Positions 1 through 64,000 of a DNA stretch of 64,000 nucleotides are shown piece by piece. The DNA comes from Acidimicrobiia bacterium (GTDB taxonomy: Bacteria; Actinomycetota; Acidimicrobiia; Spongiisociales; ZC4RG35): the NCBI GenBank assembly GCA_965216495.1, contig OZ244163.1:1194109-1258108 (forward strand). The letters run 5' to 3'. The notes beneath the pieces are model-generated. The model saw nothing but the letters and a program-made list of their open reading frames with translations, did no database searches and was not told where the DNA came from. Positions within the stretch are counted from its first letter, which is position 1; every line of letters begins with the position of its first letter. Position numbers and translations under genes: made by a program.

Positions 1-70
1 CAGGGCCGACAACGTAATCGCAACCTGTTCGAGCGCCCGCGGGGACGCCAAATACCGTCACTGCGCCCGA

Positions 71-865
71 TTGGTTCTTTTGGTCCGTCGTCGGCTCCAA
101 CACCCGCTTGATCTCCTCGTCGTGGCGGTGTCAGGAGGGACTGGTTCAGGCAAGTCCTCGTTGGTCAATGCGTTGGTTGGGGATGATCTGGTCCCGACAG
201 GTGGCATAAGGCCCACAAGCACCAACCCAGTCGCGGCCGTGCCCAGAGGGTGGCTAGGGCGGATCAGTTCGTTTCTCGATGCTGCCGGCGTCGATGAGTT
301 AGTGACCTACGAAGGGCCAGATGTCGTGCTCATCGATCTCCCCGACTTCGACAGCATTGAATCGCGGCACCGCGCCATCGTGGACGAGGTGTTGCCTTCG
401 GTTGATCATGTGGTGTGGGTCACTGATCCTGAGAAGTACCGAGATGCCGTGTTGCATAGCGACTATCTCGAGCCTCTCGCGTCGTATCGAGATCATCTGA
501 CTTTCGTCCTGAACCAGGTCGACAGACTGGATATCCAAGACGTCGACCCGGTCCATGAAGACTTCGTTGCTGCGCTTGGGCGATCAGGATTTATCGAACC
601 AAAGACGATGCTCACGTCGGCCGACCCGGTCGCCGGACCACCTATTGGTGTGGAGTCTTTGAGGGATGCCCTTGTCGAGCGGTCGAAAGGGGTCGCAACA
701 ACCTATGCCCGTCTGCTCGAGGACCTTCGTAGCGTCGGATCTCTGATATCCGCAGAGGTACTTGCTGCTCTCACACCAGATGATTCGGCCCTGGCCCGTG
801 CTGCGTTGGCCGAGCTTTCAGTGGCGGTTCAAGAGACGGAGCGACACCTCGTTATTCTCAAGTGA
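71..865 (+). CDS. P-loop GTPase (dynamin/YfjP-like G domain); the frame stays open to the left window edge, so the true 5' end may lie outside the window
   Basis: G1 GGTGSGKSS, G3-like LIDLPDFD and G4 NQVD occur in the right order. No in-frame stop between position 2 and 71. The stop overlaps the next start (GTGA at 862-865). Confidence 0.6.
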   Translation: MVLLVRRRLQHPLDLLVVAVSGGTGSGKSSLVNALVGDDLVPTGGIRPTSTNPVAAVPRGWLGRISSFLDAAGVDELVTYEGPDVVLIDLPDFDSIESRHRAIVDEVLPSVDHVVWVTDPEKYRDAVLHSDYLEPLASYRDHLTFVLNQVDRLDIQDVDPVHEDFVAALGRSGFIEPKTMLTSADPVAGPPIGVESLRDALVERSKGVATTYARLLEDLRSVGSLISAEVLAALTPDDSALARAALAELSVAVQETERHLVILK

Positions 866-1695
866 AGATGATGCTTGCAATCTCAGCGGAGGTCAGGGAC
901 GACCTGATCAGCTCAGCCATAATCCTGTTAGGTGCTCTTCTCGTCTATCTGGCGGCCATGCGCCTCGGACGTCGGTACGTGGAGAAGGCCCAGTCATCGC
1001 CCGGCGAGAGGGGTGCCCGGGTAGCCACCCTGTGGGTCGTCTTACGTCGAGTGATCCTGGTTTTGGTGCTGTTCCTGGCCCTGCTGTTCGTGATGATGGA
1101 TTGGGGATGGTCGATCACGCCGTTTCTGGGTGTGGGTACCGTCGTCGCGGCCGCCATTGGTTTCGGAGCCCAGGACATTGTCAAGGATTTCCTCTCCGGT
1201 TTCTTCATCCTTGTTGAGGATCAATTCCACGTCGGGGATACGGTGACGATCGCTGGCACGACCGGCGAAGTGCGCGATATCCAGTTCCGAGTCACGATCT
1301 TGCGCGACTTCGAGGGAAACGTCCATTACGTACCTAATGGGACCATCCAGGTCACAACAAACTTCACATCCAGATTCGCTCAGCCAGTGATCGATGTTGG
1401 AGTGGCCTATGGAGTGGACGTGAATGCGGCCCTGGCTTCGATGGCCGATGAGTTGCAGCTCATGGCGCGTGATCCCGAGTTCGGGCCCCTGATCACAGAA
1501 GAGCCTGAAGTGCTCGGCGTCAATCAGTTGGGTGACTCCTCAGTGGTGCTCCGTGCTCGTTTGACGACGTTGGCGGATGAGCGTTGGAAGGTTCGACGTG
1601 AGGCGTTGCGGCGAATCAAACTCCGATTCGATGCCGACGGAATAGAGATTCCGTTCCCGCAGCTGACGATCAGCCGGAAGGATGACGACCAGTAA
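862..1695 (+). CDS. mscS: small-conductance mechanosensitive channel (MscS family)
   Basis: N-terminal TM helices are followed by the MscS core GAQDIVKDFLSGFFILVEDQFHVGDTVTIAGTTGEVRDIQFRVTILRDFEGNVHYVPNG. Confidence 0.85.
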   Translation: MKMMLAISAEVRDDLISSAIILLGALLVYLAAMRLGRRYVEKAQSSPGERGARVATLWVVLRRVILVLVLFLALLFVMMDWGWSITPFLGVGTVVAAAIGFGAQDIVKDFLSGFFILVEDQFHVGDTVTIAGTTGEVRDIQFRVTILRDFEGNVHYVPNGTIQVTTNFTSRFAQPVIDVGVAYGVDVNAALASMADELQLMARDPEFGPLITEEPEVLGVNQLGDSSVVLRARLTTLADERWKVRREALRRIKLRFDADGIEIPFPQLTISRKDDDQ

Positions 1696-2602
1696 TCATC
1701 CGTAGCGACTCCGGTGTCCACGACAGGGTCGCCGACTCGATAAGTCCCAACCCTTCGCCGTCTGCCTGGGCAGCCACGGTTCCGTGGGCAGTGATCTCGA
1801 TCTCGTCGGCGTTTTCCAGGATCCGAATGCCTTGGACCGCATCCAATCGCCTTCCAGTCAACGCCCGGAGACCAATCTGAGGAACCCGGCGTCTCTTGAA
1901 GTCTGACATGACGAGAGCAGTCATGGGATCGGGTAGCCGCTCCCCAAAACGGAGGGCCCTGCGGCCGAAAAAGGTATAGACGCTGCGGAACTGGGCTAGC
2001 ACAGTGCTCGCAGCCATCGTCTCGCCGTCGATGGTGACAGTCGCCGTGTCGCCGCTCTTGGAGAAGTCACCCAGGGCCACCGAGAACGCTGACCTCGCGT
2101 AGTGGAGCGAGCCAAATCTGTACTTCCGGTAGGGGTCTGCGTCCGCCATGCGGACGACTTCCGCGTCGAGGCCGACTCCGCAGGCGAACAGCGCGTGGCG
2201 GACGAGACGGCCGTCGGGTTGTTGGAGGTCCATCTTTACGGTCCCATACTTCGGCGCTGACTCAGCAGATCGGATCAGCTTCGCAGCTCTGACTGGTCGT
2301 GTCGGGATCCCAAGCAAACGGGCGATCACGTTGGTGGTGCCGCTGGGGATGATGCCCAGCGCCGTTTCTGTGCCGATCAGAGCTTGAGCCAGATGATGGA
2401 CCATTCCGTCGCCACCCATGGCGACCACGATCTCTGTCCCTTGAGCTGCCGCTGCTGCGGCAGCACCCAGGGCTTCCTCAGCGGACCCGGGCCATACTGC
2501 TTCGGTGTCGCGCACCTTTGATAGGGCCCGCATCACGTCTCGATGGGCGCCTCCGGTGAACTGACTCGATATGGGGTTTGCGATTACGACAACCGACGGC
2601 AC
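1670..2602 (-). CDS. diacylglycerol/lipid kinase family protein (DAGK catalytic domain, YegS/BmrU-like)
   Basis: VVVIANP...VVAMGGDGMVHH...GIIPSGTTNVIARLLG matches the GGDG and PxGTxN motifs of the DAGK_cat fold. Convergent 26-nt overlap with mscS. Confidence 0.75.
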   Translation of the reverse strand: MPSVVVIANPISSQFTGGAHRDVMRALSKVRDTEAVWPGSAEEALGAAAAAAAQGTEIVVAMGGDGMVHHLAQALIGTETALGIIPSGTTNVIARLLGIPTRPVRAAKLIRSAESAPKYGTVKMDLQQPDGRLVRHALFACGVGLDAEVVRMADADPYRKYRFGSLHYARSAFSVALGDFSKSGDTATVTIDGETMAASTVLAQFRSVYTFFGRRALRFGERLPDPMTALVMSDFKRRRVPQIGLRALTGRRLDAVQGIRILENADEIEITAHGTVAAQADGEGLGLIESATLSWTPESLRMITGRHPSG

Positions 2603-2630
2603 AGGCTGAGGTTATACCGAGAGTCGGTCG

Positions 2631-3617
2631 TTGGTCAGTTACCCTTCTGTCGTGACGTTGCCGCCCGAGCGGACTCAAGATTCAACCGAAAGTCAGGCCC
2701 TGTACACCGTGATTGCGGGCGAAGGCGACGGCTTCATTCTCGGTATGGCTGCAGGAGATACGGCGGGAGGTGCCTGGGAGCTCGGGTACTCCGCTCCGAC
2801 CGAAATCGCCACCCTGGTCGCCTATGAGTTGATCATGCACCGAGAGCTCGATGAAGACCGGTTGACCGAGGCCATTCTCGAGATGGACGGCTCTTTGTCA
2901 GAGATGAAGGTGCTGCGTGGAGAGAGCCGGGCAATGCGGGGGTGGATCGACCGGGCCAAGGCAGATGCCAGATCACCGGGGACAGAGCCGACGCTGGATC
3001 CGGCCATCCATTCCTGCGTCCTTGGGGTCGCGTACCGCAACGACCCATCTGAAATGTTGGAGGTCACGCTCCGCCTGGGTCGCTTCTTCAATACGCATTC
3101 CGAGTCCCTGGCAGCTGGTGCCGTGGTTGGAGCATCAGTCGCTGCTTCCTGTCTTGCCCAGTCAGGCCTTGATTTGGTTGCTGGGGTTTCCGAGGCGATG
3201 GCAGGTGTAGACATCGATGGGATGACGGGGCTGTCGCAGCGAATACATGGATTGATCGAGCACGTCGGTGTGGTTTCGGGCGAAGAAGCCCATCAGATAG
3301 CGGCTGGCGGAGCCAGCGGCCCCCTCGACCTCGTGCTTACTGCGCTTCTGCTGGCTGCTCCGGTGGCGAAGGTGAAACACACGTCAATCGAGCAGGCGGC
3401 ACGGGTTGGAGGGAGTCCTCTTGGCGCGATTGCGGGTGCCATCGTGGGAGCTCGCCTCGGAATTACCGCCTGGCCTTGGGTCTTCGCCAATGACACGTGG
3501 TTCGCTGAGATCGGTAGACGGCTGGTGCGCGGACCAGACGAGGTTCGGGACCTCCCCATTCCCTATGCGGTCGAGCAACACCTCATGGTTGGTCGGGGTC
3601 CGTCTTTTCACTGGTAA
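2631..3617 (+). CDS. ADP-ribosylglycohydrolase-family protein with an apparently degenerate C-terminal metal motif; start uncertain
   Basis: The N-terminal ILGMAAGDTAGGAWE resembles the ARH GxxxGDAxG motif. The C-terminal GGSPLGAIAGAIVGARLG aligns to the family motif GGDTDTxAAIAGAxxGA but lacks the acidic/Thr ligands. Confidence 0.5.
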   Translation: MVSYPSVVTLPPERTQDSTESQALYTVIAGEGDGFILGMAAGDTAGGAWELGYSAPTEIATLVAYELIMHRELDEDRLTEAILEMDGSLSEMKVLRGESRAMRGWIDRAKADARSPGTEPTLDPAIHSCVLGVAYRNDPSEMLEVTLRLGRFFNTHSESLAAGAVVGASVAASCLAQSGLDLVAGVSEAMAGVDIDGMTGLSQRIHGLIEHVGVVSGEEAHQIAAGGASGPLDLVLTALLLAAPVAKVKHTSIEQAARVGGSPLGAIAGAIVGARLGITAWPWVFANDTWFAEIGRRLVRGPDEVRDLPIPYAVEQHLMVGRGPSFHW

Positions 3618-4851
3618 CGAGTCGCTCCTCCTCGGGCCAAGACCGGATGGAGTCATCTACACCACCTACGACCCACCACCCGGCCAGCACCAGCAGCCCG
3701 AGTACTCCCAAAGCAGTCACCCTTCCGAGACGGAGCACATCCACCACCAGAGCCCACAACAGTGGCCCTCCGACGGTGGCGAATCGGCCAACGGTGGCAT
3801 ACAGGCCGTAAAACTCACCCAGGTGCCTCGGTGGTGACACCCTCGTCATGACCACGCGGTCCGACGCCCAGGTAGCACCCAGGGCCGCGCCCCCGATGGG
3901 CCCGATGGCCCAGATCAAGGCCGTGATTCCTGATGTTGCCGCGACGATCCCTGAGACGATCCCGATAAGCCACATGATCAGCACGATCCGAAGGACCGCT
4001 ATGGGCCCCCACCGGATGGTCAGTCGACCTGCAGTGATCCCGCCCACGATGGCGGCCGTGATGGCCACGGCCATGAGTGCCGTGAAGAAGCGGCGATCCA
4101 GGCCAAGTTCGTCGATAACGAACAACGCAAGGAAACCCCCGATCAGGGTGTTGATAGCGTCGGTGTAGAGGAATCGACCGGTTAGAAACCGGACGACCCC
4201 CGGATACCTCGATGCGGTGCGCCAGGACCTAATCAGCCCAGGAACGATGTCGCCGATTGACGGCAGGTCCACGTCGGCTCTTCCTGGTCGCTCCTTGACG
4301 AACACAAAAGTCGGAATGGCGAACACGAAAAACGCGATGGCGATCAACCGAAAGGCCCCAGGGAACCCCCAGTCGAGAACGTCGAGCGCGAGCAGACCCA
4401 GACCGAGGCCGATGAAGGAGCCGACGTAGCCGATGCCTACCCCCAACCCAGAAACCCATCCACGATTCTCCTCGGTGCTGACGTCGACGAGCAGAGCGTC
4501 GTAAACGACGCCACCGGTGTTAACGGCGACCAACGCCACCCACAGCAAGATGAAAGTGAGGAGCACCGGACCAGTAGCGAGGAAGAACGTGGCCGCCACG
4601 GCTACCACCGTTGTCACGACGAGCGCAGGAATCCTCTTTCCGAGAACGTCGGATCGCGCTCCGATCCATGGTGCGGCAAAGATGACTACCACTGCGGCGG
4701 CTATCTGAGCCGTGGCGAGGGCTGAGTCTGGTTGGTTCTCAGACAGCATCCAGTCGCTGAAATAGAGGCCGACGACACCCAAGGCGAAGATGGTGTTGGC
4801 TAGGTCATACACGACCCATGAGACGACTTCCCTTCTGTTCGAAGGGCTCAC
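3583..4851 (-). CDS. MFS transporter, UMF1/Atg22-like family
   Basis: N-terminal VVSWVVYDLANTIFALGV (WxxYDxAN signature of UMF1). The rest of the 422 aa is hydrophobic and consistent with a multi-helix MFS topology (helices not counted). Confidence 0.75.
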   Translation of the reverse strand: MSPSNRREVVSWVVYDLANTIFALGVVGLYFSDWMLSENQPDSALATAQIAAAVVVIFAAPWIGARSDVLGKRIPALVVTTVVAVAATFFLATGPVLLTFILLWVALVAVNTGGVVYDALLVDVSTEENRGWVSGLGVGIGYVGSFIGLGLGLLALDVLDWGFPGAFRLIAIAFFVFAIPTFVFVKERPGRADVDLPSIGDIVPGLIRSWRTASRYPGVVRFLTGRFLYTDAINTLIGGFLALFVIDELGLDRRFFTALMAVAITAAIVGGITAGRLTIRWGPIAVLRIVLIMWLIGIVSGIVAATSGITALIWAIGPIGGAALGATWASDRVVMTRVSPPRHLGEFYGLYATVGRFATVGGPLLWALVVDVLRLGRVTALGVLGLLVLAGWWVVGGVDDSIRSWPEEERLVTSEKTDPDQP

Positions 4852-4852
4852 C

Positions 4853-5929
4853 TCAGAATGTCACCGCTACCGAGATCAGTTCTTCGCGTCCAAGCAAGCC
4901 AGCCGCAGCCTGGAGGGCTCGCGCCGATTCGGACAAAGGAAACTGATGGCTGACGAGATCGTCGATTCGCGGATCAGTTTCGAGTTGGTTGGTCGCCCAT
5001 TGGTATCCGATGGACGAGGCGCCCTTGGCACCTTTCACCGTGAGCTGCTTGGCGACGATCACATCTGAGAGGAAATGAAACGCCCGATTGCCCTTGGTGG
5101 AGGCAAGGATCACGCGTCCCCCGCTTCTGACGAGATCGAGAGCGGTGAAGACAGCCTCTGGATCGTCCGAGGTGACATCTATCACCACATCGGGTCTCCT
5201 ACCGAGGTCGTTGGCGAGTTCTGCTGCGATATCGGAGGTTTCGACGTCGATGATTGTGTCGGCCCCGAGGGTCCTGGCCAGGTCGAGCCGATCTTGGTCA
5301 TGGCTCAGGCCCGCGATGCCGACCCACCCTGCCCCTGCCGCCTTGGCCGCGATCAGGCAAGCCAGGCCGCGGGGCCCAGGTCCGAGAATCAGCACGTCTT
5401 CGCCGGGCTGTAGTGAGGGCAGTTCTACGGCCCAGGTGTGTCCTGAAGCCAGCGGATGGACAAATGTGGCTACCTCTGCAGGGACATCGTCTGTCACGGG
5501 ATGAAGGTGGGCGTTGGGATCGAGATACAGATACTCGGCCAGCCCTCCCCAAAGCCCCGGTGGCTCAATTGAGGCAATCATTCCGTAAGAGTTGGATGGT
5601 TTGCGGCTGACACAGGTAGCGAGATTCTGTCGGCAACGGCTGCACCTGCCACATCGGATCCGAGGTTCGACAGCGACCCTGGTTCCGACCGGATAGGGAA
5701 CGTTTGGGCCTTGATCGGCAATACGCCCCACCACTTCGTTACCCGGCACCAGGGGATAGATGATGTCGCGCGCCTCTCCCTTCCAGATCTGCACGTCGGA
5801 GCCGGAGAGTCCCGTGGCCTCCACCGCGAGCCAACCCCCGGTCTCGACACCCTGCGGCACGATGGAGGTCAACGAGAAATGACGCGGTTCGACCAGCATC
5901 ATTGCTCGAGCGGTGGTCCCTGATTGCAC
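4853..5929 (-). CDS. medium-chain dehydrogenase/reductase (Zn-ADH-like) with substituted catalytic-zinc ligands
   Basis: Structural-zinc loop CGRCSRCRQNLATC and Rossmann motif VLILGPGPRGL are present. The usual GxCGSD and GHE are SGSD and GNE here. Confidence 0.7.
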   Translation of the reverse strand: MQSGTTARAMMLVEPRHFSLTSIVPQGVETGGWLAVEATGLSGSDVQIWKGEARDIIYPLVPGNEVVGRIADQGPNVPYPVGTRVAVEPRIRCGRCSRCRQNLATCVSRKPSNSYGMIASIEPPGLWGGLAEYLYLDPNAHLHPVTDDVPAEVATFVHPLASGHTWAVELPSLQPGEDVLILGPGPRGLACLIAAKAAGAGWVGIAGLSHDQDRLDLARTLGADTIIDVETSDIAAELANDLGRRPDVVIDVTSDDPEAVFTALDLVRSGGRVILASTKGNRAFHFLSDVIVAKQLTVKGAKGASSIGYQWATNQLETDPRIDDLVSHQFPLSESARALQAAAGLLGREELISVAVTF

Positions 5930-5949
5930 AGGGCGAGTGTAAACCCGGT

Positions 5950-7131
5950 CTAGAGGGACTCGAACATGGCGAACATCATGTCCAACCCCTTGTCGAGGTC
6001 GTCGTCTGAAAGGGCATAGGAAAGCCGGATAAAGCCGGGTGCCCCGAACGACTCGCCAGGGACAACCGCCACTCCTGCCTCTTCAAGTAGAGCTTTCGAC
6101 AATGCTGTCGACGTCGGGATGTCCTCTGATAGAAGCTGCTCCACGTTTGGAAATGCGTAGAAGGCTCCGTCGGGCTGGAGACAAGTCAGACGGGGGTGGC
6201 TTGAAAGCCGAGAGAACATGACCTGGCGGCGCCGATCGAAGTGTTGCCTCATGTCCTCAACGGTGTCCTGAGGTCCGGTGAGAGCGGCGGCCGCTGCCAT
6301 CTGAGCGACGTTGTTCACGTTTGAGGTGGCATGCGACTGGAACCTGGCAGCTGCCTGTGCAACATCGGTGGGAGCAATGAGCCAGCCGACTCGCCAACCC
6401 GTCATGGCGTAGCTCTTCGCCACTCCATTGATCAGGACGAGGCGGTCGGCGATCGCGTCATGAGCGCTGATGGATGGCGCCACGGGTTCGGAGCCATAAA
6501 CGAGCCTCTGATAGATCTCGTCGGCCACGACCCAAATGCCTCTCTCGTCCGCCCACTCCGCCACGGCACGCGCCTCGGCAGCGGTGTAGACGGCACCGGT
6601 GGGGTTGGAGGGAGAAACGAAGACCAACAGCTTGGTTTTCTTGGTGACGTGGGCGTCGAGGTCGGCGGGTGTGACTTTGAACCCGTTCTCGAGCGAGGAA
6701 CGTACTGAAATCGGTACCCCGCCGGCGAGCTGGATCCCAGCCGGATAAGTGACCCAATGTGGTGTGGGCAGGAGAGCTTCATCACCAGGATCGAGAAGGG
6801 CTGCGAATGTCTGGAAGATGGCCTGCTTGGCGCCGTTGGTGACCACCACGTTGTCCGAGGAGATCTCAAAGCGGGAGTGGTCAGCTGTATAAGGAACGAT
6901 TGCCTCACGCAGTGGGGCGAGGCCGACGTTCGCTGAGTATTTGTGATTGGCGGGATCGTCCATCGCGACCTTGGCCGCGTGGACGATGTTGTCGGGCGTG
7001 GGGAAGTCGGGCTCACCCGCGCCAAAGGAGACAACCTCGCGACCCATGGCCCTCAGCTCACGCGCACGTGTGCTGATGGCCATGGTCGCCGAGCCGGATA
7101 TCCGGCCCAGGCGCTGCGAGACTCCGGTCAC
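5950..7131 (-). CDS. aspC: class I PLP-dependent aminotransferase (aspartate aminotransferase-like)
   Basis: FGAGEPDFPTP, SPSNPTG and the lysine motif NGVAKSYAMTGWRVGW are present. The GTG start abuts the upstream stop (TAAGTG at 7129-7134 on the minus strand). Confidence 0.85.
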   Translation of the reverse strand: MTGVSQRLGRISGSATMAISTRARELRAMGREVVSFGAGEPDFPTPDNIVHAAKVAMDDPANHKYSANVGLAPLREAIVPYTADHSRFEISSDNVVVTNGAKQAIFQTFAALLDPGDEALLPTPHWVTYPAGIQLAGGVPISVRSSLENGFKVTPADLDAHVTKKTKLLVFVSPSNPTGAVYTAAEARAVAEWADERGIWVVADEIYQRLVYGSEPVAPSISAHDAIADRLVLINGVAKSYAMTGWRVGWLIAPTDVAQAAARFQSHATSNVNNVAQMAAAAALTGPQDTVEDMRQHFDRRRQVMFSRLSSHPRLTCLQPDGAFYAFPNVEQLLSEDIPTSTALSKALLEEAGVAVVPGESFGAPGFIRLSYALSDDDLDKGLDMMFAMFESL

Positions 7132-7704
7132 TTAGCCGGTTACTTCGTCTGCGACGTCCGAGATGCCATCCTTGACCTCGTCAACAGCGTCGCCAGCTGC
7201 CTCTTTGGCGTCGTCGATGGCGTCCCCGGCGGCATCAACCGCATCGCCTGCGGCGTCGGCTACATCGGACGCCTTGTCCTGTACGGCGTCGACCTTGTCG
7301 CCTACGGCGTCTTTGACGTCGTCGACCTTGTCGCCTACCGCGTCTACGGCATCACCGGCCGCTTCCTGTACGTCGTCGACCTTGTCGCCTACCGCGTCAG
7401 CCGCGTCACCAGCGGCGTCCTGGACGTCGTCCACTTTGTCCTCCACGGCGTCGGCGGCGCCGGCGGCACCCTCACGTGCCTCCGCGACCTTTTCTTTCGC
7501 CTTTTCGGCGACGCCTGCGGCTGTTTCCTTGGCCTTTTCGACCGCCTTCTCCACTTGCGGCTTGGCTTTCTCAGCCATTTCAGCGGCAGTCTCCTTGGTC
7601 TTTTCGACCGCTTTTTCGACTTGTGGCTTGGCCTTTTCGGCGGCTTCGGCTGCGCTTTCCTTCGCCGTTCCGAACCACGACTTCAACGTGTCCATGAACC
7701 CCAT
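7132..7704 (-). CDS. repeat-built, highly charged LEA-like / CsbD-MT0933-like stress protein (190 aa)
   Basis: ATG at 7704 is preceded by GAAAAGGAA. The longer 7854 start overlaps the upstream nuclease gene. The protein has 2 x 22-aa Lys/Glu repeats (EKAKPQVEKAVEK.KETAA) followed by about five Asp-rich repeats of roughly 18 aa (AAGDAVDAVGDKVDDV..). Confidence 0.6.
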   Translation of the reverse strand: MGFMDTLKSWFGTAKESAAEAAEKAKPQVEKAVEKTKETAAEMAEKAKPQVEKAVEKAKETAAGVAEKAKEKVAEAREGAAGAADAVEDKVDDVQDAAGDAADAVGDKVDDVQEAAGDAVDAVGDKVDDVKDAVGDKVDAVQDKASDVADAAGDAVDAAGDAIDDAKEAAGDAVDEVKDGISDVADEVTG

Positions 7705-7757
7705 CGCAAATTCCTTTTCTTCGGGTCTTGGCGGGAGCGTAGAGGATTCGCGGTGAG

Positions 7758-8582
7758 TCAGTAACGCCAGCGGGCGATGACGGCTCCATTTGAGTCTTGG
7801 AGCAGCGCCATGTCCCCGCCGTTGTTCCAAACCGAAGAGCCTCCCGGATCCCATTTCGGATCATCCGACGAGATTGCAATGGAGTCTCCGGGGTCGAGCT
7901 GGGTTCCGGCGACGAACTCGTAGCGATGCCGCGACGACTCGTCCCTCAGGATCCAGCCGCTCAGGTCAACGGTGGTGTTGTCGCGGTTCGAGATCACAAT
8001 GATTTCCGATCCGAGTTGCTCGTCATCCGGCCCACGAGGATCCACGTTCGACGAGTTCGTATCGATCTCGATTCGCGGTACCGGACCTCCGTTGCAGGCT
8101 TCAGCAGACCACAGCCCGACTCGAGCATTGAAGGCTTCGTTTTCGGCGAGAACGTATACGTTTCCTAAACCCTGGTCTCCGGGTGTCGTTGCTATGGCAA
8201 GTCCTAGTTGGACAAGTTCGAGATTGATGTTGCGTTCCCCTTCGAACACGACGCCGAGAACCCTTCCGAACTGGTCGGTTCCGTGTTCTTCGATTCTCAC
8301 CTTGCGCCCTTTGAGCGTGTCGATGAGGTGGTCGAGGCTCTCTTGGGCCTGGCATTCGCCGCGGTCAGGAGCGTTGATCCCGATTAATCGAACTTCGATG
8401 TCCCCGTCAGGGGTGGCCACTTCGATGGTGTCGCCGTCATCGATCCAGGTGACCGTTGAGTCGTCGGGGCCGGTTGTGGGGTGAGGAAAAGGGAGTGTTG
8501 ATGTCGTACCTTCCCCGATCGGCTGGCACGCGGTCGTCAGAAGCAGCGAGATGGCCGCGATCGTCAGTAATCCTTTGTGCAA
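7758..8582 (-). CDS. secreted lipoprotein: staphylococcal-nuclease (SNase/thermonuclease) domain fused to a C-terminal lamin-tail domain (LTD)
   Basis: The TTG at 8582 gives the signal MHKGLLTIAAISLLLTTAC (lipobox). SNase core is DGDTIEV...VRLIGINAPDRGEC...GRVLGVVF...NLELVQLGLA. LTD is EIIVISNRDNTTVDLSGWILRDESSRHRYEF. The start is inferred; the ORF is open up to 8717. Confidence 0.7.
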   Translation of the reverse strand: MHKGLLTIAAISLLLTTACQPIGEGTTSTLPFPHPTTGPDDSTVTWIDDGDTIEVATPDGDIEVRLIGINAPDRGECQAQESLDHLIDTLKGRKVRIEEHGTDQFGRVLGVVFEGERNINLELVQLGLAIATTPGDQGLGNVYVLAENEAFNARVGLWSAEACNGGPVPRIEIDTNSSNVDPRGPDDEQLGSEIIVISNRDNTTVDLSGWILRDESSRHRYEFVAGTQLDPGDSIAISSDDPKWDPGGSSVWNNGGDMALLQDSNGAVIARWRY

Positions 8583-8611
8583 TTTCGGTCCGGTGAGGAC
8601 CGTGGTTGCAC
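8577..8611. repeat. 35-nt imperfect palindrome/hairpin, copy 1 (gtgcaatttcggtccggtgaggaccgtggttgcac)
   Basis: Arms GTGCAA/TTGCAC and CGGTCC/GGACCG. Overlaps the proposed TTG start (8580-8582) of the nuclease gene. A near-identical copy lies 70 bp away. Confidence 0.8.
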
Positions 8612-8646
8612 AACAGATCCCATGGCCCGGCCCCGATCCATCTGCT

Positions 8647-8681
8647 GTGCAGTTTCGGTCCTGTGAGGACCGTGGTTGCAC
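8647..8681. repeat. 35-nt imperfect palindrome/hairpin, copy 2 (gtgcagtttcggtcctgtgaggaccgtggttgcac)
   Basis: 33 of 35 nt are identical to copy 1. The flanks are also similar (about 49 bp in total, 8571-8619 vs 8641-8689). It sits just after the stop of the upstream MFS gene. Confidence 0.8.
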
Positions 8682-8695
8682 AACCGATCGACTGC

Positions 8696-10033
8696 TCACG
8701 CGTTCTCGAACACCCACTCGTCACGTGAGGCCCGGGCCGCGTCGACGTCTACACGTGACAGCAAGATGAGCCCGATTGCGAAAAACCCCACGACGGACAG
8801 TATGGCGGGTCGCCCGGTCTCTGAGATGTTCGACACCAAAGCGAAGACCAGGGGACCCCAGATGGCGGAGAACTTGGAGAAGACCGAGTAGAACCCGTAG
8901 AACTCCGCCGACGCTTCTTCGGGAATCATCGTTCCGTAGAGGCTTCGGCTCAGGGCCTGCACGCCACCGAGCACAAAACCGACGACCACGGCGAGTCCAT
9001 AAAGGGGAGTGGCTTCACCTTCGGGCAGGAAGAATGCAGCGAAGGCCACGCCGACCCAGATGACCAGGGCTGCCATGATCGCGCCCTTGGTTCCCAGCCG
9101 ATCGGCGAGGGCGCCGAACATGAGCGCTCCGAAGAAGGCGATGAACTGAACGATCAGGAAGGTGATGATGATCTCGGTAGCGCCGAGGTTCAGCGTCTCT
9201 TCGGCGTAGGCCCCGGTCACCGCGATCACGGTCTGAACTGCATCGTTGTAGAACAGGTACGCAAGCACGAACAGCATCAAGTGTTTGAAGCCGACCAGCT
9301 TTTTCGCGGTGTCCACGGTTCGGGCGAATCCGATCCGAACGAGTTCACCCCACCCAAGTTTGGCTTCACCCATTTCGGTCTCGGTTTCATCAGGAAGACG
9401 ACTGAGGGCAAAGAACGTGAAGAGAATCCACCACACGCCGGCGCCGGCGATTCCGATGCGTGCCGCCGTGCTCTCGGAAAGCCCGGTGACACTGTCGTCT
9501 CCGCTGAGGAGGATCAAGACCAGAGCCAGCAGCACGTACAACCCGCCACCGATGTAGCCCATTGCGAACCCCTTCGACGAAACCCGGTCGATCGTCTCGT
9601 CGGTGGCGATCGTCGGAAGGAACCCGTCGTAGAAGACATTGGCCGCCACGAATCCAATCTGGGTCAGTAGAACAACTCCGAGGAAGAGCATCACCGATCC
9701 GTCGGGAACAAATGCCAGGAGGATTGTGGTGATGGCTCCGATCCAGGCGAAGAGTCGGAGGAACCGCTTCTTGGCCGAGGCGTAGTCAGCCACCGCCCCG
9801 AGTACCGGCATAGCCAGGAAGAGGATGAAGGCTCCCATCGAAATCACCAGGGACCAGAGTGTCTGACCCGATAGACCGTTGAAGCCCCCTTCGGGAACGA
9901 TCACTCCTGTGAAGAACGCGGCGACGATGGCTGCGAACGTTGTGATGTAGGCCGAGTTGGCCCAGTCGTACATTGCCCATCCGAAGACGGTTTTCGGGTC
10001 GTTCTTGGTGATCACTAGCGACAAGCTAGACAT
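8696..10033 (-). CDS. MFS transporter, UMF1/Atg22-like family (second paralogue)
   Basis: N-terminal TVFGWAMYDWANSAYITTF signature. Hydrophobic polytopic protein of 445 aa. Confidence 0.75.
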   Translation of the reverse strand: MSSLSLVITKNDPKTVFGWAMYDWANSAYITTFAAIVAAFFTGVIVPEGGFNGLSGQTLWSLVISMGAFILFLAMPVLGAVADYASAKKRFLRLFAWIGAITTILLAFVPDGSVMLFLGVVLLTQIGFVAANVFYDGFLPTIATDETIDRVSSKGFAMGYIGGGLYVLLALVLILLSGDDSVTGLSESTAARIGIAGAGVWWILFTFFALSRLPDETETEMGEAKLGWGELVRIGFARTVDTAKKLVGFKHLMLFVLAYLFYNDAVQTVIAVTGAYAEETLNLGATEIIITFLIVQFIAFFGALMFGALADRLGTKGAIMAALVIWVGVAFAAFFLPEGEATPLYGLAVVVGFVLGGVQALSRSLYGTMIPEEASAEFYGFYSVFSKFSAIWGPLVFALVSNISETGRPAILSVVGFFAIGLILLSRVDVDAARASRDEWVFENA

Positions 10034-10047
10034 ATTCTTCGGAGTCG

Positions 10048-11256
10048 ATGCGCAAAACGCTGGTTCTTGGTGTCGTCCTGGCCGTGGCTTGCACCACGAC
10101 TCCCGATGCTGCGCCCGACGCTTCGACTACCACCTCGTCTACTTCCATTACTACGACGACCTTCCCGCCGACGACCACGACCTCGTCTACTTCCATTACT
10201 ACGACGACCCTGCCGCCGACCACCACGACGCTGGCTGAGCTTTCGGGTCTTCGGTACGAAGAGATCGCTCGGTTCGACTTCCCGATTCACATGGTGCCGC
10301 GCAACGCGTCGCTGAGCCTGCTGGCCACCAAGGACGGCCAGATCTTCGAATACGACGGCGAGACATTCCGCGAGGTTCTGGACATAAACCAAAATGTCCT
10401 CAATCGGGGCGAGCGCGGGCTGCTCGCCATCGCGGTGCACCCCAGAAACGATTCGCGGCTCTTCGTCCATTACACAGCCAACGACGGAGACACCGTGTTG
10501 GAGGAATACCGAATACTTCCGGACGGCACTGTCGACCCGGAGCCGAGCTGGGAGTTGCTGAGAGTCGACCAGCCTGCGGGTAATCACAATGGCGGGATGA
10601 TCCAGTGGGGCAACAGCCAAGTTCTCTATCTGGGACTTGGTGATGGCGGGGGTGCCAACGATCGATTTGGCCACGGTCAGAACACGGGATCGCTCCTGGG
10701 AGGCATCGTCTCGCTGTCTGCCGGGATTGCTATAGACACTCTCGGTCCGCCACCGACAGAGCTTCACCAGTACGGACTGCGCAACCCTTGGCGATTCTGG
10801 ATCGACGGAGATCTCATCTACATCGCCGACGTTGGGCAGAACCGGCACGAAGAGGTTTCGGTTTCCTCGCTCGATTCTGACGTCAACTACGGATGGCCGG
10901 TAACGGAGGGGAGCCATTGCTTCCGCCCATCGTCGGGATGCTCGCTCGAAGGTCTCACACTCCCGGTCGTGGACGTCGCTCACGGCGACGCGGGAACCTG
11001 TTCGATCACGGGAGGTGTCGTCTACCGCGGCAACGCCATCCCGGAACTGAATGGGCACTACTTCTACTCGGACTTCTGCGGCGGCTACCTTCGGAGCTTC
11101 GTCTATCAGGACGGAGTGGCAATCGAACAGACCGATTGGACCGAACAGGTCGGCGTCCCCGGATCGGTAGTCAGCTTCGGAACAGACCACCTTGGCGAGA
11201 TGTACGTCCTGACGACCTCCCGCATCCTGAAGGTGACCCCGGTCCGATCGGGATAG
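10048..11256 (+). CDS. PQQ-dependent soluble sugar (glucose/sorbosone) dehydrogenase-type beta-propeller lipoprotein
   Basis: Signal plus lipobox MRKTLVLGVVLAVAC, then a Thr-rich duplicated linker. Family motifs GERGLLAIAVHP, NHNGGMIQWG, GLRNPWRFW and ADVGQN are present. Confidence 0.8.
   Translation: MRKTLVLGVVLAVACTTTPDAAPDASTTTSSTSITTTTFPPTTTTSSTSITTTTLPPTTTTLAELSGLRYEEIARFDFPIHMVPRNASLSLLATKDGQIFEYDGETFREVLDINQNVLNRGERGLLAIAVHPRNDSRLFVHYTANDGDTVLEEYRILPDGTVDPEPSWELLRVDQPAGNHNGGMIQWGNSQVLYLGLGDGGGANDRFGHGQNTGSLLGGIVSLSAGIAIDTLGPPPTELHQYGLRNPWRFWIDGDLIYIADVGQNRHEEVSVSSLDSDVNYGWPVTEGSHCFRPSSGCSLEGLTLPVVDVAHGDAGTCSITGGVVYRGNAIPELNGHYFYSDFCGGYLRSFVYQDGVAIEQTDWTEQVGVPGSVVSFGTDHLGEMYVLTTSRILKVTPVRSG
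10126..10221 (+). repeat. 2 x 48-bp in-frame tandem repeat encoding TTTSSTSITTTT(F/L)PPT linker
   Basis: cctcgtctacttccattactacgacgacc occurs at 10133-10161 and again at 10181-10209. Confidence 0.85.
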
Positions 11257-11265
11257 GCTCGCGGG

Positions 11266-11688
11266 ATGCCAACCATTTTCACCCGGATCATCGAGGGCGA
11301 GATACCAGGAACCTTCGTCTGGAAGGACGAGCGTTGTGTCGCGTTCATGTCGATCAATCCGCTACGGGAGGGCCACACGCTCGTGGTTCCAAGAGAAGAG
11401 ATCGACCATTGGATCGACTGTTCAGAAGACCTCCGTCAGCACTTGTTCGGCGTGTCTCAAGTCATCGGCGCCGCCCTCCACGATGTGTACCAACCCGAAA
11501 AGGTCGGTCTGATGATTGCCGGCCTGGAAGTACCCCACACCCATGTTCACCTGGTGCCGATTGACGGGGTCAGGGATCTCGACTTTGCCAACGCCGCGTT
11601 GTCGGTGGACAGGGACGATCTGGAGCAGGCCGCGGAGAAGATCCGGTCGGCGTTGAAGTCAGCCGGAGCTACCGGCGTCTCCTCCTAG
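11266..11688 (+). CDS. HIT (histidine triad) family nucleotide hydrolase/transferase
   Basis: MPTIFTRIIEGEIPG...INPLREGHTLVVP and the triad HTHVHLVP are present. Confidence 0.85.
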   Translation: MPTIFTRIIEGEIPGTFVWKDERCVAFMSINPLREGHTLVVPREEIDHWIDCSEDLRQHLFGVSQVIGAALHDVYQPEKVGLMIAGLEVPHTHVHLVPIDGVRDLDFANAALSVDRDDLEQAAEKIRSALKSAGATGVSS

Positions 11689-12125
11689 GCCTCGCCTCCG
11701 ACGACGAGCCAGGTTCCCACGATCACCATTGCGAACCCGACGAGCTTGGTGGTGTCAAGAGAGCGCGCCTCACTGAACACCCCATAGTGATCGAAGATCG
11801 CACCCAGCAGGAGAGTCGCGGCCGTGAACAGTGTGAGACCGGCTCCCAAGCCAAGGCGCGAGACTGTGATTCCCAACGACGCGACGACCACCAACCCCAT
11901 GAGACCGGCCGAGAAGGCCCACCAAGGAATGTCTTTCAGGTCGGCGAACCGCGTTTGCCCAAAGATCACCATGGCAACACCGATGGCCAATCCTCCAAGA
12001 CCGTAGGTGACGAAGGTGCTTGCCAGGGTTCCGACCTTTTCCTCCATGACGCCGAGTGCGCCGGATTGAACGGCACCAGCCAGCCCCCCGACGACACCGA
12101 CGAGGATCACGATGAAAACGCTCAT
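11685..12125 (-). CDS. DMT-superfamily small membrane protein (YdcZ/DUF606-like)
   Basis: 146 aa and strongly hydrophobic throughout (helices not counted), with Gly-rich N-terminus VGGLAGAVQSGALG. Convergent 4-nt overlap with the HIT gene. Confidence 0.55.
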   Translation of the reverse strand: MSVFIVILVGVVGGLAGAVQSGALGVMEEKVGTLASTFVTYGLGGLAIGVAMVIFGQTRFADLKDIPWWAFSAGLMGLVVVASLGITVSRLGLGAGLTLFTAATLLLGAIFDHYGVFSEARSLDTTKLVGFAMVIVGTWLVVGGEA

Positions 12126-12128
12126 GGG

Positions 12129-13244
12129 TCAATCTTGGTGCGTGGGCCGCTCGAATTGGTGGACCGCAGCATCAAGGTATGACATCGCTCGGTCGTATCC
12201 CAGAGGAACGACGTGGCGCGTGTAGTGGACGACGCGCCAGGCCCAAAGGCGAAACGCGGCCTCCTCCCATGCGGGGTCCCCCAGGATGAAACCGTCCATA
12301 AGCGAGGGAAAGATTTGGCGCCAAGTCGCGGCATCCATATCGGGCAGGTCTTCGTGATCCAGGCCCAGTGAACGCAACACCAGCGACTCGGCGGCGTCGG
12401 GTGGGGTGGCGATCTCCTCGAGAGTTGCCGACTCGTCGTAGGCGACTGTGTTCCTGAGGTCCGCGGGGGCGGGGACAAGGGGGTCCTTTTCCAAGCGGCC
12501 GCCGTTAGCTGGGCGAGACCTTGAGCGCAGTGAACCAACGGCGTCGAGGCATTCGAGCAGCATTTGGCGTATGTCGGTGAGCGATCCGTAGAGAGCGTGC
12601 CGCTTCCCATCCGGAGCGTTGTGCTCGAATAGGCCTAAGTCCATAGCGGCTGTGGCGTGGGTGATGAGCGTATCGATTCCCCAATCGGACCGCCTCCGAA
12701 CGAACTCATCCTCGGCAAGCGTTGCGACAGCTTCTCTCGAAAGGAGCAGCTCGCCGCCAAGAGGCTGGTGCAGTTCTGCGAGGATGGTGTGAGGAAAGAG
12801 GCGGGCCAGCCCCGGGCGAGTGATCATCCAGGTGATCATTGCGTCGGTGGCTGCTCGGGGAAATCGGTGGCGTACCACACCGAACCCTCGGTCTGCACCC
12901 GCTTCGGCTCCGTCGATCCAGGTCTCGTCGAAGTTCGTGATGTCGGCGTCGTAGAAGTGGGTTCGATCAAATCCTCGTTCGGCCGATCGGTGGAGAGCGG
13001 TGTTCATCCCGTCCCCCTTACCTGACCGATAGCCTCCCAGCCGTTGTTGCGGAAAGACCTCAATGGGTGTTGCGAACTGCGCCTGGATATCTTTGGCCAC
13101 TCCGAGCACGTCGTTCATCGTGGCGCTCTCGGACGACGCAACGGCCCACACTTCGGTGACGCGGGGATGACGCGCCGCCGTCGAGAGATTCGAGGCGATG
13201 ACGTTCAGATCTTCCTTCTTGAACGGGAAGACGACGAGGCTCAT
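12129..13244 (-). CDS. mgs: mannosylglycerate synthase-like GT-A glycosyltransferase (GT78-type)
   Basis: Blocks MSLVVFPFK, AARHPRV.EV, GKGDGMNTAL, HFYDADIT.F, VRH.FPRA.TDAMITWMITR, QPLGGELL and RRRSDWGIDTL match my recollection of the Rhodothermus marinus MGS sequence. This is from memory, not a search. Confidence 0.6.
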   Translation of the reverse strand: MSLVVFPFKKEDLNVIASNLSTAARHPRVTEVWAVASSESATMNDVLGVAKDIQAQFATPIEVFPQQRLGGYRSGKGDGMNTALHRSAERGFDRTHFYDADITNFDETWIDGAEAGADRGFGVVRHRFPRAATDAMITWMITRPGLARLFPHTILAELHQPLGGELLLSREAVATLAEDEFVRRRSDWGIDTLITHATAAMDLGLFEHNAPDGKRHALYGSLTDIRQMLLECLDAVGSLRSRSRPANGGRLEKDPLVPAPADLRNTVAYDESATLEEIATPPDAAESLVLRSLGLDHEDLPDMDAATWRQIFPSLMDGFILGDPAWEEAAFRLWAWRVVHYTRHVVPLGYDRAMSYLDAAVHQFERPTHQD

Positions 13245-13291
13245 CTCAGCAATCCCGAAAGTGTCATGGTCGTTGTCTACTCTCCGGCTCG

Positions 13292-14959
13292 ATGGGTGAA
13301 CATGTTGGGCGGGTTCTTGGTACCAAGGATTCGACGCCGCTGGAGTTTTGGGTTGGAGTTGCCGACGGGCAGTACCTCCAACTCGATGACGTGGTTGCGC
13401 TCGAGAGGGTGCTTCCTTCGGGGGAACTGATTCGTATGTATGGGACCGTGAATCAGGTGGTCGCCAAGCATGAGGGTGCTCGTTTCGACTCCGACGTGTT
13501 TCTCATTGAAGACGGGATCCTTCCCGCAGAGGTCGCTGAAGCGGCGCAAATCACGGCGACGCGATTTGAACCGGAGGTTTTCGTGCCGCCACGTCCTGGC
13601 CAGGAGGTCCGGGTGGCGGAAGGTGAGGAGCGCGATCGCGCTCTGTTCTTCGATCGGATGGATCGAAAGCTGCCCGTGGGGCTTGCACGAAACGGTGAGC
13701 CACTGTGGGTCAACTTCGAATTCATAAATGGCGAACGGGGAGCTCACGTAAACATCTCCGGCATCTCCGGGGTGGCGACCAAGACGAGCTATGCAACGTT
13801 CTTACTCCACTCGTTATTCACTTCGGGCGTGTTGGGAGCTGCGGCGGTCAATACCAAGGCTCTGATCTTCAATGTGAAAGGTGAGGATCTTCTCCATCTA
13901 GATCGGGTCAACTCCCAACTCGACGAAGACTCGAGACTCAGATACACCACGCTCGGTCTGCCAAGCGCGCCATTCGATTCGGTTGGGTTGTTTGCACCGC
14001 CGCGGCTCGACGATCCGCGGGCGACAGCTGACGTAGCCTCTCGCTCCGACGTGACCTCGTTCTTCTGGTCCATTCACGAGTTCTGCGTCGACGATTTACT
14101 GCCGTTCCTCTTCGCTGACGCTGAGGACGACCGTGCCCAATACACCACTGTTGTCTACAACGTCATGGCCCAGCTGCGACAGGCGACCTCGAACGATGCA
14201 GGCGCAGCGATCATCGAAGGCGAGACCATTCGCACATTCCGAGGGCTGGCCGACCTGATCACGAACCGGGTCCAGTCCGATGAAACCCGATACAACTGGG
14301 CCGGACCTGCGGTTGGAATGGGAACGATCAATGCCTTTGTCCGTCGGTTGCAGGCCTCGGTGCGTCACCTGGCCCGTCTGATTCGGGCTGACGTCTCGAA
14401 TCCGGGCAAACACCGGATTGCGTTGGACGCCCAGGTCACAGTTGTCGACCTCCACAACCTCAACGATCGAGCCAAGCGCTTCGTGGTGGGGGTGACACTG
14501 AAGCGTGCCTTCGAGGAGAAGGAGAGGGCTGGCCAATCTGAGGAGTTGCTGATGGTGGTTCTCGACGAGTTGAACAAGTACGCGCCACGTGAGGGCTCCA
14601 GCCCGATCAAGGAGGTGCTGTTGGATATCGCCGAGCGGGGCCGATCACTAGGTGTTGTGTTGATCGGTGCCCAGCAGACTGCTTCCGAAGTCGAGCGACG
14701 AATCATCGCTAACTCGTCAATCCGGGTCGTGGGGCGTCTCGACACGGCCGAGGCCTCCCGCGAGGAATATGGCTTCCTACCTGGACCCACGCGCCAAAGA
14801 GCGACGATCATCAAGCCCGGCACGATGATTCTGTCCCAGCCCGAGCTGCCCGTTCCGATAGTCGTGGAGTTCCCGTTCCCAGCCTGGGCCACGAGAGCAT
14901 CCGAGGCCGTGGTTCCTATTGACTCATCGATACCCGAGGATGTCTTCGAGGACCTTTGA
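13292..14959 (+). CDS. herA: HerA-like hexameric ATPase (HAS-barrel plus FtsK/HerA-type core) with a deviant Walker A
   Basis: N-terminal small-barrel-like region (VGRVLG...LEFWVGV...YGTVNQV). P-loop position reads GISGVATKTS. Walker B is LLMVVLDELNKYAP, followed by ERGRSLGVVLIGAQQTASEV. Confidence 0.65.
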   Translation: MGEHVGRVLGTKDSTPLEFWVGVADGQYLQLDDVVALERVLPSGELIRMYGTVNQVVAKHEGARFDSDVFLIEDGILPAEVAEAAQITATRFEPEVFVPPRPGQEVRVAEGEERDRALFFDRMDRKLPVGLARNGEPLWVNFEFINGERGAHVNISGISGVATKTSYATFLLHSLFTSGVLGAAAVNTKALIFNVKGEDLLHLDRVNSQLDEDSRLRYTTLGLPSAPFDSVGLFAPPRLDDPRATADVASRSDVTSFFWSIHEFCVDDLLPFLFADAEDDRAQYTTVVYNVMAQLRQATSNDAGAAIIEGETIRTFRGLADLITNRVQSDETRYNWAGPAVGMGTINAFVRRLQASVRHLARLIRADVSNPGKHRIALDAQVTVVDLHNLNDRAKRFVVGVTLKRAFEEKERAGQSEELLMVVLDELNKYAPREGSSPIKEVLLDIAERGRSLGVVLIGAQQTASEVERRIIANSSIRVVGRLDTAEASREEYGFLPGPTRQRATIIKPGTMILSQPELPVPIVVEFPFPAWATRASEAVVPIDSSIPEDVFEDL

Positions 14960-15029
14960 TGCCAAGACAGTAGGAGGCTGCGTCGCACCTTCCGCGAATC
15001 TGTCACAGGCCGAACCTACGATCTGACAC

Positions 15030-16163
15030 GTGAGGTTTCTCCACACGTCCGATTGGCACGTAGGTCGCAAGATCCGCGGTCGCGACCGTTTTGACGAACA
15101 CCGAGCGGTCCTCGCCGAGTTGACCGAAAAGGCAGATGAGCACGGCGTGGACGCCATCTTGGTTGCCGGGGACGTGTTCGACACTGCGGCGCCGACCCCT
15201 GCTGCCGAGGAGATCGTGTGGAACGCCCTCTTGACACTCTCCGACATCGCTCCGGTTCTGGTCGTTGGTGGCAACCATGACAACGCCGCTCGACTCGAGG
15301 CCGTGGGACCACTGTTGGGTCGGGCCGGGGTGACTGTGGTGGGCAAGGCACGAGCGGCCGAACAGGGCGGAGTCGTTGAACTTGGAGAAGCCAAGGTTGG
15401 ACTCCTGCCCTTCATCTCCCAGCGGGGCATTGTCAAGATCGCTGACCTGATGGGTGCCGACCCAGATCAGCATGCCGGTCAGTACGAAGATCGTCTCAAG
15501 GCAATCATCCATCATCTGACTGTTGCCATGGATACCGATTCGGTGAACATCGTGATGAGTCACTTGACGGTTCATGGTGCGAGCTCTGGTGGTGGTGAGC
15601 GTGGAGCCCATATCTTCGGTTACGCGGTCCCAGCAAGTGTCTTCCCGAGCCACTTGAGCTATGTGGCGCTCGGACATCTGCACAGGCAACAGAAGATGCC
15701 CCACGCCTCATCTGTTTGGTATTCCGGATCCCCGATGCAGTTGGACTTCGGTGAAGTTTCTGATCAAAAGGGAGCGCTTTTGGTTGAAGCCGTTCCCGGG
15801 CGGCCGGCTTCTGTGACAGAGCTTCCGCTGATTTCGCCGAAACGCCTGGTGGAGCTGCGCGGCACGCTTGCCCAGGTGGAGGCGGCTGCCCAAGAAGTGG
15901 AGGACGCCTATGTCAAGGTGATTCTCGACGAGAGGGGAAGGGTCGGACTCGCTGACCAGGTTCGCAAGATCGTGCCTAACGCCGTGGATGTTGTGCTGGC
16001 TACGAGCCACACCACTACAGATCGCAAGAGGAAGCGCCGCCAAGGCCTGCAACCGGTCGAAGCCTTTGAGGCCTATTTGACCGAGCGCGACCAGGCCCAC
16101 GACGGTGTGGTGGATCTGTTTCGCGAGTTGTTGGACGAAGCGCTTAGCCCGGTGGACTCATGA
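15030..16163 (+). CDS. sbcD: Mre11/SbcD-type DNA repair exonuclease
   Basis: Phosphoesterase motifs MRFLHTSDWHVG, LVAGDVFD, VVGGNHD and SHLTVHG are present. GTG at 15030 is the first possible in-frame start (TGA at 15024). Confidence 0.85.
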   Translation: MRFLHTSDWHVGRKIRGRDRFDEHRAVLAELTEKADEHGVDAILVAGDVFDTAAPTPAAEEIVWNALLTLSDIAPVLVVGGNHDNAARLEAVGPLLGRAGVTVVGKARAAEQGGVVELGEAKVGLLPFISQRGIVKIADLMGADPDQHAGQYEDRLKAIIHHLTVAMDTDSVNIVMSHLTVHGASSGGGERGAHIFGYAVPASVFPSHLSYVALGHLHRQQKMPHASSVWYSGSPMQLDFGEVSDQKGALLVEAVPGRPASVTELPLISPKRLVELRGTLAQVEAAAQEVEDAYVKVILDERGRVGLADQVRKIVPNAVDVVLATSHTTTDRKRKRRQGLQPVEAFEAYLTERDQAHDGVVDLFRELLDEALSPVDS

Positions 16164-18472
16164 GACCGCTACGGATTGAGTTGTCGGGATTCTCGGCATA
16201 CAAGGCGCCGGTTGTCGTGGACTTCGAAGACGTCGAGTTCTTTGCCCTCACAGGACCTACCGGGTCTGGGAAGTCCAGCCTGGTGGACGCAATGATCTTC
16301 GCCCTCTACGGCAAGATTCCCCGCTTGACGGGCAACTCCATCGCTCCCGCTATCTCGGCGGGCTCGGATGAGGCAAGAGTGGCCTTCGCATTTGAGGTCG
16401 ACGGAGAGCGGTATGAGGTGGCGCGATTTGCCCGCCGTACCGAGGGAGGAGCCGGTGTCAGAGAGGCGAGGCTGGAAGGTCCGGTGACGGCCAACGGCGT
16501 GGGTGAGGTAAACCGCGCTGTCGAAGAGGTTCTGGCACTGGACTACGAAGACTTCATTCGTACGGTTGTTCTTCCCCAGGGTGAGTTCGCCAGATTTCTC
16601 AAAGCCAAGAAGTCAGAGCGTCAAAGTCTGCTCAGGAGCCTGCTCGGATTCGACCTCTATTCGCGAGTGGGTCAACTCGCCAAAACCCGGCGCGCCGTAG
16701 CTGCCGATCGCATTCAGACGGCAACTCGCGACCTCGAAGCCATTCCCCCAATCGATGAATCCGATGTCGAAGCCGGTGTGCGCCGAGTTGAAGCCTTGGC
16801 TGAGATGCACGCCGAGATCTCGACTCAGGAGCAGCAACTTGCCACGCTCCAGGACGAAGCCGAGAAAGCCAAGGAGTCAGCTACCCGCCTGCACTCCAGT
16901 ATCGCGAGACTCGGCGAACTGGCAGCGCCTGAGAACCTCGATCGGCTGGGCGCGCTCACCGAAGCGGCACGGTCAGCTGTCGAGAAGTCCGAGTTGGAGG
17001 TCAAAACCGCCAGGGACGATCTCGAAGCCACGATTGCCAAGCGGGAGAGCCATCCATCGACAGATCGAATCGAATTCTGGGCCGCTGCGTACCGCAATTT
17101 GGCCGAGTTGGACAACAGCTATCCGGACGGTGGGGTTGAGACTGCGCTGAAAGAGGTGACACGCGGGGCAGACGCGGCGACCACAGAGCTGGAGGCGATC
17201 GAATCAGCTTTGGCTGATCTGCGAACTCGTCATCTAGCTCACACCTTGGCCACTGCTCTCGAAGCTGGAGCGGAATGCCCCGTCTGTCGGCAGGAGATCA
17301 CCGAGATTCCGGAACGAGCTGACCTTCCTGAGTTCACTGAGATGGAGGACAAGAAGAAGGCGGCCGAACGGAGAGTTGAGGATCTGGAGCGACAGAGTTC
17401 GTCCATCAGGAGCCATCACATCAAGTTCCGGACGATATTGGAGGGGCTCGATGGAGCTCCGTCAGCCTCCGATCTCGAGGAGTTGCGAGATGTCACTCGA
17501 CAACTCGACGAGCGGGTCGGGGAGCTGAAGGCAGACCTTGCCGCGAAGGTCCGAGCGAACGCAGCTGCCGAGGCAGAACTCGAGAGGCTGGCTGAAGCTC
17601 AGAACCTGCTCGGGCACCAACTGACCGAAGCAGTGCTGCCACTTGCTGCCCTTGAACCTTCGATCTCCTCGAGTGACGATCCGGTGGTTCGGTGGAAAGA
17701 GCTGTTGGAGTGGCGCGATGGCAAGAAGCAGGAGCTTGTGGGCCTGGTCGCCGAGGCCGAGGATGCCAAACTCGCAGCATCTAGTAGTGAGGCCGAAGCC
17801 CGATCTGCGATCGAGGCAACGCTCCGTGCTGAAGGTATCGCCGCCGAGCCTCCATACGCGGATCGAATCGCGACTGCCCGGGAGATGGCTCAAGCCGAGG
17901 TCAAGCGTCTCGAGGAGACAGCCAAGCGTCGCCAGTCCCTCTCGAAGACGCTTCAGGCAGCGACTGAGGAGGAGGCAATGGCGGCGGCGCTGGTCAGCCA
18001 TCTCCGCGTCGACGGATTTGAGCGTTGGCTCATGGTCGACGCGTTGGAACAGCTCGTTGACGGAGCCAACGAATTGCTCGCCGACCTTTCTGGTGGTGGC
18101 TATTCGCTCCAGGTCGATGATGCCGGAAGCTTCTCTGTTGTAGACCATCGAAACGCTGACGAGCTGAGACTCGTCGACACACTCTCTGGAGGCGAGACGT
18201 TCCTAGCCTCGCTGGCCCTGGCCCTCGCCCTTGCCGAGACGTTGGCTTCGAAGGGCGGCTCGGCACTCGATGCCGTAATTCTCGACGAAGGATTTGGGAC
18301 ACTCGATGATGAGACCTTGGACGTTGTGGCATCAGTTCTCGAGGAGCTGTCCGGAGAGGGGCTGATGGTCGGGGTGATAACTCATGTGAAAGAACTGGCC
18401 ATCAGGGCACCGGCGCGGTACGAGGCCACACGACATCCGGGTGGGGTCGATGTGACCAGGATCGACTCATGA
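16160..18472 (+). CDS. sbcC: Rad50/SbcC-type SMC-like ATPase (short, 770 aa)
   Basis: Walker A LTGPTGSGKSS, a long Ala/Glu-rich middle region expected to be coiled coil, a central CPVC zinc hook (17276-17287), signature LSGGETF and Walker B AVILDEGFGTLD. ATGA overlap with sbcD. Confidence 0.85.
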   Translation: MRPLRIELSGFSAYKAPVVVDFEDVEFFALTGPTGSGKSSLVDAMIFALYGKIPRLTGNSIAPAISAGSDEARVAFAFEVDGERYEVARFARRTEGGAGVREARLEGPVTANGVGEVNRAVEEVLALDYEDFIRTVVLPQGEFARFLKAKKSERQSLLRSLLGFDLYSRVGQLAKTRRAVAADRIQTATRDLEAIPPIDESDVEAGVRRVEALAEMHAEISTQEQQLATLQDEAEKAKESATRLHSSIARLGELAAPENLDRLGALTEAARSAVEKSELEVKTARDDLEATIAKRESHPSTDRIEFWAAAYRNLAELDNSYPDGGVETALKEVTRGADAATTELEAIESALADLRTRHLAHTLATALEAGAECPVCRQEITEIPERADLPEFTEMEDKKKAAERRVEDLERQSSSIRSHHIKFRTILEGLDGAPSASDLEELRDVTRQLDERVGELKADLAAKVRANAAAEAELERLAEAQNLLGHQLTEAVLPLAALEPSISSSDDPVVRWKELLEWRDGKKQELVGLVAEAEDAKLAASSSEAEARSAIEATLRAEGIAAEPPYADRIATAREMAQAEVKRLEETAKRRQSLSKTLQAATEEEAMAAALVSHLRVDGFERWLMVDALEQLVDGANELLADLSGGGYSLQVDDAGSFSVVDHRNADELRLVDTLSGGETFLASLALALALAETLASKGGSALDAVILDEGFGTLDDETLDVVASVLEELSGEGLMVGVITHVKELAIRAPARYEATRHPGGVDVTRIDS

Positions 18473-19392
18473 AGTTCACAGTCGAAGCGTGGGACTCGGA
18501 CTATGGGGCGCCTACTGACTCAGAACTACAGGACGCCAGCGAAAACGTTGACGTCAGCATCGAGTTCCGTCCCGAGGAATGGAGGCCAGTCCTTCCCGAA
18601 GTTTCACCGGTGCCGGACATTCTTTTCGTTGACGGTGTTCGTCGCGTGGATGCGACGCTGTGGATCGATCAGCCACCTGATTTCCCTGCGTTCTCTCTGG
18701 CTGCGACCTACGCGGCTGGTGCTGTTCGATGTAACGGAAAGTCGCACGTGGAACAGGCAGTTGTTGAACGGGGGCTGTTCACCTCAGCAGGTGCCATTGA
18801 GATACCCACCTCGGTGGGCACTTACGAGGTCAAGGCCACCAAGGGAACTACGTCGGAAGAGCTTTGGCTCGGGATTCAGCAGCGGATGGCGACTCTCGAG
18901 GCCGAGGTTGCCCATCGCACCGGTGGGGCCGAACTGATAGTTGTGGACGGGCCACTTTCTCATTCTGGTGATGTCGAGAATGCGGTGGGCTATGTAAAAA
19001 CTCAGAAGGTGATGTATCTGCCACTTGAGTTGCGCCAGGTCCTGGCTGGGCTTCCTGCTGGATATCGAACACCCGTCTTCTTGATGACTACTGGTCGCTG
19101 GAGTCGCTTTAGTTGGTATCTGAGACTGGCCAATCACGCCGGTCCAGCCGGTGGCCTGGTGCGATGTGAACTAGATGCCGACATCACGCCGACCGAAGCC
19201 ATCAGCACCGCCAGTCGAGTGTCGGCGACTTTGCCCAGATATGCCTCGTCACGCCATAAGGACCCGCGGGCTCCGCAAAACCTCTACCCGATTGGCGGGT
19301 TGGAGCGCGAACTGCGACGCAGGCTGGGTGACAAGGAGATGGCAGTCAGGGCATTGAGACGAGCCTCGGCAGCGTTGTCAGCTTCTGCGTGA
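18469..19392 (+). CDS. nurA: NurA-like nuclease candidate (assignment mainly from operon position)
   Basis: ATGA-coupled to sbcC. Two hydrophobic-VDG segments (ILFVDGVRRVDA, LIVVDGPLSH) resemble the NurA acidic motifs. No stronger motif was recognised. Confidence 0.45.
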   Translation: MKFTVEAWDSDYGAPTDSELQDASENVDVSIEFRPEEWRPVLPEVSPVPDILFVDGVRRVDATLWIDQPPDFPAFSLAATYAAGAVRCNGKSHVEQAVVERGLFTSAGAIEIPTSVGTYEVKATKGTTSEELWLGIQQRMATLEAEVAHRTGGAELIVVDGPLSHSGDVENAVGYVKTQKVMYLPLELRQVLAGLPAGYRTPVFLMTTGRWSRFSWYLRLANHAGPAGGLVRCELDADITPTEAISTASRVSATLPRYASSRHKDPRAPQNLYPIGGLERELRRRLGDKEMAVRALRRASAALSASA

Positions 19393-19397
19393 AGCCG

Positions 19398-20333
19398 TCA
19401 TCCGTCGGTGGCGATGATCTCTCGCCGCGACGCCATATACGCCCCGACGACCACGGCCACGACTCCACCTATGGCGATCGGAGATATCGATTCGTCGCGG
19501 AAGGTGACTCCAAGAACGAGGGCCACCGCTGGAATCAGGTAAGTGAGAAATGATGCTCGAGGAGCGCCGACCCGACCGACAAGCCGGCTCATCATTATGA
19601 ACGCCAGGCCGGTGCCGAAGACTCCCGTTGCGAGAACTGCCAGCAAGGAAGCTAAGGAGAACGTCGACTGGGTCAACCCGTAGAGGCCGTACGGAGCAAC
19701 GAGCGCGGTGCTGATCATCAGAAACTGGCCAACCAATGGGACGGCTCCATACTTCTGTTGGAGGGGCGCGGCCATATTGAGAGAGATGGCGTATCCGATG
19801 GTCGCAACCAGGACCAGACCGACACCCAGTGCAGCAGTCGGTTCTTGACCGGCACTTGGTCCGGCGATAGCGGCTATTCCAATCCCGCCGAGTATCACAC
19901 CGACCATTTGAACCATGCGTGGCATTGACTTCAGAAGGAAGGCGGCCAGCACCATTGTGAAGACAGGTGTAACGCCGTTGAGCATCCCTGCAATGGCCGA
20001 GTCGATCCACTGCTGAGCGATCGGGAACAATGTCAACGGAACCGCGATCCAAGCAACAGCCAGAAGCAGGACTTTTGGCTTGTCTTCAGGTTCGAACTCT
20101 ACTTGCGCTGAGCCTCGGATCAGCGCCAGAAACAGCGCCCCGGACCCGACGCGAACAAGGGTGACCAGACCCGGGTGGAAGGTATCGAGTCCGATTGCCA
20201 TCAGAAGGAACGACGACCCCCAGATCATGACTAGTGCAAAGAACAGCCCCCAGTCGAGAGCCGTGAAAGCCTGCCGATTGGTGCCAAAGCTGGTCGAGAT
20301 CAGTCGCGTGTTCATCCTCATAAGAAACCCCAA
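19398..20333 (-). CDS. EamA/DMT family transporter
   Basis: 311 aa and hydrophobic along its whole length, with two similar halves typical of EamA repeats (helices not counted). Confidence 0.7.
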   Translation of the reverse strand: MGFLMRMNTRLISTSFGTNRQAFTALDWGLFFALVMIWGSSFLLMAIGLDTFHPGLVTLVRVGSGALFLALIRGSAQVEFEPEDKPKVLLLAVAWIAVPLTLFPIAQQWIDSAIAGMLNGVTPVFTMVLAAFLLKSMPRMVQMVGVILGGIGIAAIAGPSAGQEPTAALGVGLVLVATIGYAISLNMAAPLQQKYGAVPLVGQFLMISTALVAPYGLYGLTQSTFSLASLLAVLATGVFGTGLAFIMMSRLVGRVGAPRASFLTYLIPAVALVLGVTFRDESISPIAIGGVVAVVVGAYMASRREIIATDG

Positions 20334-20353
20334 CGGGGGATCCTCGGTTGCAG

Positions 20354-20986
20354 CTATCGGCTGAAGTCCCGGAAATATTCCGGGGTGGGGATAGCCGGAT
20401 CAAGTTCGGGAGCAGGCTGTGGTTCTCCGGCTTTCAAGGTGAACGGAATGACACCGGCCCAGATACTGGCATCTAGGTCTTCTGGATCATCATTGGGTCC
20501 ACCACTCCGGGCCTTTGCGGAGGTTTCGTCGAGGCTCAATGAGATGACGGCCGTCTGCCCGATCTCGGCCCTGGTAGATGGCCGAATGTCGGCAAGTCGG
20601 CCCGGCATGATGTGCTCAACGATGAGATCGAATGCCGCCTCCTTATCGTTGTCATCGACGATGTCGCCGATGCCGTGGACCACGACCGACCTGTAGTTCG
20701 CTGACGAGTGGAAGGCGCTTCGCGCCGCGACCAGCCCGTCTAGGTGAGTCACCGTCACGCAGAGGGGCGAGCCGCGTCTAACTGCCTTCGCCAATCCCAT
20801 CGAGTTCGAACCATGGATGAGGATTCGGTCTCCGTCTCGGGCGTAGAGAGTTGGTAAGACGACTGGCCGCCCGTCGATGACGTAGCCGACGTGGCACAGG
20901 AACCCGTCATCGAGGATGGCGTTGATGTCGCTCCGATCATCAACACTTCGGTCCGGGAGGCGGTTTAGCTCGGTCTTGTCACTCAT
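20354..20986 (-). CDS. pyridoxamine 5'-phosphate oxidase-family FMN-binding split-barrel protein
   Basis: INAILDDGFLCHVGYVIDGRPVVLPTLYARDGDRILIHGS is typical of the Pyridox_ox_2-type family. Confidence 0.7.
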   Translation of the reverse strand: MSDKTELNRLPDRSVDDRSDINAILDDGFLCHVGYVIDGRPVVLPTLYARDGDRILIHGSNSMGLAKAVRRGSPLCVTVTHLDGLVAARSAFHSSANYRSVVVHGIGDIVDDNDKEAAFDLIVEHIMPGRLADIRPSTRAEIGQTAVISLSLDETSAKARSGGPNDDPEDLDASIWAGVIPFTLKAGEPQPAPELDPAIPTPEYFRDFSR

Positions 20987-21980
20987 GCTCCGCCTTGGCC
21001 TGTCGAGTCATCAAAGCCGTCAGTGCCTCTCGCGGCCCGAGTATCCCATCCAGCACGTGGCCAACGTGTTCGGAAATCGGCATCTCGACGCCCTCCCGCG
21101 CCGCGAGCCCCAAGACGCTCTTTGTCGTCTTGACGCCTTCGGCGACCATTTTCATCTCGCCAATGATTGCCTCGAGCGAGTTGCCTTCTGCCAACCCGAC
21201 TCCGACCCTGTGATTGCGGCTCTTCGACGAACTGCATGTAGCGATCAGATCTCCCATGCCGGCAAGCCCCGCGAACGTTTCAGCCTTCCCTCCCAGGGCG
21301 ACGCCGAGCCTTGTTACTTCAGCGAGAGCCCGGGTCAGCAGCGTGGCTCGAGTGTTATCCCCGAAACCGAGTCCATCGGACATCCCTGAGGCGATAGCCA
21401 TGACGTTCTTCAGCGCACCGCCCAACTCGCAACCAATCAGATCCGGGTTGGTGTAGACGCGAAAGCTTGGCTGCATGAACAAGCCTTGAATTCGACTCGC
21501 TACTTCCTGGTTTTGCATCCCGACGACCGCTGCCGCTGGCTGGCCCGCCGCCACCTCCGATGCGAGATTCGGTCCGGTTAGGACCCCGATCATGGACCGG
21601 TCGAGTTTGTCGGCCTCGTCCAACATCACATCGGTCATGGTTTTCAGGGTGTCCTGTTCGATTCCTTTGGTGAGAGAAACGATCGGTGTGGTTGGGTTCA
21701 GGTCGACTGCGATCTGGCGGAACACTGCACGGAATCCGTGCGACGGGACCGCCATCACGACGACGTCCGCTCCGCTGACGGCTTCGTTGACTTGAGATGT
21801 CGCGGTGAGGAGTTCAGGGAGGGAGACACCTGCGAGATAGTCATCATTGCGATGGGTTGTGTTGATTTGGTTGGCCAGTTCAGGTCGCCTTGCCCACAGC
21901 CTGGTGCTGAGTTTCGACGCGGCAAGCGCGGCCACAGTGGTTCCCCACGATCCTGCTCCGATGACAGCGACTCGTTCCAT
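20979..21980 (-). CDS. gpsA: NAD(P)H-dependent glycerol-3-phosphate dehydrogenase
   Basis: VAVIGAGSWGTTVA Rossmann motif and GALKNVMAIASG...NTRATLLTRALAE are present. Length is 333 aa. Confidence 0.9.
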   Translation of the reverse strand: MERVAVIGAGSWGTTVAALAASKLSTRLWARRPELANQINTTHRNDDYLAGVSLPELLTATSQVNEAVSGADVVVMAVPSHGFRAVFRQIAVDLNPTTPIVSLTKGIEQDTLKTMTDVMLDEADKLDRSMIGVLTGPNLASEVAAGQPAAAVVGMQNQEVASRIQGLFMQPSFRVYTNPDLIGCELGGALKNVMAIASGMSDGLGFGDNTRATLLTRALAEVTRLGVALGGKAETFAGLAGMGDLIATCSSSKSRNHRVGVGLAEGNSLEAIIGEMKMVAEGVKTTKSVLGLAAREGVEMPISEHVGHVLDGILGPREALTALMTRQAKAEHE

Positions 21981-22036
21981 CCCGGCGTACCGTAATCAGG
22001 CACAATCTTCAGCGGTCTCTAATCTCGCGCCACTTC

Positions 22037-23119
22037 ATGGGTCTTTCCATAGGCATTGTCGGTTTGCCCAACGTTGGCAAGTCGACTCTCTTCAACGCTC
22101 TAACCAATGCCGGCATCCTTGCCGCGAACTATCCGTTCGCGACTATCGAGCCGAACACCGGCGTCGTGCCGGTCCCTGACCCGCGTCTTCCCCGCCTCGC
22201 TGAGATGTTTGGGTCGGCCAAGACGACTCCGGCCTCGGTGACGTTTGTCGATATTGCCGGACTCGTAGAGGGTGCCAGCAAGGGGGAAGGTCTCGGGAAC
22301 AAGTTCCTCCACAACATTCGCGAGGTCGACGCCATCTGCCACGTTGTGAGAGCTTTCGAGTCATCGAATGTGGTTCATGTCGACGACGCAATGGACCCCC
22401 AACGCGACATCTCGGTGATCGAGACCGAGCTCGCAATCGCCGATCTCGACACCGTTGAGAGAAGACTTGAACGAAACGAGAAGGAGGCGACAGCGGACCC
22501 ATCGCTTAGGCCGGTGGTCGAGACTCTTCGCCGCACCCGCGATCTCATCGCCGATGGGCAGTGGGTCGGCAACGACTCGTGGGTCATGGATAGAAGGTCC
22601 CACATCGCTGACTTGCATCTGCTGACAGCCAAACCAGTCATCTACGTCTTCAACCTTGACACGCGGCGGCTTCATGACGACGAGTTCACAGACTCCTTGC
22701 GAAGCTTGGTTGCCCCTTTGTCATCCTTGTTCCTGGACGCCCAGATCGAAGCGGAGGTAGCCGAGCTCGACGAACCCGAGAAGTCGGAGATGCTGACATC
22801 GATTGGGTTGGCCGAGCCGGGTCTCAACAAGGTGATATCCACGGCCTATTCGACCCTTGGATTGCAGAGCTTCCTGACCGCGGGAGAGAAGGAAACGAGA
22901 GCCTGGACCATTCGATCAGGGGCCACTGCACCAGAAGCCGCCGGTGAGATCCATACCGACTTCCAAAGGGGGTTCATCGCTGCTGAGGTCATTGCCTTTG
23001 AGCGGCTTGCTGAGGTCGGGTCTTGGACTGAAGCTCGCGCCGCCGGTCTGGTCCGCACTGAAGGTCGGGGCTACGAGATGAGGCCCGATGATGTCGTTGA
23101 GTTCCGGTTCAACACGTGA
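22037..23119 (+). CDS. ychF: ribosome-binding ATPase YchF
   Basis: IGIVGLPNVGKSTLFNALT, FVDIAGLVEGAS and the C-terminal TGS-like DFQRGFIAAEV...GRGYEMRPDDVVEFRFN are present. Confidence 0.9.
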   Translation: MGLSIGIVGLPNVGKSTLFNALTNAGILAANYPFATIEPNTGVVPVPDPRLPRLAEMFGSAKTTPASVTFVDIAGLVEGASKGEGLGNKFLHNIREVDAICHVVRAFESSNVVHVDDAMDPQRDISVIETELAIADLDTVERRLERNEKEATADPSLRPVVETLRRTRDLIADGQWVGNDSWVMDRRSHIADLHLLTAKPVIYVFNLDTRRLHDDEFTDSLRSLVAPLSSLFLDAQIEAEVAELDEPEKSEMLTSIGLAEPGLNKVISTAYSTLGLQSFLTAGEKETRAWTIRSGATAPEAAGEIHTDFQRGFIAAEVIAFERLAEVGSWTEARAAGLVRTEGRGYEMRPDDVVEFRFNT

Positions 23120-25348
23120 GTGAGCATTAAGTTGGATCTGGTGCTGGTAATCGCGGCCGCTGAAGGCGGCGGATCATTCGCCCCGCTCAGTGAGCACGAA
23201 GTCTTGGTGTTCTTGGTCCAGTTGGCCCTACTGATTGGTGTGGCCAGGATCTTCGGTTGGATTCTCAAGTCGATTGGTCAGCCTGCCGTGGTTGGCGAGT
23301 TGTTGGCGGGAATCTTTCTCGGACCCACCATTTTCGGGCGGATAGCGCCGGACACTTTCAATTGGGTCTTTGGTGAAGCCAAGGTGACATCAGTTGTGTT
23401 CGGGATTGCCTGGCTGGGGGTGATTTTCCTCCTGGTTGTCATCGGTTTCGAAACGGACCTCAACATCATCAAGCGGTTCCGGTCGGCCGCGCTCTCAGTG
23501 TCTGCGGGAGCCTTGTTGATCCCGCTGGCGGTAGCGGCCACCCTGGCCTTCTACGTCCCTGAAAGCTTTATAGGCGCCGGACCAAGTGGTGAAGGGGTGG
23601 ACCGAGCTGTCTTCGCTGGATTCCTTGCGTTGGCTCTCTCGGTATCGGCGCTACCGGTCGTGGCGAAGATCCTGCAAGACATGGGTTATCTCCGTCGCAA
23701 CTTCGGCCAGGTCACCCTTGCAGCGGGGATGACCATGGATGCGGTCGGCTGGTTGATTCTGGCTGCCCTCTCCGGGATCGCCCTTGACGGGTTCCGACCC
23801 GATCGGCTTGCCGCTTCTTTTGGCGGCCTGATCGTCTTCCTGATAGCTGGGTTCACGGTGGTCAAGTGGCTGCTCGACCGCCTGTTCAGAGCAGTCATGG
23901 CTTCGGGGTCGTCGATAACAGCCGCCATGTCCATAACGATTGTCGCCGCCTTGATCGGCGGTGCTGTCACCCAAGCCCTGAACATCGAGGCGATTCTCGG
24001 TGCTTACATCGTCGGCATCCTGGTTGCCGGTCTCCGGCATCAATTGCCGCAGGTCAGGTCGATCCTCGAGACGGTCACGGCAGCCTTGTTGGCGCCCGTT
24101 TTCTTTGCCTTCTCAGGCCTGCGGGTCGATCTTGGGTTGCTTGATACCGGAGACGTCTTGATGTGGACTGCGGTCCTGATTGTGGCTGCCATTCTCGCCA
24201 AGATTGTGGGAACAGTTGCCGGAGGATTCTTCGCAGGGGTCAGAGGTCGCGAGGCTCTCGCCCTCGGCTCTGGTCTTTCAGCTCTGGGTGCGATGGGAGT
24301 GGTTGTCGCGATCATCGGACTCAATCTCGGAGTGGTCAGCGAGACCGGATACACGGTGATGGTTTTGGCAGCGGTCGCCACCTCGGTCATTGCGCCTCAG
24401 CTGCTCAAGCTTGTGGTCCGCGGATGGGATATACCCGACGAGGAGGCGCAGCGACTCCGGGCAGAAGAAGTTCGGGAGTCGAGCGAGATTTTGCGCTCCA
24501 AAAGGGTGCTCCTTCCGACGCGAGGTGGCGCCAACAGTCGGTTCGCCAGCCAGCTGATCAGAGCGGTGTTCCCGGACGCCGAGTTGACAGTGCTGGTCGT
24601 CGACATTGCCAAGCCCGGCTTCTTCCGTCAGTTGTTCCGGACGGTTGAGGGTGAGCCAGCTGACACGACAGACGTCATCTCACAAGTTCCCGACGCTCGG
24701 GTGATTCGACGCCTCGCACGAGATCCTGCTGCGGCGATTGCCCGGGAAAGTGCCCTTGGGTATGACCTTGTGGTGCTCGGAGCCACGGAATCCAGTGAAG
24801 GCACCTTCAACAGCGTCATCGATCGGGTTCTTGCCCTCGTAGATGTTGCGACCATCGTGGTGAGACTTCCCGACGGTTCCGGTGCGGATGAACTGCCAGA
24901 GAGAATCCTCGTCCCCGTCGCTGCTACTCGGTCGACCCGCGCGGCCGAAGAGTTCGCCTATTCACTCGCCAAGGCGAACAATGGCCGCGCCTTCGCTTTG
25001 CATGTTGTGAATCGGCCAGAGGGGCAGGGAGTCTTGCGAGAGGACGCCACGGTTGCATCGAGTCTCGCTGCCGGTCAGGAGCTTGTCGGTGCGGCTGCAG
25101 CCTTTGGGGATCGTTTGGGAGTGGCGGTCGAAACAGGAGTGCGTGTCGCTCCAAACGCCGAAGAAGAGATCGTTACCTTCGGTAACAGCGGTGCGTTCGA
25201 TCTGTTGGTAATCGGAGCGAGCACTCGTTCCCTGACCGATCGTCCCTTCTTCGGGCACCGAATTTCCTACATGCTCGAGCAGTCTCATCTGCCGGTGGCC
25301 GTTGTGAGTCTGCCGCCGACGCGGATGCCTCAGGTGCCTGCTCACTAG
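23120..25348 (+). CDS. CPA2-type cation:proton antiporter fused to two C-terminal universal-stress-protein (USP) domains
   Basis: Na+/H+ exchanger-like TM core ([18 protein letters not shown]). The soluble tail has two USP-like halves (VLLPTRGG...VVLGA and [10 protein letters not shown]...LLVIGA). The GTG abuts the ychF stop (TGAGTG). Confidence 0.75.
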
Positions 25349-25356
25349 AAACCGCC

Positions 25357-25369
25357 GATAAGGCTTATC
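25357..25369. promoter_or_regulatory. AT-rich perfect palindrome GATAAG-G-CTTATC, overlapping a -10-like TATCAT 9 nt upstream of the gcvP ATG
   Basis: Seen directly in the 32-bp spacer 25349-25380. Its function is inferred (operator and/or near-leaderless promoter). Confidence 0.3.
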
Positions 25370-25380
25370 ATCGCTCACCG

Positions 25381-28197
25381 ATGCCACAGCCCGACTCTTT
25401 CGCCGCACGTCACATCGGTCCCCGTGATGCTGACATCGAGAAGATGCTCGCCACGGTTGGCGCAGCCTCCCTGGAAGATCTCGTCGAAGAGATAATTCCT
25501 AACTCGATTTACGACCGTCAACTGGACCTACCCGCAGCTCTCGACGAAGTGGCCGTTGTTCAGCGTCTCTCGAGCTTGGCGGCCAAGAACTCCGTCTACC
25601 GGTCTGTGATTGGCCTCGGCTATTACGACACCATCGTGCCGCCAGTTATCCAAAGAAACGTGTTGGAGAACCCAGCTTGGTATACCGCGTATACCCCTTA
25701 TCAGCCAGAGATCTCGCAAGGGCGTTTGGAGGCCCTTCTCAACTTCCAAACGATGGTTTCGGATCTGACCGGTCTTGATGTGGCAAACGCATCATTGCTC
25801 GACGAACCAACGGCAGCTGCTGAAGCCATGGCAATGGCTCGACGGCTCAACCGAAAGGGAGGTTCCACATTTCTCGTCGATCCAGATTGCCACCCTGCCA
25901 CGCGTGCGGTCATCGAAACCCGGGCAGCCGCGGTCGGGATTGTTGTTCGAGACTTGGATGCCGACTCAAATCTTGATGAGGCGTTTGGGGCACTGCTTAG
26001 TTACCCAGGCTCATCCGGTCAGGTGGCGAGTCGTGGTGAGCAAGTAGCACTTCTCAAGTCAGCAGGAATCGTTGTGGCGGTCACCACTGATCTGCTTGCG
26101 CTGACCGTTCTCGAAGCGCCTGGTGAGTGGGGGGTTGACATCGCTGTGGGTTCAGCACAGAGATTCGGTGTGCCGATGGGTTATGGCGGCCCCCATGCCG
26201 GCTTTGTCGCGACGCGGGACGAGCATGTCAGAACCCTCCCTGGGCGACTGGTTGGTGTATCTAAGGACGCCGCCGGTCGGAAGGCATATCGTTTGGCTCT
26301 TCAGACCCGCGAGCAACACATCCGCCGCGACAAGGCGACATCCAACGTGTGCACTGCTCAAGTGCTTCTTGCCGTTATGGCAGGCCTGTACGCCTGCTGG
26401 CACGGCCCTGAGGGTCTGGCTCGGATAGCCAAGAACGTCAATCGTCTCGCCACGCAGCTGGCGGAGTCCCTCAAGGCGGGGGGTTTCGAAACGGTGAACG
26501 ACGCGTGGTTTGACACACTGACCGTCCGGGTGCCGGGTACGGCTGACGTCATCGTTGAGCGCGCTCGAACCGCTGGCATCAACCTCGGCCAGATCGACCA
26601 ACATTCGGTGAGAGTCGCCTTCGACGAGAAGAGCGACGACCAACTCGTGTCAGATCTCTGCGATGCGTTTGGCGTCGAGCTCGTTGACAGTTCCGGCCGA
26701 CTACCAGATGAAAGCCTGCGGTCGACGCCGTTTCTGACCCATCCAGTATTCAGCCGCTATCACTCCGAACACGAGATGCTCCGGTACCTGCGTCGGCTCG
26801 CCGATCGTGACCTGGCACTCGACAGGACCATGATTCCGTTGGGCTCATGCACCATGAAGCTCAACGCGACTACCGAGATGGTTCCCATCACGTGGCCCGA
26901 GTTCGCCGGTATTCATCCCTATGCGCCGGTGGAACAGGCGGCGGGTTATCTCGAGTTGATTGAGGAGCTTGCTTCGGATCTGGCATCGATAACGGGTTAC
27001 GACCACGTTTCACTGCAGCCCAACGCTGGGTCGCAGGGTGAACTGGCCGGACTCCTGGCTATTGCGGCTTATCACCGGTCGCGCGGCGAGAGCGACAGGA
27101 CTGTTTGTTTGATCCCTGCCTCCGCTCATGGGACCAACGCGGCCTCGGCCGTAATGGCGGGGTTCAGTGTGAAGGTGGTGAAGACCGATGCTTCAGGAAA
27201 CATCGATCTGGCTGATCTCCGCGAGAAGGCCGCTGCTCACTCCGAGGAGCTTGGAGCCTTGATGGTGACCTACCCATCGACCCACGGGGTCTTCGAGGAG
27301 GAAATCCGTGAGGTCATCGATGTGGTGCATCGAGCGGGCGGCCAGGTCTATGTCGACGGAGCCAACCTGAATGCAATGGTCGGTCTCGCGAAACCCGCCG
27401 AGTTCGGCGCTGACATTGGCCATCTCAATCTTCATAAGACGTTCACGATTCCGCATGGCGGGGGTGGTCCGGGCGTAGGCCCCGTTGGTGCTCGATCTCA
27501 CTTGGCTCCCTTCTTGCCCAACCATCCGCAGCGGACAGAAGCGGGGCCTGCCTCTGGCATTGGCCCTATCAGCGGGGCACCTTTCGGTTCGGCTGGGATT
27601 CTCCCAATTCCATACACATATCTCAGGCTGATGGGTGCTGACGGTCTTCGCCGGGCAAGCGAGGTGGCGATTCTGTCAGCCAACTACGTGGCCCGGCGTC
27701 TCGATCCGTACTTCCCAGTGCTCTATACCGGAGAGGGAGGCAGGGTTGCGCACGAGTGCATAGTGGACATCAGACCCATCACCAAGGAGTCGGGGGTGAC
27801 AGCCGAGGATGTTGCCAAGAGGCTGGCTGACTATGGATTCCATGCTCCGACCCTGTCGTTTCCGGTAGCGAACACACTGATGATCGAACCAACCGAGTCC
27901 GAGAGCCTCGAAGAGTTGGACCGATTCTGCGATGCAATGATTGCGATTCGCTCCGAGGCAGACCGAATTGCGGCTGGCGAGTGGCCATCTAGCGACAACC
28001 CGCTGACCAATGCGCCTCATTCGGCTCAAGACGTGGTCTCGGATTCTTGGGCCCATCCGTACAGCAGGGAGGTGGCTGCTTATCCGCTCGACAGCCTCGA
28101 GACCGACAAGTACTGGCCGCCAGTTTCCCGGATCGACGGCGCCGGTGGTGATCGCAACCTGGTGTGTTCCTGCCCACCACTAGAGGCTTACGAGTGA
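25381..28197 (+). CDS. gcvP: glycine dehydrogenase (decarboxylating), single-chain P-protein
   Basis: 938 aa. [29 protein letters not shown] and the PLP-lysine region [16 protein letters not shown] are present. Confidence 0.95.
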
Positions 28198-28236
28198 TGG
28201 GCCTTGACTTTTGCCGATTCGCTGTGATCGTGTGCG

Positions 28237-28258
28237 GTGCCCGCAACGGGCGCTTTTT
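28237..28258 (+). terminator. intrinsic terminator after gcvP
   Basis: Stem GTGCCCG / CGGGCGC (7 bp including one G-U), loop CAA, then TTTTT (28254-28258), followed directly by a GGAGGG ribosome-binding site. Confidence 0.6.
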
Positions 28259-28269
28259 GGAGGGACTCA

Positions 28270-29469
28270 GTGAAATTCGACGGTGAGATCAAGTTCCCTG
28301 ATGTGGATCATCCGGGTGTTCCTGTCGCGTTCCTGATCGGAGATTCCCAGGCAGAGATCGTTCTCGATGGTGAGCCTCTTGGGCGTTGGTCCCTTTTTGA
28401 TGTGCAAGCATCTCGTCTCGTCGGTCAGGCATTCGAGGTGGATCTCGACGGAACCAAGATCACGTTCCTTGCTAAGGACCCGATTGACTTTGCCTACCGC
28501 GGGGTGGAGCACATGGCGGAGGTTTGGGCCACTCTCAAGTCCAAGTCTCTCGCCACCCGAGGAGTAGCCGTCCGAAAATCGAGGAAGGGCACGGTGGTGT
28601 CAAGACTCGACGATCTGAGGGCGGCGATGATCGACAATCTTGCTGGCCAGGTGCCACCGCCGCCGACACGGTTGCAGAAGGTAGCGCCGGCCGATGAGGC
28701 TCCCGTGGCGACGGAACCCAAGCGTGTCGACGTCGCATCGATGGCGGCTGACGCTCCTTCGACTGCACCGACGACAGATGACTCCGAACTCGCCCGCCTC
28801 CGCGCCGACCTGGATGCAGAAAGAGAGGAGTTAGCGACCCTCCGGAGGCAGCTGGAGATCGAACTGAGGGAAGCCGAACAGCGTGAGAGCGACCGCGTGG
28901 AGGCGTTTCGCGTTGAGATGCAACGTCTCGAATCTGAACGGCGGGCCCTCGAAGCTCAGCGGCTGGGTGTTTCTGAGTCGGAACTTTCTGAGCCTGAGAC
29001 ACCAGATATCGACGTTGACGCCTCCTCCGAACCGGATGTCATTCCAGAGAGTGTTATCGCGGCTGGTGAGAACGGTGCGTTGGCAACGGATGCTCCGGCT
29101 GACGGCGTAGATGTTGATGACGAACCAGACACTCCCCAGGTTGACGATGACGACGACGAGCCTGGGACAACTTTGAGTGAACAGGAGCCACCAACACCAG
29201 AGGACGACCCAGAAGACGTTGTGGATCTATCAGGGATCGAAGCGGCCCTTGATGGCAGCGCTGCCGCAGAGGCGCCGGAGCCCGAACCTGCGATGGCTGC
29301 CGCAGGAGACAGCAAGGCCGGCCTGATGGGTGCAGTTCGTTCGGCGTTCACCAGGGGCGGTGGTCGCACCCATGAGCATGTCTACGTGGAAGCGCCGGGT
29401 GGTATTGGTATCACGCGGTATGTGTGCGAGCAGTGCGGGCACGTTTCGATATCAGTCGGTGACGACTGA
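28270..29469 (+). CDS. hypothetical protein: N-terminal about 100-aa globular domain, coiled coil, long acidic disordered region, C-terminal CxxC/His knuckle
   Basis: GTG at 28270 sits 5 nt after GGAGGG, whereas the 28237 start of the ORF track lies inside the terminator stem. The middle region has a heptad-like stretch (ELATLRRQLEIELREAEQRESDRVEAF). The tail is HEHVYVE...YVCEQCGHV. Confidence 0.55.
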   Translation: MKFDGEIKFPDVDHPGVPVAFLIGDSQAEIVLDGEPLGRWSLFDVQASRLVGQAFEVDLDGTKITFLAKDPIDFAYRGVEHMAEVWATLKSKSLATRGVAVRKSRKGTVVSRLDDLRAAMIDNLAGQVPPPPTRLQKVAPADEAPVATEPKRVDVASMAADAPSTAPTTDDSELARLRADLDAEREELATLRRQLEIELREAEQRESDRVEAFRVEMQRLESERRALEAQRLGVSESELSEPETPDIDVDASSEPDVIPESVIAAGENGALATDAPADGVDVDDEPDTPQVDDDDDEPGTTLSEQEPPTPEDDPEDVVDLSGIEAALDGSAAAEAPEPEPAMAAAGDSKAGLMGAVRSAFTRGGGRTHEHVYVEAPGGIGITRYVCEQCGHVSISVGDD

Positions 29470-30216
29470 TTTACGAAGTCCACCAACCGTCGGTTCGAAG
29501 CTGAAGTAGCGGGTGGCGAGAAAGGCTCCGACCCCACCCCACGCCAAACCACTCAGCAGTGCTCGGCCGAGGTCGGCGCCACCATTCGTCAGCGCCGCCA
29601 CAGCCTCCGTCGCGATGGGTTCTAACGGCAGAAGTCGTGCGAGGGTTTGAATCCAGTCAGGGGAGGCGTCGATTGGGAAGAAGACCCCCGACACAAAGGC
29701 CAGTGGGAGTACGACAAAGTTGGCAATGGCAGGGGCCGCCCTAGCTGTCGGTGATATGGCCGCGATGGCCAATCCCAAGCTTGAGAATGAGCCGGCTCCG
29801 ATCATGGCCACCGTTAGGAAAAGGGGAAGGTGCCGTAGTTCGAACCTAACCCCGAACATGGCAGCGCCAACGGACAGCATCAGCGCTACCGAGACGAGAG
29901 CGATGACGATCGCGGCCACGATCCTGCCAAGTAGGTGGGCGCCCATGGGTAGCGGTGAGGCCGCGACTCGCTTGAGAACTCCGTTGTCCCGGGCCATCGA
30001 CGTATTGATCGCGAGGTTGGTGAAGGTCGCGGACAACACGCCGAAAATCGCGATCGCGGCAGTGAGCGCCGCACCCGAGATCGCGTCCGACGCCGACACG
30101 AAGAAGTTGATCATCACCAGAAACATCAGCGGCAAGATCAGCGTGAAGAAGGCGGCAACACGGTTGCGGAAGAACACGATGAGCTGGATTTGGGCCTGCC
30201 GAAGAACGTCCCTCAT
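29452..30216 (-). CDS. ABC-2 type transporter permease
   Basis: 254 aa and hydrophobic throughout, as expected for an ABC-2 permease (helices not counted). It lies 1 nt downstream of the ATPase gene on the same strand. Confidence 0.75.
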   Translation of the reverse strand: MRDVLRQAQIQLIVFFRNRVAAFFTLILPLMFLVMINFFVSASDAISGAALTAAIAIFGVLSATFTNLAINTSMARDNGVLKRVAASPLPMGAHLLGRIVAAIVIALVSVALMLSVGAAMFGVRFELRHLPLFLTVAMIGAGSFSSLGLAIAAISPTARAAPAIANFVVLPLAFVSGVFFPIDASPDWIQTLARLLPLEPIATEAVAALTNGGADLGRALLSGLAWGGVGAFLATRYFSFEPTVGGLRKSVVTD

Positions 30217-30217
30217 C

Positions 30218-31108
30218 TCAGTGATCCGCCCCGTCGATCAGCGCAAGGTAGGCATCCTCCAGGCTCATGGGACTCACGGTGAGCCTCCGCAGTTCGACAC
30301 CCATGTCGATGGACCGTGAGGTCAGTTTGGCCAGCGTTGCTACGGGATCATCAGTGGTGACTGCAAAGTGACCCATTTCGGATGGGCCCAACTCCAGGTC
30401 CGCTGCCTGTGTCGGGTCGACCTCAAAGCGAATCTGAGTCAAGGGCGTGTCACCGACTAGATCTCGGGGAGTTCCGTCGTAGGCGACGGCGCCTCTGTTT
30501 ATGACGATGAGACGATCGGCCAGATTTTGAGCCTCATCGAGATAGTGGGTGGTGAGAACGACAGTGGTTCCACTCTTGGCCATCATTTCGATAGCGGTCC
30601 AAGTGGCTCGACGAGCAGCCGGATCGAAGCCCGTTGTTGGCTCATCCAGAAAGAGGAGCTGGGGGTCTCCAACCAAGGCGAGAGCTAGGTCGAGTCGCCT
30701 CCGCTGGCCTCCCGAAAGGACTCGGATCCGGGTCGCTCCGGCGTCGCTGAGACCAACCGTTTCACAGACATCGTCAGGGACCCTCGGCTGTGAGTAGGCC
30801 ATCCCGTGAAACCGAATGGCCTCCTCGACTGTTAGGTCATCCTCCAATCCGGACTGCTGAAACACAACCCCGATTTGATCGAGCATTTCGCGGGGTCTGC
30901 CTGTTGCGTCGTGGCCGAGGACCGCCACCGAACCGGACGTGGGTGTTCGAAAACCCACAATCATCTCCAGGGTCGTGGTCTTCCCTGCACCGTTCGGACC
31001 CAGAATGGCCACGACCTGTCCATGAGGGATCTCTAGGTCGATCCCGTCGACAGCCGTCACCTCACCGTAACGCTTGGTAAGTCGCTCAACTTTGATAGCT
31101 GGTTGCAT
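30218..31108 (-). CDS. ABC transporter ATP-binding protein (DrrA-like exporter ATPase)
   Basis: Walker A GPNGAGKTT, signature LSGGQRRR and Walker B LLFLDEPT are present. The ATG at 31108 is preceded by GGAGG; the alternative TTG at 31126 cannot be excluded. Confidence 0.8.
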   Translation of the reverse strand: MQPAIKVERLTKRYGEVTAVDGIDLEIPHGQVVAILGPNGAGKTTTLEMIVGFRTPTSGSVAVLGHDATGRPREMLDQIGVVFQQSGLEDDLTVEEAIRFHGMAYSQPRVPDDVCETVGLSDAGATRIRVLSGGQRRRLDLALALVGDPQLLFLDEPTTGFDPAARRATWTAIEMMAKSGTTVVLTTHYLDEAQNLADRLIVINRGAVAYDGTPRDLVGDTPLTQIRFEVDPTQAADLELGPSEMGHFAVTTDDPVATLAKLTSRSIDMGVELRRLTVSPMSLEDAYLALIDGADH

Positions 31109-31166
31109 GGGCCTCCGGGCCGCCAACGTACTACGGAAGAGATGCCCGGGCCGTTACCCTCCGGCC

Positions 31167-32195
31167 GTGGCCAACTTGCGTCCAGTGATTCTGTCGGGCG
31201 GGTCTGGGACGCGGCTGTGGCCAATCTCATCCCCGGATCTACCCAAACAATTCGTCCCCATTTTCGGTGGGCGATCCTTGTTCGGTCACACCCTCGCGCG
31301 CGTTGGACCTATGCAGGGCGCCGTCGATCCGATCGTTATCTCTGGAGTGGTTCACCAATCTCTCGTGGATGAAGAACTCGCGAGAGCCGATCTAGCTCCT
31401 GCGCAGGTCCTTCTCGAACCGGTGGGCCGGAATACGGCGCCGGCCGTGGTCGCCGCGGCCCTCGTTAGCCACGCTGATGACGTCCTTGTAATACTCCCGT
31501 CAGATCACCTAGTTGCCGATGACCAGGAGTTTCAGTCAGCCCTGCTCAAGGCTGCGGATCTGGCTAAGGCAGGACATGTGGTCACCTTTGGGATTGCTCC
31601 CAATAGGCCGGAGACGGGATATGGATACATTGCCCGGGGTGCCGAGACAGGTTCAGGATTTGCCATCGAATCGTTCGTCGAAAAGCCCCCGTTGGAGATC
31701 GCCAAACAGCTGATAACCACCGCGCGCCACTACTGGAACTCGGGAATGTTCGTGGCGACCGCCACTTCTATCCTTGGCGAGGCGGAGCGATCCTGCCCGG
31801 ATGTTCTCAAGGGGGTGCGGGCAGCCGTGGGGTCCATGAACGGCCGGGTTCTGGGTGAATCGTTCCACGAGGTGGAATCCATCTCGTTCGATCACGCAAT
31901 CATGGAGCACACCTCCGTGGGTGCCCTAGTGGAGCTCGACGCGGGTTGGACTGACCTCGGCTCCTATCGAGCTCTCCTCGAGGCGCTCGATACCGATGAA
32001 AATGGGAACTACACGGATGGAGAGGTGGTCGCGCAACGCGTTAGCGGTAGCTATCTGTCTACCGATGGTGCGACTTTGGCGGTTGCCGACGTCGAGGACA
32101 TGGTGGTGGTAGCCCGAGACGGAGCGGTTCTCGTCGTTCCGATCGACAAGTCTCAGGCAGTCCGCGACATAGTCAGCGAGCTCAACGCGGGATGA
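31167..32195 (+). CDS. manC: mannose-1-phosphate guanylyltransferase (GDP-mannose pyrophosphorylase)
   Basis: The N-terminus RPVILSGGSGTRLWPIS is the family signature. GYGYI and WNSGMFV are also present. The GTG start at 31167 was chosen over the overlapping 31074/31107 starts. Confidence 0.8.
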   Translation: MANLRPVILSGGSGTRLWPISSPDLPKQFVPIFGGRSLFGHTLARVGPMQGAVDPIVISGVVHQSLVDEELARADLAPAQVLLEPVGRNTAPAVVAAALVSHADDVLVILPSDHLVADDQEFQSALLKAADLAKAGHVVTFGIAPNRPETGYGYIARGAETGSGFAIESFVEKPPLEIAKQLITTARHYWNSGMFVATATSILGEAERSCPDVLKGVRAAVGSMNGRVLGESFHEVESISFDHAIMEHTSVGALVELDAGWTDLGSYRALLEALDTDENGNYTDGEVVAQRVSGSYLSTDGATLAVADVEDMVVVARDGAVLVVPIDKSQAVRDIVSELNAG

Positions 32196-32497
32196 GGTTC
32201 ATCGGACTACTGATGCTGCTGTCAGTGGCACTCTTCGGCTGCACACGCTCGCTGACCACGGAGCAAGATGGTGAGAGGATTTTCGCGGTGACGTGCGCCC
32301 AGTGCCACGGGGACGATCTGCAGGGAGTTATTGGTCCGCCTCTGGGGCCGGGCAGCAATGCTGCTGTTGAAGGCCCTGAGTACATGGAGTTCACGGTGCG
32401 CCACGGACGAGGACGGATGCCGTCTTTCTCTTCGGCTCTATCTGATGCACAGATCGCCGCCGTCGTCGACTATCTGGTTGAGGTCCAGGGAGGGTGA
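32192..32497 (+). CDS. monohaem class I cytochrome c lipoprotein
   Basis: Signal plus lipobox LLSVALFGC, haem motif CAQCH, and distal GRMPSF (Met ligand). ATGA overlap with manC and GTGA overlap with menC. Confidence 0.75.
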   Translation: MRFIGLLMLLSVALFGCTRSLTTEQDGERIFAVTCAQCHGDDLQGVIGPPLGPGSNAAVEGPEYMEFTVRHGRGRMPSFSSALSDAQIAAVVDYLVEVQGG

Positions 32498-33456
32498 ACG
32501 GTGTCCTGGCCGATCTAGAACTCTTTCCAGTTCGAATCCCAATGCGACATCGATTCCGTCGCGTTGACTTCCGCGACGTAGTGCTGATCCGTGGCGCCGA
32601 AGGATGGGGAGAGTTCTCGCCCTTTCCCGAATACCCGCCTGCAGTGGCAGTGCGCTGGCTAAGGGGTGCGTTGGAGTTGGCGACGGCTGCGTTGCCACCA
32701 CCAGGGTCGGCGCAGGTCCCAGTCAATGTGACGATTCCGGCTCTGGATCCCAACACGGCAGGCCAGCTCGCAGCTCGGAGCGGAGCGCGTGTCGCCAAGG
32801 TGAAGATCGGAGAGCCCGGCCATAGCGAGATAGACGACATCCGGCGCATCGGCGCAGTGGTCGACGCTCTCGGACCTGGTGGCTCGGTCAGGGTCGACGT
32901 AAATGCGTCGTGGGACGTGGACACAGCGGCCAAACGAATCAATGCTCTGGACAGGTTCGACCTCGAGTACGTGGAGCAGCCGGTTGCCACAGTGGCTGAG
33001 CTGTCTGAGCTGCGACCCAGGATCAATACCCCGATCGCTGTGGATGAGCTGATCCGACTTAGTGATGACCCGTTGGCGGTGATGGCTGCCGGAGTGGCCG
33101 ACGTGGTGATCGTCAAGGTTCAGCCCCTGGGAGGAGTCCTGTCGACGCTGGCTCTGGCAGAGCAATGTGAGGTGCCTGTCGTTGTGTCCTCCGCGCTCGA
33201 GACTTCCGTCGGCATGTATGGCGGATTGCTCGCCGCATCGATCATCGATAGTGCTGAGGGACGTGCGCACGGCTTGGGCACCGTCGATCTCCTGGCCGGG
33301 GATCCCACTTCGGCGCCTCTGATATCTGAGTCGGGCTACGTTCGGGTGAGGCGTCCCGAGCCAGATCCCGAACTCGTCGTGAAATGGAAGCCGGACACGG
33401 ACGTTACTTTGGCGATGTTGTCGCGGCTCGACGAGACTGCGCGTCTGATCGCATGA
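32494..33456 (+). CDS. menC: o-succinylbenzoate synthase (enolase superfamily)
   Basis: FPVRIPMRHRFRRV...GWGEFSPF and the KVK / DVN...EYVEQP / VDE metal-ligand pattern are present. It is adjacent to menD. Confidence 0.8.
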   Translation: MNGVLADLELFPVRIPMRHRFRRVDFRDVVLIRGAEGWGEFSPFPEYPPAVAVRWLRGALELATAALPPPGSAQVPVNVTIPALDPNTAGQLAARSGARVAKVKIGEPGHSEIDDIRRIGAVVDALGPGGSVRVDVNASWDVDTAAKRINALDRFDLEYVEQPVATVAELSELRPRINTPIAVDELIRLSDDPLAVMAAGVADVVIVKVQPLGGVLSTLALAEQCEVPVVVSSALETSVGMYGGLLAASIIDSAEGRAHGLGTVDLLAGDPTSAPLISESGYVRVRRPEPDPELVVKWKPDTDVTLAMLSRLDETARLIA

Positions 33457-35099
33457 CCTATCCCAATGTCAGCACCGCGCTTGCGTCGATTGTTGTAGAC
33501 GAGTTGGCCCTCGCTGGTGTGAAGCAGGTCTTTATCTCCCCGGGTTCACGTTCGGCGCCACTCGCTATTGCGGCTTCTGCACATCGCGATCTGACGTCGA
33601 TTGTGGTGATCGATGAACGCTCAGCGGCCTTCATGGCGCTCGGTGCCGCCAAAGCCAGCGGCCGTCCTACAGCCGTTGTTGCAACCTCTGGCACGGCTGT
33701 TGCTAACCATCTTCCAGCGATCGTCGAGGCGAGCATGTCGCACGCTCCTCTCGTGGCAGTTAGTGCCGACCGACCCGCACGCCTCGTAGGGGTGGGAGCC
33801 AACCAAACAATCGATCAAATCGGGATATTCGAACGCTGGGTAAGGGCTCAAGCTTCACTCGCTGATCGGGACGGAACAGATCAGAACGACGAGTGGCGCG
33901 CTGATCTGCGCCGGGTGTTGGATGTGGCAACGGCGGGCTCTGTAGGTCCAGTCCATATCAATGTTGCGCTCGACGAACCGCTAGCCCCAACTGCGAACGA
34001 TGGGCGATCCCAAGCAGTCCCATACACCCATCCCACGCCGAGAACCGAGAGCATGCGGACTCGAGACGCGACCGACCAGGAGGTAGAGGCGCCACCAGCG
34101 ATGCGTGAGGCGACCAGAGCGCTGATCGTGGCTGGCGACGGTGAGTATGACCGGAACCAGTTGCGAAGCGAAGCCAGTCGGCTCGGCTGGCCGGTGTTGG
34201 CCACTGCCTTGTCGAACATGAGAGGGTCAGGCGTCGTGTCCTCATATCGGGCGATCGGCGGGGGAGGAGAGTTGCCCCAAGATCTCCGTCCCGACCTGGT
34301 CGTGGCTGTCGGCTCGCTAGGCCCGGATCCAGTCCTCGAGACGATCTTTGCTTGTGCCGCGGAGCGCATCCGGGTCGATAGCTGGGGCAGACCTATCGAC
34401 CCGGGCCTCAACGCGACCACGATTCTGCATGCGGACCCGGTAGGCCTGCTCCGAGCCATGCGTTCCTCGGAGTCCGACAAGCGATGGGTCGCCCGATGGC
34501 TCGACGCCGACGGACAGGCCAAAGAACGCGTGGCAGCCGCAATAGCCGGTCAAGCCCGCCTCACCGGGGCTGGCGTGGTTGCTGCGCTTGACGCGTTAGA
34601 GCCTTCGACGATGTTCGCCGGGTCTTCGCTTCCGATCCGCGAGGTCGACGCTCACCTGCACGGTGCTTGGAGGGTCGTCGCCAATCGAGGGGTTTCGGGC
34701 ATCGACGGTTCCATATCGACTGCTGTCGGAGTTGCACTGGTGAGCGGTGGGGCCATCGCGTTGATTGGGGATGTGTCGGCTTTCCACGACTCCAACGGGC
34801 TTCTTGCGGAGCGAAAAGGAGTTGACCTGGCGCTAGTGGTCATCGACAACGGCGGGGGCGGGCTGTTCGATCAGTTGCCTCATCGTCAGCACTCACCTGA
34901 GTTTGAGAGACTTTTCGTGGCTGACCCCGGTCGCGACCTCGCCAACCTCGCCCAGTTGCACGACGTGTCCTTCGCGTCGTGCACGTCACGCACGGAGGTG
35001 ACCGCAGCAGTACAGCATGCCCGAGAGTCAGGCGGTATCCATCTGATTGAAGCCCAGGTGGATCGTCTCCACGACCTGGAGGCTCGGACTCAGCTCTGA
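33453..35099 (+). CDS. menD: SEPHCHC synthase (2-succinyl-5-enolpyruvyl-6-hydroxy-3-cyclohexene-1-carboxylate synthase, ThDP-dependent)
   Basis: The ATG at 33453 overlaps the menC stop (ATGA). The N-terminus reads VDELALAGVKQVFISPGSRSAPL...TSGTAVANHLPAIVEA, and the ThDP motif is GDVSAFHDSNGL. Confidence 0.85.
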   Translation: MTYPNVSTALASIVVDELALAGVKQVFISPGSRSAPLAIAASAHRDLTSIVVIDERSAAFMALGAAKASGRPTAVVATSGTAVANHLPAIVEASMSHAPLVAVSADRPARLVGVGANQTIDQIGIFERWVRAQASLADRDGTDQNDEWRADLRRVLDVATAGSVGPVHINVALDEPLAPTANDGRSQAVPYTHPTPRTESMRTRDATDQEVEAPPAMREATRALIVAGDGEYDRNQLRSEASRLGWPVLATALSNMRGSGVVSSYRAIGGGGELPQDLRPDLVVAVGSLGPDPVLETIFACAAERIRVDSWGRPIDPGLNATTILHADPVGLLRAMRSSESDKRWVARWLDADGQAKERVAAAIAGQARLTGAGVVAALDALEPSTMFAGSSLPIREVDAHLHGAWRVVANRGVSGIDGSISTAVGVALVSGGAIALIGDVSAFHDSNGLLAERKGVDLALVVIDNGGGGLFDQLPHRQHSPEFERLFVADPGRDLANLAQLHDVSFASCTSRTEVTAAVQHARESGGIHLIEAQVDRLHDLEARTQL

Positions 35100-36109
35100 G
35101 TTACTCCGAGGACTGTCAGCATCGGTTCGAGTTTCAGAGACGTCTCGCGCAACTCCGCTTCTTCCTCGGAGCCTTTGACGACGCCACCTCCGGCAAACAG
35201 CGTCATGGTTGAGCCGATGATCTGACCGCAGCGGAGACCCACAGCAAACACACCGTCCCCGTTGGCTCCCAGCCATCCGACTGGCCCGGCATATCGACCG
35301 CGCGGCGGTTCCGTGGCAGCGATATGAGCAAGAGCCTGCGACGTCGGCGTGCCGGCTACCGCGGCGGTCGGGTGCAATGCCTGCAGGCAGTCAGCGATAT
35401 TGACATCCGGCCGGACCTCGGCCTCAAATCGCGTGGCCAGATGGGCCAGCCCACCCTGCCGGACGATCTCGGAAACCTCTTTGGGAGTGTCCTTTGTCAG
35501 CCCCGCGATTGCATCGCGGACCGAGTGAGCCGCGTATTGATGCTCCGACCGTTGTTTCTCGGTATCCAGGCCGTTGGCGCCCACAGCAGTGCCCGCAAGA
35601 GTTTGGGTGCGGAGAACACCGTTCTTTAACGAAACCAGAAGTTCGGGGCTTGCACCAACAAAGCCGTCCACCGCGTAGACATAAGAGTCCGGGAACTGCT
35701 CGGCGAGTCCTTCGGCGAGCAGGATCTCGTTGAGAGGCTCGGCGAAGGACAGGACCACACGACGTGCGACCACAACTTTCAAGAGGTCACCGTGATCGAT
35801 GGCTTTGATCGCCTGGCGGATTGCCGTGCGCCATTCTGTGATGCCTCGATCCATCACTTTGCCGCTGGGTCTGATCGTGGGGCGTTCGGTCCGCGTAGAA
35901 GTCCACTTGGCGGGACTGGCGACTGAACCCAAGGCGTGGGTCTCAAACGAGAATGCGGCTAGAGCGAATTCCCACTCAGAGTCCGCCAGCCAGCGAGCGG
36001 TTTCGTGAAATCGGTGCTCGCCGGGCGATGGGCGAAACCAGTCGACACTCGAAACGCCGGTCAGGCTCATAGGGCCGGAGGAGTCTGGTTGGATCCACAG
36101 ACACTTCAT
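35090..36109 (-). CDS. menF: isochorismate synthase
   Basis: Chorismate-binding core LHPTAAVAGTP...RGRYAGPVGW...VGLRCG...LFAGGGVV is present. ATGA overlap with murI, and a convergent 10-nt overlap with menD. Confidence 0.8.
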   Translation of the reverse strand: MKCLWIQPDSSGPMSLTGVSSVDWFRPSPGEHRFHETARWLADSEWEFALAAFSFETHALGSVASPAKWTSTRTERPTIRPSGKVMDRGITEWRTAIRQAIKAIDHGDLLKVVVARRVVLSFAEPLNEILLAEGLAEQFPDSYVYAVDGFVGASPELLVSLKNGVLRTQTLAGTAVGANGLDTEKQRSEHQYAAHSVRDAIAGLTKDTPKEVSEIVRQGGLAHLATRFEAEVRPDVNIADCLQALHPTAAVAGTPTSQALAHIAATEPPRGRYAGPVGWLGANGDGVFAVGLRCGQIIGSTMTLFAGGGVVKGSEEEAELRETSLKLEPMLTVLGVTQS

Positions 36110-36891
36110 AGCGAAACCTCAGCCACAGATCCATCGACCGGGATCGTCCTGCGGACTTGCTCGGAAAACCGTTGAGCCTTTCCGGTGGTGAAGAAACGAG
36201 ACATTCCCGATCCGGTGGTGTCCCCGACGTCGATCACCCGGCGAGCGACAGCAGGGCTTGGGTCGATCACATCGATCCCGCCGACTTCTCGAATCGTGTC
36301 AGCCAGGAACGAGAAATGCGTGCACGCCAACACCGCTTGATCGGCACCGGCGGCGACGGCGGGAGCGACCTTCTCGGCGATCGCTGCCGTTGTTGAGGGC
36401 GGCGTGAGATGCGATTGCTCGACGATGCCCACCCATTCGGGACAGGAAACTTCCATTACCTGGATGTCATCAGCTATTCCGTCACGAGTTCTCTGGAAGA
36501 GTCCCCCATGGAAGGTTCCTTCGGTAGCGAAGACCGCGATCCGGCGGGTTTTGGTGGCCGCAGCTGCCGGCTTGATGGCGGGCTCCATGCCGACGACAGG
36601 AAGCGCCGTGTGTGATCGTCTTACCGACTCGAGAGCGGCCGCCGAAGCCGTGTTGCACGCGATGACCAGGGTTGTGGCCCCGTGCTCGACCAGCCAGTTG
36701 CATGCCTTGGACGTGAGTTCTTCGACTTCTTCGGGGGACCGAGGCCCGTATGGGAGTTTGGCCTGATCACCGAGATAGAGCAGGTCGGCGTGTTGCGCAG
36801 CTCTGCGGATTTCGTTCAGGACACTGAGGCCTCCAATGCCCGAATCAAAGACACCGATCACCGTGTACCGTCGCTGAGAAGGAGGTGACAA
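36106..36891 (-). CDS. murI: glutamate racemase
   Basis: IGVFDSGIGGLSVL, the LVIACNTAS and ACTHF catalytic Cys motifs are present. The start is uncertain (TTG 36891 vs GTG 36861). Confidence 0.88.
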   Translation of the reverse strand: MSPPSQRRYTVIGVFDSGIGGLSVLNEIRRAAQHADLLYLGDQAKLPYGPRSPEEVEELTSKACNWLVEHGATTLVIACNTASAAALESVRRSHTALPVVGMEPAIKPAAAATKTRRIAVFATEGTFHGGLFQRTRDGIADDIQVMEVSCPEWVGIVEQSHLTPPSTTAAIAEKVAPAVAAGADQAVLACTHFSFLADTIREVGGIDVIDPSPAVARRVIDVGDTTGSGMSRFFTTGKAQRFSEQVRRTIPVDGSVAEVSL

Positions 36892-37653
36892 TTGCAGATT
36901 GCGGACACCGTCGCCCTCGTTACGGGTGGCGCCTCAGGCCTTGGCCTCGGAGCAGCACGAAAGATCATTGCGGAGGGTGGTCGTGCGGTGATGTTGGACA
37001 TCAATGCCGAGCAGGGTACGGCAGTTGCCCAGGATCTTGGAGACAAGGCGCGCTTCATTGAATGCGACGTCACCGATCCAGAACAGGTCAACGCGGCGGT
37101 CGATGGGGCAGCCGAGGCGTTCGGGGGCGTAAACGCCTTGGTCAACGCAGCCGGGGTAGCTCCCGCCCAGCGATTGCTCGGGCGAGATGGGTCCATGTTC
37201 GACCTCGATCTTTTCAAGTTCGTGGTGGGAGTCAACCTGATTGGCATGTTCGATGTCATCCGGAATGTGGCTCGGGTCATGGCTGCGAACGAAGAGGGGG
37301 AGCGGGGCGTGATTGTAAACGTCGCGTCGATAGCTGCCTTCGAGGGCCAGGTAGGTCAAGCTGCGTACTCAGCCTCGAAAGGCGGAGTGGTGGGGTTGAC
37401 CCTTCCGCTGGCACGTGACTTGGCGTCCATCGGAGTTCGGGTCGTCACGATTGCACCCGGAATCATGGACACACCCTTGCTCGCCGGCGCGCCGCAAGAG
37501 TTGAAGGACTCGCTTGCTCAACTCCACGTGTTTCCGAAGCGCCTGGGCACGTCCGAGGACTTCGGCCATCTCGTGGCAGCGGTGATCGAGAACCCCATGC
37601 TCAACGGCGAAGTGATCCGCCTCGACGCCGCCGCCCGCATGCCCCCCAAATAG
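36892..37653 (+). CDS. SDR oxidoreductase, 3-hydroxyacyl-CoA dehydrogenase type II-like
   Basis: AGGAGG lies 7 nt upstream of the TTG start. VTGGASGLG, NAAG and the YSASKGGVVGLT active site are present. Confidence 0.8.
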   Translation: MQIADTVALVTGGASGLGLGAARKIIAEGGRAVMLDINAEQGTAVAQDLGDKARFIECDVTDPEQVNAAVDGAAEAFGGVNALVNAAGVAPAQRLLGRDGSMFDLDLFKFVVGVNLIGMFDVIRNVARVMAANEEGERGVIVNVASIAAFEGQVGQAAYSASKGGVVGLTLPLARDLASIGVRVVTIAPGIMDTPLLAGAPQELKDSLAQLHVFPKRLGTSEDFGHLVAAVIENPMLNGEVIRLDAAARMPPK

Positions 37654-37758
37654 CGAACCTAAGGTTCCCAGGCCCACATACGGTTGTACGAACCTGAGGT
37701 TCCTAGGCCCATATACGGGTGTGCGAAACTGAGGTTCGTGGGCCCATGTGCGGGGGGA
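37654..37758. repeat. 3 x 35-bp head-to-tail repeats, each with a GAACCTNAGGTTC palindrome plus an (A/G)GGCCCA(C/T)(A/G)T(A/G)CGG block
   Basis: Units start at 37654, 37689 and 37724. Palindromes lie at 37655-37667, 37690-37702 and 37725-37737 (the third has one mismatch). The array begins 1 nt after the SDR stop codon. Confidence 0.85.
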
Positions 37759-37823
37759 GCGGTCTCGAGAATCGCCCCAAATGGAGTGCATAAGTTCATC
37801 AGCTTCAGTAAGCTCTGAAACTA

Positions 37824-38291
37824 GTGAAACCTACTGCAGCTCAGACTCAGTTCATCGAAAGGGTTGGTCGCTGGTGGGAGTCGATCACCGGCAGTCGAGT
37901 GGCCGGACAGATCCTCGGGTGGCTGATGATCTGCGACCCTCCCCATCAATCTGCTGCCGAATTGATGGACGCCGTCCACACCAGCGCGGGCTCCATCTCG
38001 ACGCAGACCCGGTTCCTGGAGCAAATGAGCTTGGTTGAACGAATCAGCTTCCGCGGCGATCGCGCCACCTACTACCAACTCAAGGAGAACGCTTGGGAGC
38101 ACATGATGGCCACCGAGATGAACGCAATACGTGAGTGGGACCAACTTGCCATGGCTGCGACAGATTTGGTCCCGGCTGAGCGTCCCGATCGTGTCACGGA
38201 CCTGTCGAAGATGACGAGCTTTCTGCTCGTCAAGTGGCCTGAGGTCATGGTCGAGTTGAGAGAACATATACAGAAGGAGGAATTGGATTGA
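37824..38291 (+). CDS. GbsR/MarR-like winged-helix transcriptional regulator
   Basis: FIERVGRWWESITGSRVAGQILGWLMICDPPHQSAAELMDAVHTSAGSISTQTRFLEQMSLVERI resembles the GbsR-type wHTH. The stop overlaps the next gene's start (TTGA). Confidence 0.6.
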   Translation: MKPTAAQTQFIERVGRWWESITGSRVAGQILGWLMICDPPHQSAAELMDAVHTSAGSISTQTRFLEQMSLVERISFRGDRATYYQLKENAWEHMMATEMNAIREWDQLAMAATDLVPAERPDRVTDLSKMTSFLLVKWPEVMVELREHIQKEELD

Positions 38292-39196
38292 GCGACATTG
38301 CGATACGAGCGGAGGGTTTGACCAAGCACTACGGCGAGGTCCGTGCCCTGGTTGACCTCAACCTGGAAGTCATGATGGGCGAGGTGTTCGGGTTTCTCGG
38401 TCCCAATGGTGCCGGCAAAACAACCACCATTCGCACAATGCTCGACCTCATCCGGCCCACGTCGGGTAGGGCGACCATTGTTGGTCTCGACAGCCATAGC
38501 GACTCCGTGGCGATCCGAGACCACATCGGCTACCTGCCGTCGGATCTATCGATGTACTCCAACCTGACGGGCAGGGACATGATCACCTATTTCGCCAACC
38601 TCAGAGGCGGTGTCGATGGTGGATACGTTGAACAACTTGCCGAGCGATTGAAGGCAGACCTGTCCCGCAAGATCGGCGACTATTCCTCAGGCAACAAACA
38701 AAAGGTCGGTCTGATCCTTGCCTTCATGAGTAAGCCGTCAGTTCTGATCATGGATGAGCCAAGTTCGGGACTGGACCCCCTCATCCAACGCGAGTTCCAG
38801 GCGATGATGCGTGAGGTGGCCAACGAGGGCAGGTGCGTCTTCTTATCCAGCCACACCCTCTCGGAGGTCCAACGCGTCGCCGATCGGGTGGGCATCATCC
38901 GCTCCGGCCGACTCGTCGACGTCGAGGCGGTGAGCGATCTTCGATCCAAGTCGGTTCGCAAGGTGGAACTGCACTTTGCCGAGCCTGTCGACCCCTCTGT
39001 CTTTGATGGCCTCGAAGGTGTTCGCGCGGTCGAGGTTGACGGCCAGACCGCGGCGGTCTCGCTTGACGGCAGTATGGATGCTGTGATCGGCGCGGCCACC
39101 GCAGGTCACACACTGGTTGACGTCACTACACACGAGGCAGATCTAGAAGAGATCTTCTTGCAGTACTACCACGAAGAATCGGGCGCAGTCTCCTGA
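38288..39196 (+). CDS. ABC transporter ATP-binding protein
   Basis: Walker A GPNGAGKTT, signature YSSGNKQKV and Walker B VLIMDEPSSGLD are present. Confidence 0.85.
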   Translation: MSDIAIRAEGLTKHYGEVRALVDLNLEVMMGEVFGFLGPNGAGKTTTIRTMLDLIRPTSGRATIVGLDSHSDSVAIRDHIGYLPSDLSMYSNLTGRDMITYFANLRGGVDGGYVEQLAERLKADLSRKIGDYSSGNKQKVGLILAFMSKPSVLIMDEPSSGLDPLIQREFQAMMREVANEGRCVFLSSHTLSEVQRVADRVGIIRSGRLVDVEAVSDLRSKSVRKVELHFAEPVDPSVFDGLEGVRAVEVDGQTAAVSLDGSMDAVIGAATAGHTLVDVTTHEADLEEIFLQYYHEESGAVS

Positions 39197-40848
39197 TGTT
39201 TGCCAACGTGTTCACCAAGACGACTTCAGACCGTCTCCCCGCCGGGCTGATCGGAGCCCTAGGCGTGGCCGCGATGCTCTTCTTCGGTATGTGGGTGTAT
39301 GGCGATGTCGACACGTCGTTCTATTACGACCTGCCAGCTGGAATTCTCGAGCTGATCGGAATCGATCCAGACGGAGAGGGAGCGGGAGGGATTGCCTTTG
39401 GCGCGATCTTCAATCTGGTCGGCGCTTTCACCTTGGCCGGCCTGGCCATCAGTTGGGGGGCTTCGGCGATCGCTGGTGAAGAGCGCGACGGCACCATCGG
39501 GCTGCTGCTGGGTAACCCGGTGAGTAGACGGCGAGTGCTGGTCTCCAAGTCTCTGTCGCTCGTGCTTGTGGTGTTTGTAATGTGTGCAGTGCTTTGGGTG
39601 GCAGGCAACCTCTCCGCCTCCGTTCTCGATGTCTCGACTGACAACCTATTCGTCGGCTCGATCACCTTCGCAATGCTCATGAACAGCCTCTTCTATGGCT
39701 TCTTGGCTTTGGCTATAGGGGCTTGGACCGGCAAGCGCGCCATGGCGTCAGGTGTGGCGGGCGGAGTCATGGTCGTGGGATACCTGGCCGCTTCCCTGCT
39801 CCCGCTGGTAGACGCGGAGAGGGCCGCACAGTTCTTTCCCTGGTACTACTACAGCGCCAGCTCCCCGGTCTACAACGGAATCGACGTCGGTCACATGGTC
39901 GTCCTGGGAACGCTGATCTTGTTGCTGTTCATCGCCGCGTACCTCGGTGTACAGAGACGCGACCTGCGCGAGGGCGGCACCGACGTCACGATTGTCGATC
40001 GCCTGCGAGCGCACCCACGGACTCAGAAGCTCATCGATCGGATCGCGGGTTCGGCTCGTGTGTCACGGATCTCTGCCAAAACCTTCTCGGACCACCAAGT
40101 TCTCCTGACAGTGACCGCGGCGATCATGTTTTACATGGGTGTGGCGATTCCTCCGATGTACACCCTCATTCCGGACGACTTCATCAACATCTTCTCGACG
40201 TTCCCTGATGCCCTGGTAGCGATGATCGGAGGTGTCGATATGGGGACTCCGGCCGGGTTCCTAACCGGTGAGCTGTTTGCGCTAACCGGGCCTATTGCGA
40301 TCATCGTGTTGACGTCGAGCATCGGATCCAGGGCGTTGGCTGGCGAGGAGATGGCTCACACGATGGGTCTGCTGCTGTCCAATCCGATCTCTCGGACGAC
40401 CGTTGTCTTGGAGAAGACGTTGGCCATGATCGGTCATGCTTTGGCTTTCGGGGCGGCGACGTTCCTTGGGACCTGGGCGGGCGTCAGGCTGGCGGGCTTG
40501 TCGGAGGTAGGAGTCACCGGGATTGCTGCAGTGTCTTTCATGTTGTCACTGTTCGGCCTGGTCTTTGGAGGCGTTGCCTTGGCCCTCAGTGCAGCGACCG
40601 GGAAGCGATCGGCAACCCTCGCGGGAACCACGGGCGTGGCTCTGGCTACCTGGTTCATCTTCTCCTTCTTCCCTCTGTCAGAAACCTTGGACGGTTGGAC
40701 TCGCCTGTCGCCTTTCCATTGGTTCCTCGGCAATGATCCACTTCTCAACGGATTCGATTGGGGTGGCGTGGCGTTGATGGCCATCGTGTTTGCGCTGCTG
40801 GTTGCAGCGGCGATTCCCCTCTTCCAGAGGCGGGATCTGCGCGGCTAG
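39196..40848 (+). CDS. ABC-2 family permease (duplicated, 550 aa)
   Basis: Two internally similar hydrophobic halves, each containing GTIGLLLGNPVSRRRV / HTMGLLLSNPISRTTV. The ATG overlaps the ATPase stop by 1 nt. Confidence 0.7.
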   Translation: MFANVFTKTTSDRLPAGLIGALGVAAMLFFGMWVYGDVDTSFYYDLPAGILELIGIDPDGEGAGGIAFGAIFNLVGAFTLAGLAISWGASAIAGEERDGTIGLLLGNPVSRRRVLVSKSLSLVLVVFVMCAVLWVAGNLSASVLDVSTDNLFVGSITFAMLMNSLFYGFLALAIGAWTGKRAMASGVAGGVMVVGYLAASLLPLVDAERAAQFFPWYYYSASSPVYNGIDVGHMVVLGTLILLLFIAAYLGVQRRDLREGGTDVTIVDRLRAHPRTQKLIDRIAGSARVSRISAKTFSDHQVLLTVTAAIMFYMGVAIPPMYTLIPDDFINIFSTFPDALVAMIGGVDMGTPAGFLTGELFALTGPIAIIVLTSSIGSRALAGEEMAHTMGLLLSNPISRTTVVLEKTLAMIGHALAFGAATFLGTWAGVRLAGLSEVGVTGIAAVSFMLSLFGLVFGGVALALSAATGKRSATLAGTTGVALATWFIFSFFPLSETLDGWTRLSPFHWFLGNDPLLNGFDWGGVALMAIVFALLVAAAIPLFQRRDLRG

Positions 40849-42788
40849 TCGACGAGCCGGCTCAAACCGTCGAGGCTCTCAGGGTTCTCGAGGCTGGTTA
40901 GGTCTCCAGGCTCTTTGCCCAAGGCGACCGCTTTGACCACGCGCCGCATGATCTTCTGCGACCGTGTCTTGGGGAGGTCGCCCACCCATCGCACTGACGA
41001 CGGTCGGAATGCCTTGCCAAGACCGTCGTCACAGGCCGAGATCACGCGTTTAGTGAGGTCGTCGTCGGGCTCAACGCCGGGGGCGGGAACCACGAAGAGG
41101 GCGATCGATTCTCCCTTGACTTCATCCGGCACACCGATAGCGGCGGTCATGGTCACCTCATCGAGGGCGACTACGACAGACTCCACCTCTGCTGGGCCGA
41201 TCCTTTTGCCGGCAATGTTGAGAGTGTCGTCTGAACGTCCGTGTAGATACCAGAATCCGTCGTCGTCGACTGATGCCCAATCCCCATGAACCCAAGTGTC
41301 TTCGAAGCGCGACCAATAGGTGTCGATGTATCGCTGGGGTTCGCCCCAGAAGCCTCTCGTCATTCCTGGCCAGGAACCCCGGATAACGAGTTCGCCGACC
41401 TCACCCCGTATCGGCTTGCCTGAGTCGTCGTATACATCGGCGTCCACTCCAAGGGCGGGCTTGCCCAAAGCAGTTGGCTTGATTCCTTGAAGAAGGTTCG
41501 CAGACAGGATGCAGGCACCGACCTCGGTGCCGCCTGAGATGTTCATTATGGGGCGGCGACCCTCGCCGACCTCTTCGAACAACCAGCGCCATGGTTCGGG
41601 GTTCCAAGGTTCGCCGGTCGAACCGAATAGCCGCAACTGGCTCAGGTCGTGCTTGCGTGCCTCTTCAGCACCGTGAGGTTGAAGGGCGCGGATGAGAGTT
41701 GGCGACACGCCGAGAATGGTGAGGCCGAGTCGCTCTACGACTTCCCAGATGCGATCCGGTCCTGGGTAGTTCGGAGCACCGTCGTAGACCCCGATCGCCG
41801 CACCGTTTGCGAGGCCTGCGACCACCATCCACGGACCCATTATCCAGCCCATGTCTGTTGCCCACATGAGCACGTCGTCACGTTTGACGTCCAGCTGAAA
41901 GAAGCCCTCTTGAGCAAGCTTGACCGTCAACCCGCCTTGAACATGGACGGCACCCTTGGGACGACCTGTTGTCCCCGATGTGTACGCGATCAGAACGGGG
42001 TCTTCCGACCAGGTCTTGGCGGGTGGCCGCCGCTCTGCTCGGTCGATGGCATCTGCCCACCAGGTATCCCGTCCATCAGCCATTGGAGTGGAGTGATTGC
42101 GCTCCGTGTAGTCGACCACGATCACTTGGTCGATCCCGCCGACCATCTCCACAGCCTCGTCGGCCGTCTCCTTCATTTCGATGATTCGGCCTCGGCGAGT
42201 GAACCCGTTGGCGCAGATCAGCAATTTCGGCTTGGGGTTCTCCAGACGTGTGGCTACGGCTTCTGCTGCGTATCCGCTAAAAACGGGGATGAAGATTGCA
42301 CCTAGCCTGGCGACGGCCAACAGTGATATCACTGCCTCTTCCGACATCGGTAGGTAGACAGCGACAGCATCTCCCTTGCCTACGCCCAGATCTGACATGG
42401 CTCCAGCTGCCAGCTCCACCCGTTCAAGAAGCTCGGAGTAGTTGAGCTCTCGAAAGGTGTCGTCGGCCTTCAGCGATCGGACAGCGACACCCTCAGGCTT
42501 CTCGGCAGCCCAACGGTCAACGCATGCCGCCGAAAGGTTGAACCCGCCGTCGACGAACCAAGTGGCCCACGGATGTCCTTTGCTCGTGTCCCGGGTGATG
42601 GTGAATTGCGGATCGAAGGGGAGGCCGATGAAGTCGACCACGGATTCCCAAAACCACTCGGGATCTCGAGACGATTTCGCCACTAGATCGGCGTAGTCGG
42701 TGATGCCGTGGTGGCTCATGAAGTCATAAGTGTTGGTTGCCGCGGCTTCGTCGGTGGTCGGTTCCCAGGCTATTTCGAAAGCATTCAT
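40845..42788 (-). CDS. AMP-forming acyl-CoA synthetase (acetate/acetoacetate-CoA ligase-like)
   Basis: AMP-binding motif YTSGTTGRPKGAV, then GSTGEPW and the C-terminal LPKTRSQKIMRR. ATG at 42788 was preferred to GTG at 42818; the start is uncertain. Confidence 0.75.
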   Translation of the reverse strand: MNAFEIAWEPTTDEAAATNTYDFMSHHGITDYADLVAKSSRDPEWFWESVVDFIGLPFDPQFTITRDTSKGHPWATWFVDGGFNLSAACVDRWAAEKPEGVAVRSLKADDTFRELNYSELLERVELAAGAMSDLGVGKGDAVAVYLPMSEEAVISLLAVARLGAIFIPVFSGYAAEAVATRLENPKPKLLICANGFTRRGRIIEMKETADEAVEMVGGIDQVIVVDYTERNHSTPMADGRDTWWADAIDRAERRPPAKTWSEDPVLIAYTSGTTGRPKGAVHVQGGLTVKLAQEGFFQLDVKRDDVLMWATDMGWIMGPWMVVAGLANGAAIGVYDGAPNYPGPDRIWEVVERLGLTILGVSPTLIRALQPHGAEEARKHDLSQLRLFGSTGEPWNPEPWRWLFEEVGEGRRPIMNISGGTEVGACILSANLLQGIKPTALGKPALGVDADVYDDSGKPIRGEVGELVIRGSWPGMTRGFWGEPQRYIDTYWSRFEDTWVHGDWASVDDDGFWYLHGRSDDTLNIAGKRIGPAEVESVVVALDEVTMTAAIGVPDEVKGESIALFVVPAPGVEPDDDLTKRVISACDDGLGKAFRPSSVRWVGDLPKTRSQKIMRRVVKAVALGKEPGDLTSLENPESLDGLSRLVD

Positions 42789-42893
42789 GTTCAGGCACCT
42801 GATGATATGACGTGACACGCCGACGGTGCGATCTAGCCTCTTCTAATCAGCCGTGACGAACGCTCCGCCCTCTTCTTACGCCGGACCCTGCAG

Positions 42894-43955
42894 GTGGCCT
42901 GGGTCGTGCTGGCCATTCTTGCGGTGCTCTGGTTGGCGTATCAGCTGAGAACCCTGATCTTCATAGTTTTCGTGGCGCTGTTCGTTGCGATCGCATTCGA
43001 GCCTCCAGTCCAATACTTGTCGAAGCGTGGATGGCGCCGAGGCACGGCGACCGCCATCGTCTTCTTGGTTGCCACACTGCTGGCCGTCGGGTTCATCTGG
43101 TCGCTGGCTCCGCTTTTCGTTGAGCAGACACGACAGATCGTGGAACAGGCTCCGGGGCTGATCGAAGGTTTCATTGAGTTCCTGCGGGAGGAACTTGGAT
43201 TTGATCTTGCCGCTTTCGATACCACGGACATCGGAGAACAGGTGGTGTCGGCCATCCAGTCGGTCGGATCGACGCTGGTTGGAGGCGTCGTCGGGTTCAC
43301 CTCGACAATCTTCGGTCTTGTGTTCTTCGGTGCAACCACCGCACTGTTCTCGTTCTACATGCTGGCGGAGCTGCCTTCACTGCAGCGGAGCATCCTTTCG
43401 TTCATGCCGGCACCGCAGCAAAGGCGAGCCCTGCGGATCTGGGAGGTGGCGGTCCAGAAGATGGGCGGCTACGTGTATTCCCGCCTGATTCTCGCGGTGC
43501 TCTCTGCTGTTGCCTCGGCCATCTTTCTCCGCGTTGTCGACGTCCCGTTCGCCGTCTCGTTGGGCATCTGGGTTGGCGTGTTGAGCCAGACGATTCCGGT
43601 TGTGGGCACGTTCTTGGCGTCAGCTCTCCCGGCCCTCGTTGCGTTGACTTTCAACGATTGGACCACGGCCATTTGGGTTGTCGTCTTCTTCGTTGCCTAT
43701 CAACAGGTCGAGAACTATCTGATCTCGCCTCGGATCACGAAGCGGACGATGGAAATTCACCCTGCGATCTCGGTAGCCGCCGTGATTATTGGAGCGACAT
43801 TGCTCGGTGGAATCGGTGTCATCTTTGCCCTTCCGGTCGCGGGAATCATTCAGGCCAGTGTCTCTGAGTGGCGGCGGGGATATGAGGTCGTCCTCGACCA
43901 GTCGGGCGAAGTGGAGTCCGAGGAGTCTGACGACTCCGGTCTAGCCGTTACCTAA
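42894..43955 (+). CDS. AI-2E family transporter (PerM/UPF0118)
   Basis: Hydrophobic polytopic protein containing the YQQVENYLISPRI motif typical of the family. Confidence 0.75.
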   Translation: MAWVVLAILAVLWLAYQLRTLIFIVFVALFVAIAFEPPVQYLSKRGWRRGTATAIVFLVATLLAVGFIWSLAPLFVEQTRQIVEQAPGLIEGFIEFLREELGFDLAAFDTTDIGEQVVSAIQSVGSTLVGGVVGFTSTIFGLVFFGATTALFSFYMLAELPSLQRSILSFMPAPQQRRALRIWEVAVQKMGGYVYSRLILAVLSAVASAIFLRVVDVPFAVSLGIWVGVLSQTIPVVGTFLASALPALVALTFNDWTTAIWVVVFFVAYQQVENYLISPRITKRTMEIHPAISVAAVIIGATLLGGIGVIFALPVAGIIQASVSEWRRGYEVVLDQSGEVESEESDDSGLAVT

Positions 43956-43994
43956 TACGCATTCAGCCAAAAGAGTGTTTAACCTGTCTTCTCG

Positions 43995-44014
43995 GTGTCC
44001 CCGTCTGGGGACAC
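43995..44014 (+). terminator. hairpin terminator candidate after the AI-2E transporter gene
   Basis: Perfect 8-bp stem GTGTCCCC / GGGGACAC with loop GTCT, followed by a weak GGTTTA tract. Confidence 0.5.
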
Positions 44015-44042
44015 GGTTTACCCCTAGTTCGGAGGAAACTAA

Positions 44043-46196
44043 GTGAAAGTAACAAAGCCCTTTGGGCTTAGGTTGCTCGCTCTCCTCGCCGTATTTGCCA
44101 TGATTGTGGCCGCCTGCGACACCGCCGGCGACGACACCACGACCACGGCAGGCGAAACCACGGAAACGACGGTTGGTGAGACCACCGACACGACCGTGGG
44201 AGACGACCAGCCGCCTGTGGCGGGAGGCGAGTCCTTCCGCGTCGGGTTGATTTCCAACCTGACCACGGACAACTGGTGGGCAGCACTCGATACCGAGTCG
44301 TCGACTTACAACTTTGCGTTCTTGACTAACAGCAAGACCGCTCTGTTCACGACGTCGCTCCCTGGTTTCGTGCACGTGCCTGCGGCTGCAGCTACGGCTA
44401 CCCCGGAAGCAGCAGTCCAGGAAGGCGACGTATGGGTCGTTGAGCAGCCTGTTCGACAGGACATGGTCTGGTCCGACGGCACCCCCGTCACGGCCAATGA
44501 CCTCGTGTTCTACTTCGACACTGTGCGTGAGTTCAGCCTTGGCTCGAACCACGCGGCCAACTTCCCGCCGGATGTGCTGGGCATCACCGCTCCCGACGAT
44601 TACACCGTCAGGATCGAATTTGCCTCACAGCCCGGTCTGGCTGTCTGGAACAACGGTGTTGGGTTCGCTTCGTTCGTACCCAGCCACTTCTGGGCCGACA
44701 CGGTCGAAGAGGCTCGCACGGCTGCTGCCGATGCCACTGCCGGAATCACTCCTGAGGATGCAACTCAGGCTCTGGTTGATGCATCGACTGCAGACGATGA
44801 CCCTGACAACGACATCACTGCCGAAGACGTGACACAGGAAGACATCGACGCTTACATCGCCGACGCTGGCGCCCAGGAGGCCCTCACGGTCCTCTACGCC
44901 GCTTCGGGTATCGGTGAGCCGTCGGCTGGCTCCGTGACCGTCGATCAGTGGGAGACTGGTGCCTTCGGTGCCACTGTCGCCAACGCTGACTATTTCGACA
45001 GTGGAACCGAGAACACCCTCTACTCAGACGGTTCATTCCGCATTGCTAACAGCAACCGCGGTGAGGACAGTGTCTACGGTGGCGAGGGTGCCGGTGACGT
45101 TGTCGCCCAGTACATCGAGGGCCCATATGTGTCCGAGATTCTCTGGGTTGAGCACGGCACGAAGGACGCTGCATACGAGAAGCTCGCCGGTGACGAGCTC
45201 GATTACGTGTACGACCCCACTGGTCTGACCAGCGGTCTGCGCAACGAGCTGTCCACCGACTCGAGCCTCGCGTTCTCGGTCAACCAGACTGAGGGCTTCC
45301 GCTACATGGCCTTCAACATGCGCAAGGCTCCGATGTCAGACCTGGCTTTCCGTCAGGCAGTCGGAACCGTCATCAACAAGGAACTTGTTGCTGACACTGT
45401 GCTTGCTGGCGCCGTGTTCCCGGGTTACACCGTCATTCACCCCGACCTTGCTGCCTTCTACAACACTGATGTAGAGCGTCCGGGTTGGGCCGACGGAGAG
45501 CCCATGAGCGAAGCAGACCGGTTCGTCACGGCAGTTCAGATCCTCAAGGATGCTGGCTACACGTGGACGTCCGAGCCTGTGATCGACGTTGAGAACCCCG
45601 ACCCGGTGACCACACCTGGTGAGGGCCTCACGATGCCGAACGGCACTGCCGTTCCGGAGCTGTCGATTCTCGCTCCTGGACCGGGTTACGACCCGTTCCG
45701 TGCAACGTTCTCGATTTGGGTCGAGCAGTGGCTGAACGACCTCGGCGTACCCGCCGTGGCCGAGCCGACCGACTTCAACGCCATCGTTGATGCGGTCTTC
45801 CCGCCACAGACCCCCGAGACCGCTCAGTCCTGGGACATGTACATGCTCGGATGGGGTGGTGGCGATGTGTCACTGCCTGGAACCTCACAGGTCGCCTTCT
45901 TCCACTCACGTGAAGATGCTGTCGACGGTGGTGGTTTCAACACTCCTGGTTACAAGAGCGACGAGTTCGATGCGGCCGCGGATGCCTTTGAGGCAGCCAC
46001 GGACCTCGAGACCGCCGCTGAGTTGACCAAGGAAATGGATGCCATCCTGGCAAGGGATCTTCCCTACATCGTTCTGTTCCGTACGCCCATCATTGAGGCA
46101 TTCGGAGCCAACGTTCAGTTCCCGGTCGAGGTCATCATGGGTGGCCAGTCTGGATTCCCGAACGCTTGGCCGAACGCGGTCAACGTAGGCGAGTAA
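44043..46196 (+). CDS. ABC transporter substrate-binding lipoprotein, family 5 (peptide/nickel/opine type)
   Basis: GGAGGA RBS. Signal plus lipobox LLAVFAMIVAAC followed by the Thr-rich linker TTTTAGETTETTVGETTDTTVG. Large SBP body of 717 aa. Confidence 0.75.
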   Translation: MKVTKPFGLRLLALLAVFAMIVAACDTAGDDTTTTAGETTETTVGETTDTTVGDDQPPVAGGESFRVGLISNLTTDNWWAALDTESSTYNFAFLTNSKTALFTTSLPGFVHVPAAAATATPEAAVQEGDVWVVEQPVRQDMVWSDGTPVTANDLVFYFDTVREFSLGSNHAANFPPDVLGITAPDDYTVRIEFASQPGLAVWNNGVGFASFVPSHFWADTVEEARTAAADATAGITPEDATQALVDASTADDDPDNDITAEDVTQEDIDAYIADAGAQEALTVLYAASGIGEPSAGSVTVDQWETGAFGATVANADYFDSGTENTLYSDGSFRIANSNRGEDSVYGGEGAGDVVAQYIEGPYVSEILWVEHGTKDAAYEKLAGDELDYVYDPTGLTSGLRNELSTDSSLAFSVNQTEGFRYMAFNMRKAPMSDLAFRQAVGTVINKELVADTVLAGAVFPGYTVIHPDLAAFYNTDVERPGWADGEPMSEADRFVTAVQILKDAGYTWTSEPVIDVENPDPVTTPGEGLTMPNGTAVPELSILAPGPGYDPFRATFSIWVEQWLNDLGVPAVAEPTDFNAIVDAVFPPQTPETAQSWDMYMLGWGGGDVSLPGTSQVAFFHSREDAVDGGGFNTPGYKSDEFDAAADAFEAATDLETAAELTKEMDAILARDLPYIVLFRTPIIEAFGANVQFPVEVIMGGQSGFPNAWPNAVNVGE

Positions 46197-46220
46197 TCGC
46201 CAACGTTCGTTATTGATAGG

Positions 46221-46250
46221 GTGGAGGGCCTGCGGGCCCTCCACTTTTTT
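46221..46250 (+). terminator. strong intrinsic terminator/attenuator between the SBP gene and the permease genes
   Basis: Perfect 10-bp stem GTGGAGGGCC / GGCCCTCCAC, loop TGCG, then TTTTTT. Confidence 0.85.
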
Positions 46251-46324
46251 GTGGGGACCGCTATGACGTTTCAACTTTCGATGTTCTAGAGTGAACGCCC
46301 CCTGCGGGATCACTAGGAGTTGTA

Positions 46325-47488
46325 TTGCTGAAGTTCATTGCGAAACGTCTCGTCCAGATGACGTTCCTCTTTTTCTTGTTCCTCTCCCTGGTCTTTTTCT
46401 TACTTTGGCTCCAGCCAGGGGACATCACGAGCCAGTTCCTCGATCCCAACATCCCGGCTGAGGTCCGCAATCGAATCATTGCCCGCCTTGGTTTGGATGG
46501 AAGTGTTTGGAATCAATGGTGGAACTACGTGACCAACTTCTTCCGGGGCAACCTCGGGGTGAGCTTCTCTCAATATCCCAAGCCGGTGCTCAGCGTCATT
46601 AGTGAGCGCATTCCTCGGACTCTCTTCCTGTTCACCTTCGCCACATTCTTCGCCTACATGCTCGGATTCGTTTTGGGTAAGAGGCTCGCCTGGAAGCGTG
46701 GTGGTTTCGGAGAGCACAGCGTCACCATCGGTGGCGTGTTCCTGTACACGGTGTTCTACCCGTGGTTCGCCATCCTCATGATCTTGTTGTTCTCCTCGAC
46801 CCTGGGTTGGTTCCCGATCAACGGGTTCCTCACGCCAGAGTTCTGGCGAAATGCCCCGTACTCCGGAAACGAGGTGTTCGCTCAGTTGCTGTGGTCGATG
46901 GCTATCGCCGCTGCAATCGCCGTACTCGGGATCGTCTTGTCCCGTCGGGTCAAAGAGCGCACTACCCAACGTCTCTTGAGAAGGGGCGGCTACTTGGGTG
47001 GGATCCTGGCCTTTGCGTTGTTCTGGCTAGTCCGAGCCGACATGCGCCCATTTGCTCAGGACATCGTCCATCACTCGATGCTCCCTGTGGTCACTCTGAC
47101 TCTCATCGCATTTGCCGGGACCATGCTCTTGACTCGAAGCTCGATGCTGGAGACTTTGAAAGAGGACTACATCCTGACAGCGAGAGCCAAGGGTGTGCCT
47201 GACAAGGACATCAGAGACAAGCATGCTGCGCGAAATGCCCTGCTCCCGGTTGTCACCTCGTTCATCCTGGGCTTGGCGTTCATCATTGGCGGAGGGGTGG
47301 TTACCGAAACGGTGTTTGGGTGGCCCGGGATGGGCGCTCTCCTCCTCAACGCCACTCTCGTTGAGGATATCCCGCTGGCCACCGGTGCTCTCGGGTTCAT
47401 CGGCGTCCTCGCACTAATCGCCCACCTTTTGGTGGATATCTTGTACACCGTTCTCGACCCTCGGGTTCGGATCCAGACAGGCAACTAG
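46325..47488 (+). CDS. ABC transporter permease (DppB/OppB-like)
   Basis: AGGAG RBS before the TTG start. Family N-terminus MLKFIAKRL and the EAA-like loop LKEDYILTARAKGVPDKDI are present. Confidence 0.85.
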   Translation: MLKFIAKRLVQMTFLFFLFLSLVFFLLWLQPGDITSQFLDPNIPAEVRNRIIARLGLDGSVWNQWWNYVTNFFRGNLGVSFSQYPKPVLSVISERIPRTLFLFTFATFFAYMLGFVLGKRLAWKRGGFGEHSVTIGGVFLYTVFYPWFAILMILLFSSTLGWFPINGFLTPEFWRNAPYSGNEVFAQLLWSMAIAAAIAVLGIVLSRRVKERTTQRLLRRGGYLGGILAFALFWLVRADMRPFAQDIVHHSMLPVVTLTLIAFAGTMLLTRSSMLETLKEDYILTARAKGVPDKDIRDKHAARNALLPVVTSFILGLAFIIGGGVVTETVFGWPGMGALLLNATLVEDIPLATGALGFIGVLALIAHLLVDILYTVLDPRVRIQTGN

Positions 47489-47497
47489 GAGAAAAGG

Positions 47498-48631
47498 ATG
47501 ACAATCAAAGAACCTGAGGCCACGGACGTCGTCGAGACCACAGACGTCGAAGTCGGTGGTGCCGGTATAGGCGTCGGCGAGCCTCTTCCTGAGTCCCTCT
47601 GGAAAGTCCGATGGCGTCTCGGATGGCAAGCGCTCAAGAAGAACTGGTCGTTGTTCAAAGAACACAAGATCGGTCTCTTTGGGCTGGCCATCATCATCCT
47701 TTTCGCCCTGATGGCCATTGCCCATCCGGTTCTCAGATCGGTTGGCCCGTGGCAAGACGACGACATCTACGACCCGGTGGTCGGTTATGACGCTCCTGTG
47801 GAGACGTACGAGATCGTCGCCACCGAGGCCGATGTCGTCGATCCCGAGACTCAAATGGATCAGGTCACTGCCCAGCTCTGGTGTTTTGGAGTGTTCGCGG
47901 GCGACACATGTGATATTCCGCTTCAGCCTGCTCCGCCCGGCAATGGACACATTTTGGGGACCGATCCCCTAGGGCGGGACATCGCCTCTCAGCTGACCTT
48001 CAGCACGAGAGCAGCCTTCTTCTTAGGAACCATCGCAGCGGTCGTTACGGTTGTCGTTGCCACGACTATCGGGTCGATAGCAGCGTTTTACGGAGGTTGG
48101 TTAGACAACTTCCTCATGCGACTTGCCGACCTGGTGTTGCTGTTGCCTCTGATACCAATACTGATTGTGGTTTCAGGACTTTTCGTGGTCACGATGCCGT
48201 TATTGGGAATACTCATAGGCATCCTGTCAGGCTTCGGGGGGACGGCCATTGTGCTGAAATCTCAGGCTCTGGCAGTCAAGGTGAAGCCGTTCATCGACGC
48301 AGCAAGAGTGTCCGGCGGATCGAACATGCACCTGATCTTCAAGCACGTCATCCCCAACGTCCTGCCCCTCAGCTTCCTTTACATGATGTTCACGGTGACT
48401 GAGGCGGTGAGCCTCGAGGCCACCCTTTCATTCTTCGGTCTCATCAATGCAGACATGACCTGGGGGCTGATGCTTTCGAACGCACAGACCCAGGGTTACC
48501 TGCGGTCAGGCCTCGAGTTCTGGTGGCTGCTGATTCCGGCCGGAGTCGCGGTCAGTCTTCTGGCGGCAGGGTTCTTCTTTGTCGGCCGGGCCATGGACGA
48601 AGTGATCAACCCAAGGCTTCGCCAGCAATGA
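47498..48631 (+). CDS. ABC transporter permease (DppC/OppC-like) with an extended N-terminal/periplasmic insertion
   Basis: HILGTDPLGRDI and FIDAARVSGGSNMHLIFKHVIPNV are present. Confidence 0.85.
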   Translation: MTIKEPEATDVVETTDVEVGGAGIGVGEPLPESLWKVRWRLGWQALKKNWSLFKEHKIGLFGLAIIILFALMAIAHPVLRSVGPWQDDDIYDPVVGYDAPVETYEIVATEADVVDPETQMDQVTAQLWCFGVFAGDTCDIPLQPAPPGNGHILGTDPLGRDIASQLTFSTRAAFFLGTIAAVVTVVVATTIGSIAAFYGGWLDNFLMRLADLVLLLPLIPILIVVSGLFVVTMPLLGILIGILSGFGGTAIVLKSQALAVKVKPFIDAARVSGGSNMHLIFKHVIPNVLPLSFLYMMFTVTEAVSLEATLSFFGLINADMTWGLMLSNAQTQGYLRSGLEFWWLLIPAGVAVSLLAAGFFFVGRAMDEVINPRLRQQ

Positions 48632-49683
48632 CAAACACGAGATTGGAAGCCTCCGAGGGCAACCTCGGCGGGGGTGGACGCGCCGAAGCCCCCATTCTTG
48701 AAGTCAACAACCTCGTGATGAACTACGAGGTCAAAGGCGGGGGCATGGTGTCAGCCGTCGAAGACGTCAGTTTCAGACTCGAGCGGGGTCAGTCTTTGGG
48801 TCTGGTTGGTGAATCCGGTTGCGGCAAGACATCCATTGCCCTGACTCTCATCCGGCTCATGGCGGCCAACGCCCGGGTGCTTGGCGGCGAAGTTGTTCTC
48901 GACGGGGTGGACCTGTTGAAGATCTCCGAAGAAGAGATGAGGCAGCGTCGTTGGACCGATGTCTCAATGGTCTTCCAGGGTGCCATGAACTCATGGAATC
49001 CGGTTTACACCGTTGGTGAGCAGATCAGGGAGACCATGGACATCCACTGGGACCCCAAGCCGACTTCGGCTGAAGCGAGAGCCAAGACAGAAGAGTTGTT
49101 CCATCTCGTGGGCATCAATCCCGACATGATCGATCGGTATCCCCATGAGTTCTCAGGAGGGATGAAGCAGCGCGCCGTCATTGCTATGGCGTTGGCTTGC
49201 GATCCGAAGTTGATCATCGCCGACGAGCCGACGACTGCCTTGGACGTCATCGTTCAGGAGCAGATCCTCGAGGAGCTGAAGAAGGTCCAGGACGAGCTCG
49301 GCATGTCCATCATCTACATTTCTCACGACATTGCCGTCATTGCGGAGATCACTGACATGATCGGTGTGATGTACGCAGGCAAGCTGGTCGAGTTGGGACC
49401 GACGGCGGAGGTGTTCAAACGTCCTCGCCATCCGTACACGTGGCTGATTCTGTCGTCGACGCCGTCGATCACAGGTCCGAGAAGGGCACTGGCCCCACTC
49501 GAGGGAGAACCACCCAACCTCCTCGATCCGCCGACAGGGTGCAGGTTCCATCCGAGGTGTCCTTTTGCGACCGAGAGGTGCGCAGAGGAAGAGCCTCCTC
49601 TGTCCGGGATCGCCGATGAACACTCCATTGCTTGTTGGAATCACGATCAAGTGCCGATTGGTCTTGCGAAGGGAGAGCTATGA
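48628..49683 (+). CDS. ABC transporter ATP-binding protein (DppD/OppD-like)
   Basis: The ATG at 48628 overlaps the permease stop (ATGA). GESGCGKTS, FSGGMKQR, IIADEPTTALD and the C-terminal GCRFHPRCP are present. Confidence 0.85.
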   Translation: MTNTRLEASEGNLGGGGRAEAPILEVNNLVMNYEVKGGGMVSAVEDVSFRLERGQSLGLVGESGCGKTSIALTLIRLMAANARVLGGEVVLDGVDLLKISEEEMRQRRWTDVSMVFQGAMNSWNPVYTVGEQIRETMDIHWDPKPTSAEARAKTEELFHLVGINPDMIDRYPHEFSGGMKQRAVIAMALACDPKLIIADEPTTALDVIVQEQILEELKKVQDELGMSIIYISHDIAVIAEITDMIGVMYAGKLVELGPTAEVFKRPRHPYTWLILSSTPSITGPRRALAPLEGEPPNLLDPPTGCRFHPRCPFATERCAEEEPPLSGIADEHSIACWNHDQVPIGLAKGEL

Positions 49684-50735
49684 GCAGCAACGGCGAGACC
49701 AGGGTGAAGGTCGAGGACCTTCACAAGTTGTTCCCCATTTCGCGAGGTGTTTTCAGAAAGCCAATCGACTTCGTTCACGCGGTTGACGGCGTCGATTTCG
49801 AGATCAAAGCAGGGGAGTCCCTGGGACTCGTAGGAGAATCCGGGTGCGGTAAGACCACGACGGGCCGAATGCTCGTGAAGCTCGACGAGGCCTCCAGTGG
49901 CCAAATCCTCATTCGCGACGAGACGAGCCACGACATGGTGGACGTGACCGAAATCACCACGAAAGAAGATCAGAAGGAGTTCCGCCGGAATGTCCAGATG
50001 ATCTTCCAGGACCCCTATGAGTCGATGAACCCGAGGCGGACCATCTTCGACATCGTGGCCGAGCCGTTGACGGTTCAGAATCTTGGAACCACAGAAGAAC
50101 GCGAGCAGCGGGTGGTGGACCTGCTTCGGTTGGTCGGATTGACCCCTCCGGAGCCGTTCCTGTTCCGTTATCCCCACGAGTTGTCCGGGGGTCAGCGGCA
50201 GCGTGTCGCGATTGCCCGCGCCCTGGTGATGGAGCCATCTCTGGTCGTGGCCGACGAGCCGACTTCGATGCTTGATGTCTCGATCCGGATCTCGATCATG
50301 AGATTGATGTTGGAGCTGGCCGAGAAGCTGGGTGTCACCTACCTCTACATAACTCACGACCTGGCGGTGGCCCGGTACATGTGCGACAAGATCGCCGTCA
50401 TGTATTTGGGCAAGATCGTTGAGATGGGTCCCACCGAGTCGATCCTCAGCGAACCGATGCACCCATACACGCGAGCTCTCTTGTCAGCCGTTCCTGTGCC
50501 TGACCCGGCTTACGAGCGACCTGAAGTCGAGATCGAAGGTGGCGTCGCACGAGCAATCAACCCACCGGATCAGTGTCGATTCTTGGAGCGTTGTCCTTTC
50601 AAGGTCGACGTCTGTGAGACCGCCCATCCGCCTCTCGAAAGCCGGGGAAGCGAACACGTGGTGGCCTGTTACTTGGTCGACAAGAACGGCAAATGGACGG
50701 GCGCGCCTCGCGCTGAACTCGATCTGCGCTCCTGA
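49680..50735 (+). CDS. ABC transporter ATP-binding protein (DppF/OppF-like)
   Basis: The ATG at 49680 overlaps the upstream stop (ATGA). GESGCGKTT, LSGGQRQR, VVADEPTSMLD and CRFLERCP are present. Confidence 0.85.
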   Translation: MSSNGETRVKVEDLHKLFPISRGVFRKPIDFVHAVDGVDFEIKAGESLGLVGESGCGKTTTGRMLVKLDEASSGQILIRDETSHDMVDVTEITTKEDQKEFRRNVQMIFQDPYESMNPRRTIFDIVAEPLTVQNLGTTEEREQRVVDLLRLVGLTPPEPFLFRYPHELSGGQRQRVAIARALVMEPSLVVADEPTSMLDVSIRISIMRLMLELAEKLGVTYLYITHDLAVARYMCDKIAVMYLGKIVEMGPTESILSEPMHPYTRALLSAVPVPDPAYERPEVEIEGGVARAINPPDQCRFLERCPFKVDVCETAHPPLESRGSEHVVACYLVDKNGKWTGAPRAELDLRS

Positions 50736-50783
50736 ACAGGCGAAATACTTGTCAATGACGCCCTAGCGGCGTTTTATGGCGCA

Positions 50784-52445
50784 ATGCGTGGTCTCCTCGC
50801 ATTGGTTGTTCTGTGTGTCCTTGCATCGGCATGTTCGCCGATTGAGGCCGCGCCCGAGATCCCGCGACCGACACCGGCGACCCCACCACCGTTCGTGACG
50901 ACAACCACCGAGGCACAAGTGGTCACGTCGACTTCTGTGTTGGCAGATGCTGAGGCGGAATGCGCCACGTCGTTCTGTCTGATCTACACCATCCGCGATG
51001 GTGCTCGATGGTCGGACGGATCATCTGTGACCTCGGCTGACTTCGTCACGACATTTACCGCCGCAATCGCACCTGAGGGCGGCCCGACCAATCAGATCTA
51101 CACTCTGATTGACTCTGTGGAGCCGATAGACGATCACCGGGTTTTGGTCGCCTTGAAGCAGCCATACGCATCGTGGCAGGGCTTGTTTGCCCGGTTGGTC
51201 AAAAACGGCGATGGGGTTGGACAGGATTCGCCAACCACCGGACCGTTCTCGATCAGTGAGTGGGTTCGCGGCGATCGCATCGTTCTGTCCAGGGTGACCC
51301 CCTGGTGGTCATCGATCGATCCCTGGTCGCTCAGTCCAATGGGCACTGTGCAAGAGGTCTCGATTCAGTACGAGCCCGACGTTGGGACGATGGTTGACAG
51401 GCTTCTCAGGGGTGACGCTGATGTAGTTGTCGGGCGGCCAGACGGTAGGACCTTCGAACGCCTCGGAGCCTCCGAAACGGTGAATCTCAGCATCACGCCC
51501 GGCCCCTTCTGGGAGCACATTGCGTTCCGCCACGACCACCCGCTCTTGAGCCAGGCGTGGCTGCGGCAGGCTATTGCCTTGGCAATGGATCGCGACGCCA
51601 TGCTCGATGCCACGGTCCGGCAGATCGCTCCGGAAACAGAGCCGTTGGACAGTGTGATGTTCATCCAACAGTCGTCGGCCTACAAGTCCCGGTACTCGTT
51701 TGGATACGACCCGGAAGCGGCGGAACAGATCCTCGTCGACAACTTCTGCACAAGAGATAGTGGAGGGCCGTATTCGTGTCAGGGTCGCCCCCTCACGTTT
51801 GTTTGGGCAACGACGCGTGACGACCCGGCCCGAGCCGCCGTTTTCGATATTGCACGGCGCAATCTCGGCGATATCGGAATAGAGCTCGTAGACGGTTCGC
51901 AAATCCCATCGACATTCGTGACCCGTGAGTTTCTGTTTGGCGAGGACACATGGGACCTCATCAATTTCTCCTGGCGATCGACTGGAGACCCGTTGGATGT
52001 CGCAGCCACCGTGGTGTGCGGAGGCGACCTCAACGTGGCGCGGTCATGTGATTCGGAGCTTGACGAGATCATCGACGAGGCACGTCTCGCAGGTGATTCG
52101 ATCGAGCGAGATCGATTGCTCGCCCGAGTGGACGAGGTCTATCTGTCGGGCCCTTCGGTGATACCTCTCTATCAGAAGCCCACCTTTGTTGCTTGGGACT
52201 CAGCCATCGACGGTCCCGACCCCAGCCTCTTGCGTGATCTTTGGAACATCGGCCAGTGGACGGGGCCTGACCGCATCGTGGTTCTGCTTGAAGATGAGCC
52301 ACAGAGTCTCGACCCTTTGGGTGATGACGATCCTCTCGCCAGTTTGGTGCTCGACTCCCTTCTCTATGGTGCCTTCGGCATGACCCCGGAGCTGACCGCT
52401 TTGCCGGTCTTGGTCGAGGAGGTTGAGGTGATCTCCAATGAGTAG
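50784..52445 (+). CDS. second family-5 ABC substrate-binding lipoprotein
   Basis: Signal plus lipobox LVVLCVLASAC with a Pro/Thr linker. The SBP_bac_5-like body reads RWSDGSSVTSADFV. It lies at the 3' end of the transporter operon. Confidence 0.7.
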   Translation: MRGLLALVVLCVLASACSPIEAAPEIPRPTPATPPPFVTTTTEAQVVTSTSVLADAEAECATSFCLIYTIRDGARWSDGSSVTSADFVTTFTAAIAPEGGPTNQIYTLIDSVEPIDDHRVLVALKQPYASWQGLFARLVKNGDGVGQDSPTTGPFSISEWVRGDRIVLSRVTPWWSSIDPWSLSPMGTVQEVSIQYEPDVGTMVDRLLRGDADVVVGRPDGRTFERLGASETVNLSITPGPFWEHIAFRHDHPLLSQAWLRQAIALAMDRDAMLDATVRQIAPETEPLDSVMFIQQSSAYKSRYSFGYDPEAAEQILVDNFCTRDSGGPYSCQGRPLTFVWATTRDDPARAAVFDIARRNLGDIGIELVDGSQIPSTFVTREFLFGEDTWDLINFSWRSTGDPLDVAATVVCGGDLNVARSCDSELDEIIDEARLAGDSIERDRLLARVDEVYLSGPSVIPLYQKPTFVAWDSAIDGPDPSLLRDLWNIGQWTGPDRIVVLLEDEPQSLDPLGDDDPLASLVLDSLLYGAFGMTPELTALPVLVEEVEVISNE

Positions 52446-53568
52446 CGGGCCTCTTGCGGGCCTACGTGTGGTAGAGCTGGCTGGATTGGGTCCGGCCCCC
52501 TTCTGCGGAATGATCTTGGCTGACCTCGGTGCCGATGTGACTGTGGTGGACCGTCTCACAGGCCAGTTCGGTATTGGTGACAGGGATCTGCTGAAAAGAG
52601 GTAAGAAGTCCGTGGCAATCAATCTCAAAGACAGGCGTGGCATAGAGATCGTCTTGGATTTGGTCGCTAGCTCTGATGTATTGATCGAAGGGTTTAGGCC
52701 CGGGGTGTCCACACGGCTTGGCGTGGGCCCAGCGCAGTGTCTGGGTCGCAATCCACAACTCATCTACGCGTCAGTCACTGGGTGGGGCCAGTCAGGTCCG
52801 CTGGCCGATCGAGTGGGCCACGACCTCAACTACATCGCTTTGAGCGGTGTCCTTCACGCGATTGGTACGGCTGACGACCCCGTTCCGCCACTGAACCTCG
52901 TTGGCGATTTCGGCGGCGGGGGGATGCTCCTTGCAGTGGGGGTCTTGGCCGCACTCTACGAAAGGAACCAGTCGGGCCAGGGCCAGGAGATCGACGCTGC
53001 AATGGTCGATGGCTCAGCCCTTCTGGCGGCGTCACACTTTGGTTACATCGACAGTGGCGTTTGGACAGCCGAGCGAAGCTCCAACCTGCTCGATGGCGGC
53101 GCACCCTTCTACGCGGTCTACCGGACCTCGGATAATGAACATATGGCTGTTGGTGCCCTGGAACCACAGTTCTTTGAGGCCTTGGTGACGACTCTGGGCA
53201 TCGACTTCGATCTATTCCTGCAATACGACCGGGAATCTTGGCCCGAGCTGCGTCGTCGTCTGAGGGACACCTTCGGTGGAAAGACCCGTGATGAATGGGA
53301 GGTGATCTTTGGCGGCGTGGACGCGTGTGTTGCACCAGTGCTCTCGATGACGGAAGCGCCTGGGCACCCTCACAACCTCGCCCGGTCCACGTTTTCGATG
53401 AGTGGGGGACAGATTCAGCCGAACCCAGCGCCCCGATTCTCGCGTTCGACGTTAGATGAGCCCGCTGCTCCGCCGGAGCCAGGGGAACACACCGAGACGG
53501 TTCTCCTAGAGCTGGGTCTTAGGCCCGACGAAATCGGTATGCTTCGCGCCGCTGGAGTTGTTGCCTGA
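52438..53568 (+). CDS. family III CoA-transferase fold protein, alpha-methylacyl-CoA racemase-like
   Basis: GPLAGLRVVELAGLGPAPFCGMILADLGADV and LIEGFRPGV...GHDLNYIALSG are present. Confidence 0.8.
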   Translation: MSSGPLAGLRVVELAGLGPAPFCGMILADLGADVTVVDRLTGQFGIGDRDLLKRGKKSVAINLKDRRGIEIVLDLVASSDVLIEGFRPGVSTRLGVGPAQCLGRNPQLIYASVTGWGQSGPLADRVGHDLNYIALSGVLHAIGTADDPVPPLNLVGDFGGGGMLLAVGVLAALYERNQSGQGQEIDAAMVDGSALLAASHFGYIDSGVWTAERSSNLLDGGAPFYAVYRTSDNEHMAVGALEPQFFEALVTTLGIDFDLFLQYDRESWPELRRRLRDTFGGKTRDEWEVIFGGVDACVAPVLSMTEAPGHPHNLARSTFSMSGGQIQPNPAPRFSRSTLDEPAAPPEPGEHTETVLLELGLRPDEIGMLRAAGVVA

Positions 53569-53581
53569 GCCCGGAGGAAAC

Positions 53582-55420
53582 GTGACCGAAAACAATGTTC
53601 TAGTCGAGAGAGCCGAGATCGACGCCCTCATCGAGGGCAAGACCATTGTGGATTTCCTCGATCGAAACGCCGAGAAGTATGGCGACCAAGAGGCAGTCCA
53701 TTGGAAGGACGGAGACTGGAACAGCCTCACCTGGTCTGAGTATCGGCGGCAGGTTCATCAGCTGGCGGCGGGTCTGCAGACCCTCGGAGTCGGGTCAGGT
53801 GAGTTCGTAGCAATCATGGCGGGCAATCGGCCCGAGCACGTTCTCGCCGACTACGCAGCGGTTCACGCTGGTGCGACACCGGTAACGATCTACTCGACGT
53901 TGGCGGCGTCGCAGATCCAATACATCGCCGACAACTGCAAGGCGACCGTCGCGATCCTCGAAGATCTCGACTTCATGAAGCGATGGGAAGAGATCAGGAG
54001 CGAATTGCCCAATCTCCGCTATGTGGTGCTGATGTCCGGAGCTGAGAACTACGACACCGCCGACTGGGTGCTGTCGTGGGACGAACTGTTGGCGCGTGGC
54101 CTCAACCATTTGGAGGGCGATTCGGAGGCAGTTTCAAGAACTGCTGGAGCCGTCACACCGGACGATCTAGCGACGTTGATCTACACCTCGGGAACGACAG
54201 GCACACCCAAGGGCGTGATGATCAGCCAGCGGAACGTGGTTTGGACATTGGAGTGTCTGCGTCGTGCAGCCAATCTCCAAATGGGTGCGCGGATGGTTTC
54301 GTATCTGCCTCTGGCTCACATTGCTGAGCGGTTGGCGACTCATTACACCGGTACCTACCTCGCCGGGGCCGTCTGGTATTGCCCCAACCTTGCTGGCGTA
54401 CTGGAGTACATCCAGGCCGCCAAGCCGACGCTGTTTGTCGGCGTGCCTCGCGTCTACGAGAAGTTCCATGCACGTCTCCAGAGCCGTTTTGCCGAGGCTG
54501 AAGGGGTCAAGGCGACACTGCTCAAGAAGGCTCTCGCCGCGAACGAGAAACGGGTAGATGCCGAGGCGGAAGGCAAGAGCGGTCCTGCGAGTGCCGGAAT
54601 ACTCGACAAGATCGTGCTGTCCAAGGTCCGTGAGGGCTTGGGAATGGAGGATGTGCAGATCGCCATCACCGCCGCGGCTCCGATCTCACCCGATCTCGTC
54701 AAGTTCTTCCAGACCATTGGGATCCCTCTCTACGAGTTGTACGGGATGTCCGAAACCACAGGTCCGGCGACGACCAATGTCCCGGGGGCGTCGAAGATCG
54801 GCTCGGTGGGCAAAGCACTGCCTGGCGTCGAGGTCGAGACGGCAGACGACGGCGAGCTGTTGATGCGGGGCGGAGTGATCACCCAGGGCTACTACAAGCT
54901 CGATCAGGCGACCCGAGAGACATACGACCCAGAGGGTTGGCTCCACTCAGGCGATCTCGCCCGCATCGACGAGGACGGCTTCGTCTGGATCGTGGGACGG
55001 AAGAAGGAAATCATCATCACGGCCGCCGGAAAGAACATCGCTCCGGCGAAACTCGAGACGCTTCTGGGCAATCATCCCCTCGTGTCCAAGGCGTGCATGA
55101 TCGGTGACCAGCGCAAGTTCTTGAGCATGGTCATCGCACTCGACGCCGAGGAAGCTCCGGAGTGGGCCGCGGCCAACGGCATCGAGTACAGCGATCTTGC
55201 GTCGTTCTCTCTCGAACCCGAAGTACAGGCCGAGATCGCTCGTGCGGTCAACGAAGCCAACGAATCGGTGGCGCGGGTCGAACAGATCAAGAAGTGGATG
55301 GTGGTTCCGGACGAGTGGACTCCGGATTCAGGAGAGGTGACTCCGTCACTCAAGCTGAAGCGGCGAGTCGTGTTGGAGAAGTACGCCGACGACATCGAGA
55401 GGATGTACGTCGGGGTTTGA
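53582..55420 (+). CDS. fadD: long-chain fatty-acid--CoA ligase (AMP-binding)
   Basis: GGAGG lies 4 nt before the GTG at 53582. IYTSGTTGTPKGV, YGMSETTG and GWLHSGD are present. Confidence 0.8.
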   Translation: MTENNVLVERAEIDALIEGKTIVDFLDRNAEKYGDQEAVHWKDGDWNSLTWSEYRRQVHQLAAGLQTLGVGSGEFVAIMAGNRPEHVLADYAAVHAGATPVTIYSTLAASQIQYIADNCKATVAILEDLDFMKRWEEIRSELPNLRYVVLMSGAENYDTADWVLSWDELLARGLNHLEGDSEAVSRTAGAVTPDDLATLIYTSGTTGTPKGVMISQRNVVWTLECLRRAANLQMGARMVSYLPLAHIAERLATHYTGTYLAGAVWYCPNLAGVLEYIQAAKPTLFVGVPRVYEKFHARLQSRFAEAEGVKATLLKKALAANEKRVDAEAEGKSGPASAGILDKIVLSKVREGLGMEDVQIAITAAAPISPDLVKFFQTIGIPLYELYGMSETTGPATTNVPGASKIGSVGKALPGVEVETADDGELLMRGGVITQGYYKLDQATRETYDPEGWLHSGDLARIDEDGFVWIVGRKKEIIITAAGKNIAPAKLETLLGNHPLVSKACMIGDQRKFLSMVIALDAEEAPEWAAANGIEYSDLASFSLEPEVQAEIARAVNEANESVARVEQIKKWMVVPDEWTPDSGEVTPSLKLKRRVVLEKYADDIERMYVGV

Positions 55421-56568
55421 CCCACCGCACCATTTTTGAGACCGACCACGACCTTTTCCGCGAGTCGGTTCGGGAGTTCATCGCCCGCGAGATCACTCCA
55501 CACGTGGACGAATGGGAGCAGTCTGGTCTTGTAAGCAAGGAGATGTTCCGCAAGGCCGGTCAGGCGGGCCTGTTAGGCATGGCCATTCCGGAGGAGTTCG
55601 GCGGCGGAGGAGTCGCCGACTTCAGGTTCAACGCCATCATTGGCGAGGAGCTGATGACGGCCGATGCCTTTGGTTCCGGCTTGTGCATCACGCTTCACAA
55701 CGATGTGGTCCTTCCATACTTTCTCGAATACTGCACCGAGGAGCAAAGCCGCCGGTGGCTCCCAGGCTTGGCTTCGGGCGACTACATGTCGGCCATTGCG
55801 ATGACCGAGCCGGGCACCGGATCAGACCTGGCCGGCATTCAAACGACAGCCATTCGAGACGGCGACTGTTATGTCGTGAACGGCTCGAAGACGTTCATCA
55901 CCAACGGGATCAACTCGGATCTGATCGTGACGGCTGTCAAGACTGACCCCTCCCAGCGTCACGGCGGGATGAGCCTGCTGGTGATCGAGGATGGAATGGA
56001 AGGCTTCAGTCGCGGGCGCAACTTGGAGAAGATCGGATTGCACGCTCAAGACACGGCCGAGCTCTTTTTCGACGAGGTCAAGGTGCCTGTCCAGAATCTG
56101 TTGGGCGAGGAAGGCAAGGGGTTCCTTCACCTGGTTCACAACCTTCCTCAGGAGCGGCTCTCTCTGACGGCTGGTTCGGTCGCTCACGCCCAAGCCGCTT
56201 TCGACTGGACCCTCGAGTACGTGAAAGAACGGCAGGCGTTCGGTCAGCCCATTGGCACGTTTCAGACCATTCGTCACAAGATGGCCGAGATGCGCACCGA
56301 GCTCGACATAGCTCAGACCTATGTCGATTCGCAGATCATGGCACTCAACGCGGGCACATTGACCGCCGAAGACGCAGCAAAGTCGAAGTGGTGGGTCACC
56401 GAGATGGAGAACTCGATCATCACGAGATGTCTCCAGCTTTTCGGCGGGTGGGGATACATGGAGGAGTACCCCATAGCTAGGGCCTTTAGGGATGCGCGGG
56501 TCCAGACCATTTACGGGGGCACTTCCGAGATCATGAAGGAAATCGTCGGAAAATCGCTCGGACTCTAG
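55417..56568 (+). CDS. acyl-CoA dehydrogenase
   Basis: The TTG at 55417 overlaps the fadD stop (TTGA) and gives a 383-aa protein. AMTEPGTGSDLAG, FITNG and YGGTSEIMKEIVGKSL are present. The 55162 start of the ORF track is an overlap artefact. Confidence 0.85.
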   Translation: MTHRTIFETDHDLFRESVREFIAREITPHVDEWEQSGLVSKEMFRKAGQAGLLGMAIPEEFGGGGVADFRFNAIIGEELMTADAFGSGLCITLHNDVVLPYFLEYCTEEQSRRWLPGLASGDYMSAIAMTEPGTGSDLAGIQTTAIRDGDCYVVNGSKTFITNGINSDLIVTAVKTDPSQRHGGMSLLVIEDGMEGFSRGRNLEKIGLHAQDTAELFFDEVKVPVQNLLGEEGKGFLHLVHNLPQERLSLTAGSVAHAQAAFDWTLEYVKERQAFGQPIGTFQTIRHKMAEMRTELDIAQTYVDSQIMALNAGTLTAEDAAKSKWWVTEMENSIITRCLQLFGGWGYMEEYPIARAFRDARVQTIYGGTSEIMKEIVGKSLGL

Positions 56569-56600
56569 GCTCCGCTTCTATACACAACGGAGGGTCAACC

Positions 56601-57506
56601 TTGGATACACCGATAGCTTTTGACGACCGCGTCGCCATCATCACGGGAGCGGGTGGTGGCTTGGGCCGCACTTATGCACTCGAACTAGCCCGTCGTGGTG
56701 CGCGTGTCGTCGTGAACGACCTCGGGGGAGCTGTGGACGGCACAGGGGCCTCCCAATCGGCTGCCGATCTGGTCGTTCAAGAAATCGAGGCTGCGGGCGG
56801 TGAGGCCGTCGCCAACTACGACTCTGTGTCGAGCGAGGAAGGCGGAGCCGCCATTGTGGCGTCGGCCCTCGACGCGTTCGGGACGGTGGACATTGTGGTC
56901 AACAACGCAGGCATCCTTCGCGACAAGTCGTTTTCCAAGATGGAGATAGCTGAGGTGAACGCTGTCATCGATGTTCATCTGAGGGGGGCTTTTCACGTGT
57001 CCTCTCCGGCGTTCAAGGTGATGCGGGAAAAGGGTTACGGCCGATTTGTCTTCACTTCTTCGGCTTCAGGTCTGTTCGGGAACTTCGGTCAGGCAAACTA
57101 CGGAGCTGCCAAAGCTGGGCTCGTCGGCCTCTCCAACGTCCTTGCTATCGAGGGCGCCAAATACAACGTCAAGTCGAACGCCATCGCACCTATCGCCAAG
57201 ACGAGGATGACCGAGGATCTGCTCGGCCCGTTTGCTGACATGGTTTCGCCGGAGCAGGTCACACCAATGGTGGTCTACCTGTGCTCGGAAGAAAACGAAT
57301 ACACCCATGAGATCTTCACAGTCGGAGGTGGTCGCTATGCACGGGTGTTCATCGGGACCAACAAGGGGTGGCACTCTGGTGGCGAGGCTGCGTCGGTCGA
57401 GGACATTTCGAACAATATCGACGCAATTCGCGATGTCAGCGATTACGTGATTCCGCTCAACAACAACGACGAGATCATGTTGTTGGCTCAAATGCTGGCC
57501 GGCTGA
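56601..57506 (+). CDS. SDR, MFE-2-type (3R)-hydroxyacyl-CoA dehydrogenase-like
   Basis: GGAGGG RBS. VAIITGAGGGLGRTYALELARRGARVVVNDLGG...DG, NNAGILRD and the YGAAKAGLVGL active site are present. Confidence 0.75.
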   Translation: MDTPIAFDDRVAIITGAGGGLGRTYALELARRGARVVVNDLGGAVDGTGASQSAADLVVQEIEAAGGEAVANYDSVSSEEGGAAIVASALDAFGTVDIVVNNAGILRDKSFSKMEIAEVNAVIDVHLRGAFHVSSPAFKVMREKGYGRFVFTSSASGLFGNFGQANYGAAKAGLVGLSNVLAIEGAKYNVKSNAIAPIAKTRMTEDLLGPFADMVSPEQVTPMVVYLCSEENEYTHEIFTVGGGRYARVFIGTNKGWHSGGEAASVEDISNNIDAIRDVSDYVIPLNNNDEIMLLAQMLAG

Positions 57507-57515
57507 CCGGGTCGC

Positions 57516-58313
57516 TCAGGCGCGAATTTCGACCAATGTGCCAATCGGCACACGATGGTGCAGGTCGGTGATGATGTCGTTGGCGAGTCTCACACAGCCC
57601 AGGGAGATGTTGCCTCCAACGGAACTCGGGTTGTTGGTGCCGTGGATCCCAATGATGCCGTCGCCACCGTTGAACTCTGTGATGACATCCGATCGGGCTG
57701 ATATCCCGAAGGCGTGAGGCCCCCAGGCGCTGTTGGGGTCGGCGAGAGTGACATTGTCTGTCACAAAGAACGAGCCCGTCGGAGTGGGGTTGTAGACGCT
57801 GCCAATCCCGGCTGCGGCGGTAATCACTTCGACGTCGCCCACGCTGTAGGTCAGGGTCCGCTCGGACAAATCGACGATGATCTTGCCGTTCGAGGCGAAG
57901 AGGTCGACCGATTCGGCAGATATCCAGCCGGTTGCCCCGTTGGGCCGTCCCGGCAACATGACATGGATCCAGCCGTCGGCGGGTCCGTCCACGACAGCGA
58001 GGACTGTCGGGGTGCCCAGAATCGTTTCTGCCGGAATGGACCGGGTTGGCTCCAACGTATTGGGCGACGAATAGGCGGTTAGTTCAACGGAGGTGATCGC
58101 CACCAGCTGGGTGTCATCGGTTTGAGTCGCTTCGAAGCCAGGCCAAATGTTTACGGGAGGCGGATCCTCGACGACGCCGGGAGTGGTGTCGACGGTGGTG
58201 GCGACCACTGCTGACTCAATAGTGGCTTGCTGTGGTTGGTCGGCTTGGGTCGCCCCAGAACTGCACGCTGCCGTTAACAGCGCAGTCACGAAAAGAAGTA
58301 TACGACCACCCAT
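57516..58313 (-). CDS. L,D-transpeptidase (YkuD domain) lipoprotein
   Basis: Lipobox LLTAAC. Catalytic motif IGIHGTNNPSSVGGNISLGCVRL is present. Confidence 0.85.
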   Translation of the reverse strand: MGGRILLFVTALLTAACSSGATQADQPQQATIESAVVATTVDTTPGVVEDPPPVNIWPGFEATQTDDTQLVAITSVELTAYSSPNTLEPTRSIPAETILGTPTVLAVVDGPADGWIHVMLPGRPNGATGWISAESVDLFASNGKIIVDLSERTLTYSVGDVEVITAAAGIGSVYNPTPTGSFFVTDNVTLADPNSAWGPHAFGISARSDVITEFNGGDGIIGIHGTNNPSSVGGNISLGCVRLANDIITDLHHRVPIGTLVEIRA

Positions 58314-58361
58314 CGTGGTCAGGTTATCGGCATTCTCGCCGCTCCGTTTAGCCTCCGCAGG

Positions 58362-59306
58362 GTGGATTCGATCTTTGTGACCCGCAGGCTTCCTGGCGAC
58401 ATCCTTGGTCCCCTCGAGGCGTTCGAGACCACGGTGTGGCCTAACGAAACAGCAGTGCCGCGCTCACAGCTGCTGACTTCCGTGTCGGGAGTTCAGGGAC
58501 TTCTCTGCATGTTTACTGATGCTGTGAACCACGAACTGCTCGAGTCCGCCCCTGAGCTGCGGGTCGTGTCGCAGATGGCGGTTGGTGTCGACAACATCGA
58601 TCTCGAAGAGTGTCACCGCCGTGGAATACGTGTGGGCCACACCCCGGACGTTCTCACTGAAACCACAGCCGACACTGCCTTCGCTCTGCTTGGCGCCGTT
58701 GTACGGAGGCTGCCTGAAGGTGAGAAAGAGGTCAGGGAGGGTTGGCAGCCGTGGACTCCTTTTCATCTGACCGGTGGCGACTTGTACGGGTCGACCTTGG
58801 GTGTCATCGGAATGGGTCGTATCGGGAAGGCCGTGGCACGTCGTGCGACTGGTTTTGACATGAAGGTCGTCTACACGTCGAGGTCGCTAACAGCCCCTCA
58901 TCTCGAGCGGGTCGATCTCGATGAGCTGCTCGTACGGTCGGACTTCGTTGTGATCACGGTTCCGTTGAAGGAGGACACCCGTCATCTCCTGGGGCGGAGC
59001 GAGCTGGCGCTGATGAAGCCCGACGCCTATCTCGTCAACATCTCGCGTGGTGAAGTCATCGACACCGAGGCATTGGTGGGCTGCCTGAGGTCGGGGCACC
59101 TGGCCGGTGTTGGTCTAGATGTGACCGACCCCGAACCGCTCCCACCTGATCATCAGCTGCTTGCCTTTCCCAACTGTCTAGTGGTTCCCCACATCGGAAG
59201 CGCGTCGGTGAGGACGCGCACGAGGATGGCTGAGGTGGCGGTTGAGAACTTATCGCGCGGACTGGTTGGTGATGCCATGCCAGCCGAGATTCTCGGATCT
59301 GGATAA
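58362..59306 (+). CDS. D-isomer-specific 2-hydroxyacid dehydrogenase (glyoxylate/hydroxypyruvate reductase-like)
   Basis: GVIGMGRIGKAVARR, NISRG and PHIGSAS are present. Confidence 0.8.
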   Translation: MDSIFVTRRLPGDILGPLEAFETTVWPNETAVPRSQLLTSVSGVQGLLCMFTDAVNHELLESAPELRVVSQMAVGVDNIDLEECHRRGIRVGHTPDVLTETTADTAFALLGAVVRRLPEGEKEVREGWQPWTPFHLTGGDLYGSTLGVIGMGRIGKAVARRATGFDMKVVYTSRSLTAPHLERVDLDELLVRSDFVVITVPLKEDTRHLLGRSELALMKPDAYLVNISRGEVIDTEALVGCLRSGHLAGVGLDVTDPEPLPPDHQLLAFPNCLVVPHIGSASVRTRTRMAEVAVENLSRGLVGDAMPAEILGSG

Positions 59307-59352
59307 CAAGCGGTCGCTGATTAGCCTTTCAACGAATTTCTTTGGAGTCCAT

Positions 59353-60888
59353 TTGTCATTTGAGCTGCCCGAAGCTCGTTCAATCGAGCGAAACCCTTCC
59401 GCCGAGCGGCTGCGCGCGCTCGCGGTTGAGAGGATGCCCAGGATCACCGAGACGGAGTTCGGTAACCTCAACTATCAGGCCGAAGTAACGGCGCGTTTGA
59501 AGAACTCCACCTTCTTTGTGGCCGACACCGAAATCCACCAGAACCGCATTTCGAGAGCCGAAGCGGACGAGTGGGCCGCTCGGCAGGATGAGTACATCGC
59601 CAACCAGGACATGATTCTGGTTGAGGGCTACATCGGTCCGGACGTTGACTTCAGAACAGGGTCGCGACTGTTCATTGAGGCCTCACAGCCGAACATCGCA
59701 GCGATGCAGCAGCACCTCTACTTCGACGCTGACGAGCACTGGAAGCCCGAGTTCACGGTGATCTACACCCCGGGTTTGGGAGCACCTGGCAAGCCAGACG
59801 ATCGCTTGATCATCGTTGATCTCGAGAACTGGGTCACGCGAGTCTTCGGCTCAGACTATTTCGGCGAGTCCAAGATGGGTGGACTCCGCATGTGGAACCG
59901 ACTGGTCTATGACCGGGGCGGTCTCGCTTGCCATGCCGGCCTGAAGACTTACCCGGCAGAGTCCACTCGGAGCGGTGAGGAGGAGTCGATGCTGATCATC
60001 GGCCTGTCGGGCACCGGCAAAACGACAACCACCTTCCGTCAGCAAGCCGGCTCGCTTCCGGTTCAAGATGACTTCGTGGCCCTCATGCCAGGCGGCGTGG
60101 TTAGGACCACAGAGGCAGGTTGTTTCGCCAAGACATACGGACTCGACCCTGAGGACGAGCCGACGATCTACGGCGGCACAGTGCGTCCTGACGCCTGGCT
60201 CGAGAACGTCGCTGTCGATGCTGACGGTCGGGTTGACTTCTTTGATGTCTCCCATACGGCCAACGGTCGCTGCACCTTTCCGCTGGCCAACATTCGACAT
60301 CGTGACCCCTCCGATGTTCCGGAGGCGAAGTACCTGCTGATCCTCAACCGTTCAGATCATGTGATCCCGGCGGTGGCTCGACTGAAAAGGTCCCAGGTCC
60401 CTGGGTTCTTCATGCTCGGAGAAACCAAGGGAACATCTGCCGGTGGTGCCGCTGAAGCAGGCAAGAGCCTTAGGGTGCCCGGAACCAATCCGTTCTTCTT
60501 CGATGACGATTCCCTCCAAGGAAACCGTCTGCTCGAGCTGCTGGACTCGATGCCGAATCTGGAGGTTTACGTGCTCAACACCGGTCGCATCGGCGGTGAG
60601 GGTGACGGGTCGAAGAAGGTGAAGATCAGTGATTCATCGGCGATTGTCCAAGCGATCGTCGAAGGCACGATCGAGTGGGAGGACGATCCCGACTTCGGGT
60701 ACCAGGTGGCCATCTCGGTCCCCGGTGTAGGTGACAGCGATTTGCTGCGTCCCTCTCGGCTCTACGAAACCCAGAACCGGACCTCGGAGTACGAGACCGT
60801 GGTGGCTCGCCTACAGCGCGAGCGGACCGAGTATCTGGAGGGGTTCGCTGCCCTCGATCCGGTTGTCAGCGGAGGACTCCGGGGCTAA
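59353..60888 (+). CDS. pckA: phosphoenolpyruvate carboxykinase (ATP)
   Basis: GGAG lies 5 nt before the TTG at 59353. Kinase-1a motif GLSGTGKTT, then DDFVAL and NTGRIGG are present. Confidence 0.85.
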   Translation: MSFELPEARSIERNPSAERLRALAVERMPRITETEFGNLNYQAEVTARLKNSTFFVADTEIHQNRISRAEADEWAARQDEYIANQDMILVEGYIGPDVDFRTGSRLFIEASQPNIAAMQQHLYFDADEHWKPEFTVIYTPGLGAPGKPDDRLIIVDLENWVTRVFGSDYFGESKMGGLRMWNRLVYDRGGLACHAGLKTYPAESTRSGEEESMLIIGLSGTGKTTTTFRQQAGSLPVQDDFVALMPGGVVRTTEAGCFAKTYGLDPEDEPTIYGGTVRPDAWLENVAVDADGRVDFFDVSHTANGRCTFPLANIRHRDPSDVPEAKYLLILNRSDHVIPAVARLKRSQVPGFFMLGETKGTSAGGAAEAGKSLRVPGTNPFFFDDDSLQGNRLLELLDSMPNLEVYVLNTGRIGGEGDGSKKVKISDSSAIVQAIVEGTIEWEDDPDFGYQVAISVPGVGDSDLLRPSRLYETQNRTSEYETVVARLQRERTEYLEGFAALDPVVSGGLRG

Positions 60889-61514
60889 TCGGAAGCGGGG
60901 ATAACCGCGAGCAGTGTGCCGTGATCCACACTGACTTCAACAGCGGGCTTGATGAAGAGATTCGACAGACCCCTCGTGCTGCCGTGATACAGGGTTTCGC
61001 CAGCTAGATCCCATCTCAGCCCAGTTGTGCGAACACCGATCGCATCGCCGCCCATAGGAATGAGAGTAAGAATCGAGCCGATGTCTCCGTGGAGGATTCG
61101 CTTGTCGGTAACGACATAGCCCCAGCCGCGATCATTGACCCAATCGATCTGGCCGATCCGACTCCACCGCTGTGACGTGAGCAGAGCTGCCGTTGTCAGC
61201 TCGTGATCGAGCCTTCCCCCAGAACCGCCGACTACTACCACTCGGTCGGGCGCATCCTGGGCTACCGAACTGAGTGCTAGTTCCAGGTCAGACTCCTCTT
61301 TATCTCGATCATGCTTCTCAACGAGGACATGGCGGGGGATCAGCTCGGCGCTGATCGAGTCGAGGTCGCCAATGAGGATGTCGACGTCGAAGTCGAGATC
61401 ACGGGCCACGTCGTACCCCGAATCAGCCGCAACCACCAGATCTGGCTCGGGCAACTCCTCGAGAATCGCCTGATTTTGCGGGCTGCCACCGGTGAAAATG
61501 AGAATCTGGCTCAT
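60885..61514 (-). CDS. thiamine diphosphokinase
   Basis: ILIFTGG...VVAADSG...LIGDLDS and the C-terminal thiamine-binding-like beta domain are present. Confidence 0.7.
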   Translation of the reverse strand: MSQILIFTGGSPQNQAILEELPEPDLVVAADSGYDVARDLDFDVDILIGDLDSISAELIPRHVLVEKHDRDKEESDLELALSSVAQDAPDRVVVVGGSGGRLDHELTTAALLTSQRWSRIGQIDWVNDRGWGYVVTDKRILHGDIGSILTLIPMGGDAIGVRTTGLRWDLAGETLYHGSTRGLSNLFIKPAVEVSVDHGTLLAVIPASD

Positions 61515-61524
61515 TGGGTAAATG

Positions 61525-61558
61525 ACAAAATCGTCTTACGCGCAGATCCGCGGGTAAG
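61525..61558 (-). terminator. candidate terminator after the ATP-grasp gene
   Basis: On the minus strand: CUUAC-CC-CGC GGAUCU GCG-GUAAG (5+3 bp with a 2-nt bulge), followed by ACGAUUUUGU. Confidence 0.4.
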
Positions 61559-61560
61559 AA

Positions 61561-62766
61561 TCAACCCTCAATGTGCACTTGAAGCTTGCTTTGCGCCTGT
61601 CGAAGGGCATGTTCGACCTCTTCCGGTGTCTCTGATCGGGCATAGACAAACCCTAGGTATCTGGCCGTGAAGGGAGCGGGTTCGATCCGGTCGCCTGCAA
61701 CCACGGTCCAATCCATGCCGGTGATATGTGGCAGCGCCCGAACCTCGTTTTCGCCGGTTACATGGCTGAAGATTCCAGTGCTTGGCGGTGGCACCATGAG
61801 GACCCCGGATGCCGACGGTGTTCGCCGGAGATGGGACAGGTCGGCACCAACTGCATTCCGGAGGATCAACGACTCCAGGGTCGTGCCGCTCAACCCGAAG
61901 TCGAGGCTTCTCGAACACAGTCCCCCGATCGAGCGAGCTGCGACCTCGATGATGTAGGCGCTGGTGCCGTCGACGCGGAGTTCGATGTGAACCGGTCCCT
62001 GTCGAAGACCAAGTGCGGTTACGGCTCGCTGGGCGGCCGTGTGAGCCTCGCTCAACGCCTCGCTGCTCAGGCGCGACGGCGTGACAAAGATGGTTTCGGG
62101 GAAGGCCGGCCCTTCTGGTGTGTCTGGTTTGTCGAATGTGGCTAGCGACCGAAGCTCCCCGCCGTCCAAGATTCCTTCGATGGCGATCTCTGTGCCGCTG
62201 ACATACGACTCGATCAGCAACGTCGCCTCAGGCTCGCCGATGATCGATCTCACGGTTTGAACCGCGCGCCGCAGTTCTCCCGATGTATTCGCCCTGATCA
62301 CTCCTTGTGAAGCCGAGCGGTCGAGCGGTTTGACCACCAGTGGAAAGCCAACATCGTCGGCCACCGTGTCCAAATCGTCTCCCGGTCCCAATGCCGCGAA
62401 GGAGGGCTGAATGATTTCGGCGGTGCGGAGGGCTGTGCGCAACAGCAGCTTGTTGCGCGTTGCCATCGCCGCTTCTGGTGGGTTCGCTGTAATTCCGAGC
62501 CTCGTGGACGCCTCGGCGGCGATCGTGACACCAGCGTCGTCTGCGGCCACAATGGCATCAATCCCGACTCGGTCACCCAGCTCCAAGATGGATTCGACTG
62601 CCGCTTCTTGGTCTCCGCAGTCGATGTGGAGATACCGGTCACCCATGTCGAATGGGGGCGGGTGTTCGGAAGCCACGATGAGATCAGCGTCGATCTTTTC
62701 AGCCGCAGACACGAAATCGGCGGCTCGGTAGGTTTGCGAAGGCAGGATGACCACAATCTGAGGCAT
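61561..62766 (-). CDS. stand-alone ATP-grasp ligase (L-amino-acid-ligase-like)
   Basis: The ATG at 62766 (MPQIVVIL) was chosen because the longer 63012 start would overlap the divergent nfu-like gene. FPLVVKPLDRSASQGV, LIESYVSGTEIAIEG and HIELRV...IIEVAARSIGG are present. Confidence 0.7.
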   Translation of the reverse strand: MPQIVVILPSQTYRAADFVSAAEKIDADLIVASEHPPPFDMGDRYLHIDCGDQEAAVESILELGDRVGIDAIVAADDAGVTIAAEASTRLGITANPPEAAMATRNKLLLRTALRTAEIIQPSFAALGPGDDLDTVADDVGFPLVVKPLDRSASQGVIRANTSGELRRAVQTVRSIIGEPEATLLIESYVSGTEIAIEGILDGGELRSLATFDKPDTPEGPAFPETIFVTPSRLSSEALSEAHTAAQRAVTALGLRQGPVHIELRVDGTSAYIIEVAARSIGGLCSRSLDFGLSGTTLESLILRNAVGADLSHLRRTPSASGVLMVPPPSTGIFSHVTGENEVRALPHITGMDWTVVAGDRIEPAPFTARYLGFVYARSETPEEVEHALRQAQSKLQVHIEG

Positions 62767-62800
62767 GGGTTTCTCGACGTGAGGGCTACCATCCTGGCAC

Positions 62801-63415
62801 ATGCCCGAAGGCACCATTCTCTCCATAGCTCCTGACGCGCTCGACATGATCCGCCAGCTCCGTGACAACGAGCCGGGCGAGGACGAATTCGCCCTTTCTA
62901 TCGAGGTCACCGGGTTCCGCGGTCCCCAGTTCCAGTACGAGCTGGCATTCGTACCGTTGGCCGATAAGAAGGACGGCTGGGTTGAAGAAAGACACGATGA
63001 CTTGGCTGTCATCTACCCGAAGGCTGATACGGGCAAACTCGACGGTGCTTCTCTGGAGTTGACCGAAGAGGGTCTGGCTATGAACAACCCCAACTCACCA
63101 GCCCCGCCAACGATGAGCGCACCCGCCGGAGACCTTTCGGGTCCGTTAGTCGACCGGGTTCAGTCAGTTCTGACAGAACAGGTCAACCCGGCCATCGCAT
63201 CGCACGGCGGTGGCGCCGAGTTGGTGTCGATCGACGGGACCATCGCCTACCTCAGACTGTTTGGCGGTTGCCAGGGTTGTGGTCTGGCGCAGGTCACGTT
63301 GAAGCAGGGCATCGAGCGCATCTTGCTTGAGTCCATTCCCGAGTTGACCCAAGTGGTCGACGTCACCGACCACGCGTCGGGCACCGACCCCTACTACCAG
63401 AGCCAAAAGAAGTAG
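62801..63415 (+). CDS. NfuA-like Fe-S biogenesis protein (degenerate A-type N-domain plus Nfu C-domain)
   Basis: The C-terminal domain reads VNPAIASHGGGAELVSIDG..AYLRLFGGCQGCG. The N-terminal HesB-like fold has no Cys triad. Confidence 0.75.
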   Translation: MPEGTILSIAPDALDMIRQLRDNEPGEDEFALSIEVTGFRGPQFQYELAFVPLADKKDGWVEERHDDLAVIYPKADTGKLDGASLELTEEGLAMNNPNSPAPPTMSAPAGDLSGPLVDRVQSVLTEQVNPAIASHGGGAELVSIDGTIAYLRLFGGCQGCGLAQVTLKQGIERILLESIPELTQVVDVTDHASGTDPYYQSQKK

Positions 63416-63424
63416 CTCGCTCCG

Positions 63425-63988
63425 GTGGGTTTCACCCGTGAGCAATTGGAGGCGTTCCGCGACACCACCGTTGCTGACCTGATTGGCGAAGGCTGCAAGT
63501 TGCTGTTCGTCGGTATCAACCCCGGCTTGTGGACCGCCGCGACCCAGACACACTTCTGCCATCCGTCGAATCGGTTCTATCCGGCCCTTTCGAGTGCCGG
63601 TTTGATCGACTGGCACATCGAAACGGCGACTGGCATGACTGACGATCAGCGTGCCGATTTCACCGCCCGCGGTATGGGAATCACCAACCTCGTGGCCAGA
63701 GCCACGGCGCGGGCTTCGGAACTGGACGCGGAGGAGCTTCGAGGAGGAGGGGAGAGGTTGCAGGCTCTGGTTTCGGCTCTGGCTCCCAATGTGGTGGCCG
63801 TGGCAGGGGTGACCGCGTACCGGCAGGCATTCCAGCAACCGAAGGCATCGTTAGGCCTACAACCAGCGCAGCTGGCGGACGCGGCCCTGTGGGTGGTTCC
63901 CAATCCGAGTGGTCTCAATGCGCACGAGACGGTCGACTCACTCGCAGCTTGGTACGAGAAGGTGGCAAGAGAGGCAGGGGTTCTATGA
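63425..63988 (+). CDS. mug: G/U mismatch-specific DNA glycosylase (Mug/TDG family)
   Basis: LLFVGINPGLWTA...HFCHPSNRFY and VPNPSGLNA are present. Confidence 0.8.
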   Translation: MGFTREQLEAFRDTTVADLIGEGCKLLFVGINPGLWTAATQTHFCHPSNRFYPALSSAGLIDWHIETATGMTDDQRADFTARGMGITNLVARATARASELDAEELRGGGERLQALVSALAPNVVAVAGVTAYRQAFQQPKASLGLQPAQLADAALWVVPNPSGLNAHETVDSLAAWYEKVAREAGVL

Positions 63989-64000
63989 GCGAAACCACGC

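Follow-up and report, generated by a model that had tools for sequence, protein, structure and literature searches.

We identified, in the 64,000-nucleotide stretch of Acidimicrobiia DNA analysed here (the window), a gene whose product belongs to CAZy family GT78, as shown by its sequence, domain content, fold and ligand-site residues. This gene, mgs, very probably encodes a functional retaining GT-A enzyme that, on the evidence of its sequence, would make alpha-mannosylglycerate (MG) as a stress solute and that would have been inherited vertically. In the proposed reaction, the enzyme would move mannose from GDP-mannose onto the 2-OH of D-glycerate in a single metal-dependent step, yielding alpha-mannosylglycerate with no phosphorylated intermediate, and MG would then build up as a cytoplasmic stress solute (salt, drying, heat) beside trehalose. 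The textbook home of this one-step route is Rhodothermus, red algae and early land plants. The GT78 family is small and globally rare, yet it is a near-core gene of the window's lineage. The features of the window that bear on this reading are collected in Table 1.

Table 1. Coordinates of mgs and of the other window features considered in this analysis.
Feature	Position	Strand	Evidence
mgs, GT78 mannosylglycerate synthase homologue, 371 aa	12129..13244	minus	ORF, homology, domains, fold, residues
YdcZ/DUF606-type DMT membrane protein, 146 aa	11685..12125	minus	Pfam DMT_YdcZ 73.7 bits
Divergent mgs/herA spacer, 47 bp	13245..13291	.	sequence
manC, mannose-1-phosphate guanylyltransferase without PMI domain	31167..32195	plus	Pfam and NCBIfam
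D-2-hydroxyacid dehydrogenase, nearest glyoxylate reductase/GhrB	58362..59306	plus	Pfam and NCBIfam
MscS	862-1695		domain match
Na+/H+ exchanger fused to Usp domain	23120-25348		domain match
"GbsR-like" ORF	37824-38291		sub-threshold FUR match only
"LEA-like" repeat protein	7132-7704	minus	sub-threshold apolipoprotein and YtxH-type (amphipathic-repeat) matches only

The open reading frame of mgs is intact and begins with ATG; the plus-strand frame across the same interval contains many stops. Its translation comprises a GT-A catalytic domain (residues 1-240) followed by a helical C-terminal domain, and it contains all six sequence blocks on which the initial annotation had based its proposal of a GT78-type single-step enzyme, namely MSLVVFPFK, GKGDGMNTAL, HFYDADIT, VRHRFPRAATDAMITWMITR, QPLGGELL and RRRSDWGIDTL. 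When all PDB chains were searched with phmmer, the only ones matched were those of Rhodothermus marinus mannosylglycerate synthase (MGS; 2Y4K, 2Y4J and 2BO4), the top match reaching an E-value of 3.8e-92 and 312.7 bits with residues 1-360 aligned against 1-370 of the R. marinus enzyme. Together with an overall identity of 45% to the copy from a Rhodothermus metagenome-assembled genome (MAG), this result shows that the blocks attributed to R. marinus were accurate; the identity to the MAG copy rises to 56% across the GT domain and drops to 25% across the helical C-terminal one. The start codon of mgs is well placed, given that the N-terminus of its product lines up with residue 1 of the Rhodothermus enzyme that was crystallised.

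Domain searches gave the same assignment. Pfam recovered MGS_GT (PF21969) over the complete profile with 283.5 bits and MGS_C (PF21967) with 40.7 bits, both against a cut-off of 27, the second match covering profile positions 52-107 of 110 only. The GT55 family Osmo_MPGsynth (PF09488) was absent from the Pfam matches of the protein at E-values up to 1, and the sole NCBIfam match was to the GpgS equivalog NF010496, at 23.1 bits against a cut-off of 262. An AlphaFold2 model built from a 40-sequence alignment had a mean pLDDT of 94.3 and a pTM of 0.91, and its best Foldseek match was again R. marinus MGS (2y4j_A; TM 0.93, rmsd 1.7 Å over 375 columns). Chains of this enzyme occupied ranks 1-8 with TM values of 0.89-0.93, followed by GT81 GpgS/MpgS and GT55 MpgS structures with a query-normalised TM of about 0.5 and about 20% identity. 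The proposal of a GT78-type single-step MGS homologue is thus borne out by the phmmer search of the PDB, Pfam, the modelled fold and the active-site residues described below, with the best matches lying in GT78 and not in GT81, GT55 or GT2.

We then compared the active site across 89 aligned full-length family members, with columns numbered on the Rhodothermus MAG copy; the numbering of the window protein equals that of R. marinus minus one after residue 88. The window protein has all the listed ligand-site residues, none of which is kept in fewer than 87 of the 89 members and most of which occur in every one, so the metal- and GDP-mannose-binding residues singled out for checking in the initial annotation are all conserved. 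R130 (R131 in R. marinus, which we take to play a role at the acceptor) is invariant throughout the alignment. The same holds for the metal site, D99-A-D101 plus H216 (D100-x-D102 and H217 in R. marinus), where the comparison of GpgS with MGS in PMC2581804 places Asp102 and His217 at the metal, and for K76, D99 and D191, the counterparts of the Lys76-Asp100-Asp192 network that is described there as touching O3, O4 and O6 of the sugar. GDP recognition relies in that comparison on Glu11 for the ribose and Gln66 for the guanine, and these residues are found in 89/89 and 87/89 members, respectively.

The pocket for the sugar and the acceptor is equally well preserved. The PLGGE loop (L162, G163, G164 and E165; the first is L163 in R. 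marinus numbering) is conserved, and its glycine is argued in PMC2581804 to admit the axial O2 of mannose, with GpgS, which excludes mannose, carrying PLSGE. Also conserved are W188 and M228 (Trp189 and Met229 of MGS, which line the sugar pocket according to the same comparison, PMC2581804) and Y220 in R. marinus numbering. The acceptor residues I137 and T138 lie inside an invariant DAMITWM block and correspond to Ile138 and Thr139, whose main chain and side chain, respectively, bind the glycerate carboxylate in MGS (PMC2581804). The sole differences from Rhodothermus near the listed sites (Y86/F87 to R/S and A216/R218 to R/A) are at alignment columns where the family as a whole is variable. 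Seven positions, all conservative, cleanly tell the window's clade and that of Rhodothermus apart, and no clade-specific substitution was found between these two clades at the listed active-site residues.

The genome that carries the window (2.33 Mb in 2 contigs, 99.7% complete) has a single copy of mgs. GT55 MpgS (PF09488) was not found anywhere in it, in a search that detected the Thermus control, and no genome match to GT81 GpgS/MpgS exceeded 41 bits; the one-step enzyme is therefore the sole recognisable glycosyl-glycerate route in this organism. A mannosylglycerate hydrolase of the MGH1 type was likewise not found in the genome. The donor would be made from fructose-6-phosphate by a PGI/PMI-type isomerase, PMM and the window's ManC, and a GDP-mannose supply through these three activities is plausible. 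The manC gene named in the initial annotation is real and encodes a guanylyltransferase only, with Pfam matches to NTP_transferase and ManC_GMP_beta-helix and an NCBIfam match to GMP_PMI (318 bits) that spans model positions 2-347 of 467; it lies 18 kb from mgs and is unlinked to it. Type I PMI and cupin-type PMI were not found in the genome; a PGI/PMI-family isomerase, whose gene has one of the three PGM/PMM genes about 1.7 kb away, would by inference take the PMI role.

D-Glycerate would come from the reduction of hydroxypyruvate. The glycerate-type dehydrogenase that had been proposed in the window proved to be real and glyoxylate/hydroxypyruvate-reductase-like, with Pfam matches to 2-Hacid_dh_C and 2-Hacid_dh and NCBIfam matches that fall short of the equivalog cut-offs, to glyoxylate reductase with 318 bits and to GhrB with 240; on this below-cut-off match it is a candidate for the step from hydroxypyruvate to D-glycerate. 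Its gene stands 45 kb from mgs, also unlinked. A MOFRL glycerate 2-kinase is encoded elsewhere in the genome, which indicates that glycerate is a metabolite in this organism, and, with no classical glycerate kinase found in the genome, the MOFRL enzyme would by inference take that role. The genome also encodes OtsA, so trehalose is probably a second solute. In a separate search for ectoine synthase, the genome gave no match and the control genomes were equally silent.

The initial annotation had grouped several window genes with mgs as an osmoadaptation repertoire. Its ManC, dehydrogenase, MscS and Na+/H+ exchanger-Usp members stand as real genes, while the GbsR-like regulator could not be confirmed and it and the LEA-like protein gave sub-threshold matches only. 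The four real ones are common housekeeping genes located 10-46 kb from mgs and unlinked to it, and the grouping, which is loosely supported, is better taken as a description than as evidence. Family-level support for the function comes from the Desulfohalobiaceae, where a MAG has a GT78 gene flanked on one side by a divergent gene for GT55 MpgS and overlapped on the other by one for glycerate kinase. As to the stress involved, Borges et al. reportedly concluded in 2004 that R. marinus uses the single-step route in adapting to heat and not to salt.

Immediately downstream of mgs and on the same strand lies ydcZ, and the junction between the two genes reads TGA-ccc-ATG, which suggests that mgs is probably co-transcribed with this gene for a small membrane protein. 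The end of ydcZ overlaps a HIT hydrolase gene tail-to-tail. On the other side, beyond the 47-bp spacer, a divergent herA-sbcD-sbcC-nurA block begins, and a regex scan of the spacer in the herA sense found TGTCATGG-N8-TACTCT at 13262-13283; a scan for sigma-70 promoters and terminators around mgs yielded nothing above the shuffled expectation. This arrangement is widely kept among the 59 loci of the window's clade (clade A), with herA head-to-head with mgs in 58 of them and genes for HIT, a GSDH-type dehydrogenase and an Atg22-like MFS protein downstream in most. In relatives, the transporter gene that fills the slot right after mgs varies, being of the YdcZ or EamA type or an MFS gene on the opposite strand. 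In 34 of the 59 loci a ydcZ homologue follows within 1.5 kb on the same strand, and in about 10 it is directly adjacent, a pairing that is recurrent but often broken and that therefore leaves a dedicated transporter unproven. An apparent fusion of mgs in one relative (a stop-to-stop frame of 1032 aa) was rejected, as it proved to be an open antisense stretch across herA.

One further reading of this locus goes beyond solute synthesis. The mgs-herA control region and YdcZ could form a module for dry survival linked to DNA damage and desiccation, in which the 47 bp would act as a bidirectional control region with a PafBC-type damage promoter motif and YdcZ would be a dedicated carrier of MG or glycerate. 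If this were true, MG synthesis would be tied to end repair by the herA-sbcD-sbcC-nurA products in an organism where the one-step route is the sole glycosyl-glycerate pathway; we regard the joint claim, with all its parts, as unlikely. The control region common to mgs and the DNA-end repair block and the coupled ydcZ gene are mildly new angles, and unproven ones.

We next examined how the gene is distributed and inherited. The window protein has matches in at least 979 clusters at 90% identity, the best of them 60-72% identical and nearly all from Acidimicrobiia MAGs, and JGI labels many of these relatives as mannosylglycerate synthase. Among relatives, 20 of the 21 congeneric genomes carry the gene, as do 22 of the 24 from the family. 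When the class was sampled evenly (401 genomes), a full-length copy turned up in 47, all in the window's order; the window's own family accounted for 35 positives out of 47 genomes (one of them from an unpublished genome that is included in these tallies), and four further families gave 3/3, 5/5, 2/9 and 1/13. An even sample of the phylum was positive in 2 of 401 genomes, one being the window's own and both in its family, and about 370 sampled Actinomycetota from elsewhere in the phylum, beyond the class, yielded no relative. At the widest scale, at least 210 of 185,579 species genomes encode a relative, including Rhodothermus, Bipolaricaulota, Desulfohalobiaceae, Pirellulaceae, Caldisericota and one Micromonospora, and among 1.84 billion representatives at 50% identity 99 proteins match at E-values up to 0.001, about a dozen of them near full length. 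The description of the enzyme as rare in bacteria consequently holds at the global level and fails locally, in the genus and family of the window.

A maximum-likelihood tree of 89 sequences resolved two clades with 99% SH-aLRT each. Clade A has 59 members, which come only from the window's Acidimicrobiia family, and the other clade has 30, comprising Rhodothermus and all the others, with other Acidimicrobiia families included. This clade structure, the GC and GC3 of mgs, which are typical of the adjoining genes, and the fixed synteny with herA argue for vertical inheritance and not for recent transfer. As part of the strongly favoured explanation given at the outset, mgs would date back to the ancestor of one Acidimicrobiia family and would have passed down vertically while keeping its position beside herA. 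In 2012, as PMC3342304 describes it, CAZy GT78 held two entries, from R. marinus and a red alga, with homologues in Selaginella, Physcomitrella and a charophyte. We found no paper on GT78 in Acidimicrobiia, and the literature that joins mannosylglycerate with Acidimicrobiia consisted of incidental co-mentions only.

Nielsen et al. are said to have reported in 2011 that R. marinus MGS is promiscuous in vitro, using GDP- and UDP-mannose and -glucose as donors and D-lactate and glycolate as acceptors, and PDB entry 2y4j is a lactate complex. Given this promiscuity, sequence alone cannot fix the product in vivo, and the main product could be another glycosyl-hydroxyacid such as glucosylglycerate (GG) or mannosyl-lactate. 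Glucosylglycerate is common in Actinomycetota, the GT78 enzyme of Selaginella produces MG as well as GG, and, in a genome without GpgS, any GG would have to come from the mgs product. Against this, the conserved, guanine-reading Q66 favours GDP-sugars, and GDP-mannose is the GDP-hexose that this genome can make; moreover, the PLGGE loop that admits an axial O2 is retained, the glycerate-binding T139, I138 and R131 (R. marinus numbering) are invariant and the active site shows no clade-specific change, which together make a different main product unlikely. It is very unlikely that MG serves instead as a primer or building block of a larger molecule, either a mannosylglucosylglycerate-type solute or a glycerate-capped polysaccharide, in the way that GG primes mycobacterial MGLP. 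Mycobacterial GG does have such a dual role according to PMC2581804, and mgs is constantly syntenic with housekeeping genes and does not sit in a stress island, but no other glycosyltransferase or methyltransferase gene adjoins mgs in the window or in the 59 relatives, where its neighbours are transporters, HIT, GSDH and herA.

The recurrence of YdcZ, EamA and MFS transporter genes downstream of mgs in relatives would also suit an enzyme running mainly in reverse, which would convert imported MG and GDP into GDP-mannose and glycerate in a genome where no MG hydrolase was found and a glycerate 2-kinase is available for the glycerate released. We consider this direction highly improbable, since neither a sugar ABC importer nor a binding protein is encoded at the mgs locus, YdcZ, a half-size DMT protein, carries the annotation of a putative exporter, its pairing with mgs is often lost in the family and the genome encodes a complete GDP-mannose supply route for synthesis. 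That the gene is a decaying or silent relic is hardly credible: a genome of the same genus does have the frame broken by two TGA codons, with a split match, and the gene was not found in 12 of the 47 sampled family genomes, but the window frame is intact over its full length with all catalytic residues present, and identities of 50-72% across dozens of species at the same locus point to purifying selection.

The preferred reading, a vertically inherited enzyme for MG synthesis, would make the one-step MG route a near-core trait in one family of uncultured Acidimicrobiia with small genomes. Because the one-step enzyme is the sole glycosyl-glycerate route in the genome, the clade would be a reasonable place to look for mesophilic MGS enzymes with which to produce MG. 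A further suggestion is that MG, along with trehalose, may aid stress tolerance in these widespread environmental bacteria.

Among known systems, the closest is R. marinus MGS (GT78; PDB 2BO4, 2BO6-2BO8 and 2Y4J-2Y4M), which has the same two domains, GT-A and helical C-terminal, and shares with the window protein the DAD motif, H217, K76-D100-D192, Q66, E11, T139, PLGGE, W189, M229 and Y220. The window protein is shorter (371 aa compared to 397 aa), its C-terminal domain, at 25% identity, is about 10 residues shorter in the region from residue 240 to 300, and it belongs to a separate, well-supported clade of one Acidimicrobiia family. R. marinus also has a two-step MG pathway, which the window's genome lacks, and, unlike in R. 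marinus, mgs is fixed beside herA in the window's clade and coupled in the window to a YdcZ gene. The plant and algal GT78 enzymes (Selaginella moellendorffii, Physcomitrella and red algae such as Griffithsia) are eukaryotic members of the same CAZy family, and their likeness is by description, PMC3342304 presenting them as highly similar to bacterial MGS.

More distant are the enzymes of other families that act on related substrates. GT81 GpgS shares with MGS, in the account of PMC2581804, the retaining GT-A fold, the DXD motif, the K-D-E/D network and a carboxylate-binding Thr. Nonetheless, GT81 GpgS/MpgS proteins are only about 20% identical to the window protein, with a TM of up to 0.68 when target-normalised compared to about 0.5 when query-normalised; they use 3-phosphoglycerate as acceptor and need a phosphatase, carry PLSGE in place of PLGGE and are without MGS_C. 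GT55 MpgS with MpgP, and the fused MgsD of Dehalococcoides mccartyi, make the same MG product from GDP-mannose, as described in PMC8490865. That route, however, belongs to a different GT family, whose PF09488 domain is absent from the window's genome, and takes two steps through mannosyl-3-phosphoglycerate, where the window enzyme would need one.

The gene encoding the GT78 mannosylglycerate synthase homologue (mgs) and herA stand head to head, and their short spacer contains, read in the herA sense, TGTCATGG-N8-TACTCT, which matches the pattern of actinobacterial RecA-independent (PafBC-type) damage promoters. A strict regular expression recovered this pattern in 15 of 55 spacers of clade A, the 59-member mgs clade that includes the window's copy. 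The mgs promoter must either overlap this motif or lie within herA. At the other end, the YdcZ gene downstream of mgs (minus strand) converges with a HIT gene (plus strand) and their stop codons share 4 bp (window 11685-11688), an overlap that leaves no space for an intrinsic terminator; the terminator scan around mgs found none.

Clade A also contains the mgs of 12 MAGs titled 'Acidobacteriota', whose copies nest in the tree among those of Acidimicrobiia and whose herA/YdcZ/HIT/GSDH synteny is identical to that of the Acidimicrobiia MAGs. The taxonomy given by the submitters of these 12 MAGs is probably wrong. In G002, a genome of the same genus as the window's, the mgs frame is disrupted by two in-frame TGA codons (G002:C12:115230-115942) and the profile match is split at position 171/172; this copy is possibly a pseudogene, or else the assembly may be at fault.

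Elsewhere in the window's genome (G000), one cluster of 3 genes is likely to serve mannose activation, and one protein encoded in the window itself is a fusion in which the transmembrane domain of a Na+/H+ exchanger is followed by a universal stress protein (Usp) domain at the C-terminus.

Location of features in the window, its genome and the loci (L) of mgs relatives
Feature	Location	Details
mgs/herA spacer, 47 bp	window 13245-13291	herA-sense motif on the plus strand, 13262-13283
Na+/H+ exchanger-Usp fusion	window 23120-25348	single 742-aa ORF
PGI/PMI-family isomerase, PGM/PMM gene and GT2-like gene	G000:C1:1935468-1938325	one cluster
Clade-A loci titled 'Acidobacteriota'	L025, L027-L029, L033, L034, L037, L038, L045, L053, L059, L066	
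Desulfohalobiaceae MAG cluster	L093:4618-8357	GT55 MpgS (-), GT78 MGS (+), overlapping glycerate kinase (+)
914-aa GNAT + CoA-ligase/ATP-grasp gene	L076:2784-5528, L082:3099-5843	divergent from mgs

The Desulfohalobiaceae MAG carries adjoining genes of the one-step and two-step mannosylglycerate routes, together with a glycerate enzyme. In other Acidimicrobiia families, whose mgs belongs to clade B, the divergent neighbour encodes a GNAT and CoA-ligase/ATP-grasp protein which resembles Pat-like protein acetyltransferases.

Follow-up and report, generated by a model that had tools for sequence, protein, structure and literature searches.

Textbooks assign bacterial DNA end resection to RecBCD, AddAB or AdnAB, and the HerA-NurA pair to the archaea. 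The locus analyzed here raises the question of what a block of herA, sbcD, sbcC and nurA genes in archaeal order is doing in a bacterium, and in particular whether it serves repair or defence. The block lies at positions 13292-19392 of a 64,000-nt stretch of DNA from an Acidimicrobiia bacterium (GCA_965216495.1 OZ244163.1:1194109-1258108), which was analyzed at its full length and is referred to as the window. A preliminary description of the window had listed four co-directional ORFs, and all four were recovered on the plus strand together with every motif quoted for them; the four-gene DNA-end-processing block, consisting of a HerA motor, SbcD/SbcC and a NurA nuclease, is genuine. It comprises the following features, including two promoter motifs.

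13262-13283, plus strand: PafBC/RecA-NDp-type motif before herA, TGTCATGGTCGTTGTCTACTCT, with the -26 element GTC and the -10 element TACTCT
13292-14959, plus strand: herA, 555 aa, ATG start; bacterial (Deinococcus-type) HerA, predicted hexameric dsDNA translocase/ATPase
14960-15029, plus strand: herA-sbcD spacer, 70 nt, holding the second promoter motif
15001-15022, plus strand: PafBC/RecA-NDp-type motif before sbcD, TGTCACAGGCCGAACCTACGAT, ending 7 nt ahead of the GTG
15030-16163, plus strand: sbcD, 377 aa, GTG start; predicted Mre11-family nuclease, bacterial SbcD type
16160-18472, plus strand: sbcC, 770 aa, ATG start; predicted Rad50-family SMC-like ATPase, bacterial SbcC type
18469-19392, plus strand: nurA, 307 aa, ATG start; predicted NurA nuclease

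The ATGA overlaps reported for the sbcD/sbcC and sbcC/nurA junctions were both present (each as ctcATGAnn), as was the 70-nt spacer between herA and sbcD. The reported lack of a Shine-Dalgarno sequence for sbcD also proved correct, a purine-rich stretch being absent ahead of its GTG. GC content was uniform at the locus.

Judged by its sequence, ORF1 is a bacterial HerA of the DrHerA/HepA clade within the FtsK-HerA superfamily, in agreement with its earlier reading as a HerA-type ATPase. In a phmmer search of the PDB it matched Deinococcus radiodurans HerA (7f6d_B) with E=9e-144 and residues 3-538 aligned, while the HerA family profile matched the same protein at 2e-200 over positions 5-544. 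The Walker A GISGVATKTS (aa 157-166) is non-canonical in having no G before the K and is the same in D. radiodurans HerA; the Walker B VVLDELNKYAP (aa 422-432) and the second quoted motif, ERGRSLGVVLIGAQQTASEV, were found as well. K164/T165 and D425/E426 were invariant among 23 divergent homologues (30-55% identity). A grouping with the conjugative VirB4/TraG/FtsK ATPases was not seen, and this identity was rejected, ORF1 falling with the NurA-partnered HerA of Deinococcus. No Pfam family matched ORF1 at E<=0.01, the DUF87/HerA central domain (PF01935) included; the DUF87 model fails to cover the bacterial HerA clade to which ORF1 belongs. Archaeal HerA (4D2I) was reached by the family profile only (7e-7), in the C-terminal ATPase half, and this match was no better than those to anti-phage HerAs.

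ORFs 2 and 3 were assigned as bacterial-type SbcD and SbcC, as their description as an Mre11/SbcD phosphoesterase and a short, 770-aa Rad50/SbcC had anticipated. SbcD scored 188.7 bits against TIGR00619 (sbcd, cutoff 77.65) compared to at most 48 bits against archaeal Mre11 models, matched the Pfam families Metallophos (59.1) and SbcD_C (28.2, cutoff 24.4), and carries the phosphoesterase motifs SDWH, GDVFD, GNHD and GHLH. In SbcC, AAA_23 (63.2), SMC_N (56.1) and SbcC_Walker_B (41.4) were all over their Pfam cutoffs, and the Walker A GPTGSGKSS, a Q-loop, the signature LSGGETF, the Walker B VILDEGFG and the H-loop VITH were present. The zinc hook CPVC is located centrally, at aa 373-376 of 770 (48% of the length, nt 17276-17287). 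Against TIGR00618 (sbcc) the protein reached 247 bits (E=3e-73) in two matched end stretches, compared to at most 99 bits against archaeal Rad50 models. This is under the full-length cutoff of 478.5, a shortfall consistent with a length about 280 aa below the 1043 positions of the model and with presumably shorter coiled coils.

ORF4 is NurA, as the earlier reading of its acidic centre had supposed. Its match to the Pfam family (PF09376) was marginal (22.9 bits, cutoff 21), while as a single sequence in phmmer it matched DrNurA (7f6d_H) at 9.6e-20 and TM1739 (1zup) at 6e-4, and a profile of 24 orthologues improved these values to 3e-44 (chain residues 48-360) and 1.6e-14, respectively. No archaeal NurA structure matched this profile at E<=1. 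The two VDG segments noted previously are borne out: D55 (FVDGVRR) and D160 (VVDGPLS) fall on the VDG and DGP motifs in the alignments to DrNurA and TM1739 and are, like E144, invariant in the 24 orthologues (40-77% identity). By analogy, D55, E144 and D160 may act as metal ligands in an RNase-H-like core. The C-terminal motif reads HKDPRAPQNLYP. An AlphaFold2 model from a shallow alignment had a mean pLDDT of 44 and was left unused. PF09376 was precomputed for many members of the ORF4 cluster at 76-82% identity. Some cluster members carry the NCBI name 'DNA double-strand break repair nuclease NurA'.

The D. radiodurans NurA-HerA system (DR_0836/DR_0837; PDB 7F6D, 7WRW, 7WRX) thus resembles the block in its full-length HerA likeness, with a shared Walker A, and in a NurA homologous over nearly its full length, even though the block NurA with its 307 aa is shorter than the DrNurA chain of 369 residues. 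DrHerA-NurA has been solved as a 6:2 translocase-nuclease complex with end-resection activity in vitro (PMC9960219). By analogy, the same architecture would be expected for the block, i.e. a translocation-coupled nuclease (PMC9960219) in which, going by homology to the 7F6D complex, a hexameric HerA ring probably takes a NurA dimer and moves dsDNA. The Deinococcus operon consists of nurA and herA only and lies apart from sbcCD (PMC8708640), whereas in the block sbcD-sbcC stands between herA and nurA, with the latter coupled to sbcC and with promoter motifs of the PafBC type.

The synteny proposed for relatives was confirmed. The order herA>sbcD>sbcC>nurA on one strand was observed in 57 of 80 related species genomes, while the remainder consisted of 18 with contigs too short to tell, three with large inserts, one (L058) with sbcD-sbcC-nurA in the opposite orientation to herA and one (L040) with herA without partners within 8 kb. 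HerA identity across the related loci was 64-89%. The order was also present in Nonomuraea gerenzanensis, Streptomyces sp. BB1-1-1 and a lineage of 73% GC with a HerA of only 45% identity. A precedent for bacterial herA/nurA being linked to sbcDC is Oceanithermus profundus, whose nurA-hepA-sbcD-sbcC cluster has been taken to represent an archaeal-like architecture for DSB repair (Blesa et al. 2017, PMC5448004). This linkage is shared by the block, Oceanithermus, the cyanobacterial Sphaerospermopsis NIES-73 plasmid1 and locus L084, the latter three following the order nurA-herA-sbcD-sbcC, compared to herA-sbcD-sbcC-nurA in the block and most Actinomycetota. That the genes are linked in two distinct orders speaks for a functional coupling, and with dozens of related genomes and nurA coupled to sbcC the locus constitutes comparative evidence for a functional link between SbcDC and HerA-NurA. 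In some relatives, herA and sbcD are 1.5-6 kb apart, with unrelated genes between them (pyridine-nucleotide oxidoreductase, GAF histidine kinase, fatty-acid desaturase, DUF222-HNH), which shows that the tie of herA to the other genes of the block is a loose one. The flanks in the window consist of metabolic and transport genes, and the upstream neighbours MFS, HIT, YdcZ and glycosyltransferase as well as the downstream neighbours EamA, PyrOx, GpsA and YchF each recur beside the block in 18-38 of 80 loci. The block occupies a fixed housekeeping locus.

Closer examination of the upstream regions revealed a motif, TGTC-N12-TANNNT, with two sites in the whole 64-kb window, directly ahead of herA and sbcD only, and with its 3' end 8 nt ahead of the herA ATG and 7 nt ahead of the sbcD GTG. 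The mycobacterial PafBC (RecA-NDp) regulon has the same promoter architecture, with tGTC at about -26, 12 nt, TAnnnT and no -35 (PMC8635444), and both window motifs have spacing identical to its ChIP-derived consensus, tGTCgg(N10)tA(N3)T (PMC8635444). A search of 12900-19800 for sigma-70 -35/-10 promoters was negative. The motif is conserved: GTC-N12-TANNNT occurred in the 61 nt ahead of herA in 54 of 76 related loci (0.22 expected by chance) and ahead of sbcD in 43 of 72 (0.21 expected), counts in which the loci are not statistically independent. Over the 80 loci, 97 of 160 occurrences fell within 61 nt upstream of one of these two genes, and none of the loci had the motif upstream of sbcC or nurA. 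For sbcD, 44 distinct upstream sequences gave the consensus cgaaTcTGTC-N12-TACgaTCg. Across relatives the N12 is variable while GTC and TAC..T are fixed, the first RTG mostly following 7-8 nt past the -10. The sbcD motif accompanied the spacer, being present in 43 of 46 relatives with a spacer of at least 30 nt and in none of 26 with a shorter one. In the Streptomyces and Nonomuraea copies the PafBC-type motif was absent from the 200 nt upstream of herA.

The PafBC/RecA-NDp motif ahead of herA and sbcD is a new observation of the present analysis, and our literature search returned no paper tying PafBC to herA, nurA or sbcDC. The RecA-NDp motif has been reported across Actinobacteria (PMC8223512), and from this phylum-wide distribution we assume that PafBC is present in the host genome and functions in Acidimicrobiia; the 44 scanned ORFs of the window, which covers 64 kb of a contig of roughly 2.3 Mb, contain no WYL domain of the kind that PafB/PafC (HTH-WYL-WCX) carry. 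From the position of the motifs, the herA mRNA is predicted to be leaderless or nearly so and the sbcD-sbcC-nurA mRNA leaderless, and a second PafBC-type motif with a leaderless start would account for both the 70-nt spacer and the missing Shine-Dalgarno sequence. Two transcription units would result, herA alone and sbcD-sbcC-nurA, the latter translationally coupled through the ATGA overlaps. Each would start from a DNA-damage-activated promoter of PafBC type (-26 GTC, -10 TAnnnT, no -35) placed 7-8 nt ahead of the start codon and giving a leaderless mRNA. DNA-damage induction, expected to be independent of RecA in this regulon, would then proceed via a PafBC orthologue, and the locus yields a concrete regulatory prediction, namely two leaderless DNA-damage promoters of PafBC type.

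Given the observed protein identities, the conserved synteny, the housekeeping context and a promoter motif that is both conserved and spaced correctly, the best overall explanation is DNA-damage-induced processing of double-strand-break ends, a reading that we regard as probable together with its mechanism and expression scheme. SbcD-SbcC (Mre11-Rad50) would recognise DNA ends and open or clean them, after which the HerA hexamer would pump duplex DNA into the NurA dimer, resulting in processive resection. SbcDC and HerA-NurA may thus cooperate physically and take part in recombinational repair in vivo. Cooperation of SbcCD with HerA-NurA in bacteria was explicitly left as an open question in the literature (PMC4663267). 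A D. radiodurans nurA-herA double knockout had a resistance to mitomycin C and high-dose UV that was increased about 10-fold (PMC9960219), from which it follows that bacterial HerA-NurA does not play a simply pro-repair role in vivo.

SbcCD and HerA-NurA might instead be two independent systems that share a neighbourhood and a regulon, act on different substrates and do not cooperate, which we consider unlikely. The herA and sbcD-sbcC-nurA units have separate promoter motifs, nurA-herA stands apart from sbcCD in Deinococcus and Thermus (PMC8708640, PMC5448004), and the inserts before sbcD, the inverted unit in L058 and the solitary herA in L040 point in the same direction. On the other hand, herA has nurA as its obligate partner, and this partner gene is translationally coupled to sbcC (by ATGA here, and adjacent in 57 loci), so that HerA's own partner is co-expressed with SbcDC. 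In addition, the linkage in two gene orders spans at least three phyla (PMC5448004 included), and archaeal Mre11 physically binds HerA (PMC2288612), which also argues for cooperation.

Even though the preliminary description had left the choice between repair and defence open, the evidence now leans clearly to repair on the basis of the promoter motifs, the fixed housekeeping locus and the lack of a convincing match to defence models. Anti-phage or anti-plasmid defence, with HerA and nucleases destroying invading linear DNA in the manner of Sir2-HerA or DUF4297-HerA, appears very improbable. The block has in common with those systems a HerA-family hexameric ATPase and an effector enzyme, but sequence similarity to the block HerA is weak and partial, and partners and genomic context differ. 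In PADLOC, HerA matched mad8 (40 bits) and HerA 'Type III coevolved' (32 bits) weakly in its C-terminal ATPase region and SbcC matched LmuB (101 bits), yet these matches are partial and reflect generic P-loop/SMC similarity, those of HerA not exceeding 40 bits and covering residues 364-527 only, while NurA had no PADLOC match and NCBIfam HerA_antiphage_2 scored 16.6 bits (cutoff 850). Some copies are plasmid-borne, and the one on a Streptomyces plasmid adjoins ImmA/IrrE as well as TIGR02678/TIGR02680/DUF2397 genes, which we take to be Wadjet-like. However, close HerA relatives were nearly absent among 50,697 phage records and rare among 72,556 plasmid records, and the window contains no Sir2, DUF4297 or other effector, no integrase, no transposase and no other defence genes. 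HerA-family ATPases do scaffold several defence systems (PMC11472057, PMC11514289, PMC11291478), and an additional role of archaeal HerA-NurA in degrading foreign DNA was a speculation of Blackwood et al. (PMC3326311). The recurrent flanking genes and the conservation of HerA across related loci are nevertheless unlike fast-turnover defence islands, and the promoters fit a DNA-damage regulon.

The archaeal operon of Sulfolobus and Pyrococcus has the same four families and gene order as the block, and its genes are co-transcribed and UV-induced, with products that cooperate in 5'-3' end resection (PMC2288612, PMC4351679, PMC8708640). The claim of archaeal gene order stands, matching the Sulfolobus listing herA, mre11, rad50, nurA (PMC4351679). 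In contrast to that operon, the block probably forms two transcription units with an actinobacterial promoter type, its SbcC is short, its HerA belongs to a clade missed by Pfam DUF87, and its proteins are of bacterial lineage. Orthology of the components to the archaeal proteins was not found, bacterial SbcD/SbcC models winning widely and HerA/NurA being nearest to Deinococcus, so that 'archaeal order' names an arrangement and not an origin. That an archaeal herA-mre11-rad50-nurA operon was recently transferred is hardly credible, since the gene order and the description of Thermus herA as 'of archaeal origin' (PMC5448004) are outweighed by the bacterial-type SbcD and SbcC scores, the half-length 4D2I match, the NurA profile without an archaeal structure, the uniform GC and the conserved locus.

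A wider and rather doubtful proposal is that PafBC-induced HerA-SbcDC-NurA serves as the principal long-range DSB resection system of Acidimicrobiia and related Actinomycetota, replacing or dominating RecBCD/AddAB/AdnAB. If true, end resection in a whole bacterial class would follow the 'archaeal' mode and be carried out by a single, physically cooperating complex of SbcDC and HerA-NurA. To our knowledge, the only bacterial HerA-NurA pairs studied are those of Deinococcus and Thermus, which are unlinked to SbcCD and have puzzling knockout phenotypes, and the Deinococcus authors reportedly left the link between SbcCD and HerA-NurA open. The genes herA, sbcDC and nurA would furthermore join the PafBC regulon outside mycobacteria. 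The repair hypothesis is testable in cultured actinomycetes that bear the block, e.g. Streptomyces and Nonomuraea.

The four co-directional ORFs of the preliminary description were all recovered on the + strand at the positions it had assigned to them:

13292-14959, + strand: ORF1, herA, 555 aa, start ATG
15030-16163, + strand: ORF2, sbcD, 377 aa, start GTG
16160-18472, + strand: ORF3, sbcC, 770 aa, start ATG
18469-19392, + strand: ORF4, nurA, 307 aa, start ATG

The junction sequences confirmed the reported ATGA overlaps for sbcD/sbcC and sbcC/nurA as well as the 70-nt herA-sbcD spacer, and no Shine-Dalgarno-like sequence was found before the GTG of sbcD, as had been noted. All of the quoted protein motifs were found in the four ORFs, and the finding of a four-gene block is both real and correctly interpreted. 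GC content is flat at ~0.60 over the whole window, where neither tRNAs nor Rfam matches were detected, while a scan of 12900-19800 revealed no consensus sigma-70 promoter and no convincing terminator.

Family models recognized NurA, SbcD and SbcC, but the corresponding assignment of ORF1 failed in Pfam, which returned zero matches. ORF1 instead aligned over essentially its whole length with Deinococcus radiodurans HerA (DrHerA) from the cryo-EM HerA-NurA complex (PDB 7F6D; E=9e-144), an alignment that includes its unusual Walker A, GISGVATKTS. A profile of 23 divergent HerA homologues matched DrHerA at 2e-200 and archaeal Sulfolobus HerA (4D2I) at only 7e-7, restricted to the C-terminal ATPase half, a value comparable to those of several anti-phage HerAs. 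Across these 23 homologues, K164/T165 of Walker A and D425/E426 of Walker B were invariant. ORF4 passed the Pfam NurA cutoff of 21 bits marginally (22.9 bits) and matched DrNurA (7f6d_H) at 9.6e-20. An AlphaFold model of ORF4 built on a shallow 30-sequence alignment (76-82% identity) reached a mean pLDDT of 44 and was not used; profile-to-PDB searches took the place of a fold search. The profile, consisting of 24 orthologues with 40-77% identity, matched DrNurA at 3e-44 (chain residues 48-360) and Thermotoga TM1739 at 1.6e-14. D55, E144 and D160 were invariant in the 24 orthologues and include the two 'VDG' segments. Some members of the ORF4 cluster already carry the NCBI name 'DNA double-strand break repair nuclease NurA'. 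ORF2 scored 188.7 bits on TIGR00619 and at most 48 bits on archaeal Mre11 models, while ORF3 scored 247 bits on TIGR00618 and at most 99 bits on archaeal Rad50 models; by these scores they are a bacterial-type SbcD and a bacterial-type SbcC, respectively. The SbcC score does not reach the 478.5 bits required of full-length sbcc, which fits short coiled coils, and the CPVC hook is located at aa 373-376. SbcC measures 770 aa in the window, 788 aa in L084 and 942 aa in L086 (two distant related loci), 1006 aa in Sphaerospermopsis and 1117 aa in Streptomyces; the coiled-coil arms of the Acidimicrobiia version are therefore markedly shortened.

Alignment of the region upstream of sbcD in related loci revealed a conserved cgaaTcTGTC-N12-TACgaTCg, followed by the start codon after 7-8 nt, and the same architecture precedes herA (cTGTCac...gtcTACnCT, 8 nt, ATG). 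Such a distance of 7-8 nt from the end of the -10 hexamer to an ATG or GTG characterizes leaderless actinobacterial mRNAs and would account for neither herA nor sbcD having a Shine-Dalgarno sequence. The in vivo consensus of PafBC, an activator of the DNA-damage response in actinobacteria, is tGTCgg(N10)tA(N3)T; it combines a -26 element with a canonical -10 and has no -35 (PMC8635444, which cites the leaderless transcriptome of Cortes et al. 2013), and its spacing of 12 nt between GTC and TA is identical to that of the window sites. This RecA-NDp motif has been found beyond mycobacteria in other Actinobacteria (PMC8223512).

TGTC-N12-TANNNT occurs exactly twice in both strands of the 64 kb, at 13262-13283 and 15001-15022, in both cases on the + strand and immediately before herA and sbcD. 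Since two sites equal the chance expectation (1.8), the argument rests on their placement and conservation. Across 80 related loci, 160 occurrences of GTC-N12-TANNNT were counted over 2.23 Mb of strand sequence. The motif was positioned no more than 61 nt ahead of herA in 54/76 loci and ahead of sbcD in 43/72, with ~0.2 expected for each; it was never upstream of sbcC or nurA. Because the 80 loci are related, these counts are not independent events; even so, the contrast between a freely varying N12 and the fixed GTC, its preceding T and TAC..T indicates that the motif is under selection. The sbcD motif was present in 43 of the 46 loci with a herA-sbcD gap of at least 30 nt and in none of the 26 with a gap below 30 nt. 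The block would therefore be organized either as one operon read from the herA promoter or as two units, each with its own promoter, and the window is of the two-unit type. In relatives with 1.5-6 kb inserts of unrelated genes separating herA from sbcD, the motif is still immediately in front of sbcD.

These inserts, found exactly between the two genes in several relatives (L001, 9660-11081; L009, 9706-11973; L010, 9734-11995; L044, 9671-15851; L053, 1622-2647), carry a pyridine-nucleotide-disulphide oxidoreductase, a GAF-histidine kinase, a DUF222-HNH endonuclease, a fatty-acid desaturase and three ORFs without Pfam match. The spacer between the two promoters seems to tolerate insertions. Extra copies of GTC-N12-TAnnnT (TTCTTGTCAnAnCC...TGTACGTT) were observed in L053 (1478-1525) and L005 (9670-9700), and further copies of the same type in L001 (about 1820-1900) and L004 (about 11757-11830). 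These copies near DUF222-HNH inserts do not start ORFs directly; the one in L053 precedes the DUF222-HNH gene and is followed by a leader of 22 nt that has a Shine-Dalgarno-like sequence. DNA damage also induces the mycobacterial REP13E12 (DUF222-HNH) family, and this would lend independent support to a function of the motif here. The Streptomyces and Nonomuraea herA genes had no PafBC motif in the 200 nt before them. In L086, 2900-2962 contains a canonical TATAAT, after which come an imperfect palindrome, GAGCACATGTTC, and a Shine-Dalgarno sequence of normal type; the palindrome, a single instance, resembles the GAAC-N4-GTTC LexA (Cheo) box and suggests SOS rather than PafBC control in this lineage.

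The proteins nearest to those of the block belong to Acidimicrobiia MAGs. The 80 loci, obtained by a scan with one genome per species (HerA 64-87% identical), represent Acidimicrobiia, Nitriliruptoria and other Actinomycetota together with single MAGs labelled Dehalococcoidia and Eisenbacteria. All four genes were arranged as herA>sbcD>sbcC>nurA on one strand in 57 of them. Complete Acidimicrobiia chromosomes with the block include OZ244166.1 and OZ244213.1. Contigs were too short to judge the order in 18 loci, large inserts push nurA outside the fetched DNA in three, and one (L040) has herA alone. In L058, on the Ca. Spongiisociaceae chromosome OZ253564.1 (8001-15524), herA on the + strand precedes nurA, sbcC and sbcD, which are encoded on the - strand; this inversion of sbcD-sbcC-nurA as a block fits two separable transcription units. 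The genes flanking the block each recur in 18-38 of the 80 related loci:

Upstream: MFS, a 391-aa ORF without Pfam match, HIT, YdcZ, mannosylglycerate-synthase-like glycosyltransferase
Downstream: EamA, pyridoxamine-oxidase-like, GpsA, YchF

Because these neighbours recur, the locus is a fixed chromosomal site and not a mobile island. The 44 window ORFs scanned were all metabolic, transport or repair genes and included no integrase, transposase, WYL regulator, RecBCD/AdnAB or defence gene; PafBC was likewise absent from the window ORFs scanned.

A profile search of a large protein database with HerA returned only Actinomycetota (54-89% identity), and distant HerA clades were sampled via 50%-identity representatives and contig look-ups. 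The herA-sbcD-sbcC-nurA order was also found in Nonomuraea gerenzanensis and in L086, from a 73% GC lineage with just 45% HerA identity. It is likewise present on the linear plasmid NZ_CP134205.1 of Streptomyces sp. BB1-1-1 (L088, 1-7319), annotated in order as ATP-binding protein, SbcD, SMC family ATPase and hypothetical protein. A second arrangement, nurA-herA-sbcD-sbcC, was seen in L084 and on a conjugative plasmid from the cyanobacterium Sphaerospermopsis; Blesa et al. reported it for Oceanithermus profundus and interpreted it as a DSB-repair architecture resembling that of archaea (PMC5448004). Since the Oceanithermus linkage has been described, a bacterial HerA-NurA pair linked to SbcDC is already known, and the block belongs to that kind. 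According to PMC8708640, D. radiodurans is the only case studied, and its genes lie apart from the mre11/rad50 homologues. The searched literature contained no description of a herA-sbcD-sbcC-nurA order conserved over dozens of Actinomycetota genomes. What is added here is this conservation in archaeal order among the 80 genomes sampled, the two-unit architecture and the PafBC-type leaderless promoters. In 27-29% GC lineages (L081-L083 and L087), herA (38-40% identity) is solitary among housekeeping genes such as miaA, holB and fusA, with no NurA, SbcD or SbcC within 7-8 kb; this HerA clade therefore does not always have its partners nearby. Distant HerA homologues with 26-29% identity were observed in Marinitoga camini virus 1, a Thermotogota virus (KP836355.1), and in a human-gut phage contig (MT836743.1).

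We propose that upon DNA damage a PafBC orthologue would switch on both promoters, that SbcD-SbcC would handle blocked or hairpin ends and that HerA6-NurA2 would then degrade the DNA processively, coupled to translocation. Translocation-coupled degradation has been demonstrated in vitro for DrNurA-HerA (PMC9960219), and Mre11 binds HerA in archaea (PMC2288612), while a connection of SbcCD to HerA-NurA is unproven in bacteria (PMC4663267). Knocking out nurA-herA in D. radiodurans raises resistance to high-dose UV and MMC ~10-fold (PMC9960219), and for this reason the in vivo role of HerA-NurA may be modulatory or in competition with RecFOR. That SbcDC and HerA-NurA act jointly is argued from two observations: nurA is translationally coupled to sbcC, and the linkage recurs in two gene orders. 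It is possible that the block instead comprises two independent, co-regulated systems, as the separate promoters, the tolerated herA-sbcD inserts and the L058 inversion would allow, but independence leaves unexplained why nurA stays with sbcC.

The preliminary description had left the choice between repair and defence open, and the PafBC-type leaderless promoters tilt it toward repair. An anti-phage or anti-plasmid role draws on the Streptomyces plasmid copy, which divergently adjoins an ImmA/IrrE metalloprotease gene followed by TIGR02680/TIGR02678/DUF2397 genes that we take to be a Wadjet-type anti-plasmid system. No other defence-like neighbourhood of the block was observed, and such a role is disfavoured: PADLOC gave weak, partial P-loop/SMC matches and none for NurA, HerA_antiphage_2 scored 16.6 bits against a cutoff of 850, the locus has neither a defence effector nor an island context and is strongly conserved among relatives, and the phage collection contains almost no HerA relatives and the plasmid collection few. 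A recent archaeal transfer of the block was rejected, as family models and profile searches place all four proteins in bacterial lineages.

The 391-aa ORF upstream of the block (10015-11190, - strand) overlaps almost all of a 402-aa ORF on the + strand (10048-11256). Because tblastn matched the former with 28-41% identity at the corresponding upstream position in 38 related loci, it is favoured as the real gene. Also on the - strand, 7758-8717 encodes a 319-aa protein with a staphylococcal-nuclease domain and a C-terminal lamin-tail domain, which may be a secreted or surface nuclease.
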